Positions 1-64,000 of a stretch of DNA of 64,000 nt are shown here, piece by piece. Positions within the stretch are counted from its first letter, which is position 1, and the number at the start of each line of letters is the position of its first letter. The notes below the pieces were generated by a model. That model made no database searches. It saw nothing but the letters and a program-made list of their open reading frames with translations, and was not told the DNA's origin. Location of the stretch: contig CM059432.1 of assembly GCA_030390025.1 (NCBI GenBank), positions 77,812,001-77,876,000 on the forward strand, written 5' to 3'. This DNA is from Squalus acanthias. Its lineage: Eukaryota. The translations under genes and the position numbers were made by a program.

Positions 1-100
1 TACTTACAAATAGTAACATGACTCAATAATTGGCAAATACTATTTCAATATATTACTTTCATATAGTGAGACTTCATAAAAATGGCTTTAAAAGAAAAAA

Positions 101-204
101 AACTTGCATTTATATAGCGCCTTTCATGACCACCAGATGTCCCAAAGCACTTTACAATCAATGAAGTACTTTTTGAAGTGTCGTCACTGTTGTAATGTAG
201 AAAA
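101..204 (-). mobile_element. SINE 3' tail (Deu-type shark SINE with L2-like tail)
   Basis: Reverse complement of the ...gaaaggcgctatataaatgcaagt tail also seen at 1837-2040 and 47829-47940. Confidence 0.7.
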
Positions 205-426
205 TTGAGTTTGTATCTTTAAATTTTGACTAATATAGATGGGGAAGAAAAAATAGTAAGCAAATGGAAAGGAAAGCAAAAGGGACATGGAGTGCAGAAG
301 AAAAAAACACAAAAGTTTGAAGGAGGGTTTTTGTGTGGTTATCTTTTGCTGCTTTTATGTTATACGGCTCATGTGGGGGAAAGGAAGTTATTGGAGCCTT
401 TTGGACAGCTTCTTCAAACTGCAATG

Positions 427-690
427 TAGAACCATAGAAGTATACAATGCAGAGGTCACTTGTCCGATCGTGTCTGTGGTAACTCTTTGCTAGAGCAATC
501 CAAACCTAATCCCACTACCCCGCATTCTCCCCATAGCCCTGTATTTTCCTCTGCTTCCAATGTTTATTCATTTCTCCATTAAAAGATACAATGGTCTCTC
601 CCTCAACTACTGTGGTAAAGCTCTAACGACACTGCATAGAGAAATTTCTTCCAACCAGCTCAGTATTGGTGGCAATTTTAAATTGACCTG
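427..690 (-). mobile_element. Old CR1 LINE 3' end
   Basis: catagaa tail and ccccatagccctgt motif shared with other CR1 3' ends in the window. Confidence 0.65.
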
Positions 691-709
691 TTATCTGTGT
701 CTCTTTATT

Positions 710-1150
710 AATGGTCTTTGAAGCAGGTGAAGACAGTTGAGCCTAAGACGCTGCTCTGAGGACTCCTACAGTGATATCCTGGGGCTGAGATTACCATACC
801 ACAACCATCTTCCTTTGTGCTAGGTATGACTCCAGCTATTGTAGAGATTTCCACCTGATCCCCATAGATTTCAGTTTTTTACGAAGACTCCTTGGTGCCA
901 CGCTTGGTCAACATACTGCCTTGAAGTCAAAGACGGTCACTCTCACTTCATCTCTGCAATTGAGCTCTTGGGTCCACATTTGGACCAAGTCTGTAATGAA
1001 GCCTGGAGCCAAGTGGCTTAGGTGGAACCCAAAATGAGCACTGGTGTTTAACATGCATGTAGCCCTATGTTGCATGTTCTCCAGGTTGGCATCTCATTTT
1101 CAGTTAGCCCAGGGCATGCTCTTCTACACTCTTCATTGAACCAGGGTTGG
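710..1150 (-). mobile_element. Decayed fragment of second CR1-group LINE (RT region)
   Basis: Similar to 6740-7050 and 43770-44100 (ctaggtatgactccagc, gccttgatgtcaagggcagtcactctcac). Confidence 0.7.
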
Positions 1151-1604
1151 TCACCTAACACATACATCAATCAGTTGCAGAAAACTCCAAATTTTGAGCC
1201 AAGAAACATCTGCCCAATGGCTGCCCGAATAAGCAGCCAATCATCCTGATTAATAAAGCAATCACTCTTAAAACACACAAGTTAACTGCATGACACAGCC
1301 CAGCCAAAGAAGTTATTTCCATATCTGCACCAGTCTCTAGCCAAATAAAGCTGTACCCCTATTTACGAGTTTGTTAGAACCTCTGAATACAGCAGCATAT
1401 CTCACCAACTAACAATCTGCTTTATTGCAAAAGGTCTCTCTGGACACAGTAGAATAGGAGTGATGCCAAATTCTATTTACCCGTGCTTCTGTATACAAAT
1501 GTTTCCCCAGTTGGAGGAGGAAATAAGGTGGATGGCTGCTGCATGTCAATGATTGCCTCTAGGAATGGAGGTGGCTCAGTAGCTAGCAGTGCTGGGTCTG
1601 TAGA

Positions 1605-1833
1605 TGGCCAGGGAGTGGCTAGAATGTGGAACTTACTATCACAGGAAGTGGTGGAGGCAAATAGCTTAGATGCTTTCAAAAGGAAACTAGATGCGTACAT
1701 GATAGAAAAGGGAAGATATACTGAAATGAGGTAAATGGAATGGGAGGAGACTCGTGTGGAGTAGAAACACCAGCACAGACTAGTTAGGCTGAATGGCCTG
1801 TTTCTGTGCTGTATATTCTATGTAATTCTATGT
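1605..1833 (+). mobile_element. CR1 LINE 3' end
   Basis: RMWNLLSQEVVEANSLDAFKRKLD ORF2 C-terminus, ggctgaatggcct stem, attctatgt repeats. Confidence 0.85.
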
Positions 1834-1836
1834 GAC

Positions 1837-2040
1837 CTGGCCAATATTTATCCCTCAATCAACATCACTAATAAAATACAGATAATCTGGTCATCATCAC
1901 GTTACTGTTTGTGGGAACTTGCTGTGAGCAAATTGGCTGCTGCTTTTCCTACATTACAACAGTGACTACACTTCATTGGCTGTAAAATGCTTTGGGACGT
2001 CTTGAGGTCGTGAAAGGCGCTATATAAATGCAAGTCTTTT
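1837..2040 (+). mobile_element. Deu-type SINE 3' half (SacSINE1-like)
   Basis: cctggccaatatttatccctcaa (Deu-domain end, recalled from consensus) plus tail shared with 101-204 and 47829-47940. Confidence 0.65.
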
Positions 2041-2399
2041 CCTTTTTTAATGTAATACGTAACTGGGTGTTGCTAATGTGGCAGTGGCATTGACCTTAGA
2101 CATATCTCTCTTATCAATGCCAATTGCAGTAATTTCTGTTTCAGATTACTCCCTCAGCATATCCAGTGATCTTGTGTGTATTGTTTTAGTTTTCTGTCCC
2201 ATCTCTGGTCTTCCATTCCACTGTGCACGATGGATTAGATGAGCCTCACCAATTGATCAAGTCTTTATTTTTACAATCATCATTCTTTCCTGCAAGCAAG
2301 TGATTGTAAATATAACTTGGGCAACGGTGACATTAATAGACAATAGTCATTAAATAGTAATTGCTTGTTACAAAATAATGTGGGTGAATACTTAATTTT

Positions 2400-4276
2400 T
2401 TTCACAAGAACAATTTATTTTTTTAAGCTAAATGTAGACTTTCTACAGATCTTTGCAGTTCAGTGACTTTTCAGACTTCCAAAATCAGTTACTGGTGCTA
2501 TTATAAAAGCCATGTATGAATATTTCTGCCACATTTTACTGGATGCATGACTAAACCAAAATCTTGGTCCTATGTAATACACATGAAATGCAAACTGTAC
2601 CATCAATAAAGTGCTGAATTTCAAAGTGTTAAAATTTCACAGATCAAACAGACATGTAGTTCAAAAGGTATGTCAATTTTTTTATTCATCAAAATTTTGA
2701 ACGGCAACAGGCACATATCAAAATATGAATATGGCAACTCTGCCAACAACCTTGTAATGTTCCTAAGCTTAACATTGAAGCCTTCATCTCTCAAAGATGG
2801 CTGTTGCAACAAATTGTAAACAGAATTCTCAAACAGTCCTGAAATACAAGTTAACTAAAAAAGAGAAAAGCACCAATTTGTTTCACTGGAAAACGCCAAA
2901 CTTAAGATACAGTTGTGCTTACTGTACAATCAAGAACTATTTAAAACATTGTAAAATACAAAATGGAATGTTTTAAGTTTAAAATAACATTTGTAATCTT
3001 ATCCTACAAAGGGTTCATCTATTCACATCAAACAAGGCCCAAAGGGGAGTAACAATTCACTCGCAAAAGGTCGAGGAACAATGCACTTTTTCAAAATAAA
3101 AACAGATTTGGTCACTTAGCTTTGTGCATAGTTTTAAGGCATCTGTAGCAATTTTACAGTTTTTCTTCAATCTGGCTGTTTAATTTGTGTATGTTTATCA
3201 CATTTTGAAGAAAACAGAATGGTGAAAGTGGCACTATGTTCTGATTTACTTGGCTACCACTATCACTTGCTCCAGAAATACAGGCAAATATCCTGAGCTG
3301 ATCTTTAGAATGAACTACTGCCACTATCACTAAGTGCAGTTCATGTATGAAAACCACATGTCTTCACCCACTAATCTGTTTTTATAAGTTGTTTCTTCAA
3401 CTCTTCCCCCAAAAAGGCAAAGGCCAGCAGCACTCCGTTCCCATATTTGCTGAAGTAAAGCTTGGTTGTGGTCGGAGATGAAGGCTGGATTCACAGTGCA
3501 CTAAAGGAACACCATGGCAGAAGAGAGGCTTCCATGGGAACTTAAATGGCATCACAAAGATTAAAAACGAGCTGCAGCATTTATTTTTTGTTTTATCTTC
3601 TTACCAAATAGCATTTCCCAAATTAGTGGTTCCTTTTCCACTATGCTTCAAGGCAAGAACCAGAACCAAAGTATCAAAAATACAGCATTGTAAACAAATC
3701 TCTGAGGCAGAAAAGGACTGGCTTCTTTGCATGCATTCAGTCACTCCAAAATGGCGGGAAGAGAATAAAAACTCTTCTTGTACCAACATCAGAAGATTTT
3801 CACTAAGTTCATATTTTAGCCTTCTAAAAAAAAAACCACAGAAAACCCCAAGTGCAGAAATTGTAAGTATCAGTCTGTATTACAGTATTCAAACTAACCG
3901 TTAATAAATGGCACTTTCTGGGACACTGCCACCCTCTTTTTTCCCCATTCCCTTCAGTTTGGCCATCACTGCAGTTTATGTGCTCAACGTCTCACAAAAG
4001 CCAACTGAGGTATTTGTGTATTGCTTTATGTTCAGGCCTTGCAAGGGGCAAAGAAGCAATATGGTGCTTTGAAAAAAGCATGGAATTACATTAATGTTGG
4101 CATGGGTACACATGCAACCATGGCAGTTGGAGCCTACAAATATATCTCAACCCCTCACCTAAATGAATCATCCCATTTGCCTTCAGACCAATAGGCTGAA
4201 AATTAATTGTCCAGCTCCAGTAGAATGAATGGAGTGAGTGGGATGAAATAATTCTTGGCTTTCCTGAGGTAATAAG
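2400..4276 (-). other. PDE7A: Probable PDE7A 3' UTR
   Basis: AT-rich ~1.9 kb with no recognisable repeats after the stop; minus-strand AATAAA candidates at 3580-3585, 2681-2686, 2414-2419 (also 2264-2269); the true end cannot be determined. Confidence 0.5.
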
Positions 4277-4455
4277 TCAGTCCATTTCCTCACAAACAGA
4301 ATCAGTAGAATCTTCACTCTGGGTCTGTTCCTGTAGTAATCCCATCCAGCTAGCGTTATTCAAATTAAGGTGTCCAAGCATAGTTTGAGACAGTCGGGTG
4401 TTGAAGAATCGAGACCACTCCACAAACAGAGGTTTCACTACGTAAGTTATGAAAC
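4277..4455 (-). CDS. PDE7A: PDE7A terminal coding exon (179 bp to TGA)
   Basis: (G)[69 protein letters not shown] matches PDE7A rather than PDE7B; catcAG acceptor. Confidence 0.95.
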
Positions 4456-4799
4456 CTGATGCACAAAACAAAATCTTAATTAACTACGTTAACATGTTAA
4501 GTTTTATATAAATAATGATAAACCGTGTTAACTACAAGAGTAAATTTATCTTGTAACTAAAGGCTGCAAAATAACCATATGTTGTTTTCAACAAAGAGCA
4601 CAAAAACCAAGTCATAGACAGGGAATGTACCATTTAACCTCAACACTTTTTTCTAGTTACAGGGAAGAATTACAAGTCACTCAATATATCACAAATTTTC
4701 AAATAGGTAAATAAAACACTAATTACTACATATAAATACTTTTAAACATAACGGTTCTTTAACACCTTGAAATCAAAGAAAGTTTCTTCTATCGTAATT

Positions 4800-5570
4800 A
4801 ATGAGTAGTCTTAAACGGAGTGCACTTAAACGGAGTGTTAAAGCTGGGAATCTGGAGAGAGAGTGGAAGTCTGGTAAGTACTGGGTGAATCCTAGCTATA
4901 AAAATTGAAATTTAGTTTTAACATTTTGAATTTAACATAGAACCTTAAAAACTGTAGTTAACAGAAACTGCCCGTCAGTGGCAGTTAACTGTCAGTCAGC
5001 TGTAAGTGTTTGTCTTGAATAGATGCTAATTACTGTGAGCAGGGAACCAATGACGTAGGTAGAACTAGGAATGAGGTTCTGCTGAGAGAGTGAGGAGCTA
5101 GGGCCCAAATTAAAACGCAGAACCTCAAAGGTAATAATCTCTGGATTGTTACCCGAGCCACGCACAAATTGGCATTGGGACAAGCAGATCAAAGAGTTAA
5201 ATGCGAGGCTCAAAGAGTGGTGTGGGAGGAAGGGGTTTCACTTCATGGGGCACTGGCACCAGTACTGGGGAAAGAGGGAGCTGTTCCGTTGGGACCAGAG
5301 TCCTGGCGAGTAGAATAATTAGGGCTGTAGATATAGCTTTAAACTAAAAAGGGGGAGGGATCTGGTGAGGGGTAATATAGAAATCTGAAGAGAAAAGTCA
5401 AGGCAATGGAGCAGTTTAGCGATCTGGGTAAAGATAAGCAGAGTGTGACAGGAAGGGATAGAGTGCTTAACGGTTATAGCCAATCAGCGAATAAGGTGAA
5501 AGCGGAAATAATGGTAAAAAGTTAAAATTAAAGGCTCTTTATCTGAATGCACGAAGCATTCGTAACAAGG
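4800..5570 (+). mobile_element. CR1 5' fragment (ORF1 SGNH esterase end, ORF2 start)
   Basis: Encodes RTSKVIISGLLPEPRTNWHWDKQIKELNA; close inverted homologue at 27270-27790. Confidence 0.8.
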
Positions 5571-8500
5571 GATCTACAAGAAATGAAACCAGCCTAAATA
5601 TAAACAAAACAGGAAAGGAAAGCATAGGAAAGACTAAACTAAGGGAGGACATAGATGGCAAGAGAATAAATAGAGTTATAGAACAGGAGTGCAAAAAGGT
5701 GGTTAAAAATAAAGAGAGAGGAATTGCTATTAATAATGGGGTAAACTGTCTGTACAGCAATGCACAGTATCTGTAATAAAACAGGGGAACTGGAGGCAAA
5801 AATACCAGATTTATTTTTTTTAATTCGTTCATGGGATGTGCATGTCACTGGCAAGGCCAGCATTTATTGCCCATCCCTAATTCCCCTTGAGAAGGTGGTG
5901 GCGAGCCGCTGTAGTCCGTGTGGTGAAGGTACTCCCCCAGTGCTGTTAGGGAGGGAGTTCCAGGATTTTGACCCAGTGACGATGAAGGAACGGCGATATA
6001 TTTCCAAGTCAGGATGGTGTGTAACTTGGAAGGGAACTTGCAGGTGATGGTGTTCCCATGCGCCTGCTGCCCTTGTCCTTCCAGGTGGTAGAAGTCGCGG
6101 GTTTGGGAGGTGCTGCCGAAGAAGCCTTGGTGAGTTGTTACAGTGCAACTTGTAGATAGTACACACTGCGGCCAAGGTGCGCCGGTAGTGGAGGGAGTGA
6201 ATGTTTAAGGTGGTGGATGAGGTGCCAAACAAGCGGGCTACTTTGTTCTGGATGATGTCGAGCTTCTTGAGTGTTGTTGGAGCTGCACTCATCCAGGCAA
6301 CTGGAGAGAATTCCATCACACTCCTTACTTGTGCCTTGTAGATGGTGGAAAGGCTTTGGGGAGTCAGGAGGTGAGACACCAGCCTCTGACCTCTAGTATC
6401 CACAGTATTTATGTGGCTGGTCCAGTTAAGTTTCTGGTCAATATTTACCCCCAGGATGTTGATGGTGTGGGATTTGGAGATGGTAATGCCATTGAATGTC
6501 AAGGGGCGGTGGTTAGACTCTCATTTGTTGGAGATAGTCATTGCCTGGCACGTGTGTGGCGCGAATGCTACTTGCCACTTATCTGCCCAAGCCTGAATGT
6601 CGTCCAGGTCTTGCTGCATGCGGGCATGGACTGCTTCATTATCTGAGGAGTTGCAAATGGAACTGAACACTGTGCAATCATCAACGAACATCCCCACTTC
6701 TGACCTTATGATGGTGGGAAGGTCATTGATAAAGCAGCTAAAGATGGTTGGGCCTAGGACACTGCCCTGACGAACTCCTGCAGCGATGTCTTGGGGCTGA
6801 GATGATTGACCTCCAACAACCACAACCATCTACTTTTGTGCTAGGTATGACTAGAGTACTATTTTCTCCCTGATTCCCATTGACTTCAGTTTTACTAGGG
6901 CTCCTTGATGCCACACTCAGTCAAATGCTGCCTTGATGTCAAGGGCAGTCACTCTCACCTCACCTCTAGAATTCAGCTCTTTTGTCCATGTTTGGACCAA
7001 GGCTGTAATGAGGTCTGGAGCCGAGGGGTCCTGGCAGAACCCAAACTGAGCATCGGTGGTAGCATATATAGTATATTATATAGTAGGGATTACTACATGG
7101 CTACAGAAAAATCAGGACTGGGAATTAAACATTGCAAGGTACAACATATTTAGAAAGATAGAGGGGGAAAAATGGGCGGTGGAGTAACTACTTATTAGAG
7201 AAAACAAAATGGCAGTAGAAAAAAAGTGACGCAGCTATTAGTAAGACAGAAATAGAATCCATGTGGATAGAGATAAAAGATAATAAACGATCAATCACAC
7301 TAATAGGGGGTAGTGTACAGACCACCCAATAGTGGAAGGGAGGTGGAGGAAGAAGTATATAAACAAATTAGGGAAATGAGTAAAAAACATAGAATAATAA
7401 TCATGGGGGATTTCAACTACCCCAAAATTAATGGCCAGAAGAGGTGGGTAAAGGGGCTAAGAGAATGGAGTTCCTACAATGTGTACAGGACTCCTCTAAC
7501 CCAATATGTAAGAAGCCCGACAAGGGAGGATTCGCTACTGGATCTAATATTGGGGAATGAACCAGAGCAGATAAGAGAAGTAAAAGTAGGGGAACATCTA
7601 GACAATAAGCCATAATTTAACACACTTTAAGATAATAATTGGGAAGGACTCAAGTATGACAAAGACCAGGGTAATAGATTGGAGAATAGCCGATTTTGAG
7701 GGGCTGAGAATAGAAATTGGGAAAATAAAATGGACAACAATATTGGCAAACAATGATGTGGAACATCATTCAACAGAGCCCAGGGAAAATATATTCCGCT
7801 AAAAAACAACAAGCTAAAACTAATCAGACACCACAGATGAATAAAGACATTTTAAAAGAATCTAGGGAAGAGATTTGAGGCACTATTACACATATTTAAT
7901 AATTCGTTAGGAAAAGGTGTAGTGCCAGAGGACTAGCGGATAGCTAATGTAATACCGATATTTAAGAAGGGAGATCGAACTTGTCCAGATAACTATAGAC
8001 CAGTCAGCTTAATATCGCTGGTGGGAAAATAATGGAATCCCTACTAAAGAAAAAAAATAGAACATCTAGAAAGCAAAAATATAAATGAATAGTCAGCATG
8101 GATTTCAAAAGGGAAAGTCTTGCTTCACTAACCTCATTGAATTTTTTGAAGAGGTAACAGAGAGAGTAGACAAGGGTAAGATGTAATTTATCTAGGTTTC
8201 CAAAAGGCCTTTGATAAGGTACCGCATAATAGACTAATGAATAAGGTCAGAGAATGCGGACTCGGGACAAGTAACAGAATGGATAGCTAGCTGGTTTCAA
8301 GACAGAAAGCAGAGAGTAGGGGTAAAGGGTAGCTATTCACAGTGGCAGAAGGTGTAAAGTGGGATTCCACAAGGATCAGTGCTAGGACCACTGTTGTTCA
8401 CAATTTATATTAACGATTTAGACTTTGGAATCAAAAACACAATTTCTAAATTTGCGGATGACACCAAATTGGGGAGGACAGTCAATACTGAGGAGGACTG

Positions 8501-9338
8501 CAACAAATTATAAGACATTAATAAACTTGCAGAATGAGCATATAATTGGCAAATGAATTTCAACACAGATAAATGTGAGGCTTATTACTTGGAAAATAAG
8601 AATCTAAATGGAGTAGAAGAGCAAAGGGATCTCAGAGTACAAATACACAAAGCACTGAAAGTAGCGATGCAGGTTAATAAGGCCGTAAAAAAAGCAAACC
8701 AAGCACTAGGTATTATTTCTAGAGGGATAGAATTGAAAAGTAGAGAAGTTATGCTAAACTTGTATCGAACCTTGGTTAGACCACACTTGGAGTACTGTGT
8801 ACAATTCTGGTTGCCATATTATAAAAAGGATATAGAGGCACTGGAGAGGGTGCAAAAAAGATTTACAAGGATGATACCAGAAATGCGAGGGTATACCTAT
8901 CAGGAAAGGATGGACAGGCTGGGTCTCTTTTCATTTGAAAAAAGGCTGAGGGGTGACCTAATTGAGGTCTTTAAAATTATGAAAGGTTTTGATAGAGTAG
9001 ATGCAAAGAGTGTTTCCACTTGTGGGGAAGAACATAACTAGAGGCCATCAATATAAGATAGTCACCAAGAAATCAAATAGGGAATTCAGAAGAAACTTCT
9101 TTACCCAGGGAGTGGTGAGAATGTGGAACTCGCTACCATAGGGAGTGGTTGAAGCGAATAGTATAGATGCATTTAAGGGGAGGCTAGATAATCATATGAG
9201 GGAGAAGGGAATAGAGGGTTATGCTGATAGCGTTAGATGAGGAAATACGGGAGGAGGCTCAAGTGGAGCATAAATGCCGGCATAGACTGGTTGGGCCGAA
9301 TGGCTGTATATGAATGGCTGTGCTGTATATCCTATGTA
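5570..9338 (+). mobile_element. Decayed CR1 ORF2 (APE + RT), interrupted by a LINE at 5810-7055
   Basis: YRPPNS..IIIMGDFNYP (APE), KFADDTKL (RT), RTLVRPHLEYCVQFW; many stops and frameshifts. Confidence 0.9.
5810..7055 (-). mobile_element. Second CR1-group LINE, 5'-truncated
   Basis: ORFs 6521-6829 and 5864-6502 (GVRQGSVLGP, MFVDDC); A-rich 3' end; same family as 42820-44494. Confidence 0.9.
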
Positions 9339-9508
9339 ATAATTATCACGTACATTATTAGAATGTTTGCTATGGAGACAATATATATGCATTTGAAACT
9401 TATATATGCGATTTGCCCCATAACAACCCAGTAACGAAGTTCCATGATCACTGGATCATGAATTCAACAGCACTCCATCCTGTCCTGAGAATGACAAAAA
9501 TAAGAGAA

Positions 9509-9615
9509 GGGACACGGTAGCGGTTATGTTACTGGACTAGTAATCCAGAGGCTTGAACTAATAATCTGGAGACGTGAGTTCAAATCCCACCACAGCAGCT
9601 GTGGAATTTAAATTT
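9509..9615 (+). mobile_element. tRNA-derived SINE head
   Basis: Box A-like tagcggttatg and box B gagttcaaatcc at tRNA-like spacing; no complete cloverleaf. Confidence 0.6.
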
Positions 9616-12600
9616 GGCGGCAGAGTACTTTAAACAGCGCGGACCTAACTGGAGACACTAGCGACGGGACCTTCCACGATTTTCAAAAAATAAGTTGTGA
9701 CGTCACAGCGCAGCAGTACAGTCTGAGTGAGCAGACCTGTGGGAGGAACGGAGTCAGAGACCAGGGATAAAGGCAGCGCGGAGTAGAGGCCTGGGAGTCT
9801 AAGTGAGAGGACCTGCGGGAGGGACGAGTCGCAGACCGGGGATAAAGGCAGCGGGGAGCAGAGGCCTGGGAGTCTGAGTGAGCGGACTACCTGCGAGGGA
9901 GACAGTCGGCAAGCGACACAACGAAGAAGTGACGTCAGAATTCAAAGCTGTCGCTGGCACAAGGGAGCTGAGTATAGGGTGAGTATTTGTGGTAAGTTAT
10001 TTTTTTGTTCTGTTTTCAGTATATTTCTGCTAAGTAGATCATAGCCTATCTAATAGAGGGAAGTGCTGATTGGTGGGTAGCTGTTGAGTGTTTCTTGTTA
10101 AGTTTATTTCTGCTGAATTACCTCCATAGTCTGGTAAATAGAGGCATGGCAGGGCAGCTCAGTCACGTGATTTGCACATCCTGTGCCATGTGGGAAATCC
10201 TGGATGCTTCTTGTGGCCTGGACGACCATGTGTGCAGGAAGTGTCGCCAACTGCAGCAACGCGAGCTCCAGGTTTTGGACCTTGAGCAGCAGCTGGAGTC
10301 ACTAAAGTACATCCGCGAGGCTGAGAAATACTTAAAGCACGTTTCTAGAAGTGGTCACCCTGCAGCCTCAGAATGTGCAGGCAGAGGGAATGGGTGACTG
10401 CCAGACAGAGAAGGAGGACCAGGCAGGTAGGGCAGGAATTCCCAGAGTGCATCTCGCTCGCTAACCAGTTCACAGTTCTGGAAACTGGTGGGGGTGATGG
10501 TTCTTCTGGGAGAGCAGCCAGAGCCAAGGCCACGGCACCACAGGTGGCTCAGCTGCACAGGGGGGAGGAAGAAGAGTGGAAGAGCAATAGTGATAGGGGA
10601 TTCATTGGTTAGGGGAACAGATAGGTGTTTCTGTGGACGCAGACGTGACTCGAGGATGGTATGTTGCCTCCCTGGTGCCAGGGTCAAGGATGTCACTGAG
10701 CGGCTGCAGGACACTCTGAGGGGGAAGGGTGAACAGCCAGAGGTCATTGTCCATATCGGTACCAATGACAGAGGCAGAAAGAGGGATGAGGTCCTGCAGG
10801 CAGACTATAGGGAGCTAGGAAAGAGATTAAAAAGCAGGACCTCAAAGGTAGTAATCTCCGAATTACTCCCGGTGCCACGTGCTAGTGAGTACAGGAATAG
10901 GAGGATAGAACAGATGAATGCATGGCTGGAGAGATGGTGCAGGAGGGAGGGCTTTAGATTCCTGAGGCATTGGGACCATTTCTGAGGAAGGTGGGACCTG
11001 TACAAGCTGGACGGGTTACACCTCAACAGAGCTGGGACCAATATTCTCACAGGGAGGTTTGCTAGTGCTGTTGGGGAGGGTTTAAACTAGCTTGGCAGGG
11101 GGATGGGCACCAGCATACAGGAGTAGAAAAGAGGAATAAGGTGCATAAAAGAGTGAGTGTGTTGGATAGTACTAGAGAAGAAAGTAGTACTAGAGGCGGA
11201 AGTAGTACCATATTAGATAGGAGCACACTAAGACTACGAAAAATTCAAAAATGCGTTTAGAATGCATGTACGTAAACGCACAAAGTGTGGTGAATAAGGT
11301 AGGTGAACTAAAAGCATAATAGCCGTGTGGCAATATGATGTTGTGGCAATAACGGAAACGTGGCTTAAAAACGGTGAGGACTGGGCACTTAATATTCAAG
11401 GGTACAAGATGTTTAGAAAAGATAGGGAAGGAAAAAAGGGAGGTGGGGTGGCAGTGCTGATTAAGGAAGTCATTGTAGTGTTGGAAAGGGAGGATGTTCT
11501 TGAGGGGACAAGGACAGATTCCATTTGGTTAGAGTTGAGGAGCAAAAAGGGTATGATCACGCTATTGGGGGAATTCTATAGGCCTCCAATAAGTGAAAGG
11601 GAGGTAGAGGAGCAAATCTGCAGGGAAATCGCAGAGATATGCAAGAACTATAGAGTGGTGATATTGGGGGACTTTAATTCCCCAAATATCGATTGGGATA
11701 ATGCTAGGGTAAAAGGAAAGGAGGGGGAGGAATTTCTGAAATGTGTTTGGGAGAATTTGCTTGACCAATATGTTCTTGGCCCAACTAGGAAGGAGGCATT
11801 GCTGGATCTGCTGCTGGGGAATGAGGTGGACCAGGTCGACCAAGTGTCTGTGGGAGAACACTTGGGTACAAGTGATCATCGTATCATAAGATTTAGATTA
11901 GCAATGGAGAGGAGCAAGGAACAATCTAGAGTGGAACTTCTAAACTGGAATAGGGCTAACTTCAATGGGATGCGAAAGGATCTAGCCAGAGTAAAATGGA
12001 ACCAAAGACTGACAGGAAAAACTGTAACGGAACAATGGGTGATCTTTAAGGAGGAGATGTTTCAAGTACAGGCTAGGTACATTCCAACAAGAGGGAAGGG
12101 TAAGGGAACCAAAGCAAGTGCTCGTTGGATGACGAGGGAGATAGAGAAGATGATGAAACAAAAAGAGGGTGTATGATGAATGTCAGGTAAATTCTTCAAG
12201 GGAGAACCAGACCAAGTACAATAAGTTGAGAGGCAAAGTGAAGATGAAAATAAGATTGGCAAAGAGAGAATATGAGAGTAGAATGGCAGTTAACATAAAA
12301 GGGAACCCAAAAATCTTCTACTGACATGTAAACAGTAAGCGGGTAGTAAGAGGCGGGGTGGGGCCTATTAGGGACAAAGAAGGTGATATATGCTTAGAGG
12401 CGCAGGGCAAGGCTAGAATACTCAATGAGTACTTTGTATCGGTGTTTACTAAGGTGGTGGATGCTGACAAAATATCGGTAGAAGTGGAAAAGGTAGAAGC
12501 AATGGAAGGGGTGAAAATTGATAGACAGGATGTACTAGAAAGGCTGGGTATGCTTAGAGTGGACAAGTCACCTGGCCCAGATGGCTAGCATCCCAGATTG

Positions 12601-14098
12601 CTAAGGGAATTGGGGGAGGAGTTAGCGGAAGGGCTTGCCATAATTTTCCAATCTTCCCTAGATGCGGGGGAGGTGCCTGAGGATTGGAAAGTGGCAAATG
12701 TGACACCATTGTTCAAGAAAGGGTGTAAGGACAATCCTAGTAACTACAGGCTGGTCAGTTTAACATGGGTAAAGTTTTAGAAACGATAATCAAGGAAAAA
12801 ATTAACGGGCACTTGGAGAGGTTGAAGCTCATTAAGGAGTGCCAACATGGATTTGTAAAAGGCAGATCGTGTTTGACTAATCTAATTGAATCTTTTGATG
12901 AAGTAACAGGGAGGATCGATGAAGGGAATGCAATGGATGTTGTCTACATGGATTTTCGGAAGGCGTTTGACGAAGTACCACATAGAAGGCTGGTTAACAA
13001 AATTGAGGCTCATGGAATAGGTGGGTCAGTGGCAGCTTGGATAAGGAATTGGCTTAAGGACAGAAAACAGTGAGTTGTAGTTAATGGCTGTTTTTCAGAC
13101 TGGAGGATGGTAGACAGTGGTGTTCCCCAAGGGTCAGTGCTGGGGCCACTGCTTTTTTTGATATATATAAATGACCTGGATATTGGAATACAGTAGAATT
13201 TGCCAATGACACCAAACCTGGGGGTGTGGCAAACAGTGAGGATGATACCAATCGACTGCAACAGGACACAGAAAGGCTAGCAGAATGGGCAGATGGAATT
13301 TAATACAGAGAAGTGTGAGGTGATGCATTTTGGCAGAAGGAACAGGGAGAGGCAATATACACTTAATGGCACAGTTTTAAAGAGTGTGCAGGGACAGAGG
13401 GACCTGGGAGTTAATGTGCATAGGTCCCTGAAGGTGGCGGGACATATTGAGAGAGTGGTTAGCAAAGCATATGGGATCTTGGGCTTCATAAATAGAGGTA
13501 TTGAATACAAAAGTAGAGAAGTTATGCTGAACCTTTATAAAGCGCTGGTTAGGCCACAACTGGAGTATTGCGTCCAGTTCTGGTCACCACTCTTAAGGAA
13601 GGATGTGAAGGCACTTGAGAGCGTGCAGAGATTTACCAGAATGGTTCCGGGGATGGGGATCTCAGCTACAAGGACAGGTTGGAGAAGCTGCATTTGTTTT
13701 CATTAGAGCAAAGGAGGATGCGGGGTGATTTGATAGAGGTGTACAAGATTATGACAGGTTTGGATAGGCTAGACGGGGAAAGGCTGTTCCCACTAGTTGA
13801 TAGTACAAGGACTAGGGGACACTGATTTAAGGTTTTGGGCAAGAGATACAGGGAGGACGTGAGGAAAACCTTTTTTACGCAGCGAGGGGTGAGGACCTGG
13901 AACTCGCTGCCAACGGAAGTGGTGGAAGCGGAGACACTCAATGTTTTCAAGGGGAGACTGGATAGGCACTTGAGGGAAATAAACTTGCAGGGCTACGGGG
14001 ATAGAGCGGGGGAATGGGACTGACTGGATTGCAATACAGAGAGCCGGCACGGACCCGATGGGCCGAATGGCCTCCTTCTGTGCCGTTATGACTCTAAG
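9616..14098 (+). mobile_element. Near full-length CR1 LINE (5' UTR, ORF1 Zn-finger/coiled-coil/SGNH esterase, ORF2 APE-RT), inactivated
   Basis: CTSC..CRKC, IVIGDSLVRG..HIGTND, AITETWL..GDFNSP..SDH, RT motifs, 3' gggccgaatggcc stem; frameshifts and stops. Confidence 0.95.
9721..9900 (+). repeat. ~76-bp tandem repeat (~2.4 copies) in the CR1 5' UTR
   Basis: gtctRagtgag...gggataaaggcagcg...gaggcctggga repeated. Confidence 0.85.
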
Positions 14099-14789
14099 TA
14101 AGTTGGAGTGACCAACTGCTCTGGTATTCAAAATTATGCATTTCTGATTGGACATTATGAGCTCTGTCTACCTGAACTACTGGGCTACACTTTGCCGAAT
14201 AATGTTACTTGAGGACTTAATAGTTTCGCTTTTACTTTTTAACCCCCAGACTAACAACAGGTCTAGGGAAAATCTAGGTCCGTTTGAATGACTTTTTTTT
14301 TTAATATAGTTTTCAGCTTTAACTGCAATTCTGACACAAATATGCTACCAGTGTAAAGCTACTCAAATTATCAGGAGTAGTAATATTGACACTATGCAAC
14401 TGAAGTTAAGACTTAAAATGATTAAGTGAAAATAGAAAATTTTGAACACTTCTCACCTATCTTACCTTTTCTCTATTCTCTCCTCTCCTTTACTTTTACT
14501 CAATTTTCACAACTCCCTATTCCAAACTTTCTCCTTTAGATACAAGTTCAAATTTCAAAACACTACTTGCTTTTTTTTTTTGAGACCCTGGGTCTAAACA
14601 TTTATTTTGGAGGTAAGATATGACGAGCTGAATTTTTGAATTGATTTTCTCACATTCAACACATACCTCTAACTGCTGGTTGAGTTCTTGACCACCGCAT
14701 TAGTAACATAATTGTGCCCAAATAACTGCAGTAGTTAAACATTACAAAAGTCAATTGCTTTGCATTTTGTTGAACCTCAAATCACTCAC

Positions 14790-14870
14790 CTATTTGAATA
14801 TTGGCTACAGTTTCTGTATGGCGATCACATAGCTGACTTATATCTAGCTTATATCGCCTTTCAATATCCC
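14790..14870 (-). CDS. PDE7A: PDE7A coding exon (81 bp), invariant purine-binding Gln (NIQIG)
   Basis: (G)[26 protein letters not shown](G); tttAG acceptor, GTGAGT donor. Confidence 0.95.
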
Positions 14871-15559
14871 CTAAATAGGAAAAAAATCAGTTTAAATATA
14901 AATTGTCTCATGATGATTGTTGATGTATTAAAATTTCAAAAGTTATCCTGTTTGGTAGTGCATTATTCTCCCAAACTGAGCATTAAGCAAAAGTATTACT
15001 ACAAGTATTTTTCTTTTAATTTACACCAGTAATACACACTTTTCAAATTATACAAAAGTATATAAACTGCCATGCAATGTACAGAAATATTATGGATTGT
15101 CTTATCCTATAATGTTAAAGTTTCATGAAAAAATAAAATACATTGAGGTGCATCTTTTTGTTTTAAAATGTTCCTTCGCGAAAAAGACATACACATATTT
15201 TGTGAAGACACTGTATGTTGGTGCTATTGATAAGGCTGTTTGCATATCGAGAATGACAGCAGTTTAGAGATCAAGCTAATGTGGCAACTGCCCCTCGGGT
15301 CCAGCTGCCTCAGAGGGATAGCTAGGGTCATGCTTAAGGAAGTTGGGATCTTACAGGGTATCACTTTGTTAAGTTTTAGGAGAGGGTTGCTATTAACTTA
15401 TGACCTATCTCAAATTGGCCCATTCTTACTTTTTTAGGAGGTGGTCTGGGTCACGCAGGCCCCCAAGACAGGGCTCCAGATTACCCGGTACCTCCAGGCA
15501 GAATCCACACATTACACTTTCTGACGAGCCTACTTATCACCTTAGTAACTTATTTTTAT

Positions 15560-16055
15560 ATTTTTCCAGCTCAGCTCCATCTTTTCTGTAGTGTGGGTTC
15601 CAAATTAACACAATACTCTCAGTGGGGCCCGAAAGGTAGGATTACTTTCTTTGATCTACTCTCCGTTCCCCTTATGCAACCCAATATTCCATTAGCTTTC
15701 TGATCGCTGCCAGACTTTGGTCTTGAGGGATCTATCTACTACAACCCCAAACTCCTTTTCCTGATTTGTTTTGGTTCTAAATTTAACATGAATCTTATAA
15801 ATCTCTAATTCCTTGTCCCCAAGTACATGGCTTTGCATTTATTCACTGCACCTCTCAACTATCCACTCACTTTACCAAGCAATCGAGATACTCCTGAAGC
15901 TTTTCCCCATCCTCTTCCTTATTAATCACTCCTGCTGTTTTGAGAACATCCACCAACTACGAGATGAAGCTACTAATGACATTTCTAATATTTATATTGC
16001 CATATTCATAAAAATGTTGAATAGCACTGGTCCCAAAACCAAGCCCTGTAGGTGC
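15560..16055 (-). mobile_element. Highly decayed CR1 RT fragment
   Basis: Degenerate match (aatagcactggtcccaaaaccaagccctg, cttgtccccaagtacat). Confidence 0.55.
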
Positions 16056-16165
16056 AGTGTGGTGTAGTTTATGGGTGGGGATGTGGGAAAAGGGTGTACT
16101 TATTTTCATTTTTAATGCTGTTTGTTAAGAAAATGCTGTAAATTGAGCCACTTTACTGAATATAC

Positions 16166-16262
16166 CTTGATGGAAGAATTCTTGTGATACTTTTTCACTC
16201 CATCTCTTACTCAGTTCCCAAGGCCGGCATGGGTTACTGATATCTGCACATTTCAGTGCTAT
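16166..16262 (-). CDS. PDE7A: PDE7A coding exon (97 bp), KCADISNP motif
   Basis: [32 protein letters not shown](G); tacAG acceptor, GTATA donor. Confidence 0.97.
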
Positions 16263-17113
16263 CTGTAATAAGAACGAAAGTTATTTACCTGAAAAGGTAG
16301 GTTTTTTTTTTTCTCTCTTCCGTTAGCCCACTATTTTAAAGATTTATTTTTTTCACAATTCCTATCACTTCGTAGTTAACAGCTATAAATAATAAAAGAT
16401 TGTGTGGAAGTTGGACGAGAAAGGGTCATTCAGTCCATCAACACTACTCTTTCCAAAGACCATTAGCAATGTAGCTTACCTATTCAATTTCCCAAGCAAA
16501 ATTCTACAAAAAAAAAATCTCCCAATTCCCCAGAAACAATAAAGCAAAACTTCAAAATATTTATCCATCCCAACAGTTCAGGCCCACTGCTGTGGCCCCA
16601 GACACAAACAGCACAGGAGCTGACGTGTCCTGGAGAACGTTTGATCATCTCAGTCCATACTGGTGATCCTCAAAAGGTGCCCAAAATGCTGATCTGCCCT
16701 CACCGTTCAATCTGCTACTGCTAACTGTCTAACTCTCTCACTCTCTCAATCTGTGGCTGCCCCCCACCCAACACACTCCTCAGCCCCTTCAGAAATAAGG
16801 AAAAAAAGGTGTTGCAGGCACACAAACAGAAGAGAGAGTTATAAACAGAAAAGAGATGTAAAGAGAAGTAAGAGAAGACACACAGGAGAAGTCGGGGAGG
16901 AAGAGGAGACACACACTGAAATGGAGATGGGGACACTGTATAGAACGAGGTAAATACAAACAAATGGAAGATGAAACTCAGGTAGCTAGAGAAGGGGAAG
17001 AGCAGGAGACCCACAAAAATGGAGAAGACATACCCACGCACAAGTGGAGGAGACATCAATGGAAACAGCCCACAACAGAGGAAGAAATGCATATATAGAA
17101 GTGGAGATGACAT

Positions 17114-17198
17114 ACAACAACAACAACAACTTGTATTTATATAGCGCCTTTAATGTAGTAAAACGTCCCAAGGCACTTCACAGGAGTGTTATAAGACA
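17114..17198 (-). mobile_element. L2 LINE 3' end
   Basis: (caa)n followed by cttgtatttatatagcgcctttaa; same tail as 19362. Confidence 0.7.
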
Positions 17199-18513
17199 TG
17201 CTCTTTGGATCTTGCTCTAAAACATTTGAGCAACACCTTTCCATACAATTTCCAAACCAACGTAGCACTTAACCTGGCTACAACCAGATGCAAGGAAAGG
17301 AATTTTGTTTGAATGAAATAGAGGAAGTCAGTAGAACTGCTGATCATTTAGACTAGGTAAAATGTTCAGGATGTACACAAACTTCAGGACATTAGAGGTT
17401 TAGACTAGGCGTGAGGAAATAATATTAAATACCGAAAGATTTATTTAGGAGGAGGCTACAGGTTTAGTCATACACAGTGGGTGGTAGGAAACCAGAGTGA
17501 TTTCCTTCATCAGCCACTGAATTTTCTAAAAACTGACAACCTTACAAATCAGTTAACAGAAAAGTTTTATGTACCATAGAATGTATAAAATTATTTTATG
17601 GCTTTAACATTCATTCCATTAGGTTTCACCCAAGGAGAACTGGTGCATCAATGGATTTTTATTAAAAAGTATAATAAATTGCATTGTTGAACCTTCCAGA
17701 ATGTTGCGGGTATGTAAAAGCAGGATCAATGAAAGAAATATTTTGTCAAAGACAAATATATCTTGTGGGTTTTAGATCGCACACATGGGCCAAGGGTGCC
17801 CTTCTACTGCATGCCAAGGAGTTTGAAACATGAACAACTGTTCAGATACAAGTCTTATATGTCACAAGTTTAATCTGCATTTACTATAAAAATGTGGGAG
17901 CTTTCCTTCAAATTTGTGGCCGGACCGAATTTAAAAAAATGTAAATTAACTAACTAACCACCTAAAAAACACCACCTAAAAAACACTAGACAGTATCTCA
18001 TTACAACAACTGCAAGATTTCCAGGTTGCCCACTAAACAGAGATTATCAGTTACCTTTGGCAGGATATGGGAACTAAACTCAAGTCCCATATAAATAAAA
18101 TCCAAGGAATTAATTGTTGTTCAGGGGCTGCAAAACTCACGATTGTTCAAAAAATATCCATGTAAAAATGATACACATGCACTATTTATTATTTACCACT
18201 CTGAAATATTCTTACAAATATGTATATTTCTACTGCAAAACAACCGAGTTGAAAGCAATATTACAATTTCACAAAAACAATATTGGAAGACTACTTCCTC
18301 ATCAAGAGTTAGCAGTAATTGAAAAATATCAAAGTCCATTGCAAAATTAATATGGATACATTTGTAGTGGTAAGCTACATAGTCCAATGCAGACACATCA
18401 TTGTAACTGTTAAACGTGAAGCAAAATAGTTTTTGAGTTAAGTCTGCACTTGGAAAATAAAATGCAACCACTTAAATATTTAACTCCAGAAAATAATTTT
18501 GAAATAAGGTTAC

Positions 18514-18658
18514 CTGCAGCATGAAATGTCGATGGCCGGCATCATCTAAAGATAGGTCGCTCATGTCCAAGCGAGTTCTGAGTTGTGATAGAAACTCATT
18601 CTGGCGGCTTATGTCTGTGGCTAGAATTAGGGAACCCAACTGGCTTTCCATTTGATAG
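18514..18658 (-). CDS. PDE7A: PDE7A coding exon (145 bp), LILATD motif
   Basis: (R)[54 protein letters not shown] boundaries, phase 2/0. Confidence 0.96.
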
Positions 18659-19361
18659 CTTTAATAAAAAAGTGTAGATACTGTTTATATGATATACGGT
18701 AATCATTTTACAAAAGCTTAAAAATTATACATCTAGTGGTGAAATAACGTTCCTGTAGAGCTGGAATTGGCGAGGTACAAATGGCCTTAACCTTTTTCAC
18801 TTCAGAGTTTGATATTGGAGGTAAACTCTAGTTCTTTCTATGGAAACATCCTCCACATACCACTGGGTCTAAATCTAGAAAGGACTGGAATCATGGCTGT
18901 GAAAGTCTCCATTTCTGTCTGTGGGCTACAGGAGTCAACACCGTGCAGTTAGATTTGCCCATTTATGCCATGCCACAAGTGGCCTTAAAATTTTGCTGGT
19001 ATTTCTTAAAAATCTCCATCAGTATTCTCCAGCTGATTTGACAAGGATTTCCCTACTGTTAAGAAGAATTTTGGTAATAAGAGACCCAAACTACATAACC
19101 GACTATGAAGGCAAAGCAGGATATCAAGGCTAGTAGTCTTTGCCCTTAAATCTAGAGCATCCACTGCACTACTGAAGCACAGAGGTCAAATGCCACAAGC
19201 AGCTATACTAACTAGATCACAGTCTCCATTTATATCAGCTCGTGATGCCAGAGCTCTGCCCAGTAAGTTTGACAGTAGGTCAATCATTGAGGAAAATAAT
19301 TTACTAGAAGTAACTCTGCCTAAATTCTAAATATCTGTCTCTAGATTGTTGACTTTTTGCA

Positions 19362-22300
19362 CAACAACTTGCATTTATATAACAACTTTAACGTAGTAAA
19401 ACGTTCCAAGGCGCTTCACAGGACCATTAACAAAATTTTACACTGAGCCATTTAAGGAGAGATTATGACAGGTGACCTAAAGCTTGGTCAAAGAGGCATG
19501 TTTTAAAGAGTCTCTTAAAGAAGGAGAGAGTTGGCGAGGTTTAGGGAGATATTCCAGAGCTTAGGGCTTAGGCAGCTGAAGGCACGGCCGCCAACGGTGA
19601 AGCACAGAAAATCAGAGATGTGAAAGAGGCCAGAATTGGAGGAGCGCAGAGATCTTGGAGGGTGTTAAAGGCTGGAGGAGAACATAAGAACAAGAAGCAG
19701 GAATAGGCCACTTGAGCCTGCTCCGCCATTCAATAAGATCATGGCTGATCTTGGGCTCAAAGCCACTTCCCTGCCCGCTCCCTATAACCCTTCACTCCCT
19801 TATCTTGTAAAAATCTGTCTATCTCCACCTTAAATGTATTTAATGACCCAGCCTCCACAGCTCTCTGGGGCAGAGAATTCCACAGATTTACGACCCTCAG
19901 AGAAGAAATTCCTCCTCATCTCAGTTCTAAAAGGGCGACCCTTTATTCTGAAACTATGCCCCCGAGTTCAAGATTTCCCCACGAGGGGAAACATCCTCTC
20001 TGCATCTACCTTGTTGAGCCCCCTCAGTATCTTATATGTTTCAATAAGATCACCTCTCATTCTTCTAAATTCCAATGAGTATAGGCCCAACCTGCTCAAC
20101 CTTTCTTCATAAGTCAACCCCCTCATCTCAGGAATCAACCATGTGAATCGTCTTTGAACTGCCTCCAATGCAAGTATATTCTTCCTTAAATAAGGAGATC
20201 AAAACTGTATGCAGTACTCAAGGTGTGGTCTCACCAATAACCTGTACAGTTGTAGCAGGACTTCCCTGCTTTTATACTCCAACCCCCTTGCAATAAAGGC
20301 CAACATTCCATTTGCCTTTTTGATTACTTGCTGCACCTGCATGCTAACTTTTTGTGTTTCATGCACAAGGACCCTCAGGTCCCTCTGAACTGTAGCATTT
20401 TGTAATTCTCTCCATTTAAATAATAATTTGCTTTTTTATTTTTCCTGCCAAAGTGGATAACCTCGCACTTTCCCACATTATACTCCATCTGCCAAATGTT
20501 TGCCCACTCACTTAGCCTGTCTCTATCTCTTTGCAGATTCTTTGAGTCCTCTGCACAACTTGCTTTCCCACCTATCTTTGTATCATCCGCAAACTTGGCT
20601 ACATTACACTCGGTCCCTTCATCCAAGTCATTAATGTAGATTGTAAATAGTTGAGGCCCCAGCACCGATCCCTGTGGCACCCCATTAGTTACCGTTTGCC
20701 AACCGGAAAATGACCCATTTATCCCGACTCTCTGCTTTCTGTTAGTTAGCCAATTCTCTATCCATGCTAATATATTACCCCCAAATCCGTGAGCTCTTAT
20801 CGTATGCAGTAACCTTTTATGTGGCACCTTATCGAATGCCTTCTGGAAATCCAAATACACCACATCCACTGGCTCACCCTTATCCACCCTGCTCGTTACA
20901 TCCTCAAGGAACTCCAGCAAATTTGTTAAACATGATTTCCTTTTTATAAAACCATGCTGACTCTGCTCGACTGCATTATGATTTTCCAAATGCCCTGCTA
21001 CTGCTTCCTTAATGAAGGACTCCAGCATTTTCCCAACGACAGATGTTAGGCTAACTGGTCTATAGTTTCCTGCTTTCTGTCTCCCTCCTTTCTTAAATAG
21101 GGGTATTACATTTGCAGTTTTCCAATCCGATGGGACCTCTCCAGAGTCCTGGGAATTTTGGTGTATTGCAACCAATGCATCCACTATCTCTGCAGCCACT
21201 TCTTTTAAGACCCTGGGATGCAGGCCATCTGGTCCAGGGTTTTGTTGTCTTTTAGTTCCATTATTTTACCAAGTACTTTTTCCTTAGTGATAGTGATTGT
21301 CATTAGTTCCCCCCTCCCTGTGGCCCCTTGATTGTCCATTGTTGGGATGTTGTTAGTGTCTTCTACTGTGAAGACAGATACAAAATATTTGTTCAGAGTC
21401 TCTGCCATTTCCCCGTTCCCCATTATTAATTCCCCATTCTCATCCTCTAAGGGACCAACGTTTACTTTAGCTACTCTCTTCCTTTTTATATACCTGTAGA
21501 AGCTCTTACTTTCTGTTTTAATATTTCTTGCCAGTTTACTCTCATAATTCATCTTCTCTCTCTATTATTTTTTTAGTCATCCTTTGCTGATTTTTAAAAT
21601 TTCCCAATCCTCTAGCCTCCCATCAATCTTGGCAACATTGTATGTCTTCGTTTTCAATTTGATACCATCCTTTACTTCCTTAGTTAGCCAAGGATAGTGC
21701 TCCCTTCTCTTAAAATCTTTCTTTCTCACTGGAATATATTTTTGTTGAGTTATAAAATATCTCCTTAAATGTCCGCCACTGCATTTCAACTGTCATACTT
21801 TTTAATTTATTTTTCCAGTCCACTTTAGCCAGTTCTGCCCTCATGCCATTGTAATTGCCTTTGTTTAAGATCAGGACACTGGTTTGAGATACAACTTTCT
21901 CACCCTCCAACTGAATTTGAAATTCAACCATGTTATGATCACACTTTCCGAGAGGATCCTTTATTATGAGATCATTTATTAATTCTGTCTCAGGTTACAG
22001 AGATAGGGAGGAGCGAGGCCATGGAGGGATTTGAAAACAAGAATGAGAATTTTTAAATCGAGACATCGCTGGACCGGGAGCTAATGACGGTCAACAAGCA
22101 CAGGGATGATGGGTGAACGGGACTTGGTGCGATACAGGCAAAGTTTTGGATGAGCTCAAGTTTACAGAGACTTCAAGGTGGGAGGCTGGCCAGGAGAGAA
22201 TTGGAATAGTCAAGTCCAGAGGTAACAACGGCATGGATGAGCGTTTCAGCAGCAGATGAGCTAAACAGCGGCGGAGACAGGCGATGTTACGGGGGTGGAA

Positions 22301-22510
22301 GTAGATGGTCTTGGTGATGGAGAGAATATGGGGTCAGAAGCTTAGCTCAGGGTCAAATAGGATGCCAAGATTTTGAATAGTCTGGTTCAGCCTCAAACAG
22401 TGGCCAAGGAGAGGAATGGAGTTAGTGGCGGAGACCAAAGACAATGGCTTCAGTCTTCCCAATATTTAACTGGAGGAAGTCTCTGCTCATCCAATAATGG
22501 ATGTCGGACA
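19362..22510 (-). mobile_element. L2 LINE 3' portion split by a CR1 insertion
   Basis: L2 sequence ...ggctggaggag (19680) resumes as aggttacagagatagggagg (21992); homologous to 57490-57955 in the opposite orientation. Confidence 0.85.
19681..21991 (-). mobile_element. 5'-truncated CR1 nested in L2
   Basis: 274-aa RT ORF 20375-21199 ([17 protein letters not shown]); ttcttatgtt tail. Confidence 0.95.
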
Positions 22511-22559
22511 TGAGCACCTTGCACTTGTTGTTGGCTAACTCCAATTACCTAGAAACTCA

Positions 22560-23390
22560 GAGCTGGATTTTGCCAATGGGGAGCTTTTGGAGGCATGACT
22601 CCCACTTGTCGGGTTTCCAGTCCCGCCTTTTATCAACTTCTGGCCAACCCATGCTATTTTCCCTTGATTGACCTTGTTAAGAATGCCCAGCAGGCCAATT
22701 AAGGGAAAGCCGGTTACAGAGAACGTCAACGTATGACGTTTCATCTGTCAAAAACTTTTGACAGATGAAAAACTTTTGACAGATGAATTGTCATCGTTTG
22801 ACAGCTCTGTGAAGCTGTCAAACACTGATATTTTCTGTAGTTTGATGAGTTCTTGAATTCAAGACCTCATCAAACCTTTCTTTTGCAGAAATTAGATGGT
22901 TGTTGCATTGGAGAATGCAACGGCCATCTGTCATCTCGGCCGCGGAGGTGCGAGACTCTCCGCATACCCAACTCTTGAAGCCTGCAGGAAGAAACAAAGT
23001 TAAGTAAACTTTTTCTAACACTTTCCACTTACCTCACATACTCACCTCTCCACACTTGCACCCATCACTTACCTTCACAGCGCACTTTTGCACCCCTCCG
23101 ACCCCTGCAGACCCACTACTCGCCTCGGTGACCCTGACGAGGTTCGGAGCCTTCGGGAAGCCCGCACTTGTGTGGGCAAAATGGGGATAATCCTCTTATC
23201 TGCCTGTTAACTACCCGTTAACAGGCAGTTAAGTGGCACTAAACCCTTCCCGCCTCCAAGGAGATGGGACCCGGCGCGGGTCGGCTACCCGCCTCCTGGC
23301 AAGATGGCACGGAGGCGGGTTGGGCACCTGCCCCCAGATTCTGCCATTTTCCCGGCAGTCCCACCTCCCCAGGGCTGCCAAGATTGTGCC
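22560..23390. mobile_element. Non-autonomous Harbinger-type element (degenerate TIRs)
   Basis: GAGCTGGATTTTGCC versus reverse-complemented right end GGGCACAATCTTGGC; CpG-rich arms, internal hairpins; no clear TSD. Confidence 0.55.
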
Positions 23391-23506
23391 CAAAGTATTT
23401 ATTGATTCTGATTAATTTTCAAATATGCAATAGATGCACTGAAAACTAATTCAGAAACACAATTCAAATTTGCAGATAATTATTTAGTAAAAGATCAGAT
23501 ACGCAC

Positions 23507-23598
23507 CGTTCCTCGACTGAAAGATGTGAAAATAATTTAGATTCCTGGAGCACACACACTGCTGACCTCCAGTGATGGTTTTCTAACACCGAGGTATT
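23507..23598 (-). CDS. PDE7A: PDE7A coding exon (92 bp), ENHH motif
   Basis: [30 protein letters not shown](R); cgcAG acceptor, GTGCGT donor. Confidence 0.96.
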
Positions 23599-24807
23599 CT
23601 GCGAGTGAAGGAAAGATAATTAGTAGTTATGAAAAAGTAGAACGTCAAATTCTTCTCATTTCCAGAAGACCAAATCGTACAAAGGGCAGTTATTGTTTTT
23701 GTTAAAAAAATTCTACTTTCCAAGCAAAATTCTGTCTTAATTTCTTGTCACTGAATGTCTTCAAAAGCATGAACAAATTATTCTGTTGAATATACCAGTT
23801 GTGTTTGACTGGCAAAACAAAGGTGCTTTGAGATTACACAATTTAAAAAGGACAACTTCAGGGTCAACATTAATAAATAAATCCATTGAAAAAAATCACA
23901 AACAGAATTATTCAATCTGTAGTATATCAGAGACAGATTTATTTCTGCAATCTTTTAAGCAATCCTGCATAACAGTACTCTTTTTATATATTGGGAATGC
24001 GACATCATAGCATCTTGACAGTCTAAACAAACTTTGTTCATGAATTTGTAATGTAGAAAGCAATCAGTACTATTTTGTAATGATGAGTGGAATAAGTTGC
24101 TCAAATAAAGACAACATTTGTTTAAATAAAGCAAAATTATCTTTCTTGTAGAATCATTTTCATTCTTTGAATGAGGATCCTCTAAGCATCACGAAAAAGC
24201 ACCAGCACCAGGTGACATTTTCTGGCAATCACGTAAGATACCATAAGAACATAAGAATTAGGAGCAGGAGTAGGTCATACGGCCCCTCGAGCTTGCTCCG
24301 CCATTCAATAAGATCATGGCTGATCATCGACCTCAACTCCACTTTCCCACCCGATCCCCATATCCCTCGATTCCCCTAGAGTCCAAAAATCTATCTATCT
24401 CAGCCTTGAATATACTCAAAGACTCAGCATCCACAGCCCTTTGGGGGAGAGAATTCTAAAGATTCATAGCCCTGCGAGAGAAGAAATTCCTAATCATCTC
24501 AGTCTTAAATGGCCGACCCCTTATCCTGAGACTATGCCCCATAGTTCTAGACACTCCAACCTGGGGAAAAGAACCTCTCCAAATCTAACCTGTCAATCTC
24601 CCTCAGAATCTTATATGTTTCAATGAGATCAACACTCATTCTTCTAAACTCTGGAAAGTATAGGCCCAATCTACTCAATCTCTCCTCATAGGACAACCCT
24701 CTCATCCCAGGAATCAATCTAGTAAACCTTTGTTGCACTGCCTCTAAGGCAAGTATACCTTCCTCAGATAAGGAGACCAAAACTGTACACAGTACTCCAG
24801 TACATCC

Positions 24808-25595
24808 CAAAATGACAGGCCCTTATACCTCCCCCCTTCCCACTCTCCAGGGCCCCAAACACCCCTTCCAGGTGAAACAGCGATTTACTTGTACTTCTTG
24901 CAATCTAGTATACTGTATTTGCTGCTCACGATGTGGTCTCCTCTACATTGGGGAGACCAAACGCAGATTGGGTGACCGCTTTGCGGAACACCTCCGTTCA
25001 GTCCGTATGGGTGACCCCGAGCTTCCGGTGGCCTGTCATTTTAATTCACCGCTCCACTCCCACTCTGACCTCACCATCCTCGGCCTCTTGCATTGTTCCA
25101 CGGAAGCTCAGCGTAAGCTTGAGGAACAGCACCTCATCTTCCAATTAGGCACTTTACAGCCTTCCGGACTCAATATCGAGTTCAACAATTTCAGATCATA
25201 ACCTCGGCCCCTACCATATATAAAAATATATATCTATATTTTATCCACACTTTTGGTTTGTGCCTTTTCCCTTTTTTTTTCTCTCTCCCACATGGCAGCT
25301 GTCTTTCATTCTGCCAGTGCATTTCACACTTCTAGAGCCATCTTTTGTCTCTTAACCTGTCCTATTACCATCTCGTCTCGCCTTGAGTATCTCTTAATGT
25401 CTCTTCTTCTCACAGACCTCCCCTTTTGTTCTTTCATTCCCTCCCCCAGCCTCCAAACTTGCTTTTTCATCTGTTTCATTTCCTGCTTTTTTCTCAGTTC
25501 TGACGAAGGGTCTTCGACCTGAAACGTTAACTTTGTTTCTCTCTCCACGGATGTTGCCTGGCCTGCTGAGTTTTTCCAGTGCTTTCTGTTGTTAC
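24808..25595 (+). mobile_element. Penelope-like element 3' fragment (GIY-YIG endonuclease + tail)
   Basis: ORF NLVYCICCSRCGLLYIGETKRRLGDRFAEH...PSGLN; flanked by TACATCC direct repeat (24801-24807, 25596-25602). Confidence 0.92.
25496..25532 (+). ncRNA. Minimal type I hammerhead ribozyme motif
   Basis: AGTT-CTGACGA-A-GGGTC(TTC)GACCT-GAAA-CG-TT-AACT: stem I, catalytic boxes, stem II and palindromic ACGT stem III. Confidence 0.75.
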
Positions 25596-28500
25596 TACAT
25601 CCACTGGTTCCCCTTCATCAACCCTGCTAGTTACATCCTCAAAAAACTCTTAAGAAATTTGTTAAACACTATTTCTCTTTCGCAAAACCATGTTGACGCT
25701 GCCTAATCATATTATGATTTTCTAAGTGCCCTGTTACCACTTCCTTGATAATCGATTCCAGCATTTTCCTAACGACTGATGTCAGGCTAACTGGCCTGTA
25801 GTTCCGTTTTCTCTCTCCCTCTTCTTGAATAGCGTGGTTACATTTGCTACAGTCCAATCCACTGGGATCGTTCTAAGATCCTAGGGAATTTTGGAAGATC
25901 ACAACCTTTGCATCCATTACCTCTGCAGCCACTTCTTTTAAAACCTTAGGATATAGGCCATCAGGTCCAGGGGATTTGTCTGCGTTTAGTCCCATTAGTT
26001 TCTCAATTACTTTTTCTCTACTGATCTCAATTACTTTAAGTTCCTCACTCTCAGTAGCCCCTTGGTTCCCCACTATTTTTGGTATGCTTTTTGTGTCTTC
26101 TACTGTGAAGACAGGTACAAAATATTTGTTTAAAGGCTCTGCCATTTCCTTATTCCCCATTATAATTTCTCCTGTCTCAGCCTCTAAGGGACCAACGCTT
26201 ACTTTTGCTACTCTCTTCCTTTTTACATACTTGTAGAAGCTCTTACAATCTGTTTTTATAGTTCTTTCTAGTTTACGCTCATTTTATTTTTCTCCCTTTT
26301 TATCAATTTGTTCGTCATCCTTTGCTGGTTTCTAAAGCTCTCCAATTACTCATGCTTACTAATATTCTTCGCAACATTATAAGCCTCCTCTTTTAATCTA
26401 ATACTATCCTTAACTTCTTTAGTTAGCCACGGATGGATAATTTTTCCCATGGAGTTTTTATTTCTCAATGGAATGTATGTTCGTTGAGAATTTTGGAATT
26501 TTTCTTTAAATGTTTGCCACTGCTTATCTACGGTCATACCTTTTAATCTAATTTCCCAATCTACCTTAGCCAACTTGCCCCTCATACCTATGTAATTGGC
26601 TTTATTTACGTTTAAGACTCTAGTTGTGGACTTAAGTATGTCACTCTCCAAATCAATGCGAAATTCTATCATATTATGATCACTCTTCCCCAGAGGATCC
26701 TTTACTATGAGATTACTAATTAACGTTGTTTCATTACACAATGCAAGATCGGAGATAGCCAGTTCCCTGGTCGGTTCCTCGATGAATTGTTCTAGGAAAC
26801 GGTCTCGAATGCATTTCATGAACTCGTCTTCCAGACTACCTTTGCCAATTTGATTTGTCCAATCTGTATGAAGATTAAAGTCCCCCACGATCACTGCATT
26901 ACCTTTGTTACAAACTCCTATTATTTCTTGATTAATTCTCTGTCCAACGGTATAGCTGCTGTTAGGGGGCCTATAAACTACTCCCATTCGTTTTTTCTGC
27001 CCCTTGTTATTTCTTATCTCCACCCATACCAATTCTACTTCATGAAATTCCAAGCCAAGATCCTGTCTCACTACTGTCCTTATGCCATCCTTTGTTATCA
27101 GGGCTACCCACCCCCTCCTTTATTATTCTGCCGGTCTTTTCGAATTGTCAAATATCCTGGAATATTTAGTTCCCAACCTTGGTAACCTCGCAACCACATC
27201 TCTGTAATGGCTATTAGACCAAACCCATTTATCGCTATTTGTGCCACTAATTCATCTATCTTGTTACGAATGCTTTGTGCATTCAGATAACAAGCCTTTA
27301 ATTTTAACTTTTTAACCATTAATACCTGCTTTCACCTTATTCGCTGATGCACTATTACCGTTAAACTCTGTCCCTTCCTGTCACACTCTGCTTATCTTTA
27401 CCCAAATTGCTACACGGCTCCATTGCCTTGACTTTTCTCTTCAGATTTCTATATTTCCGCTCACCAGATCCCTTCCCCCCCCACTTTTTAGTTTAAAGCC
27501 CCATCTACAACCCTAGTTATTCGATTCGCCAAGACTCTGGTTCCAGCCCTGTTTAAGTGGAGCCCGTCCCAACGGAACAGCTCCCTCTTTCCCAATACTG
27601 GTGCCAGTGCCCCATGAATCGAAACCCTTTCCTCCCACACCACTCTTTGAGCCATGCATTTAACTCTCTGATCTGCTTGTCCCTATGCCAATTTGCATGT
27701 GGCTCAGGTAACAATCCAGAGATTACTACCTTTGAGGTTCTGTGTTTTAATTTGGACACTGGCTCCTCAAACTTTCTCGCAGAACCTCATTCCTTGTTCT
27801 ACGTATGTGATTGGTTTCTACGTGGAACATGACAACTGGATCCTCCCACTCCAAATTCTTCTTCAGCTGCGAGGAGGTATCTTTAACCCAGGCAACACAG
27901 CCTTCGGAACTCCCGGTTGCGGCTGCAGAGAACAGTATCTATCCGCCTGACTACTACCGCTACAACATTCCTTTTCACTCCCTCCACTTGAATGGCCTCC
28001 TGTACCATGGTGCCGTGGTCAGTTTGCTCATCCACCCTGCAGACTTTGTCCTCATGCATATAGACAGCAAGAACCTCATACCTCTTGGATAAGGACAAAG
28101 GCTGAGACTCCTCCAGCACTGCACCTAGGGACGGTCCCCTTAACTACCTGACCACTAACCAGACCTATACCACTATCTAACCTAAGGGGTGTGACTGCCT
28201 CCTGGATCAAAGTGTCCAGGTAACTTTCCCCCTCCCTGATGCCCTGCAATGTCTGCACCTCTGACTCCAACTCAATAACTCTGAGCTGAAGTTTCTCTAG
28301 AGGCAGACACTTACTGAAGACATGGTCGTCCGGGATCACAATGCTCTCCACAAACTCCCACGTGCTGCAGTTGCGGCACACCACCTGCACTGCCATCCCT
28401 ATATAACCTTTTTTATTTGATTAATGACTTAAAGTTTGTGTATTTAATTAACACAGCTAATTTTTTTAAGTTTTTTAACTAATTACTTGGTCTAGTTTAA

Positions 28501-29753
28501 GTTAAATTGATATTTACCTGTAACTTACCCTGCCTCCTCCGCGTTTACTGTGTCGTCACTTTCTCAAATTCCCTCGGTGTTTCTTTTATGCGCTCTGCCG
28601 ATTCTGCTGCCGCTGTTTAAATCTCCTCAGGCCCCTCTCGTGGTGCTATGCTCTCTGCCCACATCCCTTTAAGACACTTTGTGACACTGGAGCCCAGCTG
28701 ACTATCCTTGCTCTCATGCAATACAAAAGGGCCACACCTCCCCTGGAGCAAGTTTTATTTTATCTGAAACAGATTAATTATTTTCACTTCCTGCAAGATC
28801 TAAGGGGCAACAAACTGGAGGTGCAATGTGTAAAGGTTGTTGAAGAATACAAGTAGGTAATTTCTCATTTTTCTTTATATTGCGCCTTCTGCACACCACT
28901 GGAGTTTAACCAAATAGCAACTGTGGACAAGTAGGAGGGTAGTCCCAACAGGGAAACAGAAATTCCTGCTGGCAGGAAAGACTTGACAAACCAGGTTTTA
29001 ACTGTGGCTGCTAAGCCCAAATAGTAGTGCTTGGTGAATGTATGTGGATTACTGCAGGGAGCTGCTTTGCTTGAGTTGTCAATCAACATCTGTTTCTGAG
29101 ATGTCTTCTTGGAATGAATAGAATTTGCTGACCCCAATGATAGTCAAGAGAGATGGTAAAAATGAAGAACACATTCTACAAGTCACTGTTTAGTGACAAG
29201 CTTACCAAACACCTTGTGAACATTAAAAATAAATAACTGATGTGATTGAAGGATGGGTTTGGTGGGGCTTAACCATATACAAGGGCTAGAAATTGGGCTC
29301 CTTGGCACCTCCCGTTATTGCCTCCGGGGGCGCTAACGGGGCTTGCGACCAAGCACGGCGATATCAACGCCTCCCGCTAAATTCGGCAGGGGTTTTGCGG
29401 CGGCGGTAAGATGTTGTGCCCCGATCTCCTGCGCCCGGAGATCGTGACGTCATTGCCGTGCGCAGCGCCCCAGATGAAAAATTCCCTCTCGCCCCCTGCT
29501 TGTGCGCCTGCCGTTAACAACGACAGGTAGAGGAGGCGGCTTTCAGTTGGATGTCCCCTGGAGGAGCGCTATTTAAAGGCATCCACTTCCGGTGTAGTTT
29601 TCGTCGGCCAACAATGCTGCATTGTTAATTTCACACAGGCAAAGAGGCCTTTGACCGATTTGCACGTTTTGCATTTCAACGAGTGTTCTGGTACATAAAG
29701 ATTATTGAGTTTCATTGAGGGGTGATTTGAAAGTGCAATATTTGTATCCTTTC

Positions 29754-30850
29754 ATGGGGGCTGTACTGGCACTGGACCTCGCCCTCCAACATCAACGTCG
29801 GAGGCAACTGAAGCACAGAGAAAGAGTGCAAAATGTGGCCAGAGGTAGGAGGGTCAACAGGACTCTCAACAGGAGGCCTTACCCACCCCCAGGGTATTCC
29901 GGCAGCAGTTCTCCTACATGCATTTCACTGAGGACCAGTGTGTTTGAAGGTTCTACTTCAGCAAGGACATGGTCACAGAGCTCTGCCACCTCCTGCAGCC
30001 AGACCTCGAGCCTGAGATCAGGACCACCATGGCTCTCAGTGGCAGTCAAGGTCATCGTCGCCCTCAATTTCTACGCCAGCGGATCATTCCAGTGTGTTAC
30101 AGGCGACATCTCCGACATCTCCCAGTTTGCCGTCCATTGGTCCATCCGCCAGGTCACAGATGCTCTGCACAGAAGGAGAAGGGACTACATTTCCTTCCCC
30201 ATGGCCAGAGAGAAGCAGCGCGAGCACCATGTGGCTTTGCCAGGATAGCAGGCTTTCCCATGGTGCAGGGCGCCATTGACTACACCTACGTCGCTTTGCG
30301 GACACCTCATAACAATCTTGAGGTATTCCGCAACAGCAAAGGCTCCGACTCACTTAATGTGCAGTTGGTGTGCGACCACACACGGCGAATCCTGACAGTC
30401 AATGCCTGCTATCCTGGCAGCAGCCATGATGCCTTCATCCTGTGCCAGACCGGGTGTGCCAGACCTGTTCCAGCCACATGAAGCTTGGCTGCTGGAGACA
30501 AGGGCTATCCGCTCTCCACCTAGCTCATGACTCCCCTCCGCAACCCCAACACTCGTGCCCAGCACATCATTGAGCAGACCATCGGAGTGCTCAAGCAACG
30601 GATCCGCTGCCTTGACCGCTCGGGAGGAGCCCTCCAGTACTTGGCTGAGCGGGTGTCACTTTTCGTCGTTGTCTGCTGCATGCTGCAAAACTTGGCCATT
30701 ATGAGGGCGCAGCTATTGCCACCAGGTATAGCCGCACCACCTCAGGAGCAGGAGGAGGAGGACGAACAGCAGCGACGGAGGAGGCAGCCACTCAATCGGC
30801 GTTCTGCAAGGTCGGTCCGTGGCCGCCTCATCAGACTTCATTTCCAGTGA
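29754..30850 (+). pseudogene. Harbinger (HARBI1-like) DDE transposase pseudogene
   Basis: ALNFYASGSFQ, GFPMVQGAIDYTYV, SLNVQLVCD, YPGSSHDAFIL, HIIEQTIGVLKQRIRCL; several frameshifts and stops. Confidence 0.93.
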
Positions 30851-31009
30851 CTTCGAGTCCTCGTTCCGGTTGTTGAGCATGTTGGCATCATTCCATCACT
30901 TTGTGATTCCAAACCACATCCCAGAACTGAAATGAGACACAGCACCAAATCTGCAACATTCCAGTAATAAATTTATCAAAAACCATTAACCACATATATA
31001 CAATATTGA

Positions 31010-34000
31010 CTAATCACCCTTGTGCAAACCCTTGCCTCCCCTCTTTACAGTTCCCTTTCCTAATCTAGTGCTCCTACGTAGTGTTTCCCCAGTGGCTGCA
31101 GCAGGGCTGGTGGAAGGTTGCTGAGTCAGTGCCAGAGACGACAGATGGCCTTGCAGGACACCCTCGACCAGCTCTGGGCCTGGAAGGCCCGGCTGCACAC
31201 TGCACCTCCTCAGGCTGGGTGGCAGCAGTCTGGGCTGGCTGGATGACAGACAGTGACAAGTGCAATGGCAGAGTGGCAGTGGTGAGATCAGGAATGCTGT
31301 CATCCTGAGAGGGGACAGCAGGTTCCTGCTCCACTGACCCACTCCCACGGGGCAGCACCTCAGCATCCCTACCAATCTGCTGGAGCACAGATTGCTGGCC
31401 TGCTGCGACACCGTGAGATCCCTGGTGGACTGTGGTGGACCCAGCGACGAATGCAACAGTCAGATCTTTCGTGGCATCAAGCTGAGACTGCATGAGAGCA
31501 GTCTGAGACTCGATGGCAGCAACCATTGACTGCATTACAGCACTAAGACGTTGCGTCACTTCCGCCTGTGCTGCAATGGAAGCTGCCACATCATCTGTGA
31601 CACGCGTCATGAGGTCTGGATCCGCACGGTCTCTCTGGGAGTCCACTATCCTCTGCACAGTGGAAAAGATGGGCTCCATGGTGTGCGCAGAGCTCTGTGC
31701 AATATCGGAGGCGGGCTCCTCCATTATCCTTACCAGGGAGACGTCGGTAGGGTTCTTAATGAATACTTTGCGTCTGTTTTCACAAAGGAGAGAGGTGAAG
31801 CAGACATTGCTATCAGGGAGGAGGAGTGTGAAATATTAGATGAAATAAACATAGTGAGAGAGGAAGTATTAAGGGGTTTAGCAGCTTTAAAAGTGGATAA
31901 ATCCCCAGGCCCGGATGAAATGTATCCCAGGCTGTTAAGCGAAGCAAAAGAGGAAATAGCAGAGGCCCTGACCATCATTTTCCAATCCTCTCAGGCTTCA
32001 GGTGTAGTGCCGGAGGACTGCTAATGTGGTACCCTTGCTGAAAAAGAGAGAAAAGGATAGGCCAAGTAATTACAGGCAGTCAGCCTAACCTCGGTGGTGG
32101 GAAAACTATTGGAAAGAATTCTGAAGGACAGGATAAATCTTCATTTAGAAAGACATGGATTAATCAAGGATAGTCAGCACGGATTTGTTAAGGGAAGGTC
32201 GTGTCTGACAAACTTGATTGAATTTTTTGAGGAGGTAACAAGGAGGGTAGATGAGGGTAGTGCTTTTGATAAGGTTCCACATGGCAGACTGGTCACGAAG
32301 TTAAAAGCCCATGGGATCCAGGGCAAAGTGTCAAGTTGGATTCAAAACTGGCTCGGAGACAGGAAGCAGAGGGTAATGGTTGATGGGTGTTTTTGTGACT
32401 GGAGGGCTGTTTCCAGTGGGGTTCCGCAGGGCTCAGTACTAGGTCCCTTGCTTTTTGTGGTATATATCAACGATCTTGACTTGAATGTAGGGGGTATGAT
32501 TAAGAAGTTTGCTAAAATCGGCTGTGTGGTTGATACTGAAGAAGGAAGCTGTAGACTGCAGGAAGATATCAATAAATTGGTCAGGTGGGCAGAACAGTGG
32601 CAAATGGAATTCAATCCGGAGAAGTGTGAGGTAATGCATTTGGGGAGGGCTAACAAGGAACGGGAATGCACATTAAATGGTAGGACACTGAGTAGTGTAG
32701 AGGAACAAAGGGACCTTGGAGTGCATGTCCACAGATCCCTGAAGGTAGCAGGCCAGGTAGACAAGGTGGTTAAGAAGGTATACGGAATGCTTGCCTTTAT
32801 TAGCCGTGGCATAGAATACAAGAGCAGGGGGGTTATGCTTCAACTGTATAAAACACTAGTTAGGCCTCAGCTAGAGTACTGCGTGCAGTTCTGGTCACCA
32901 CATTACAGAAAAGATGTGATTGCACTCGAGAGGGTACAGAGGAGATTTACAAGGATGTTGCTGGGAGTAGAGAATCTTAGCTATGAGGCTGGGTTTGTTT
33001 TCCTTAGAGCAGAGGAGGCTGAGGGGAGACCTTATTGAGGTGTATAAAATTATGAGGGGCCTAGATAAAGTGGATAGAAAGGACCTATTTCCCTTAGCAG
33101 AGAGGTCAAAAACCAGGGGGCACAGATTTAAAGTAATTGGTGGAAGGTTTAGAGGGAATTTGAGGGGAAATTTCTTCACCCAGAGGGTTGTGGGGGTCTG
33201 GAACTCACTGCCTGAAAGGGTGGTAGAGGCAGAAACCCTAAGCACATTTTAAATGTACTTGGATATGCACTTGGGATGCTGTAACCTGCAGGGCTACGGA
33301 CCAAGAGCTGGGAAGTGGGATTAGGCTGGATAGCTTTTTGTTGGCCGGCGTGGACTCGATGGGCCGAAATGGCTTCCTTCCGTGCTGTAACTTTCTATGA
33401 TTCATTGCTGAGGCGCTCTCGGGCACCCTTGCCACTGCACCTATCATCTCAGTGTGCATACCCATCACCCTTCTTGTGAACACCTCAACTTCGAGGTCCT
33501 CATCCGAGTCCTGTGCAGCAGAACTCACGCGCGCGAACTCGCCCTCCGGGGAGCTGCCTCCCGCGCTACCCTTTCCCCCTGGCCTTGCTGCAGCCCGCTC
33601 GTCCCAGTGCAGACCCCTCTACTAAAGTTGCCTCTAAAGATCATGTAGTGCCAGTATCTGAAGTGGTGCCTGCGGGTGAGAGATGCAGTGACGCGATGCT
33701 TTGCTCCTCCTCCTCTTTTCCTTCCTCACTCTCATCTCAGGGATAGGCTGGTCATCTGGTTGCTGATTATCTGAAAGCTTAAAGGCACAACACTCGCATT
33801 AAGGTGAGGGCAGGGGGGCAGGAATGGAGCAAGGAGGAGGTGGAAAGTGAGAAAGGTTTATGATGTGAGGGGGAAGTGGGATGAGAGGAGAGGGGCTGAA
33901 GATACCGTTTTTGCCCCCAACGGGTCGACGTCGCCGACGGCCACGGCACCCACCACCTGCTGCCCAATGAGTCGCAGCACTCGCTCCTCAATGAGTCGCA

Positions 34001-34562
34001 GCACTCGCTCCTCAAGGTCTGAGAGCTGCTGGAGCTGCACATCACCCCCGCCTGTTCTCTGCTGCTCCCTCCTATTGTGGGCCATCTGGCTTGCAAGAGA
34101 AACAAATGTGAGTGAGTCAGAGTCCAGCTATGTGTTTGGGAGATATGTCTGCCGTCGTTGAATAGCTGTGATTGGAGGCAAGGCGCGAGATGTGGATGTG
34201 AGTTTGAGTAGGTGAAGATGTTTGGTGGGTGACTGGTGGCGGTGTGGTTCTTTGCGCAGTGTGCACAGACTGAGGTTCAGATGCTGGTATGTAGGAATTG
34301 GTATGTTGAAGCATGTACTCACCTTGACCACCCAACTGAGGTCGTTGAATTTCTTGCGGCACTGTGTCAGGCTGCGTTCCACCACACTACTGGCCAAGAC
34401 CTCCTGGGACACTTCCCTCCACATTGCCCTGAACACCTGAGGCGATGGCCTCCTTCCAGTGGCCGGGAACAGCACTGCCCTCCTTCACTCCACTCCAGCC
34501 ACCAATGCCACGTCTGTGAACCGACGAGCTCTCTCCCTGGGAGTGGGAACAGCCATAGCCAT
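31010..34562 (-). pseudogene. Harbinger Myb/SANT-like DNA-binding gene, spliced (exons ~34323-34562, ~33906-34090, ~31010-33770)
   Basis: RERARRFTD..(TGA)..LFPATGRRP..WREVSQEV..RSLTQCRKKFNDL|GTGAGT; AHNRREQQRTGGG; ends HKGD*; CR1 inserted in the last exon. Confidence 0.85.
31737..33403 (+). mobile_element. 5'-truncated CR1 nested in the Harbinger Myb gene
   Basis: 314-aa RT ORF 32094-33038; tail ttctatgattc. Confidence 0.95.
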
Positions 34563-36114
34563 CAGAGGATTCACTTACTCGCAGGTTGCTCAAAACCAGC
34601 AATGCTAAAAATCAGCATCTGCACAATGATGCAACCTCCCCTTTAAGTGCTGGAAGGAACCAATGTCAAGGATCATTGCTGAACGCATTGCACCTGAAAT
34701 TCATTAGCGCTCTGCTGGTAGTGCCCCATTAAGCTCATTAGCGCTTGATTTAGCTCCCCACTTCCTTCCTGGGGCACTCACACCCAATTTTTTTAGAAGT
34801 TCAGAATCCTTAGCACCTGGCACTAAATTTTCAAAATTTCAAAAGTTAGCGCCCCAAACGGGGCGATACCCAATTTCACCCCCCAAAAGCCTGACCGATA
34901 TCTACAAAGTGCCATTTCAGTGCTGAGTTGTGTGGAGCAGGATAAAAGCAAGAGATCACAATTTCCAGAGCTAAATGAAAATGGAATATGTCTTTACCAG
35001 GAAACACTAGTGTGCCCAAAATACAAAAGCAGTCATGCAAGGCTGCTTGATGACCAGAGCCTTAATCTCACAAAACCCACAAATTTCACAGCACAGGTAT
35101 GAAGAGGTTCAAAAGGAGGGTACATTGATTTGTGGAAGTCCAATTTAGTACAAGAGGAGACTTAACTGTGTTTAGTTTATAGACCATCTTCAAATTTGGA
35201 AAAAGAAGAATGTTCTTCTAACAAACCAAATGCAAGAGGGTTATGAAAGGCTGAGTTACCAATCATATGAACATGGATGAAGCTGGGTATCTGTCATAGG
35301 TCAACAAAATGTTGCAAGAATAAATGTTGCATCACAGGACAGAGAACCAGCATTGCACAAATGTCTTCTATTTTAGGTTGGTTGGTGACTTTGAGAAGCC
35401 AGAACATGTCCACCACTGTTGGTGTTATACCTGATTGCTGAAAGACCAGTGGACAGTCTTTGTCACAGCCACAAGCTGGAACTCTGAAAGCAGTGATTAG
35501 TAGTGAATGGTTGTTTCTCAGACTGGAGAGAAGTACACAGTGGTATACCCCAGGGTTCAGTATTAGGACCACTGCTCTTTTTGATATAGATTAATGACTG
35601 ACTTGGGTATAGGGCATAATTTAAAAGTTTTCTGATGACACAAAACTTGGAAATGTAGCAAAAAGTGGAGGATAGCAAGCGGACTTCAGGAGGAGGTAGA
35701 CAGATTGGCAAAATGGGGAGACATATGGCAGATGAAATTTAAGCAAGGAGGTGTGAAGTAATGCATTTTGGAATGAAGAATCAGGAAAGACAATATAAAC
35801 TAAATAGTAAAATTTCAAAGGGGACACAGGCACAGAGACACCTGGGGTTTACATGCACAAATCTTTGAAGGTGGCAGGACAAGTTGATCCAGCTGTAAAA
35901 AAAAGCATACAAGATCCTTGGCTTTATAAACCGAGGCAGTGGCCTAGAAATTGGACACTGCTAAAAAAAAACGGGCACGTGAACTTAGTGCTGCCTGCTA
36001 ATTATATTGCTGAATGCGTTGCTGGCAGGCTGGGCACTCAGCAGGGGGCCGAAGTTCACGTTGTTTGAGCGAGGCTATATTTACTTAGCTAGCCTGCTCC
36101 TCTTAAAAGGTGAG

Positions 36115-38465
36115 AACCGTTCTAGAATATATGGAATTTTGGAAAATGACAACCAATGCATCCACCAGCTCTATAGCCACCACTTTCAAAACCCTAGGAT
36201 ATAGGCCATCAGGTCCATGGGATTTATCGGCTTTCAGTCCCATCAATTTCTCCAGTACTATATTTTTACTAATCTCTTTCAGTTCCTCATTCTCGCTAGA
36301 CCCTTGGTTCTCCACTATTTCCAGGAAGTTTTTTGCGTCTTCTTCCATGAAGACAGACACAAAGTATTTGTTTAATTTCTCTGCCGTTTCCTTATTCCCC
36401 ATTATTGGCCCAGAAATTGATCTCGCTCTGTTCCCGCGGGGGTAAGCCTTCCCCGCGATGTCTCACCTCGCTTATGCTTTTTCTGATCCAGCTCGCACGA
36501 ACTTGATGTTCCAGACATCAGCTGTGCTGGGCTTGCGTATCCCAGCGGCGCAGTTAATTCGTGCGAGCTGTGGGATCACGTGACTCAGTTAGAGCCAATG
36601 GCAGCACACCATCTTCCATTCATAAGTCTCACAGCATGGCTGTGAGACTTATGAATCTTACACCCCCCCAAAATAACAGCTAAACCTCAATTAAATTTAA
36701 AAAAAAACCATCACATTAATAAAATAAGTATAGTTAATTAAATTAACCATTTTAAATAAAAAATTAAATTTTTGAAAAAATTTAAAATCTTTTAAAAAGT
36801 TATAAAAATAAACTTACCTGTCTTTAAAGTCTATAAAAAAGATATACCTGTAAAAAAAAATTCAAAAAAATACTTAATTCACTACTTACCTTCTTAAAAG
36901 CGGGTCTTACTCCTCCTTTTTACATTTCCAAAATCTTCCGTACTTACCTGCGCGTCCAAAGCATGAAGTGCACAGCGTGCGCGCAGCCTGTAGCGCGCAC
37001 GCGATGCACTCAGGCCCCGCCCCCTTTTCAGAAGAGCAATTGCCGGTTTTCAGCGCATGCGCAGGGCATGCAGAAAACCGGCAATTGGAGTGGGAATACG
37101 CGAGAGTATGCAGTGCGTACTCTCGCGCACCGGGATCAATTTTCGGCCCATAATTTCGCCTGTCTCAGCCTGTAAGGGACCTACATTTACTTTCGCTAAT
37201 CTTTTCCTTTTTATAGAAGCTTTTACAGTCTGTTTTTATGTCTCTCGCTAGTTTACCCTCATATTCTATTTTCCCTTTCTTTATCAATTTCTTGGTCCTC
37301 CTTTGCTGAATTCTAAAATCCTCCCAATCCTCAGGCTTACTACTCTTTTTGGCAACATTATAAGCCTCTTCCTTTGATCTAATTCTATCTTTAACTTCTC
37401 TTGTTAGCCACGGTTGGACTACTTTTCCTGAGGGGTTTTTGTGCCTTAAAGGAATGTATATTTGTTGTAAATTATGTATTAATTCTTTAAATGCTAGCCA
37501 TTGCTTGTCTACCGTCATACCTTTTAATGTAGTTTGCCAATCTACCTTATCCAACTCGCCCCTCATACCTACGTAGTTTGCTTTGTTTAAGTTTATGACC
37601 CTAGTTTCGGATTTAACTAAATGACTTTCAAACTCAATATAAAATTCTATCATATTATGGTCACTCTTCCCTAAAGGCCCCTTTACTACAAGGTTATTAA
37701 TTAACCCTTTCCCATTGCACAATACTAGATCTAAAATAGCCTGTTCTCTAGTTGGTTCCTCAACATACTGATCTAGAAAACTATCTTGCATACATTCCAT
37801 GAATTCGTCTTCCACGCTATTACTGCAAACTTGGTTTGCCCAGTCTATATGTAGATTAAAGTCCCCCATGATTACTGTGTTACCCTTGTTACATGCTGCT
37901 CTAATTTCCTGATTTATACTCTGCCCTACATTACAACTACTGTTTGGGGGTCTATAAACAACTCGCGCCAATGTTTTCTGCCTCTTGCTGTTTCTTAGCT
38001 CCACCCAAACTGATTCTACTTCTTGATTTTCGGAGCTAAGATCCTTTCTCTCTACTGTCTTTATCCCATCCTTTATCAGGACTACCCCTTCTCATTTTCC
38101 ATTTTGCCTATCTCTTCTAAAAGTTAAGTATCCTGAATATTTAGTTCCCAACCTTGGCCACATTGCAACCACGTCTCCGTAATGGCTATTAGATCAAAGC
38201 TATTCATTTCTATCTGCGCTATAAATTCATCTATTTTATTGCGAATGCTTCGCGCATTCAGATATAGTGCCTTTAGCTTTGACTTATTTCTATTTTTCCC
38301 TGATGTCACCTTAGTCACTGATGCCTTATTACCTTTGTTACTCTCTCTGTCCCTTCCTGACCCACTCTGCTTATTTTTTACCCAAAACTCTACTCTGCTC
38401 TAGAGCCTTGACATTTCTCTCGCTGCTTTTAAATTTACTCTTTCCTGAATCCTCCCACCCCCCCT
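36115..38465 (-). mobile_element. CR1 ORF2 fragment (APE) nested in Harbinger
   Basis: ORFs 37165-38004 and 36103-36402; homologous to 25860-27320. Confidence 0.92.
36407..37149. mobile_element. Harbinger-type MITE (743 bp), family A copy 1
   Basis: TIR GGCCCAGAAATTGATC / rc GGGCCGAAAATTGATC; TSD ATT/ATA; the empty site ccccattataatttc is present in the CR1 copy at 26155-26170. Confidence 0.92.
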
Positions 38466-41400
38466 TCATTGTCATTTCAGACAACCAAGAAACCCAGCCT
38501 GCCCAACCAATGGTTGACCAAGAGGGAGAGGAGAGTGAAGAAGAAGAAACACCATCACTCGATTTCACTCCCAGCCACCAGCTTCTCGAGGTCGTCCTGC
38601 AAGGCCATCTGCAGTGTCCCCCACTGAAAGTCAGCAGCCTTCCATCAGCTATGCTGCAACCACTGGGGTAACACTGCGTAAGAGCACTAGGATAGGCAAA
38701 GGCACATTGCAAGACAATCATTAAGGGAATGCACAAGGGTGATTAGTTGATTTTTTTTGATGTAATATTGGATGCATATACGGATAAGTTGGATTGGAAA
38801 GTTTGCTTTGTGGTGGCTTTTACTTCAGCATTGTGGCCAAGAAGACGCTGTTATGGTCAGTAACAGAGGGAAGGTAAGGTGTAGGACAAATGTTGAAAGG
38901 GGAATTGGGGTTGTGTTCACTGGTACCGCAGGCGGGTGATTCAATCCCAGATATCCCGGCCAGAAAGGGGCTGTTTGGAGTGCTTTCTTCCTCTTCTGCT
39001 TCTTCCTCCTCCTTCTGCGAGCAGTTTGTCCCCTTTGCTGCCTCTGCTCCATCTCCATGTCATGCTGCAACTAGAGCCCCCAGAACTGGAAGCAAGTGGT
39101 GTTCTCAGAGGCCTTCCTTTAAGAGCTAAAGCCTTGCAAACGTCCAGCAGCACTCCATTCACACTTTAACAACTTTTTATAAGTATTACACCAAGCCACT
39201 ACTCCAATAAAATGTAAAGAAACCAGTACAAAAGCAAACGTCTAAACTTAACTGAAAGATGTATGTGTCCCTTTAAGAAGTGCTGGTAGCAGGTCCGTCG
39301 TATTGTGTGCTTTGGAGAGGGTGTTAATAGGAGCGGCGATGTCCAAAATACCAGAGCATGCGTCAATTCAGCATTACACACCGATTGACGTCACAATCTG
39401 GCTCATCTAAATATCTGGAGTGAGCGCAGGCAACGGCAGCAATGCCATCCTTCCCAAAATGACAGCCGCCGCGTTCCACGCCAGAAGTGGGTGGAAGAGA
39501 GGTGGCCGCCATTTTTTCTTCCAAACTGGCCCAATTTCCCGGCCATAGCAAGGAAGTTATGCTAAACCTTTATAACTCACTGGTTAGGCCTCAGCTGCAG
39601 TATTGTGTCCAAATTTGAGCACCGGACTTTAGGAAGGATGTCAAGGCCTTGGAGAGGGTGCAGTGGAAATTTAGTAGAATTATACCAGGGATGTGGGATT
39701 TCAGTTATGTGGCGAGACTAGAGAAACTGAGATTATTCTCCTCAGAGCAGAGAAGATTAAGGGGAGATTTAACAGAGGTCTTCAAAATTATGAGGGGTTT
39801 TGATAGAGTAAATAAGGAAATATTGTTTTCACTGGCAGGAGGGTCAGTAACCAGGGGACACAGGTTTAAGATAATTGGCAAAGGAACTAGAGGGAACAAG
39901 AGGAAAAAAATGATGCAGCAAGTTATGATCCAGAATGCATTGCCTGAATGGGTGGTGGAAGCACATTCAATAGTAACTTTTAAAAGGGAATCAGATAAAT
40001 ACTTGAAAAGGAAAAGTTTGCAGGGCTATGGGGAAAGAGCAGGGGAGTTGAACTAATTGAATAGCTATTTCAAAGAGCTGGCACAGGCACAATGGGCCGA
40101 AAGGCCTACTTCTTTGCTGTATCATTCTATGAAATCCCAATGGTGAGAAAAACCCAGTCCAATGAATCTGATGACACAGAATCTCATTTGCACCATGCCC
40201 TGTGCATAGAGAACTCTGCTCTTGTAACCAGCTGTTTGGACTGCTGATTGGGTGGTGAAGGGACTATCGATTGAGAGGATACTTTACAACGTTGGTTCAG
40301 CACATGCATCGCAATGACTAAATCAGTGCCGGTAGTGTGTGGCACATCAGCGGTGGTGTGGTGGACTCCATATGTTGTATTTGCCTTGGATTTAACTAGG
40401 ATACATTTATGCATATTCTCCCTAACTAACTTATGACAGTCCAGCAAGAGGAAACAAGAAAAATCCCACAAAAGGTCAAAGTCTGGGAGTTCTGCAATCC
40501 GAGCAAAAGCTCTATTGCCCATGCAGAGTCAGATGAAGTAGGCAGTTTCTGACTAGGCCTTTACCCCACTAAGCTGTTGAACACATCAAACAACTTGATC
40601 AAATGATTTTGATCCTGTCCCATGAAGGGCAGCTTCGCAGCATCTTTCTCATCCACTGTTTAGTCTTAAAGGGAAGGCATCCCTTATGTGACTCTTTCCT
40701 GTAGCCAGTCCACTCCAGAGGTGTGTCGATAATTTAACATGAAAGAGAGTGCTGGTTACACAGTATTCATTGCTTAATCACTGAAATCAACAGGTCAAGC
40801 AAGATAAATGAGCAATACATGGGCTTAACTCAAAATATAGCTCAGTCACAGATTAATAGATGGAATAGTCACTATTCTAACAATATTTACCAAAGTATAA
40901 GCACAACACATTACCCATGTTATCTGGAAAACAAATATCACTCAGTGTTCAAAAACACAGCTCACAATACAATATTATACTTGTTGTCTTCTCATACACA
41001 GAAAGGAATAGCAGAATAAATTAGGATTGAATTGATACCATAATAAAAACAAATTAAACTACTGAAATCTTAACTGTTGTGCGGAGATTAATGATATTCC
41101 TTATATTACAACAGGGACTACATTTCAAAAGTACTTAATTGGCTGTGAAGTGCTTTGGGACATCCTGAGGTTGTGAAATTTTTAACCCAATGATGCAGTG
41201 TCAAACATCCAGTATTTTCTGTGTGAATGTGATTATAAATTACAGCAGTGGCTTTATAATCAAGAATGAAGTCTCATAACTTGGAACTGTCTTTCTCCAT
41301 GAGCAAAATGACAGTTATGCATAATCAATGGTACAATATTGCTGTATTGTAGATATACTTTTAAATATGTTCAGCAATGCAATCAACACAGACTGAAGTA

Positions 41401-42331
41401 AGTAACTAATCAGATGTTCTAAATCTTCATTTTTTTTAAAAAGTGATATTTCCAAGATGTTGAGGGAAAACGTTTTACTAAAACATTATAAATTTGCAGT
41501 TTTATTGGCAGGAACTTAATCTAGCACAAGCACCAAAATAAATATCACAATTTCACCACCAGAGGCATTGCTCCCAACATATGCCATGCACCTGTGCACA
41601 AATGAGATGACTTTGCATGATAATGTGAGGTCACCTCATTTAAAGATTTTCTGGCACTCCCAGGACATAGCATATGACATGTTAGGTGCCCCAGGAGGAT
41701 TAGGCCAGAATTTCAAGTGTCAGCAACCTGTGAAGAGCTGCTAGCTGCCCATGGAGAGCAAACTTTTTTATTTCAGCAGAGACTGTGTTTGACTATGGCA
41801 GTAGTGAAGCACTTTGACCTTTTCAAGCAGAAGTACATAACAGATGGCAAGCTGGGAAGATAAGGGTCATCCAGACAAGTTTGTTTTCTAAATGGGCCTC
41901 CCACTCAGTGCTCATTGGGAGTGGGTGTTCGGCAACTGGGGAACCTACCATATTATATGGTCCACAGTAATCCTACACAAAATTCCTGTTCCCTTTTTGC
42001 CCCTATCCAGAAGTGCTAAACAATAAAGAACTGTAACAAATCCCAAGAAAAACACAAATGAAACCTAAAGGTAAAATTTACAAATTTACTTTCCCTGTAC
42101 ATGTTTCACATGCAGGGAGCACGTATCAGGAACTTGGGCAAAAAAGCCACAGGATTTTCCATTCAATCCGTGTCTTGTGTGCAAATCCATAAAACCTACC
42201 CTTACTCAGACATCTTGTTGTAATAATTAGAATTAGGAATCAACACTGCCAAAAATTCAACTCACTGCTGTTTGGGATCATGCTGTGCACATAATGGTTG
42301 TCACATTTGCCTACATGACAAAAGTCACAGC

Positions 42332-42685
42332 ACGCATGTGGTGGACGCGGACTCGCTGAATTCCTTCAAACGAGAGCTGGTTTGGTTTCTGGCTGGGGCG
42401 GAGATCACCTCTTTCAGAAGGTAGGTACTGCAGGGAATTCAGGGCCAGAGTGATCTCCTGGACTAGTTTCGATCACCTAGATGGTTCGGAAAGGAATTTC
42501 CCAGATTTTTTCCCCCCAATTTGGCCTGGGTTTTTAATCTTCTTTTTGCCTCTCCCAGGAGATCATGTGGTTTCGGGTGGGGTTGAGTGTATATATTGTG
42601 ATACACAATGTATCACAATTGTGTTGGACAGGCTCGATGGACCAGAGGGTCTTTACCTCTCCGTCATTGTTCGTATGTTCGGAAG
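42332..42685 (+). mobile_element. CR1 subfamily 3' end with long distinctive 3' UTR
   Basis: Closely similar to 55740-56075 (aggtaggtactgcagggaattcagggccagagtgatctcctggactag). Confidence 0.8.
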
Positions 42686-42819
42686 CTGATTTATTTTATG
42701 CAAAGTGCTTTAAGACATTTGAGATGTGTGATAAGGAACTATATAAATTCAAGTTTTTTTTATTAGAACTATGTAACAGCTCAACAGAATAAATTTATCT
42801 TTCTATACAAATGTACAGT

Positions 42820-45800
42820 TTTTTTTATATTCGCTTATGGGATCTGGGCATCGCTGGCAGGGCCAGCATTTATTGCCCATCCCTAGTTGCCCTTGAGAAG
42901 GTGGTGGTGAGCCGCCTTCTTGAACTGCTGCAGTCCGTGTGGTGAAGGTACTCCCACAATGCTGTTAGGTAGGGAGTTCCAGGATTTTGACCCAGCGACG
43001 ATGAAGGAACGGCGATATACTTCTAAGTCAGGATGGTGTGTGACTTGGAGAGGAACTTGGAGGTGGTGGTGTTCCCATGCGCCTGCTGCCTTTGTCCTTC
43101 TAGGTGGAAGAGGTCACGGGTTTGGGAGGTGCTGCCGAAGAAGCCTTGGCGAGTTGCTGCAGTGCATCTTGTAGATGGTACACACTGCAGCCACGGTTCG
43201 CCGGTGGTGGAGGGAGTGAATGTTTAAGGTGGTGGATGGGGTGCCAATCAAACGGGCTGCTTTCTCCTGGATGGTGTCGAGCTTCTTGAGTGTTGTTGGA
43301 GCTGCACTCATCCAGGCAAGTGGAGAATTCCATCACACTCCTTACTTATGCCTTGTAGATGGTGGAAAGGCTTTGGGGAGTCAGGAGGTGAGACACTCGC
43401 CGCAGAATACCTAGCCTCTGACCTGCTCTTGTTGCCACAGTATTTATGTGGCTGGTCCAGTTAAGTTTCTGGTCAATGGTGACCCCCAGGATGTTGATGG
43501 TGGGGGATTTGGCGATGATAATGCCATTGAATGTCAAGGGGAGGTGGTTAGACTCTCGCTTGTTGGAGATAGTCATTGCCTGGCACTTCTGTGGCACGAA
43601 TGTTACCTGCCACTTATCAGCCCAAGCCTGAACGTCGTCCAGGTCTTGTTGCATGCGGGCATGGTCTGCTTCATTATCTGAGGAGTTGTGAATGGCGCTG
43701 AACACTGTGCAGTCATCAGCGACCATCCCCATTTCTGACCTTATGTTGGAGGGAAGGTCATTGATGAAGCAGCTGAAGATGGCTGGGCCTAGGACACTGC
43801 TCTGAGGAACTCCTGCAGCGATGTCCTGGGGCTGTGATGATTGACCTTCAATCACCACAACCATCTTTCTTTGTGCTAGGTATGACTCCAGCCAGTGGAG
43901 TGTTTTCCCCCTGATTCCCATTGACTTCAGTTTTACTAGGGCTCCTTGATGCCACACTCTGTCAAATGCTGCCTTGATGTCAAGGGCAGTCACTCTCACC
44001 TCACCTCTGGAATTCAGCTCCTTTGTCCATGTTTGGACCAAGGCTGTAATGAGGTCGGGAGCCAAGTGTTCTTGGCGGAACCCAAACTGGGCATCAGTGA
44101 GCAGGTTATTGGTGAGTAAGTGCCGCTTGATAGCACTGTCAATGACACCTTCCATCACTTTGCTAATGATTGAGAGTAGACTGATGGGGCGGTAATTGGC
44201 CGGGTTGGATTTGTCCTGCTTTTTGTGGACAGGACATACCTGGGCAGTTTTCCACATTGTCGGATAGATGCCAGTGTTGTAACTGTACTGGAACAGCTTG
44301 GCTAGAGGCGCGGCTAGTTCTGGAGCATAAGTCTTCAGCATGATAGCCGGGATGTTGTCGGGGCCCATAGCCTTTGCTGTATCCAGTGCACTCAGCCGTT
44401 TCTTGATATCACGTGGAGTGAATCGAATTGGCTGAAGACTGGCTTCTGTGATGGTGGGGACCTCAGGAGTAGGCCGATATGGATCATCCACTCGGTAAAA
44501 TAATGGGACTCAAGGCGGATAAATCACCTGGACCTGATGGCTTACATCCTAGAGTCTTGAAGGAAGTGGCGGTAGGGATTGTAGATGCATTGGTAATAAT
44601 TTTTCAAAACTCCCTGGATTCCGCTAAGGTCCCGGCAGACTGGAAAACTGCTAATGTAACACCCTTATTTAAAAAGGGCAGTAGACAGAAGGCTGGTAAC
44701 TATAGACCGGTTAGCCTAACATCTGTGGTAGGTAAAATTTTGGAGTCCATTATTAAGGAAACAGTAACAGGACATTTGGATAATCATAATTTAATAGGAC
44801 AAAGTCAGCATGGTTTTACGAAGGGGAAGTCATGTTTGACAAATTTGCTGGAGTTCTTTGAGGAAGTAACATATAGAGTGGATAAAGGGGAACCAGTGGA
44901 CGTAGTGTATTTAGACTTCCAAAAGGCATTTGACAAGGTGCCACACAAAAGATTATTGCTTAAGGTAAAAAATCACGGGATTGGGGGTAATATTCTGGCA
45001 TGGATAGAGGATTGGCTATCTAACAGAAAGCAAAGAGTTGGGATAAATGGTTCATTCTCAGACTGGCAATCAGTAACTAGTGGTGTTCCACAGGGGTCAG
45101 TGCTGGGTCCCCAACTCTTTACAATCTATATTAACGATTTGGAGGAAGGGACCAAGTGTAACATATCAAAATTTGCAGATGATACTAAGATGGGAGGGAA
45201 AGTAGTGAGTGAGGAGGACATAAAAAACCTGCAAGGGGACATAGACAGGCTAAGTAAGTGGGCAGAGATTTGGCAGATGGAATACAACACTGGAAAGTGT
45301 GAGGTGATGCACTTTGGCAGGAAAAATCCTAGAGCAATTTATTATCTTAAATGGCAAGAAACTGGAGAGTACTGAAGTGCAAAGGGATCTGGGGGTCCTG
45401 GTGCACGAAACTCAAAAGGTTAGTATGCAGGTGCAGCAAGTGATCAAGAAGGCAAATGGAATGTTGGCTTTCATTGCTAGGGGGATAGAATATAAAAATA
45501 GGGAGGTATTGCTTCAGTTGTACAAGGTATTGGTGAGACCGCACCTGGAATACTGCATACAGTTTTGGTGTCCTTACTTAAGGAAAGACATCCTTGCTCT
45601 CGAGGCAGTGCAAAAAAGGTTCACTCGGTTAATCCCGGGGATGAGGGGGTGGTCATATGAGGAGAGGTTGGGTAGATTGGGACTCTACTCATTGGAGTTC
45701 AGAAGAATGAGAGGCGATCTTATTGAAACATATAAGATTGTGAAGGGGTTGGATCGGGTGGATGCGGGGAGGCTGTTCCCGATGACGGGTGAGACTAGAA

Positions 45801-46280
45801 CTAGGGGACATAGTCTTAGAATAAGGGGCTGCTCTTTCAAAACTGAGATGAGGAGGAACTACTTCACTCAGAGGGTGGTAGGTCCATGGAATATGCTGCC
45901 ACAAAAAGCTGTAGAAGCTACATCATTAAATAAATTTAAAACAGAAATAGACAGTTTCCTAGAAGTAAAGGACATTAAGGGTTACGGGGAGCGGGCAGGA
46001 ATTTGGACATGAGTCTAGGTTCGGATCGGTCATGGCCCTGTGGGTAGTGGAGCGGGCCCAGGGACCGTGTAGCCTGATTCTGCTCCTATTTCGTGTGTGC
46101 AATTCTGTTAGATGCAGGAGATGGATCTGTGATAGTAGATTGGCGGTTAGGATCAGATCAGCCATGATCTTATTGAATGGCGGAGCAGGCTCGAGGGGCC
46201 GATTGGCCTACTCCTGCTCCTATTTCTTATGTTCTGGCTGAAGATGGTTGCAAACGCTTCAGCCTCGTCTTTTGCACTCA
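42820..46280 (-). mobile_element. Second CR1-group LINE (42820-44494 + 46235-46280), split by a young CR1
   Basis: 381-aa RT ORF 43346-44491; the flank resumes at ggctgaagatggttgcaaacg. Confidence 0.93.
44495..46234 (+). mobile_element. Relatively young 5'-truncated CR1
   Basis: ORFs 44479-45375 and 45314-46012 cover the RT and C-terminus with a single frameshift; tail ttcttatgttct. Confidence 0.95.
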
Positions 46281-46552
46281 CTATAATATCACTATAAAAG
46301 TATCTGACTATATTTAAAAATCAACAAAAAATGAAAAGCAGTTCTAGTTCACACAATATTATCCATATGTTTATATAGATTATACCAAGGGATTTCATTT
46401 AGTATTCAGAAAATTAATTTATTTCTGTTCATGTTTTGTAATTCAGCAGAATTCATAATTTATTTTTCCATTAATTAACTTTTTCCTTTCTTTAATAGCA
46501 AAAACAATGAAGATTATCTCTTTAAGGAATTTCAAATTTGATCAACACTTAC

Positions 46553-46684
46553 CTTGTATAAACTTGCTAGGTAGTGACTGGTTTTGATTAGGAAAGGCTG
46601 GTTAACACCAGGGTGATCCATGTCATGTGTGGCAGCTGCCAGCAAACCCAACAGAACATCCCATGGAGAAACAGACTTGGCAAG
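46553..46684 (-). CDS. PDE7A: PDE7A coding exon (132 bp), HDxxHPG PDEase signature
   Basis: [44 protein letters not shown]; ttgaAG acceptor, GTAAGT donor. Confidence 0.97.
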
Positions 46685-47828
46685 CTTCAAGGAAAAAGGA
46701 GACATTGAGACAAAAATTATCAAAATGGAGATATTGAGTTGTGTTATCTGATAAATATTGAAGCATAAGCAACTTGCACTTCACATTATAACAATGGCCC
46801 GAATTTTGCAATCGCAATAATGGTGAGGCTATCAGCGCTCACCGTTATTATAGAGTAAATCAGACAGCAACTTCCGGCGTTTGCACATGCGCAGTTAAAC
46901 GCAGAATCCAGAAGTTTCTGTCTGATTTGCCCTACTCCTCCACAAGCTTTGCTACACTGGTACCTCACCAAGAGATTCGGCAATAAAACTGATGAAGGGC
47001 GTGAAGTTGCTGTACTTACCCACTAAACACGTCAGAAAAAGTAGGGCTGGTGCATTCAGGTGTAAGTGAATTTTTAACGGCGTGATAAGTCTGAATAACT
47101 GAAACAACCTCTCTGGCACTGAAAATTTAATTTTACAAGTGTGGAGTCTCATTCCTTCAGAATTTAATTATTGTTAAAGATTTTTTTTAATTAAAATAAT
47201 TTGTTTTACTTTTTCTTTGTCTCTTATCTCTCTCAATTCCATCTTTCTTTCCCTCTCTTTATTTTGCTTTCTGTACAAGGTTTTACATTCAATTAAATAT
47301 TCTAATTTAAACTTCCTGGTTTAGACGCTGCAGACTAAAAAATTGGATTACACCTGAAAACAGGCGTGGGGATCGCGATGCATGATCGCTGGCGCGGGGA
47401 TTGCAATGCACTATCGCCCTGCGCCCTTTGAAAGGAATGTAGGCAGCATGTGACCTTTGTGCTGCTCGCTAATTATACTGGTTGTAGCGTTCAGCCCAGC
47501 ACTGAATGCACTACTGAGTGGCGGAACGCTCAGCAGGGGGCCCAAATTCATGCGAGGCTAGCACCAATGAAAGCTAGCCTGCACTTCTTAAAGGCAGTCT
47601 GCACCTCTTATAGGGGAGGTGCATTCTGCCTGCAGCAGCTCATGCAACTGCCTGAGGGAGTCAGATGACCAAGAACTGCCACCTGGCCAGGCACTAGTGG
47701 AGGAGCAGGAAGACAGTGATCATGAAGACACAGTGTCACTCATTTCACACTCTGCAGTTAGATGAGTCGATCATGGACAGCCCAGGCAGAAAGGGGCTAT
47801 CTGGATTGCCTCTTCCCTTCCGCTTCTT

Positions 47829-47940
47829 TCCCACATTACAACAGTGACTCCACTTCAAAAGTACTTCATTGGCTGTAAAGCGCTTTGAGACGTCCGGTGG
47901 TCGTGAAAGGTGCTATATAAATGCAAGTCTTTCTTTCTTT
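47829..47940 (+). mobile_element. SINE 3' tail inserted in Harbinger
   Basis: Same tail as 1945-2040, ending in (cttt)n. Confidence 0.75.
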
Positions 47941-47953
47941 CCTCCTCTTCCAG

Positions 47954-49219
47954 TCACTGTATGCCTATTGGCAAGGGCTGTGCCCTCATGCTGGCGAGGT
48001 TTTGGCGTATGCAGCAGACTACGACAAATCTTAAGACGCGGTCTGGTGAGTACTGCAGGGCTCCTCCAGAGCAGTCCAGGCAGCGGAACCATTGCTTCAG
48101 CACCCCAATGGTCTGCTCTATGATACAAAAGCAAAATACTGCAGATGCTGGAAATCTGAAATAAAAACAGAAAATGCTGGAAATACTCAGCAGGTCAGGC
48201 AGCATCTGTGGAGAGAGAAACAGAGTTAACGTTTCAGGTCGATGACCCTTTGTCAGAACATCTGACGAAGGGTCATCGGCCTGAAACGTTAACTCTGTTT
48301 CTCTCTCCACAGATGCTGCCTGACCTGCTGAGTATTTCCAGCATTTTCTGTGTCTGTTCTATGATGTTTTGTGTGGCAGTATGGCTTTTATTGTACGCAT
48401 ACTGGCCACGTGTAGTTGGGTTGCGGAGCAGAGTCATGAGCCAGGTGGTCAAGCAGCCAGCCTCTGGTTTGACGTGGTGGCTCAAAGACTGAAGGAACAA
48501 TGGACTGGTGCAGAATAAACTCTTCACGACTGCTGCCAGGATACCGGGCATTCACCATCATGATATGCTGAACATGGTCGCACACCAACTGCACAATCAG
48601 CGAGTGGAAACCTCTGCGGTTGCAGTACATCTTAGCATTTAGATGTGGTGCCTGCAAAGCCACGTGTGTGCAGTCAATGGTGCCCTGCACCATGGGGAAG
48701 CCCGCTATCCTGGCAAAGCCACGTGCACACTCCGCCTGCTTCTCTCTGGTCAGAGAGAAAAAAATTAAGTCCCCTCTCCTGGAAATACGAGCGTCTGTCA
48801 CCTCTCTTATGCAGCAGTGGACGATGAACTGTGAGATGTTACAGATGTCACCTGCTCCAGCCTGGAAGGATTGCCAACGCAAAGAAATTCAGGGCCACGG
48901 TCACCGTCACAGCCACTGGCAGCGCTGTCCTTTCCCTGGTGTTAGGCTGCAGGTCTGGTTGCAAGAGATGGTAGAGTTCTGTGAGCATCTCCTTCATAAA
49001 GTGCAAATGCCTCACACACTGCTCCTGGCTCAGGCTGAGGCAAGAGAATTGCTCTTGGAAGACTCTGGTGGGCAAGGCCTCCTGCTGAGAGCCCTTCTCC
49101 CCCTCCTCCTCCTTTTCTCTGTGAGCAGCTTGTCCTCTTCTTCGCTGCCTCTGCATAATCTCCCGGTTATGCTGCAGGCCAAGGGGGATGACAACTAGAG
49201 CACACATGGCTGGGAGCAT
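47954..49219 (-). pseudogene. Harbinger DDE transposase pseudogene
   Basis: GFARIAGFPMVQGTIDCTHVAL, GFHSLIVQLVCD, YPGSS, IIEQTIGVLKQWFRCLD; frameshifts and a Penelope insertion. Confidence 0.92.
48125..48351. mobile_element. Palindromic Penelope-tail mini-element with two hammerhead cores
   Basis: Arms 48167-48257 and 48261-48351 pair at 89/91 positions; 14-bp TSD gtctgYtctatgat; homologous to 25499-25590. Confidence 0.92.
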
Positions 49220-50982
49220 GTGGTCTGACCAGAACCCTTGATTTCAGAAGCAAGGCCTTCTACACTTGCAGCACCACTCCACGTCACCCTCACCAACTTT
49301 GAATAACTCTAGAAAGCTCCAAACAGTTCCACAAACTTACACAGAGCCAGTGGAAATCAATCAATCAATCAATCAGCAACTAACCTTAGAGTTGTTGCTG
49401 ATCCCTTTAAATATCACTGGTAGGGGGGTCCTTGCTGATGCTGAACGCATGTTTAGCTGTGCGAGGTTAACACAGGGCATTAGCTCCAGCGTTGAAGAAG
49501 AAATGGCAGCGCTGGCATCGAATCAGCGTCGTACGCTGATTGCCGTCACAATCTGTGCACTCTGCATACTTCTGGCGCACGCTCACCCTACCACCTTCAC
49601 CAAGATGCCATCCAGTGGGACACTCACCACAAGTGTGCGTGCGCTATGTGGATGCCGTTTTCGGCACAAAATGGCACCCTTAGTGCTGAAAAATCGGGCG
49701 TTACGGAACCAAATTTTTCACCCTGCGTGTCTCAGTGAGGATTCTTCAATCTGATTGGTTAAGGAGACAAGCTGTTGCTCGTCCTGCTCACATCCCCTTG
49801 TAGAGGGCGCCGTGCTGAAAAGGATCTCTAATTACCGTAAGTTACCGCTCAAAAGCCCACAAAAAGTCTGTGGGCAGCTGTAAACATAATAAACGACGAG
49901 CGCCGTTCCTTCGCCGCTGACCGCAAAATCCAGGCCATTATTTCTGAAGCTACAAAATATCTTTACCTCCATCTAATTTTTCAGAGTTAACTATGGTTTT
50001 GTTTTTACTTTAGTTTTTGGTTGTATTGCATTATTTTTGATCCCTGTAAGGCCAAAATTTTCCTAATTTCATGTAATCCATCCAGGAAACATGCTATATC
50101 AATCTACTTTATAGCAAGAGTTATGCTACTAAATATCAAGCAGTAATTTCACACAAAAGTTGAAAAATCTAAACGTTCACATGAACGCATTTACTCTGTA
50201 GGCCCAGGTGGTTCATCTTAGCTTTAAGGGCTTTACACTTATTGATCAAATCCATTACTGTAGTTCTAAACTATTAGCGGTAAGATTAATTATGGGGAAA
50301 CACTCTTATCTGCAGAAGCAGAAACTTAAGCTATTTCTACTCCTAAAGTTTGCGCTGTAATAAGGTCAAAAATAAGGCAGGTCCTGTCTGCTGCAATAAT
50401 TGCATAAGAACGTAAAGCACAGAATGAGTTAGGCACATTTGGTCTATCAAGTACATTCTTTCTCCACATTTGTATGATCTGCTCTACCCTGGACTCTGCT
50501 GAACCCATTTAATCTGCAAAGTTGATCGCTGTGTGTCTGTCTGCCCCTAAAAGGTCAAGTAAATCAAATCTTTCAACAATACAAAATTCCTTCCACTCAC
50601 CCCCACTTCACCTGAATAAAAGAAGATGGGCCACGTCATGTTTGTGCTGAAGATTTTCCTGTGAAGACTCAGAATTTTAACTGAAATATTCAGTACATGT
50701 ATTTATTTTTTTCTTCTTGAAGTTAGGTTTTCAAGACAGACATAAATTGATAGAAACCCAAAACCGGGGTAATATCCCCAACATGAGGGATCTAATGACA
50801 ATGAATTAGTGAAGAAAACTGAATGTAACTAAAAAGGGTTAACATATTATGTGTGCAATTGACAGTAGTACTCTCACAAAACTGATGTGCCCTGCCATGA
50901 CCAGAGGAACTGCAGGCATGCCTTGATGGCTATTTTACTCAGTAAAAAAAACCTGTCAAACGAATCAGTGCCAGTATACATT

Positions 50983-51714
50983 GGGCCAAAAATTCGGCCC
51001 TTCCCGGGTGAGTACACAGTGCATACTCACCCGTAAGACGTCCCGAAGTGCCGGTTTCCTGCATGCACTGCGCATGCGCGGGAAACCGGAACTTCCGGTC
51101 TGGTGAAGGGGGCGGTTCCTAGGTGAACTGCGTGCGCGGTAGAGGCTGCGCGCACGCAGCAAACTTAGATTTTTTTTCAGGTTTCTACGGGAGGGTAAGT
51201 AGTGAAGAACCTATGCTTATAAAGGTAAGTGGTTAATTGAGTATAATTTAAAAAAAATTTCAACAGGTTTATCTTTCTTAGATACTTTAAAGAAAGGTAA
51301 GTTTATTTTTATCACTTTTAAAAAGTATTTTAATTTTTTCAAAAATTTAAATTTTTGTTTAAAGTGGTTAATTTATTTAACTATAGTTATTTTATAAATG
51401 TGATGTTTTTTTTAAATTTATTTTAAGTTTAGTTGTTCTTTTGGGGCCGATTTCAATTCACAGATTTGACAGGTCTCCTGTCAAATCTATGAATGAAAGA
51501 CGGTCTGCTGCCATTGGCTCTCCATGGCCCACGTGATCCCAGGGGACGCATCGCACTAACTGCGCCCCTGGGACACGCACGCACTGCGCGCCGGCAGTTG
51601 GAGCAGGCCCAGGAGCTGAAGTTCCCGTGGGCCCAAAACAACGGCAGGCGCGGTAGGTAAGTGCGCGCGCGATCCTTACCCCCGCGGCAAGCCGGAGAGG
51701 CGAATTTCAGGGCC
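50983..51714. mobile_element. Harbinger-type MITE (732 bp), family A copy 2 (opposite orientation to copy 1)
   Basis: TIR GGGCCAAAAATTCG / rc GGCCCTGAAATTCG; perfect ATT TSD; colinear with the reverse complement of 36407-37149. Confidence 0.92.
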
Positions 51715-52497
51715 ATTACTACGCACTATTCCATACTGACAGAACAATACCACAGGCCTATATTTTCAAGTTCACTAAAGAAAATAAACGAGTGTATATA
51801 ATTGCGTACATGACGAGAAATCCTATCACTGTTTGGAGCCAATACTGGGGAGGATAATTTCTACATGCATAGGATTTCCCTTTGGATTTCCTCCCAGCGG
51901 AGCAATTACTCTAAGAACAATGGACTTAGTAGCACCATTATTTCAATTAGCTTTTGCTCTGCCCGTCTCCTCTATCACGTGACATTTAAATGAGAATGTT
52001 CCCTCCTGATTCCAGACTTCAGTCCAGGTTCCCCCTGAAGATTTAAAATCAGACAGTGCAGCATGGTAGATACAAGAGAGGAGTTTTGATGTTCAATTGT
52101 GGCAACCAGGACTGAAGTCAGGAGGGAAAGTTACTATTTAAACATCACAGCGCTGAAGGAGTGGTGTAACAGCTAGGATGGAACATGCTACTTGAAATGA
52201 GAGAGAGAAAACATGTATTTGTGGACATCGCCCAACAAGAAGAGTAATGGTATGGTGAAAAGAAGCTTTGTTATGTTAATCCGTGTCTTATACAAGAGTC
52301 GGGGTGTTTTTTTTTGGGGGGGGGGGGGGGCGGGGGGGAGGCATCTTATTTGTCCCCATTTCCCAGAGTGAGCCTTAATGTTTAATGTGAATGTATAATT
52401 TATGTTTTACCATCTTTCTAAATGTATTTAGTTATTTTGGAGCTAGTGGAAACTACCTTTAAGGTTCACTCTGGAAAGAGGGGACAAATGTAATGTA

Positions 52498-52737
52498 CAG
52501 TAAACTCTTTCGTATCCGGCACCGACGGGACCGGGATGGTGCCGGTTGATTAAAACAGAGAGGTAGGCAATTCTTAACACAAAAAAAATAAAAACCAGTG
52601 ACTAACTCGGCCACCGCGGGAAACTCGGACTCGGAAAAACGAAAAATGGATGGATTCGGCAAGATTACCGGTTATCTATTTTGCCGGTTATTAAAGAATT
52701 CCGGTTGATTAGGTGCTGTTTAAACGAGAGTTTACTG
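52498..52737. mobile_element. Tc1/mariner (pogo/Tigger-like) MITE, 240 bp
   Basis: TA|CAGTAAACTCT...AGAGTTTACTG|TA. Confidence 0.9.
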
Positions 52738-52934
52738 TATTATAGTATAATGATGTGCCTGATTTTTAAGAGGGGAAAAACATATTTCAGAAAATGTGCT
52801 AAACATCAATGCTTTCCCCATTGCTAATAAATTATATTTTTAATGGTTGAATTGCACAAACCGGTGGGGGGGGGGGGGGGGGATTTAAATAAAATATATC
52901 AATTCTTTGGAGCTTCTCTCATTTTTTTTTTTAC

Positions 52935-53035
52935 CTTGGCTTCCTTTAGGTAACAGTGCATGGCCTGAGTTACATCAGCAGCATGTACTGCATTGTGGTA
53001 AGGGTTGTTACGGTGGTAGTCCTCCTGGACCATAA
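52935..53035 (-). CDS. PDE7A: PDE7A coding exon (101 bp), YHN/HAADV metal-binding motif
   Basis: (V)[33 protein letters not shown]; tgcAG acceptor, GTAA donor. Confidence 0.97.
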
Positions 53036-53709
53036 CTGCACAGAAAGAAAACGGTTATTTTATCACTTACAATTTTAATCAAAAATATCTGGGAATATTA
53101 AAGATATCCAAGAGACAATTCTTTAAATGTATGCTAGCAAATTTATTTCAGAATTTAATTTGAACACTAATGAATTAACATCATATTTCAAGTTGATAAA
53201 ATCTTATATTGAAGACTGCAACATAAGCTCCATAATCTCAACTTATCCAGAACTTTTCCATCCCATTTATCCCATTGTAAGTGCAGCTTACTAGCACCCC
53301 TTTCCTGCTGACGTCCAGTTCCCAAATGTATTGATTTCAAAATCCTTATTCACCAATCTCTCTGAAGCCTCACTCCACCCTACCCTACCTCTCCAGACTT
53401 CTCTAGCTCTACAATCCCATTTACACCCTCTGGACTTGCAACTCGAGTCTACAGTATACACCCCACCTCGATATTCCACCTCTCTACTAAGACTGTAAAC
53501 AACTTGTCCTGCAGTCTTACTAGAGAATGGAAATATTAAGCATCAACTCCTCAGACTTCATTAATGCATTACACTGTTACTAATCATTATCACCATTACC
53601 AAGAAGTACAATTTGGGGAATGGCGTGACGGCTGTCAACGACCAGAAGCTGCGCAGATGCGTACTGCGCATTAATCTGGAACTGGAAGCATGATGTTTGG
53701 TTTTTTTTC

Positions 53710-54420
53710 CAGAGGGACCTGGGTGTCCTGTTACATGAATCACTGAAAGTTAACATGCAAGTACAGCAAGCAATTAGGAAAGCAAATGATATGTTGGCCT
53801 TTATTACAAGAGGATTTGAGTATAAGAGTAAAGACTTCTTACTGCAGTTATATAGGGCCCTGGTGAGACCATACCTGGAGTATTGTGTACATTTTTGGTC
53901 TCCTTACCTAAGGAAGGATATACTTGCCACAGAGGGAGTGCAACAAAGATTCCCCAGACTGGTTCCTGGGATGGGGGATTGACCTACGAGGAGAGATTGA
54001 GTAGACTAGGCCTATTAGAGTTTAGAAGAATGAGAAGTGATCTCATTGAAACATACAAAATTCTTACAGGGCTTGACAGGGTAGATGCAGGGAGGATGTT
54101 TCCCCTGGCTGGGGAGTCTAGAACCAGGGGGGTCACAGTCTCAGAATAAGGGGTCGGCCATTTAGGACTGAGATGAAGAGAAATTTCAGAGGATGGTGAA
54201 TCTTTGGAATTCTCTACCCCAGAGGGCTGTGGAGGTTCAGTCATTGAGTATATTCAAGACAGAGATCAATAGATTTTTGAATATTAAAGGAATCAAGGGA
54301 TATGGGGATAGTGCAGGAAAGTGGAGATGAGGTAGAAGATCAGCCATGATCTTATTGAATGGCGGAGCAGGCTCGAAATGCCAAATGGCCTACTCCTGCG
54401 CCTATTTCTTATGTTCTTAA
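53710..54420 (+). mobile_element. CR1 3' fragment
   Basis: RALVRPYLEYCVHFW; tail ttcttatgttctta. Confidence 0.9.
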
Positions 54421-54502
54421 GCATGTGCAACTACTTCAACTTCGTTGGCAGCAGTTGCGTCCTATGAAAATAGACATCTGGTAAATACATAAGGTTACTT
54501 AC

Positions 54503-54598
54503 CCAAAAATCGGCGCAGTTTTACCAAATCCAAGTGGAAATGCTCAATAAGTCCATGGCATTTAAACAAATGGAAGGTCAAAGTAACCAGACTATTTC
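54503..54598 (-). CDS. PDE7A: PDE7A-type phosphodiesterase coding exon (first visible, 96 bp)
   Basis: Translates (G)[31 protein letters not shown]; acceptor tttctcttccAG, donor GTAAGT; phase 1/1. Confidence 0.95.
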
Positions 54599-55269
54599 CT
54601 GGAAGAGAAAAAAAATACATTAAGTAAGTGAATTGTAATTACTCAATGCTAATTTCATTGTTGCACATTTAAGCTTTTAACAACAACAGTACTATGTCCA
54701 AGCATTTTGAGCTTTCCAGGGCATACTATAATTGATATTATTTATGTTCATATGGTCATAATACTACACTAAATGTTTTGAATATTACAAATTTAAATAT
54801 GCTTTAGCAAATGAAAAGTGAAGGCGTTAATGTGTAAGAAAATAAAGCCAAAGGTTTGCTGAAAGCTTGCACGGAAACAACAGTGCAAGTACAGCGTAAT
54901 GCCAATTTTCGGCGTAAAAGATCGAGGAAGTTCAGGTGCAAGTAACTTGCGCCCGTTTTTACACTGCACCTGAATTTTCTCAATCTTTAACGCTGAATCG
55001 AAGAAACAGCTTGCTTCCCCCCACCTACAATGCAATAATGCAGCTCATGCGAATGTCCTGAATTTACGCCAGTGCAACAGGACCCAGTCATATTTCTGGT
55101 GTTTTATGCAAATTGTTTAAGCATGTGTTTTGATTTCTCCTCACTGAAACCTACGATAAGTTATATTTCTTTGAATGCAACTTTATGGCATCAGAATGAT
55201 TTGCATTAAAAATGAAAAACTACCACGATTGTATTGCATACATCTTTAATAGGTACATGAGCAATTCCG

Positions 55270-56075
55270 TGAAGCGCTAGCTGGAGCAAATAGGGTGTTT
55301 GGGTGTATCCATGGGACAATTGAGTATAAGACAAGGCATACTATTTTGTCCTTGTACAAGACCTTAGTCAGGCCGCACTTGGAGTACTGTCAGTTTTGGT
55401 CTTCTCACATGGTGGGTGATATTGAGGCTTTGGAAAAGGCGCAGAGGAAAGCCACTAGGATAATTCCCAGTTTAAAGCATCTTGGTTATCAAGATAAGCT
55501 AAAAGAGTTGGGACTCTACACTTTAGAGAAGTGTAGACTTAGGGGGGGGGATCTGATTGAGGATTATAAGATAATGAAGGGAATAGATTGTGTTCCAGTT
55601 GACAATTTGTTTCAATTAAACAGGTGAGACAGAACCATGGGTCACAAATTTAAGTTGCATAAGGCCAGATCTAGGTTAGATGTCAGGAGGTGGTTCTTTT
55701 CCCAGAGAATAGTGGACCTCTGGAACAGGCTGCCATCTCGTGCGGTGGATGCTGATTTGCTGAATTCCTTCAAGCAAGAGCTGGACCTGTTTCCAGCTGG
55801 GGCAGAGATCATCTCTTACAAAAGGTAGGTACTGCAGGGAATTCAGGGCCAGAGTGATCTCCTGGACTAGTTTCAATCGCCAAGATGGGTCAGAGAGGAA
55901 TTTCCCAGATTTTTTTCCCCAAATTGGCTTGGGTTTTCTCATTTTCTTTTGCCTTTCCCAAGAGATCACGTGGTTTCAGGTGGGGTGGAGGGTATATATT
56001 ATGATGCACAAGATATTGCAACTGGCTCGATAGATCAGAGGGGCTTTACCTGTCCGTCATGGTTTGTAGGTTCGT
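55270..56075 (+). mobile_element. CR1 3' fragment (same subfamily as 42332-42685)
   Basis: KTLVRPHLEYCQFW, FFSQRIVDLWNRLP. Confidence 0.88.
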
Positions 56076-56639
56076 AAAGATGCTGTGCCTAATGCTCATA
56101 AATGATGGTTTGATTGATTCAAACTTTAATTTTCATGCATAAAGAGGGACTTAAGGAAGGAATATGGCGTAAACTTCACCCATTCCTCAAAGGAATGTTT
56201 ATGCTGGTTTCCACTTGTTTTACACCGGTTTTCACCTTCTGGCCTATGTGCATGAGATTCTCAGGAAATTCTAGGATGTTTATTCAAGAATTAAGGAAGA
56301 CTACAAAAATAGTTATAATGTAAATTGCTATTTGGGCATTTTGATGAACAAAAGAATTCTAATGCCATACTGACAACAAATCTTTACCATCAGTATACAG
56401 GTTTTGTACAAGTTTTGGCCATGTCTGTGCTTAAATTCTGCTTAATCCATTCCAGACTAAATTCTCGCAAGTGTCCTCTCTTGCTGTGCAACAGCCAAAA
56501 TATTACATTTATTTTTGCTGACTCATATGCTCAAGACGGAGGAGCTAAATGCCGAGTAATGGATCACTTTTGCAAATCTGTCAGCCAATGTCAGTATCAA
56601 CTTGCACTTCAGGTTTTAATAAGACCAAATGCGGTCTAA

Positions 56640-57338
56640 GGGGGTAATTTTTACCCCCAAAAACATGTGGGTTGGGTTCGGGTGGGAGGTTAAAAAGCTA
56701 AAAATTTGAAAAAGGAACCAAACCTACCCAGCTCCAATTTTAACGGAGGCAGGACGAGGAGCGGCTGACCAATTGCTCTCAGGAGGCGGGTTGGTCATTT
56801 AAATATTTTAATGAGGTTGCGTGCCTTCATTTTAAAAGTGATTCTATTTTTAACCACAGTCGGCCGGGTTTCCCTGGCCTCGGGAAACCTGGCAGTGAAA
56901 GGAGACAAAGGGCTGCATCGATGAGTGAAGTGCCTTTACAGCACTGCTTGTGGGTCAGGAGGAGCAGGAGTGTTTCCTCCAGGCCCAGTATTAAACACTC
57001 AGCCCGCGATTGGATCCCCAACCACCATCTGCTCTACCCAACCACTACCTGCTGCTTCCCACCCCCACCAACCCCGCGCAATCGGACCCCCCGACCACCA
57101 TCTCCCCCTCCCCCCATCTGCCTCGCCCCCCCCTGCGATCGGAACCCACCCACCCCCTCCCCCACTAGACCTACCTGCTCTCAGCTCAGCTGCCTGACAG
57201 GCAGCCAGCCTGTCAATCAGGCTGGCGGTGGGTGGGAAACCTACAGGGAAAAAAAGAGTTTGGGATCCTATTTTCTCTCCCCCCTCCCCTCGCATGGAAC
57301 GCAGCCTCAGAGGTCAGAACGGGGCCTAAATCTCCCTC
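56640..57338. mobile_element. Non-autonomous Harbinger-type element
   Basis: GGGGGTAATTTTTACCCC versus rc GAGGGAGATTTAGGCCCC; flanks TAA/TAC; GC-rich. Confidence 0.55.
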
Positions 57339-57489
57339 TACTCTGCCCAATGTGCCTTAACACCTACCTTAAAGTGCATTTACAAAAAGTCAGTGTGAAT
57401 GGTTCAAATTCATACAGATGCTACAGTTATATCGTAAATGCAACCTGAATCTGGAATCAGGACCTGACCCAGCGATGGATTCCTGCCAC

Positions 57490-57955
57490 AAACTCCGTTC
57501 ACTAGCCACTGACTCCTATCCGTCTGAGGCTGAACCAGACTTTTCGCAACCTTGGTGTCCTATTTGACCCTGAAATGAGCTTCCAACCACATATCCACGG
57601 CATAACTAAGACTGCCTATTTCCACCTTCGTAACATCGCCCGTCTCCACCCCTGCCTCAGCTCATCTGCTGCTGAAACCCTCATCCATGCCTTTGTTACC
57701 TCCAGACTTGACTAGTCCAATGCACTCCTGGCTGGCCTCCCATGTTCTACCCTACGTAAACTTGAGGTCATCCAAAACTCGGCTGCCCATGTCCTAACTC
57801 GCACCAAGTCCCGTTCACCCATCACCCCTGTGCTCGCTGACCTACATTGGCTCCCAGTTGAGCAAAGTCTCTATTTCAAAATTCTCATCCTTGTTTTCAA
57901 ATCCCTCAATGGGCTCGCCACTCCCCATCATATAATCTCCTTCAGCCCCACAACC
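57490..57955 (+). mobile_element. L2 LINE ORF2 fragment
   Basis: NLGVLFDPEMSFQPHI..AYFHLRNIARL..ETLIHAFVTSRLD. Confidence 0.88.
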
Positions 57956-58599
57956 CCCGCCCCCCCCCCCACAATTTTATCATTCCCAAGGGCCCTCGCA
58001 TAAAGTGTAGTTGGAAAAGTTAGCATTTCCTTTTTTTGACTGAACCAAGATATGGGTGCTATTGTTACTGGAGGATACTAACGCACAGTGAAAAAGCAAT
58101 AAAAAAGAAATAAGCAGTTCAAAACCTTAACATATGCAGTTATTCTGATGGTGAAATGATGCATAGGTCTGCAATTTCTTGTGCTCACAAGCATGCTCTG
58201 TGTAGATTTCAAAAGTTTTGTTGGATGTTTCAAGATTATATTTCAAGTCAATACGCATTTGGGTATTAACTTCCGATGGGGGAAAAAATCAAGAGTCAAT
58301 AGTGACTCATTAACAATTCCTTTTAATATGCATACAAAAATAAAAATTGTTGTAGCATAATTTTTAGCACCAAATGCTGAATACACTGCACAATGCATTA
58401 AAAAAGTGTCAGAAATCAATATTTTCTAGGGAATCATGCCTCTCGAACCACCAAGGAAATACATTTTACACCATCAGAATTCACTCTGCTGTTAAAACTA
58501 ATTTAATCCACCACTCCAAACACTGCCCTTTTGTATATTTAGTTTTTTCCCCCCTACAATATAACATGGCAATCTAGGTATAGCGGCAGCTTAAGTCAG

Positions 58600-59670
58600 T
58601 AAGTAAAGGAGGCCAGATTCAGAAGACCAAAGGGCACAAGCTGGACCACGGGCTGAAGGAGCTGAGGACAAGGACTTTTAAATCAATGCACTAGGGGATA
58701 GAGAGCCAATTAAAGTTGCCACAAAAAGGGAAGGGTGGAGAACTAGGATTTGGTGCATTGTAGGATACAGGTAACAGAGTTTTGCACATGATGTTGGCTA
58801 AACAGTCAGGATAGAGATGGTGGAGGAATCAAGGATGAGGGAAGACATAGACCTGGGTGTCTTCGGCATACATGTAAAACTTATGAATGATATCAAGAGG
58901 AAAGAAAAAAAAGGGAATAGTAGACCAAGGATGGAGCCCTAGGGTACACCCAAAGTGCAGAAGCCATTGCAGAAGACATGCTGGCTTTGTTGGGACAAGT
59001 TGGAGTTGAACAGGCTGGGCAGTGACACTGAGGTAGACCACAGACGAGTGACTGAGGAGGACGGATTGGTTGACTGTGTCAAATACCACAGAGGTAAATG
59101 AGAATGAGGAAGGATAGTGCAACATGGTCACAATCACAAGGGATGACATTAGTGGAATTGACCATGGAGGTCTTGGTATTGTCAGCATGGTGCAAATCAG
59201 ATTGAAGAGATTTGGAGGGGGAATAATGTGAGAGGTGAGCACAAACAATGCAAAATGAGGACTTGAGAGGAAAGGGAGACTGCAGACAGGGCAGTAGCTA
59301 AAGAGGACAGAAAGATCACGATTGGATTTTTTGAGAGGTGAGCTGATGCCAGCAGTCCTGAAGAGTGGGTAGACAGCCTGACGATATTAGTAAACATTAG
59401 GCGAAGGAGTAATTGCGTGATGAGGAGCTAGGTCAATAGGGGATTGAAGGTACAGGAGATGATTCCCACAGAGGAAGTGAGCCTGGCAAGGGTTTTGGGG
59501 TGGGTGGAAGGATAAGGAGATGAAGGAGATGCTACAGAGTTAGGCCTGCAAAGCAAAAGTACAGAGATGTTAAAATTTGGGAGTCTTGGACAGAGGTGGT
59601 GGTGATTGAGGCAGCCAAGCAAATGGTCTCGATCTATGAGCAAAGAAATCCACAAATTCTTCATATATTT
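58600..59670 (-). mobile_element. Highly decayed L2 fragment
   Basis: Residual FDTVNQSVLL and MYAEDTQVY RT-like motifs. Confidence 0.6.
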
Positions 59671-60474
59671 AATCATAGGGGCATCACAGCTTAGCTCAAT
59701 TATCTGCTCACCTTACAGCCTCACTCTTGCAATTCCAGCAAGAGCTGCCTTGTAGTGAGCAGGAGTGGGATGTTGGCCGATTTTTCCCTCCCTAGCCTAA
59801 GGATGCTGAAATCAATTATAATGCCTCTACCACCATCCAGCTGAGATAAGCTGCTTCAGTACAAACCACGGATTGATTTTAGGACTTTTTAAAATCCTAG
59901 GTTACAGCTTTTTACAGTGAGAATGCAACCTGTGGATCTGGCTCCTCAATGCAACAAAAAGTTCAGCTCCAAAAAAAGGATTTGTATATGATTATTCAGT
60001 ATTTAATGACATTTTCAACTCAATATGAAGCAATACATTTCAAGGATATTCGACTAAGTCTAAACAAGTTATACTAACTAATCTTGTACAAATTATCAAT
60101 GCGACCATAGAGGAGCAAAATTTTGGGCTATCTATCTTTAAAATTACATTGATGTATTTGATAGGTCTCAGAAAAGAGTGACAAAGGAGGTTCTAGAGAG
60201 CTCCAACAGAGCCAAACCCTGAAAAGATGACCGAGGAGATAGAACTTTAAAATGCATCATCAGTAAAATAACCCATCAGGGAGCTGTCATAATGTTGAAA
60301 GGAATTCTTTCCAATGCTGGGTGCTGACACTGACATTCCAACAGAAATTAAGTATCAATTTGGAAACCAAGCCATTAGAATATTGAAAACAAACAGGGAA
60401 CAAGAAAAAAAAAATCATTCAGATAATGCAGATATAAGCAAGCTATTATATATATATATTTATATATAAAATCA

Positions 60475-60930
60475 GAACTTAAAGGGTTAAATTAAAAGGA
60501 CAGGTTGCGTAAACTTGGGTTGTATTCCCTTGAATTTAGACAGTTGAGGGATGATCGAATCAAAGTGCTTAAAATGATAACTGGATTCAATAGTGTAGAA
60601 ACAGAAAACTGCTTCCTCTGGTGGGGGAATCCAGAACAAGAGGACATAATCTTAAAATTAGAGCTAGGCCATTTAGTAATTAAATCAGGAAGCATTTTTT
60701 CACACAAAGATAATGGAAATCTGGAATTCTCTCCCCAGAAGGCTGTGGATGCTGGGTCAATTGAAATTTTCAAGACGGCAATCAATGGATTTTTCTCAAG
60801 TAATAGTATCAAAGGATATGGAGCAATGGCGGGTAAATGAAGTTGAGGTACAGATTAGCCATGATCTAACTGAATGGCCGAACAGGCTCAAGGGGTTGAA
60901 TGGCCAACTCCTGTTCCTATGTTCCTATTT
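60475..60930 (+). mobile_element. CR1 3' end
   Basis: KLGLYSLEFRQLRDD; tail cctatgttccta. Confidence 0.85.
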
Positions 60931-61049
60931 GACTTGGACTACAAACAGAGAACTGGAGGACACGGTTCAAAACTAACATGCCTCAAGCTAGACGAGAGTT
61001 TAGAAGCAATCCCCCTCCCCTTTCCCACAGCCTCCCAGCCCCATATAGA

Positions 61050-62320
61050 GAGCCACATATCCAAGTTTGCCAATAGGTGGCATTGTAAGCAGTGTAAATG
61101 GAAGCATAAAATTACAGAGAAAGTAATAGATTAAGTGACTGGGCAAAACTGTGGCAAATGGGTTTCAATGTCCAAAGTGTGAGGTCATCCACTCTGGACC
61201 TAAAAAGGATAGATTAGAGTACTTTCTAAATGGTGAAAAGCTAGAAACAGTGGAGGTCCAAAGAGACTTAGGGGTCCATATACATAGATAATTAAAATGT
61301 CATGGACAGTTGCAGAAAATAATCAAACAGTCTAATGGAATGCTGGCCTTTATATCTAGAGGACTAGAATACAAGCGAGTAGAAGTTTTGTTACAGCTAT
61401 ACAAAGTCCTGGTTAGGCCACACCTGGAGTACTGTGTTTAGTTCTGGGCACCACACCGTAGGAAGCATGTATTGGTATGGAGGGAGTGCAGTGTAGATTT
61501 ACTAGAATGATACCTGGACTCCAAGAGTTAAATTGCAAGGAGAGATTACACAAATTAGAATTGTATTCCCTAGAATTTAGAAGGTTAAGGGGTGATTTGA
61601 TCGAAGTTTTCAAGATATTAAGGGGAACTGATAGGATAGATAGAGAGAAGCTATTTCCGCTCGTTGGGGAGACTAGGGAGACATACCCTAAAAATTAGAG
61701 CCAGATCTTTCAGGAGTGAAGTTAGGAACTCCTTTTACATGCAAACGGTGGTAGAAGTAACAAACTCTCCTGCAAACGGCAGTTGATACTACAGGAAACT
61801 CTTTCGTATCCGGCACCGACGGAACCGGGATGGTGCCGGTTGATTGAAAATTCCGGATGACGGAGAGGGTTATCTACCGAGGCTATTTTTAACAAACAAA
61901 AATAAAAAAATCAAGAAATGTGCAGTATAATTGGGTACTCCCCTACAGAATGTTGTGTTAAATGGATGGTGGAAGATGCTTGATTAAGTACAGTAATGCC
62001 AGTTGAGGGTAATCCATAACTCTTTAATTACTTAACAGTAAAACAAAACTTATAAACGACTGTATACTGTAGTTTTCAGAGTATGAATTCTGCCGGTTAT
62101 TAGAGAATTCCGGATATTTAGGTGCCGTTTAAACGAGAGTTTCCTGTAGATCAATTGTTAATTTTAAATCAGAGATTGATAGATTTTTGTTAACCAAAGG
62201 TATTAAGGGATATGGGGCAAAGGCAGGTATATGGAGTTCGGTCACAGATCAGCCATGATCTCATTGAATGGCGAAACAGGCCCAAGGGGCTAAATGGCCT
62301 ACTCCAGTTCTTATGTTCCC
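61050..62320 (+). mobile_element. CR1 3' fragment interrupted by a mariner MITE
   Basis: RFTRMIPGL..LEFRRLRGDLIEVFKI; tail ttcttatgttc. Confidence 0.88.
61792..62146. mobile_element. Tc1/mariner (pogo/Tigger-like) MITE, 355 bp
   Basis: TA|CAGGAAACTCT...AGAGTTTCCTG|TA; same family as 52498-52737. Confidence 0.9.
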
Positions 62321-62337
62321 TCTGCTCCTCTACACTA

Positions 62338-63800
62338 AAATCATAGAATCATAGAAATTTACAGCACAGAAGGAGGCCATTTGACCCATCGTTTCTGTGC
62401 CAGCCAAAAAAGAGGTATCCAGCCTAATCCCACTTTCCAGCTCTTGGTCCATAGCCTTGTAGGTTACAGCACTTCAAGTGCATATCCAAGTACTTTTTAA
62501 ATGTGATGAGCACTTCTGCCTCCACCACCCTTTCAGGCAGCGAGTTCCAGACCCTACCACCCTCTGGGTGAAAAAAGTTCTCCTCAACTCCCCTCTAATC
62601 CTTCTACCAATTACTTAAAGTCTATGCACCCTGGTTATTGACCTCTCTGCTAAGGGGAATAGGTCCTTCCTATCCACGCTTTCTTGGCCCCTCATAATTT
62701 TATACACCTCAATCAAGTCTCCCCTCAGCCTCCTCTGTTCCAAAGAAAACAACCCCAGCCTATCCAATCTTTCCTCATAGCTAAAATTCTCCAGTCCTGG
62801 CAACATCCTCGTTAATATCCTCTGTACCTTCTCTAATGCAATCATATCTTTCCTGTAATGTGACCAGAACTGTACGCAGTACTCTAGCTGTGGCCTAACT
62901 AGTATTTTATACAGTTCAAGCATAACCTCCCTGCTCTTATATTCTGTGCTTCGGCAATAAAGCTAAGTATCCAGTATGCCTCTTAACCACCTTATCTACC
63001 TGTCCTGCAATCTTCATGGAACTGTGGACATGCACACCAAGGTCCCTCTGTTCCTCTACACTTCTCAGTATCCGACCATTTATTGTTTATTCCCTTGCCT
63101 CGTTATCCCTCCCCAAATGCATTACCACACACTTCTCTGGATTAAATTCCATTTGCCACTTTTCTGCCCACCTGATCAGTCCATTGATATCTTCCTGCAG
63201 TCTACAGCTTTCTTTCTCACGATCAACCACATGGCCAATTTATGGCTCATCTGCAATCTTCTTAATCATGCCCCCTACATTTAAGTCTAAATCATTGAAA
63301 GCAAGGGACCTAGTACTGAGCGCTGCGGAACCCCACTGGAAACAGTCTACCAATCACAAAAACATCCGTCGACCATTACCCTTTGCTTCCTGCCACTGAG
63401 CTAGTTTTGGATCCAACTTGCCACTTTCCCTTGGCATGGGCTTTTACTTTTCTGACTAGTCTGCCATGTGGGACCCTGTCAAAAGCCTTGCTAAAATCCA
63501 TGTAGACTACATTAAATGAACTACCCTCATCAACCCTCCTTGTTACCTCCTCAAAAAATTCAATCAAGTAAGTCAGACACGACCTTCCCTTAACAAATCC
63601 ATGCTGACTGTCCTTGATTAATCTGTGCCTTTCTAAATGACGATTAATACTGTTCCTCAGAAATGTTTCTAACAATTTGCCCACCACCGAGTTAGGGTGA
63701 TTGGCCTGTAATTACTCGGTCTATCCCTTTCTCCCTTTTTAAACATCGGTACAACGTTAGCAGTCCTCCAGCATCACACCTGTAGCCAGAGAGGATTTTA
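62338..63800 (-). mobile_element. CR1 fragment (same subfamily as 31737-33403, inverted)
   Basis: ORFs 63376-63687 and 62615-62923; (atcataga)n tail. Confidence 0.92.
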
Positions 63801-63804
63801 AAAT

Positions 63805-64000
63805 CCTCAATGATGGCGAAGCCCAGCATGCAAGTGCAAAAGACAAGGCTAAAGCGTTTGCAACTATAGTCAGCCAGAAGTGCCGAGTGGATGATCCATA
63901 TCGGCCTACTCCCAACATCCCCACCATCACAGAAGCCAGTCTTCAGCCAATTCAATTCACTCCACGTGATATCAAGAAACAGCTGAGCGCACTGGATACA
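63805..64000 (+). mobile_element. Second CR1-group LINE fragment (runs off the window)
   Basis: Reverse complement of 44380-44494 + 46235-46280. Confidence 0.85.

Follow-up and report, generated by a model that had tools for sequence, protein, structure and literature searches.

EN+ Penelope-like elements (PLEs) are described as inserting with an inverted pLTR, a tail on one of the inverted repeats and target-site duplications (TSDs) of 8-10 bp, the head-to-head arrangement being the most frequent (PMC3846280). A second account of Penelope-like insertions includes an inverted 5'-truncated copy and a tail of 30-40 bp at one end, and calls the role of the hammerhead ribozyme in these elements unclear (PMC8557442). 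Minimal hammerheads (min-HHRs) are reported for metazoan PLEs, and in Schistosoma mansoni dual min-HHR motifs lie on opposite strands, 100-700 bp apart (PMC4209133). In vitro, a purified Poseidon protein was found to cleave each of the two target strands and to extend both, with reverse transcription beginning at a pair of internal sites, one at either end of the tail (PMC11167929). The window analysed here, a 64-kb stretch of DNA, contains a 227-bp insert (48125-48351) between two direct repeats (Table 1). Inverted-repeat analysis confirmed the insert coordinates, the 91-bp stem, the two mismatches and the ACA loop that a preliminary description of this DNA had given: 48167-48257 pairs with 48261-48351, the mismatches are at 48251/48267 and 48239/48279, and the loop has 3 nt. 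The same description had taken the insert for two head-to-head Penelope tails. This geometry and the Penelope-like origin were upheld, the arms matching the end of a GIY-YIG fragment elsewhere in the window at 89%, with the refinement that a 42-bp tail belongs to one arm only.

The insert shares with the EN+ PLE complex insertions described in PMC3846280 and PMC8557442 a head-to-head inverted copy, a tail on one arm, a short TSD and a palindromic inverted junction. In contrast to them, it retains just the terminal 91 and 135 bp and has neither an ORF nor a full pLTR, its TSD is 14 bp long, and its tail measures 42 rather than 30-40 bp. A GIY-YIG parent, a TSD, a one-sided tail and an inverted 5'-truncated head-to-head partner were all found, as expected for an EN+ Penelope-like insertion. 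Terminal inverted repeats adjoining both TSDs, as in a DNA-transposon MITE, were not found at the insert: pairing stops at 48167, and the 42 bp of the left arm outside the stem are unpaired, which makes the insert asymmetric. Read along the cDNA strand, both outer ends open with ACA; PAc, the Poseidon element of Anolis carolinensis, starts in an AC-rich stem-loop (PMC11167929). Base 48260 of the loop was either untemplated or mutated later. The insert is a minimal example of a known Penelope-like insertion pattern; its layout has been described before, and by itself the locus is ordinary. We consider it probable that an autonomous EN+ Penelope-like retrotransposon, likely of the Neptune clade, left it in one insertion that is now probably dead, and that the mirror image was built during insertion.

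Table 1. Features of the insert, its target and the reference copy of the parent family (window coordinates)
Feature	Position	Strand	Details
Reference copy of parent family	24808..25593	+	Penelope-like fragment, truncated at the 5' side; has the end of GIY-YIG, the 3' region and an entire minimal hammerhead (25496-25532) but no tail
Transposase pseudogene, C-terminal part	47954..48124	-	PF13359 E 1.8e-4, below curated cut-off; 78% identity to paralog 30566-30730
Left target-site duplication	48111..48124	.	14 bp, 13/14 identical to 48352-48365
Long arm, 135 bp	48125..48259	-	Hammerhead-bearing Penelope-like end, starts -3 relative to C of CUGA; 88.8% identity over 98 bp to 25497-25594
Tail, left arm only	48125..48166	-	42 bp; absent from right arm and 25.5-kb copy; end is the family's far 3' end
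Minimal hammerhead core	48228..48256	-	CpG site with G8 changed to A; cut predicted at 48228/48227
Loop	48258..48260	.	48258-48259 are the left arm's parent sequence; 48260 matches neither arm
Short arm, 91 bp	48261..48351	+	Starts -1, ends at near 3' end without tail; 89.0% identity over 91 bp to 25499-25589
Minimal hammerhead core	48262..48290	+	CUGANGA and GAAA boxes intact, helix I 5' strand missing; cut predicted at 48290/48291
Right target-site duplication	48352..48365	.	Partner of 48111-48124
Transposase pseudogene, N-terminal part	48352..48900	-	PF13359 E 1.6e-10; 73-83% identity to paralog 30056-30562

The target site shows how the insert arrived. The sequence on either side is part of a single minus-strand pseudogene of a Harbinger-type transposase (PF13359, DDE_Tnp_4), in whose frame ...NIIEQT precedes the insert and IIEQTIGVLKQ follows it. 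A Harbinger paralog at 29948-30730 holds the 14-mer of the TSD once, at 30566-30579. Since the insert splits a pseudogene whose paralog carries the target once, the 14-bp TSD put forward in the preliminary description is genuine; for any one given pair of sites, 13 of 14 positions would agree by chance with a probability of about 1.6e-7. The single target copy in the paralog also means that the 227 bp came in one event that duplicated the target. The window as a whole holds two decayed Harbinger-type transposase copies (DDE_Tnp_4), at 29700-30900 (+) and 47954-49240 (-), which are 73-83% identical where compared. The left end of the Harbinger copy at the insert is interrupted by 47790-47945, which we take to be a SINE-like 3' end, and three further copies of this repeat were seen at 91-204, 1945-2039 and 41105-41178.

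The sole other match to the arms in the window is 25497-25594 (89% identical), within the reference copy of the parent family, and in the alignment the right arm terminates at the same point as this 25.5-kb copy. The reference copy encodes a GIY-YIG domain whose PF01541 score equals the cut-off. A candidate TSD of 9 bp flanks this copy (24799-24807 and 25594-25602, 8/9 matching), which presumably sits within a CR1-like repeat. Its GIY-YIG region has 33 homologs, the best at 67% identity; 11 are named to species, and 10 of these 11 are from sharks, skates or rays, which makes a cartilaginous fish the most likely host. The RT domain (PF00078) is present in three of the 33 and absent from the window copy. 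A YIGET-type motif could be read in 22 of the 33 homologs and not in the other 11; 15 of these 22 have a C-x(2-5)-C-x-x-C linker, and the window fragment begins just downstream of this motif. Such a linker zinc finger between RT and EN is described as a Neptune-type mark (PMC8557442). These homologous sequences make it likely that the parent family belongs to the Neptune clade, in contrast to PAc, which is of the Poseidon clade (PMC11167929). The 44-aa open frame of the arm had no match among the 33 homologs, which are 229-595 aa long and mostly below full ORF length. Patterns made from the arm DNA found 0 loci in viral, metagenome and genome contig collections, as expected for a vertebrate repeat.

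A hammerhead core lies on each side of the hinge, as had been described. The motif scan identified CTGACGA...GAAACGTT on the plus strand and CTGACAA...GAAACGTT on the minus strand, and the arms start at -3 (left) and -1 (right) from the C of CUGA, which places the hinge at the hammerhead 5' end. No Rfam family reached its gathering score anywhere in the window, so the hammerhead label rests on the motif match to the published minimal form. Seventeen weak Rfam matches were listed for 48100-48400, all below gathering score and none of them to a hammerhead family; they were rejected, the top ones being microRNA models, which will match long hairpins of any kind. Across the window the motif scan gave five matches, namely the three cores of this family and two with only 3-bp stems. 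With metazoan PLE min-HHRs the insert has in common CUGANGA, one extra base, helix II, GAAA, a palindromic 15.2/16.2 without helix III and a short helix I (PMC4209133). It differs from them in that just 5 nt separate its two cores, both of which are damaged, and in that position 11.1 is U, a conserved C in the min-HHR. The CUGANGA and GAAA-NUH boxes and helix II are present in the plus arm and in the 25.5-kb copy, and the minus arm lacks G8. Helix I has 4 bp in the 25.5-kb copy (AGTT pairing with AACT), 3 bp in the minus arm and 1 bp in the plus arm, the criterion for the minimal form being 4-5 bp. The G8 site is a G within a CpG in both the right arm and the 25.5-kb copy; the other stem mismatch is a substitution private to the right arm, each arm thus carrying one private substitution relative to that copy. 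By this comparison both mismatches look like decay after insertion, and the loss of G8 like CpG decay.

The motif scan and the alignment to the 25.5-kb copy agree with the preliminary description on the defect of each core, the missing 5' strand of stem I on the plus strand and the lost G8 on the minus strand. These defects support its suggestion that neither core would be active as a cis monomer. The RNA fold predicted for the insert has -190.4 kcal/mol (z -25.5; none of 200 shuffles was equally stable), and forcing the plus core to fold would cost 53.6 kcal/mol relative to the long hairpin. Because the cores are on opposite strands, any transcript would contain a single sense core and could not form a cis dimer. 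The cut sites, placed by published hammerhead core numbering, are predicted to fall within the arms at a distance of 31 nt from the hinge. With this offset, cleavage would neither delimit the insert nor have produced the hinge, and both arms would have been copied from uncleaved RNA. Non-LTR retrozymes resemble the insert in being short, non-coding, PLE-derived, hammerhead-bearing and found in Chondrichthyes (bioRxiv 10.64898/2026.07.22.740005). As defined there, a retrozyme is a head-to-tail tandem with at least two complete hammerheads in the same orientation, and the insert, an inverted pair with one incomplete core per strand, was rejected as a member of this class.

To compare the insert with other copies, reads and contigs of public runs were aligned to 48040-48292. 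The end and junction data come from run X1, contigs of organism A, a run that contains 0.51 of the sampled words and may be from a species other than that of the window; run X22 gave 13 reads of a diverged relative, and X23 and X24 gave 0 reads. About 55% of run X1 was read, and 48,859 contigs matched, indicating that shark genomes are rich in short copies of the parent family. Among the 7 of 320 loose-end rows listed for X1, ends pile up at 48123, 48125 and 48127 (396, 414 and 362 contigs) and at 48159 (330 contigs). The family in X1 has two 3' end classes, a tail end at about 48125 and a near, short end at about 48159, and these are the classes used by the two arms of the insert. PAc likewise has two 3' end classes a tail-length apart (PMC11167929). 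In a separate X1 joint, 48125/48160, the two 3' end classes meet on opposite strands in 4 contigs, possibly tail-to-tail.

These ends bear on two other possible origins of the palindrome: formation after insertion, when a longer copy underwent fold-back repair or a template switch during replication, and an artefact of assembly. Hairpins can be misassembled or rearranged, and no read spanning the locus was seen in the aligned runs. Such an origin is nevertheless very unlikely, given that the outer ends sit on the two natural end classes of the family and adjoin the TSD, and that one private substitution per arm relative to the 25.5-kb copy is unlike a copy-paste artefact.

Head-to-head junctions in X1 were read from 22 distinct joints, which comprise the 15 of 49 rows listed in one table and the 12 of 36 listed in another. 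Six were left out: in five, the two sides lie on the same strand of a single arm, as skips or back-jumps, and the sixth joins two 3' ends. The remaining 16 readable junctions are all different. In 11 of them the longer arm starts between -6 and +2 of the CUGA core, and the shorter arm is scattered from +31 to +116; two junctions of uncertain orientation (48161/48214 and 48161/48216) were counted as misses. Compared with a uniform null over the visible range, 11 of 16 gives P = 4e-6 to 5e-5, and in the worst case, with all 34 unlisted rows of the first table elsewhere, the count would be 11 of 50 (P 0.29). Short contigs hide junctions further upstream, and two opposite-strand rows may contain unlisted letters between their arms. 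Pairs with both arms near the hinge, like this insert, are invisible in these data, as they would be aligned straight through it or appear as small indels under the 2% listing threshold. The pattern, one arm pinned at the hammerhead 5' edge while its partner scatters, is suggestive only and serves as a lead. In addition, 304 X1 contigs read through 48259 and on into the sequence upstream, which shows that copying need not end at the hinge. The preliminary description had raised the idea that reverse transcription turns around at the ribozyme and had called for inversion breakpoints to be mapped relative to CTGANGA. In organism A this idea stands in part: one arm starts near the core in 11 of 16 junctions, a selected subset, but the partner arms are scattered, no two junctions agree, and the 304 contigs run on upstream.

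Three of the junctions have raised depth, at 305.1 (48224/48259), 141.6 and 81.4, most others being at about 30, and several loci may share one junction in these cases. Depth over the hinge position itself was left out of account, as short contigs fit both arms equally and summed depths do not give a copy number. The deepest junction has a 3-nt helix I microhomology, and its three ambiguous letters from 48224 reach 48227, the predicted cut. Its depth could reflect repeated formation, unit amplification or inclusion in some larger duplicated stretch. If its short arm is read from the cut itself, and taken with a second junction at 48226, 1 nt away, it would fit a turn set by hammerhead cleavage, in which reverse transcription runs off self-cleaved RNA and reverses there. 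We hold this to be highly improbable: only these two of the 16 junctions are at the cut, the hinge of the insert lies well upstream of it, and in vitro insertion of the Poseidon element proceeds without hammerhead cleavage, ribozyme-dead mutants inserting normally and no RNA-seq read ending at the cut (PMC11167929).

The junction depths also bear on the proposal, made in the preliminary description, of a ribozyme-delimited retro-MITE. Here a non-autonomous master hairpin would be transcribed and reinserted as a unit by a Penelope-like protein. The roughly tenfold depth of 48224/48259 and the raised depth of the other two junctions would be in keeping with this, as would the reported ability of pLTRs to mobilise intervening DNA in trans (PMC3846280) and the existence of non-autonomous retrozymes derived from PLEs (bioRxiv 10.64898/2026.07.22.740005). 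We consider it improbable, however, because the window holds a single palindrome of this kind, all 16 readable junctions in organism A differ, and the RNA to be copied would be a hairpin of -190 kcal/mol. The microhomology of the deepest junction could let it form repeatedly. By extension to the parent family, the insert also lacks the sequence beyond the start sites of reverse transcription that the tested element needs. The ribozyme delimitation itself is not borne out, with one sense core per transcript and predicted cuts away from the hinge.

Insertion by an autonomous EN+ element would instead proceed as follows. The GIY-YIG nuclease would cut the target strands 14 bp apart, and cDNA would start at two internal sites, the far site giving the tailed left arm and the near site the tail-less right arm. 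One target overhang would prime the far site and the other the near site; both cDNAs would stop at the hammerhead 5' edge and then join head to head. The palindrome would thereby be made at insertion and not be carried by a palindromic RNA. Two internal start sites would account for the natural end of the arm that lacks the tail. Dual priming, from each of the target strands, is slightly favoured over fold-back self-priming of one cDNA, for which the CAG-TT-CTG palindrome of the parent could offer a site; self-priming at palindromic junctions has been proposed for inverted copies (PMC3846280). This scheme supposes that the parent family behaves like the Anolis element, the in vitro comparison being with a lizard Poseidon element and not with the parent family. 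For the Poseidon element, the first 172 nt of the ORF are needed and reverse transcription starts at about 111-118, that is, RNA is required for about 55-60 nt beyond the start sites (PMC11167929). By analogy with this element of another clade, the insert, which ends at the equivalent of the start sites with no sequence beyond them, is probably not remobilisable. The 14-bp TSD exceeds the 8-10 bp of the rotifer examples, and we count this, together with the raised depth of three junctions in organism A, against insertion by such an element.

Beyond the known layout, only the hint that stubs tend to stop at the ribozyme start remains of interest. In the 25.5-kb copy (25470-25500) and in the X1 upstream consensus at 48259, a pyrimidine run and CAG are followed by TTCTGA. 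In sequence, this stretch directly before the hammerhead resembles a splice acceptor, and among the eight junctions whose in-between letters could be read, three begin with the base that immediately follows the acceptor-like signal. In D. virilis Penelope, an intron is reported to end at the helix I 5' end (PMC4209133). A second acceptor-like stretch, followed by ATG, was seen inside the arm at about 48291-48315. We raise tentatively, and with some doubt, the possibility that in this chondrichthyan family the hammerhead 5' edge is a programmed stop and joining point for cDNA, independent of cleavage, with one arm pinned and its partner anywhere. The stop would coincide with the acceptor-like signal and the tiny palindrome CAG-TT-CTG, and the complementarity of helices I and II would supply extra joining sites. 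If so, the ribozyme fold or an intron boundary, not the chemistry, would shape how these elements insert. A literature search covering titles and abstract openings, with few subscription papers and no Repbase, returned nothing on inversion junctions clustering at the hammerhead 5' edge or on such palindromes in sharks. Which arm starts occur across shark copies bears on two questions, what the hammerhead does in PLEs and how their inverted ends originate.

Other inverted repeats in the window had no hammerhead core in the motif scan. They include a short palindrome at 22725-22802 with 35-bp arms, 80% complementary, and an internal 18-bp direct duplication. Short imperfect palindromes with arms of 27-34 bp at 46851-46934, 51447-51503 and 54908-54997 are probably pieces of other repeats. 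Finally, 61789-62149 and 52496-52739 are related elements that look like a DNA-transposon MITE family, with terminal inverted repeat arms of 43 bp that are 72% complementary at 61.8 kb and ends that are 95% and 89% identical between the copies.
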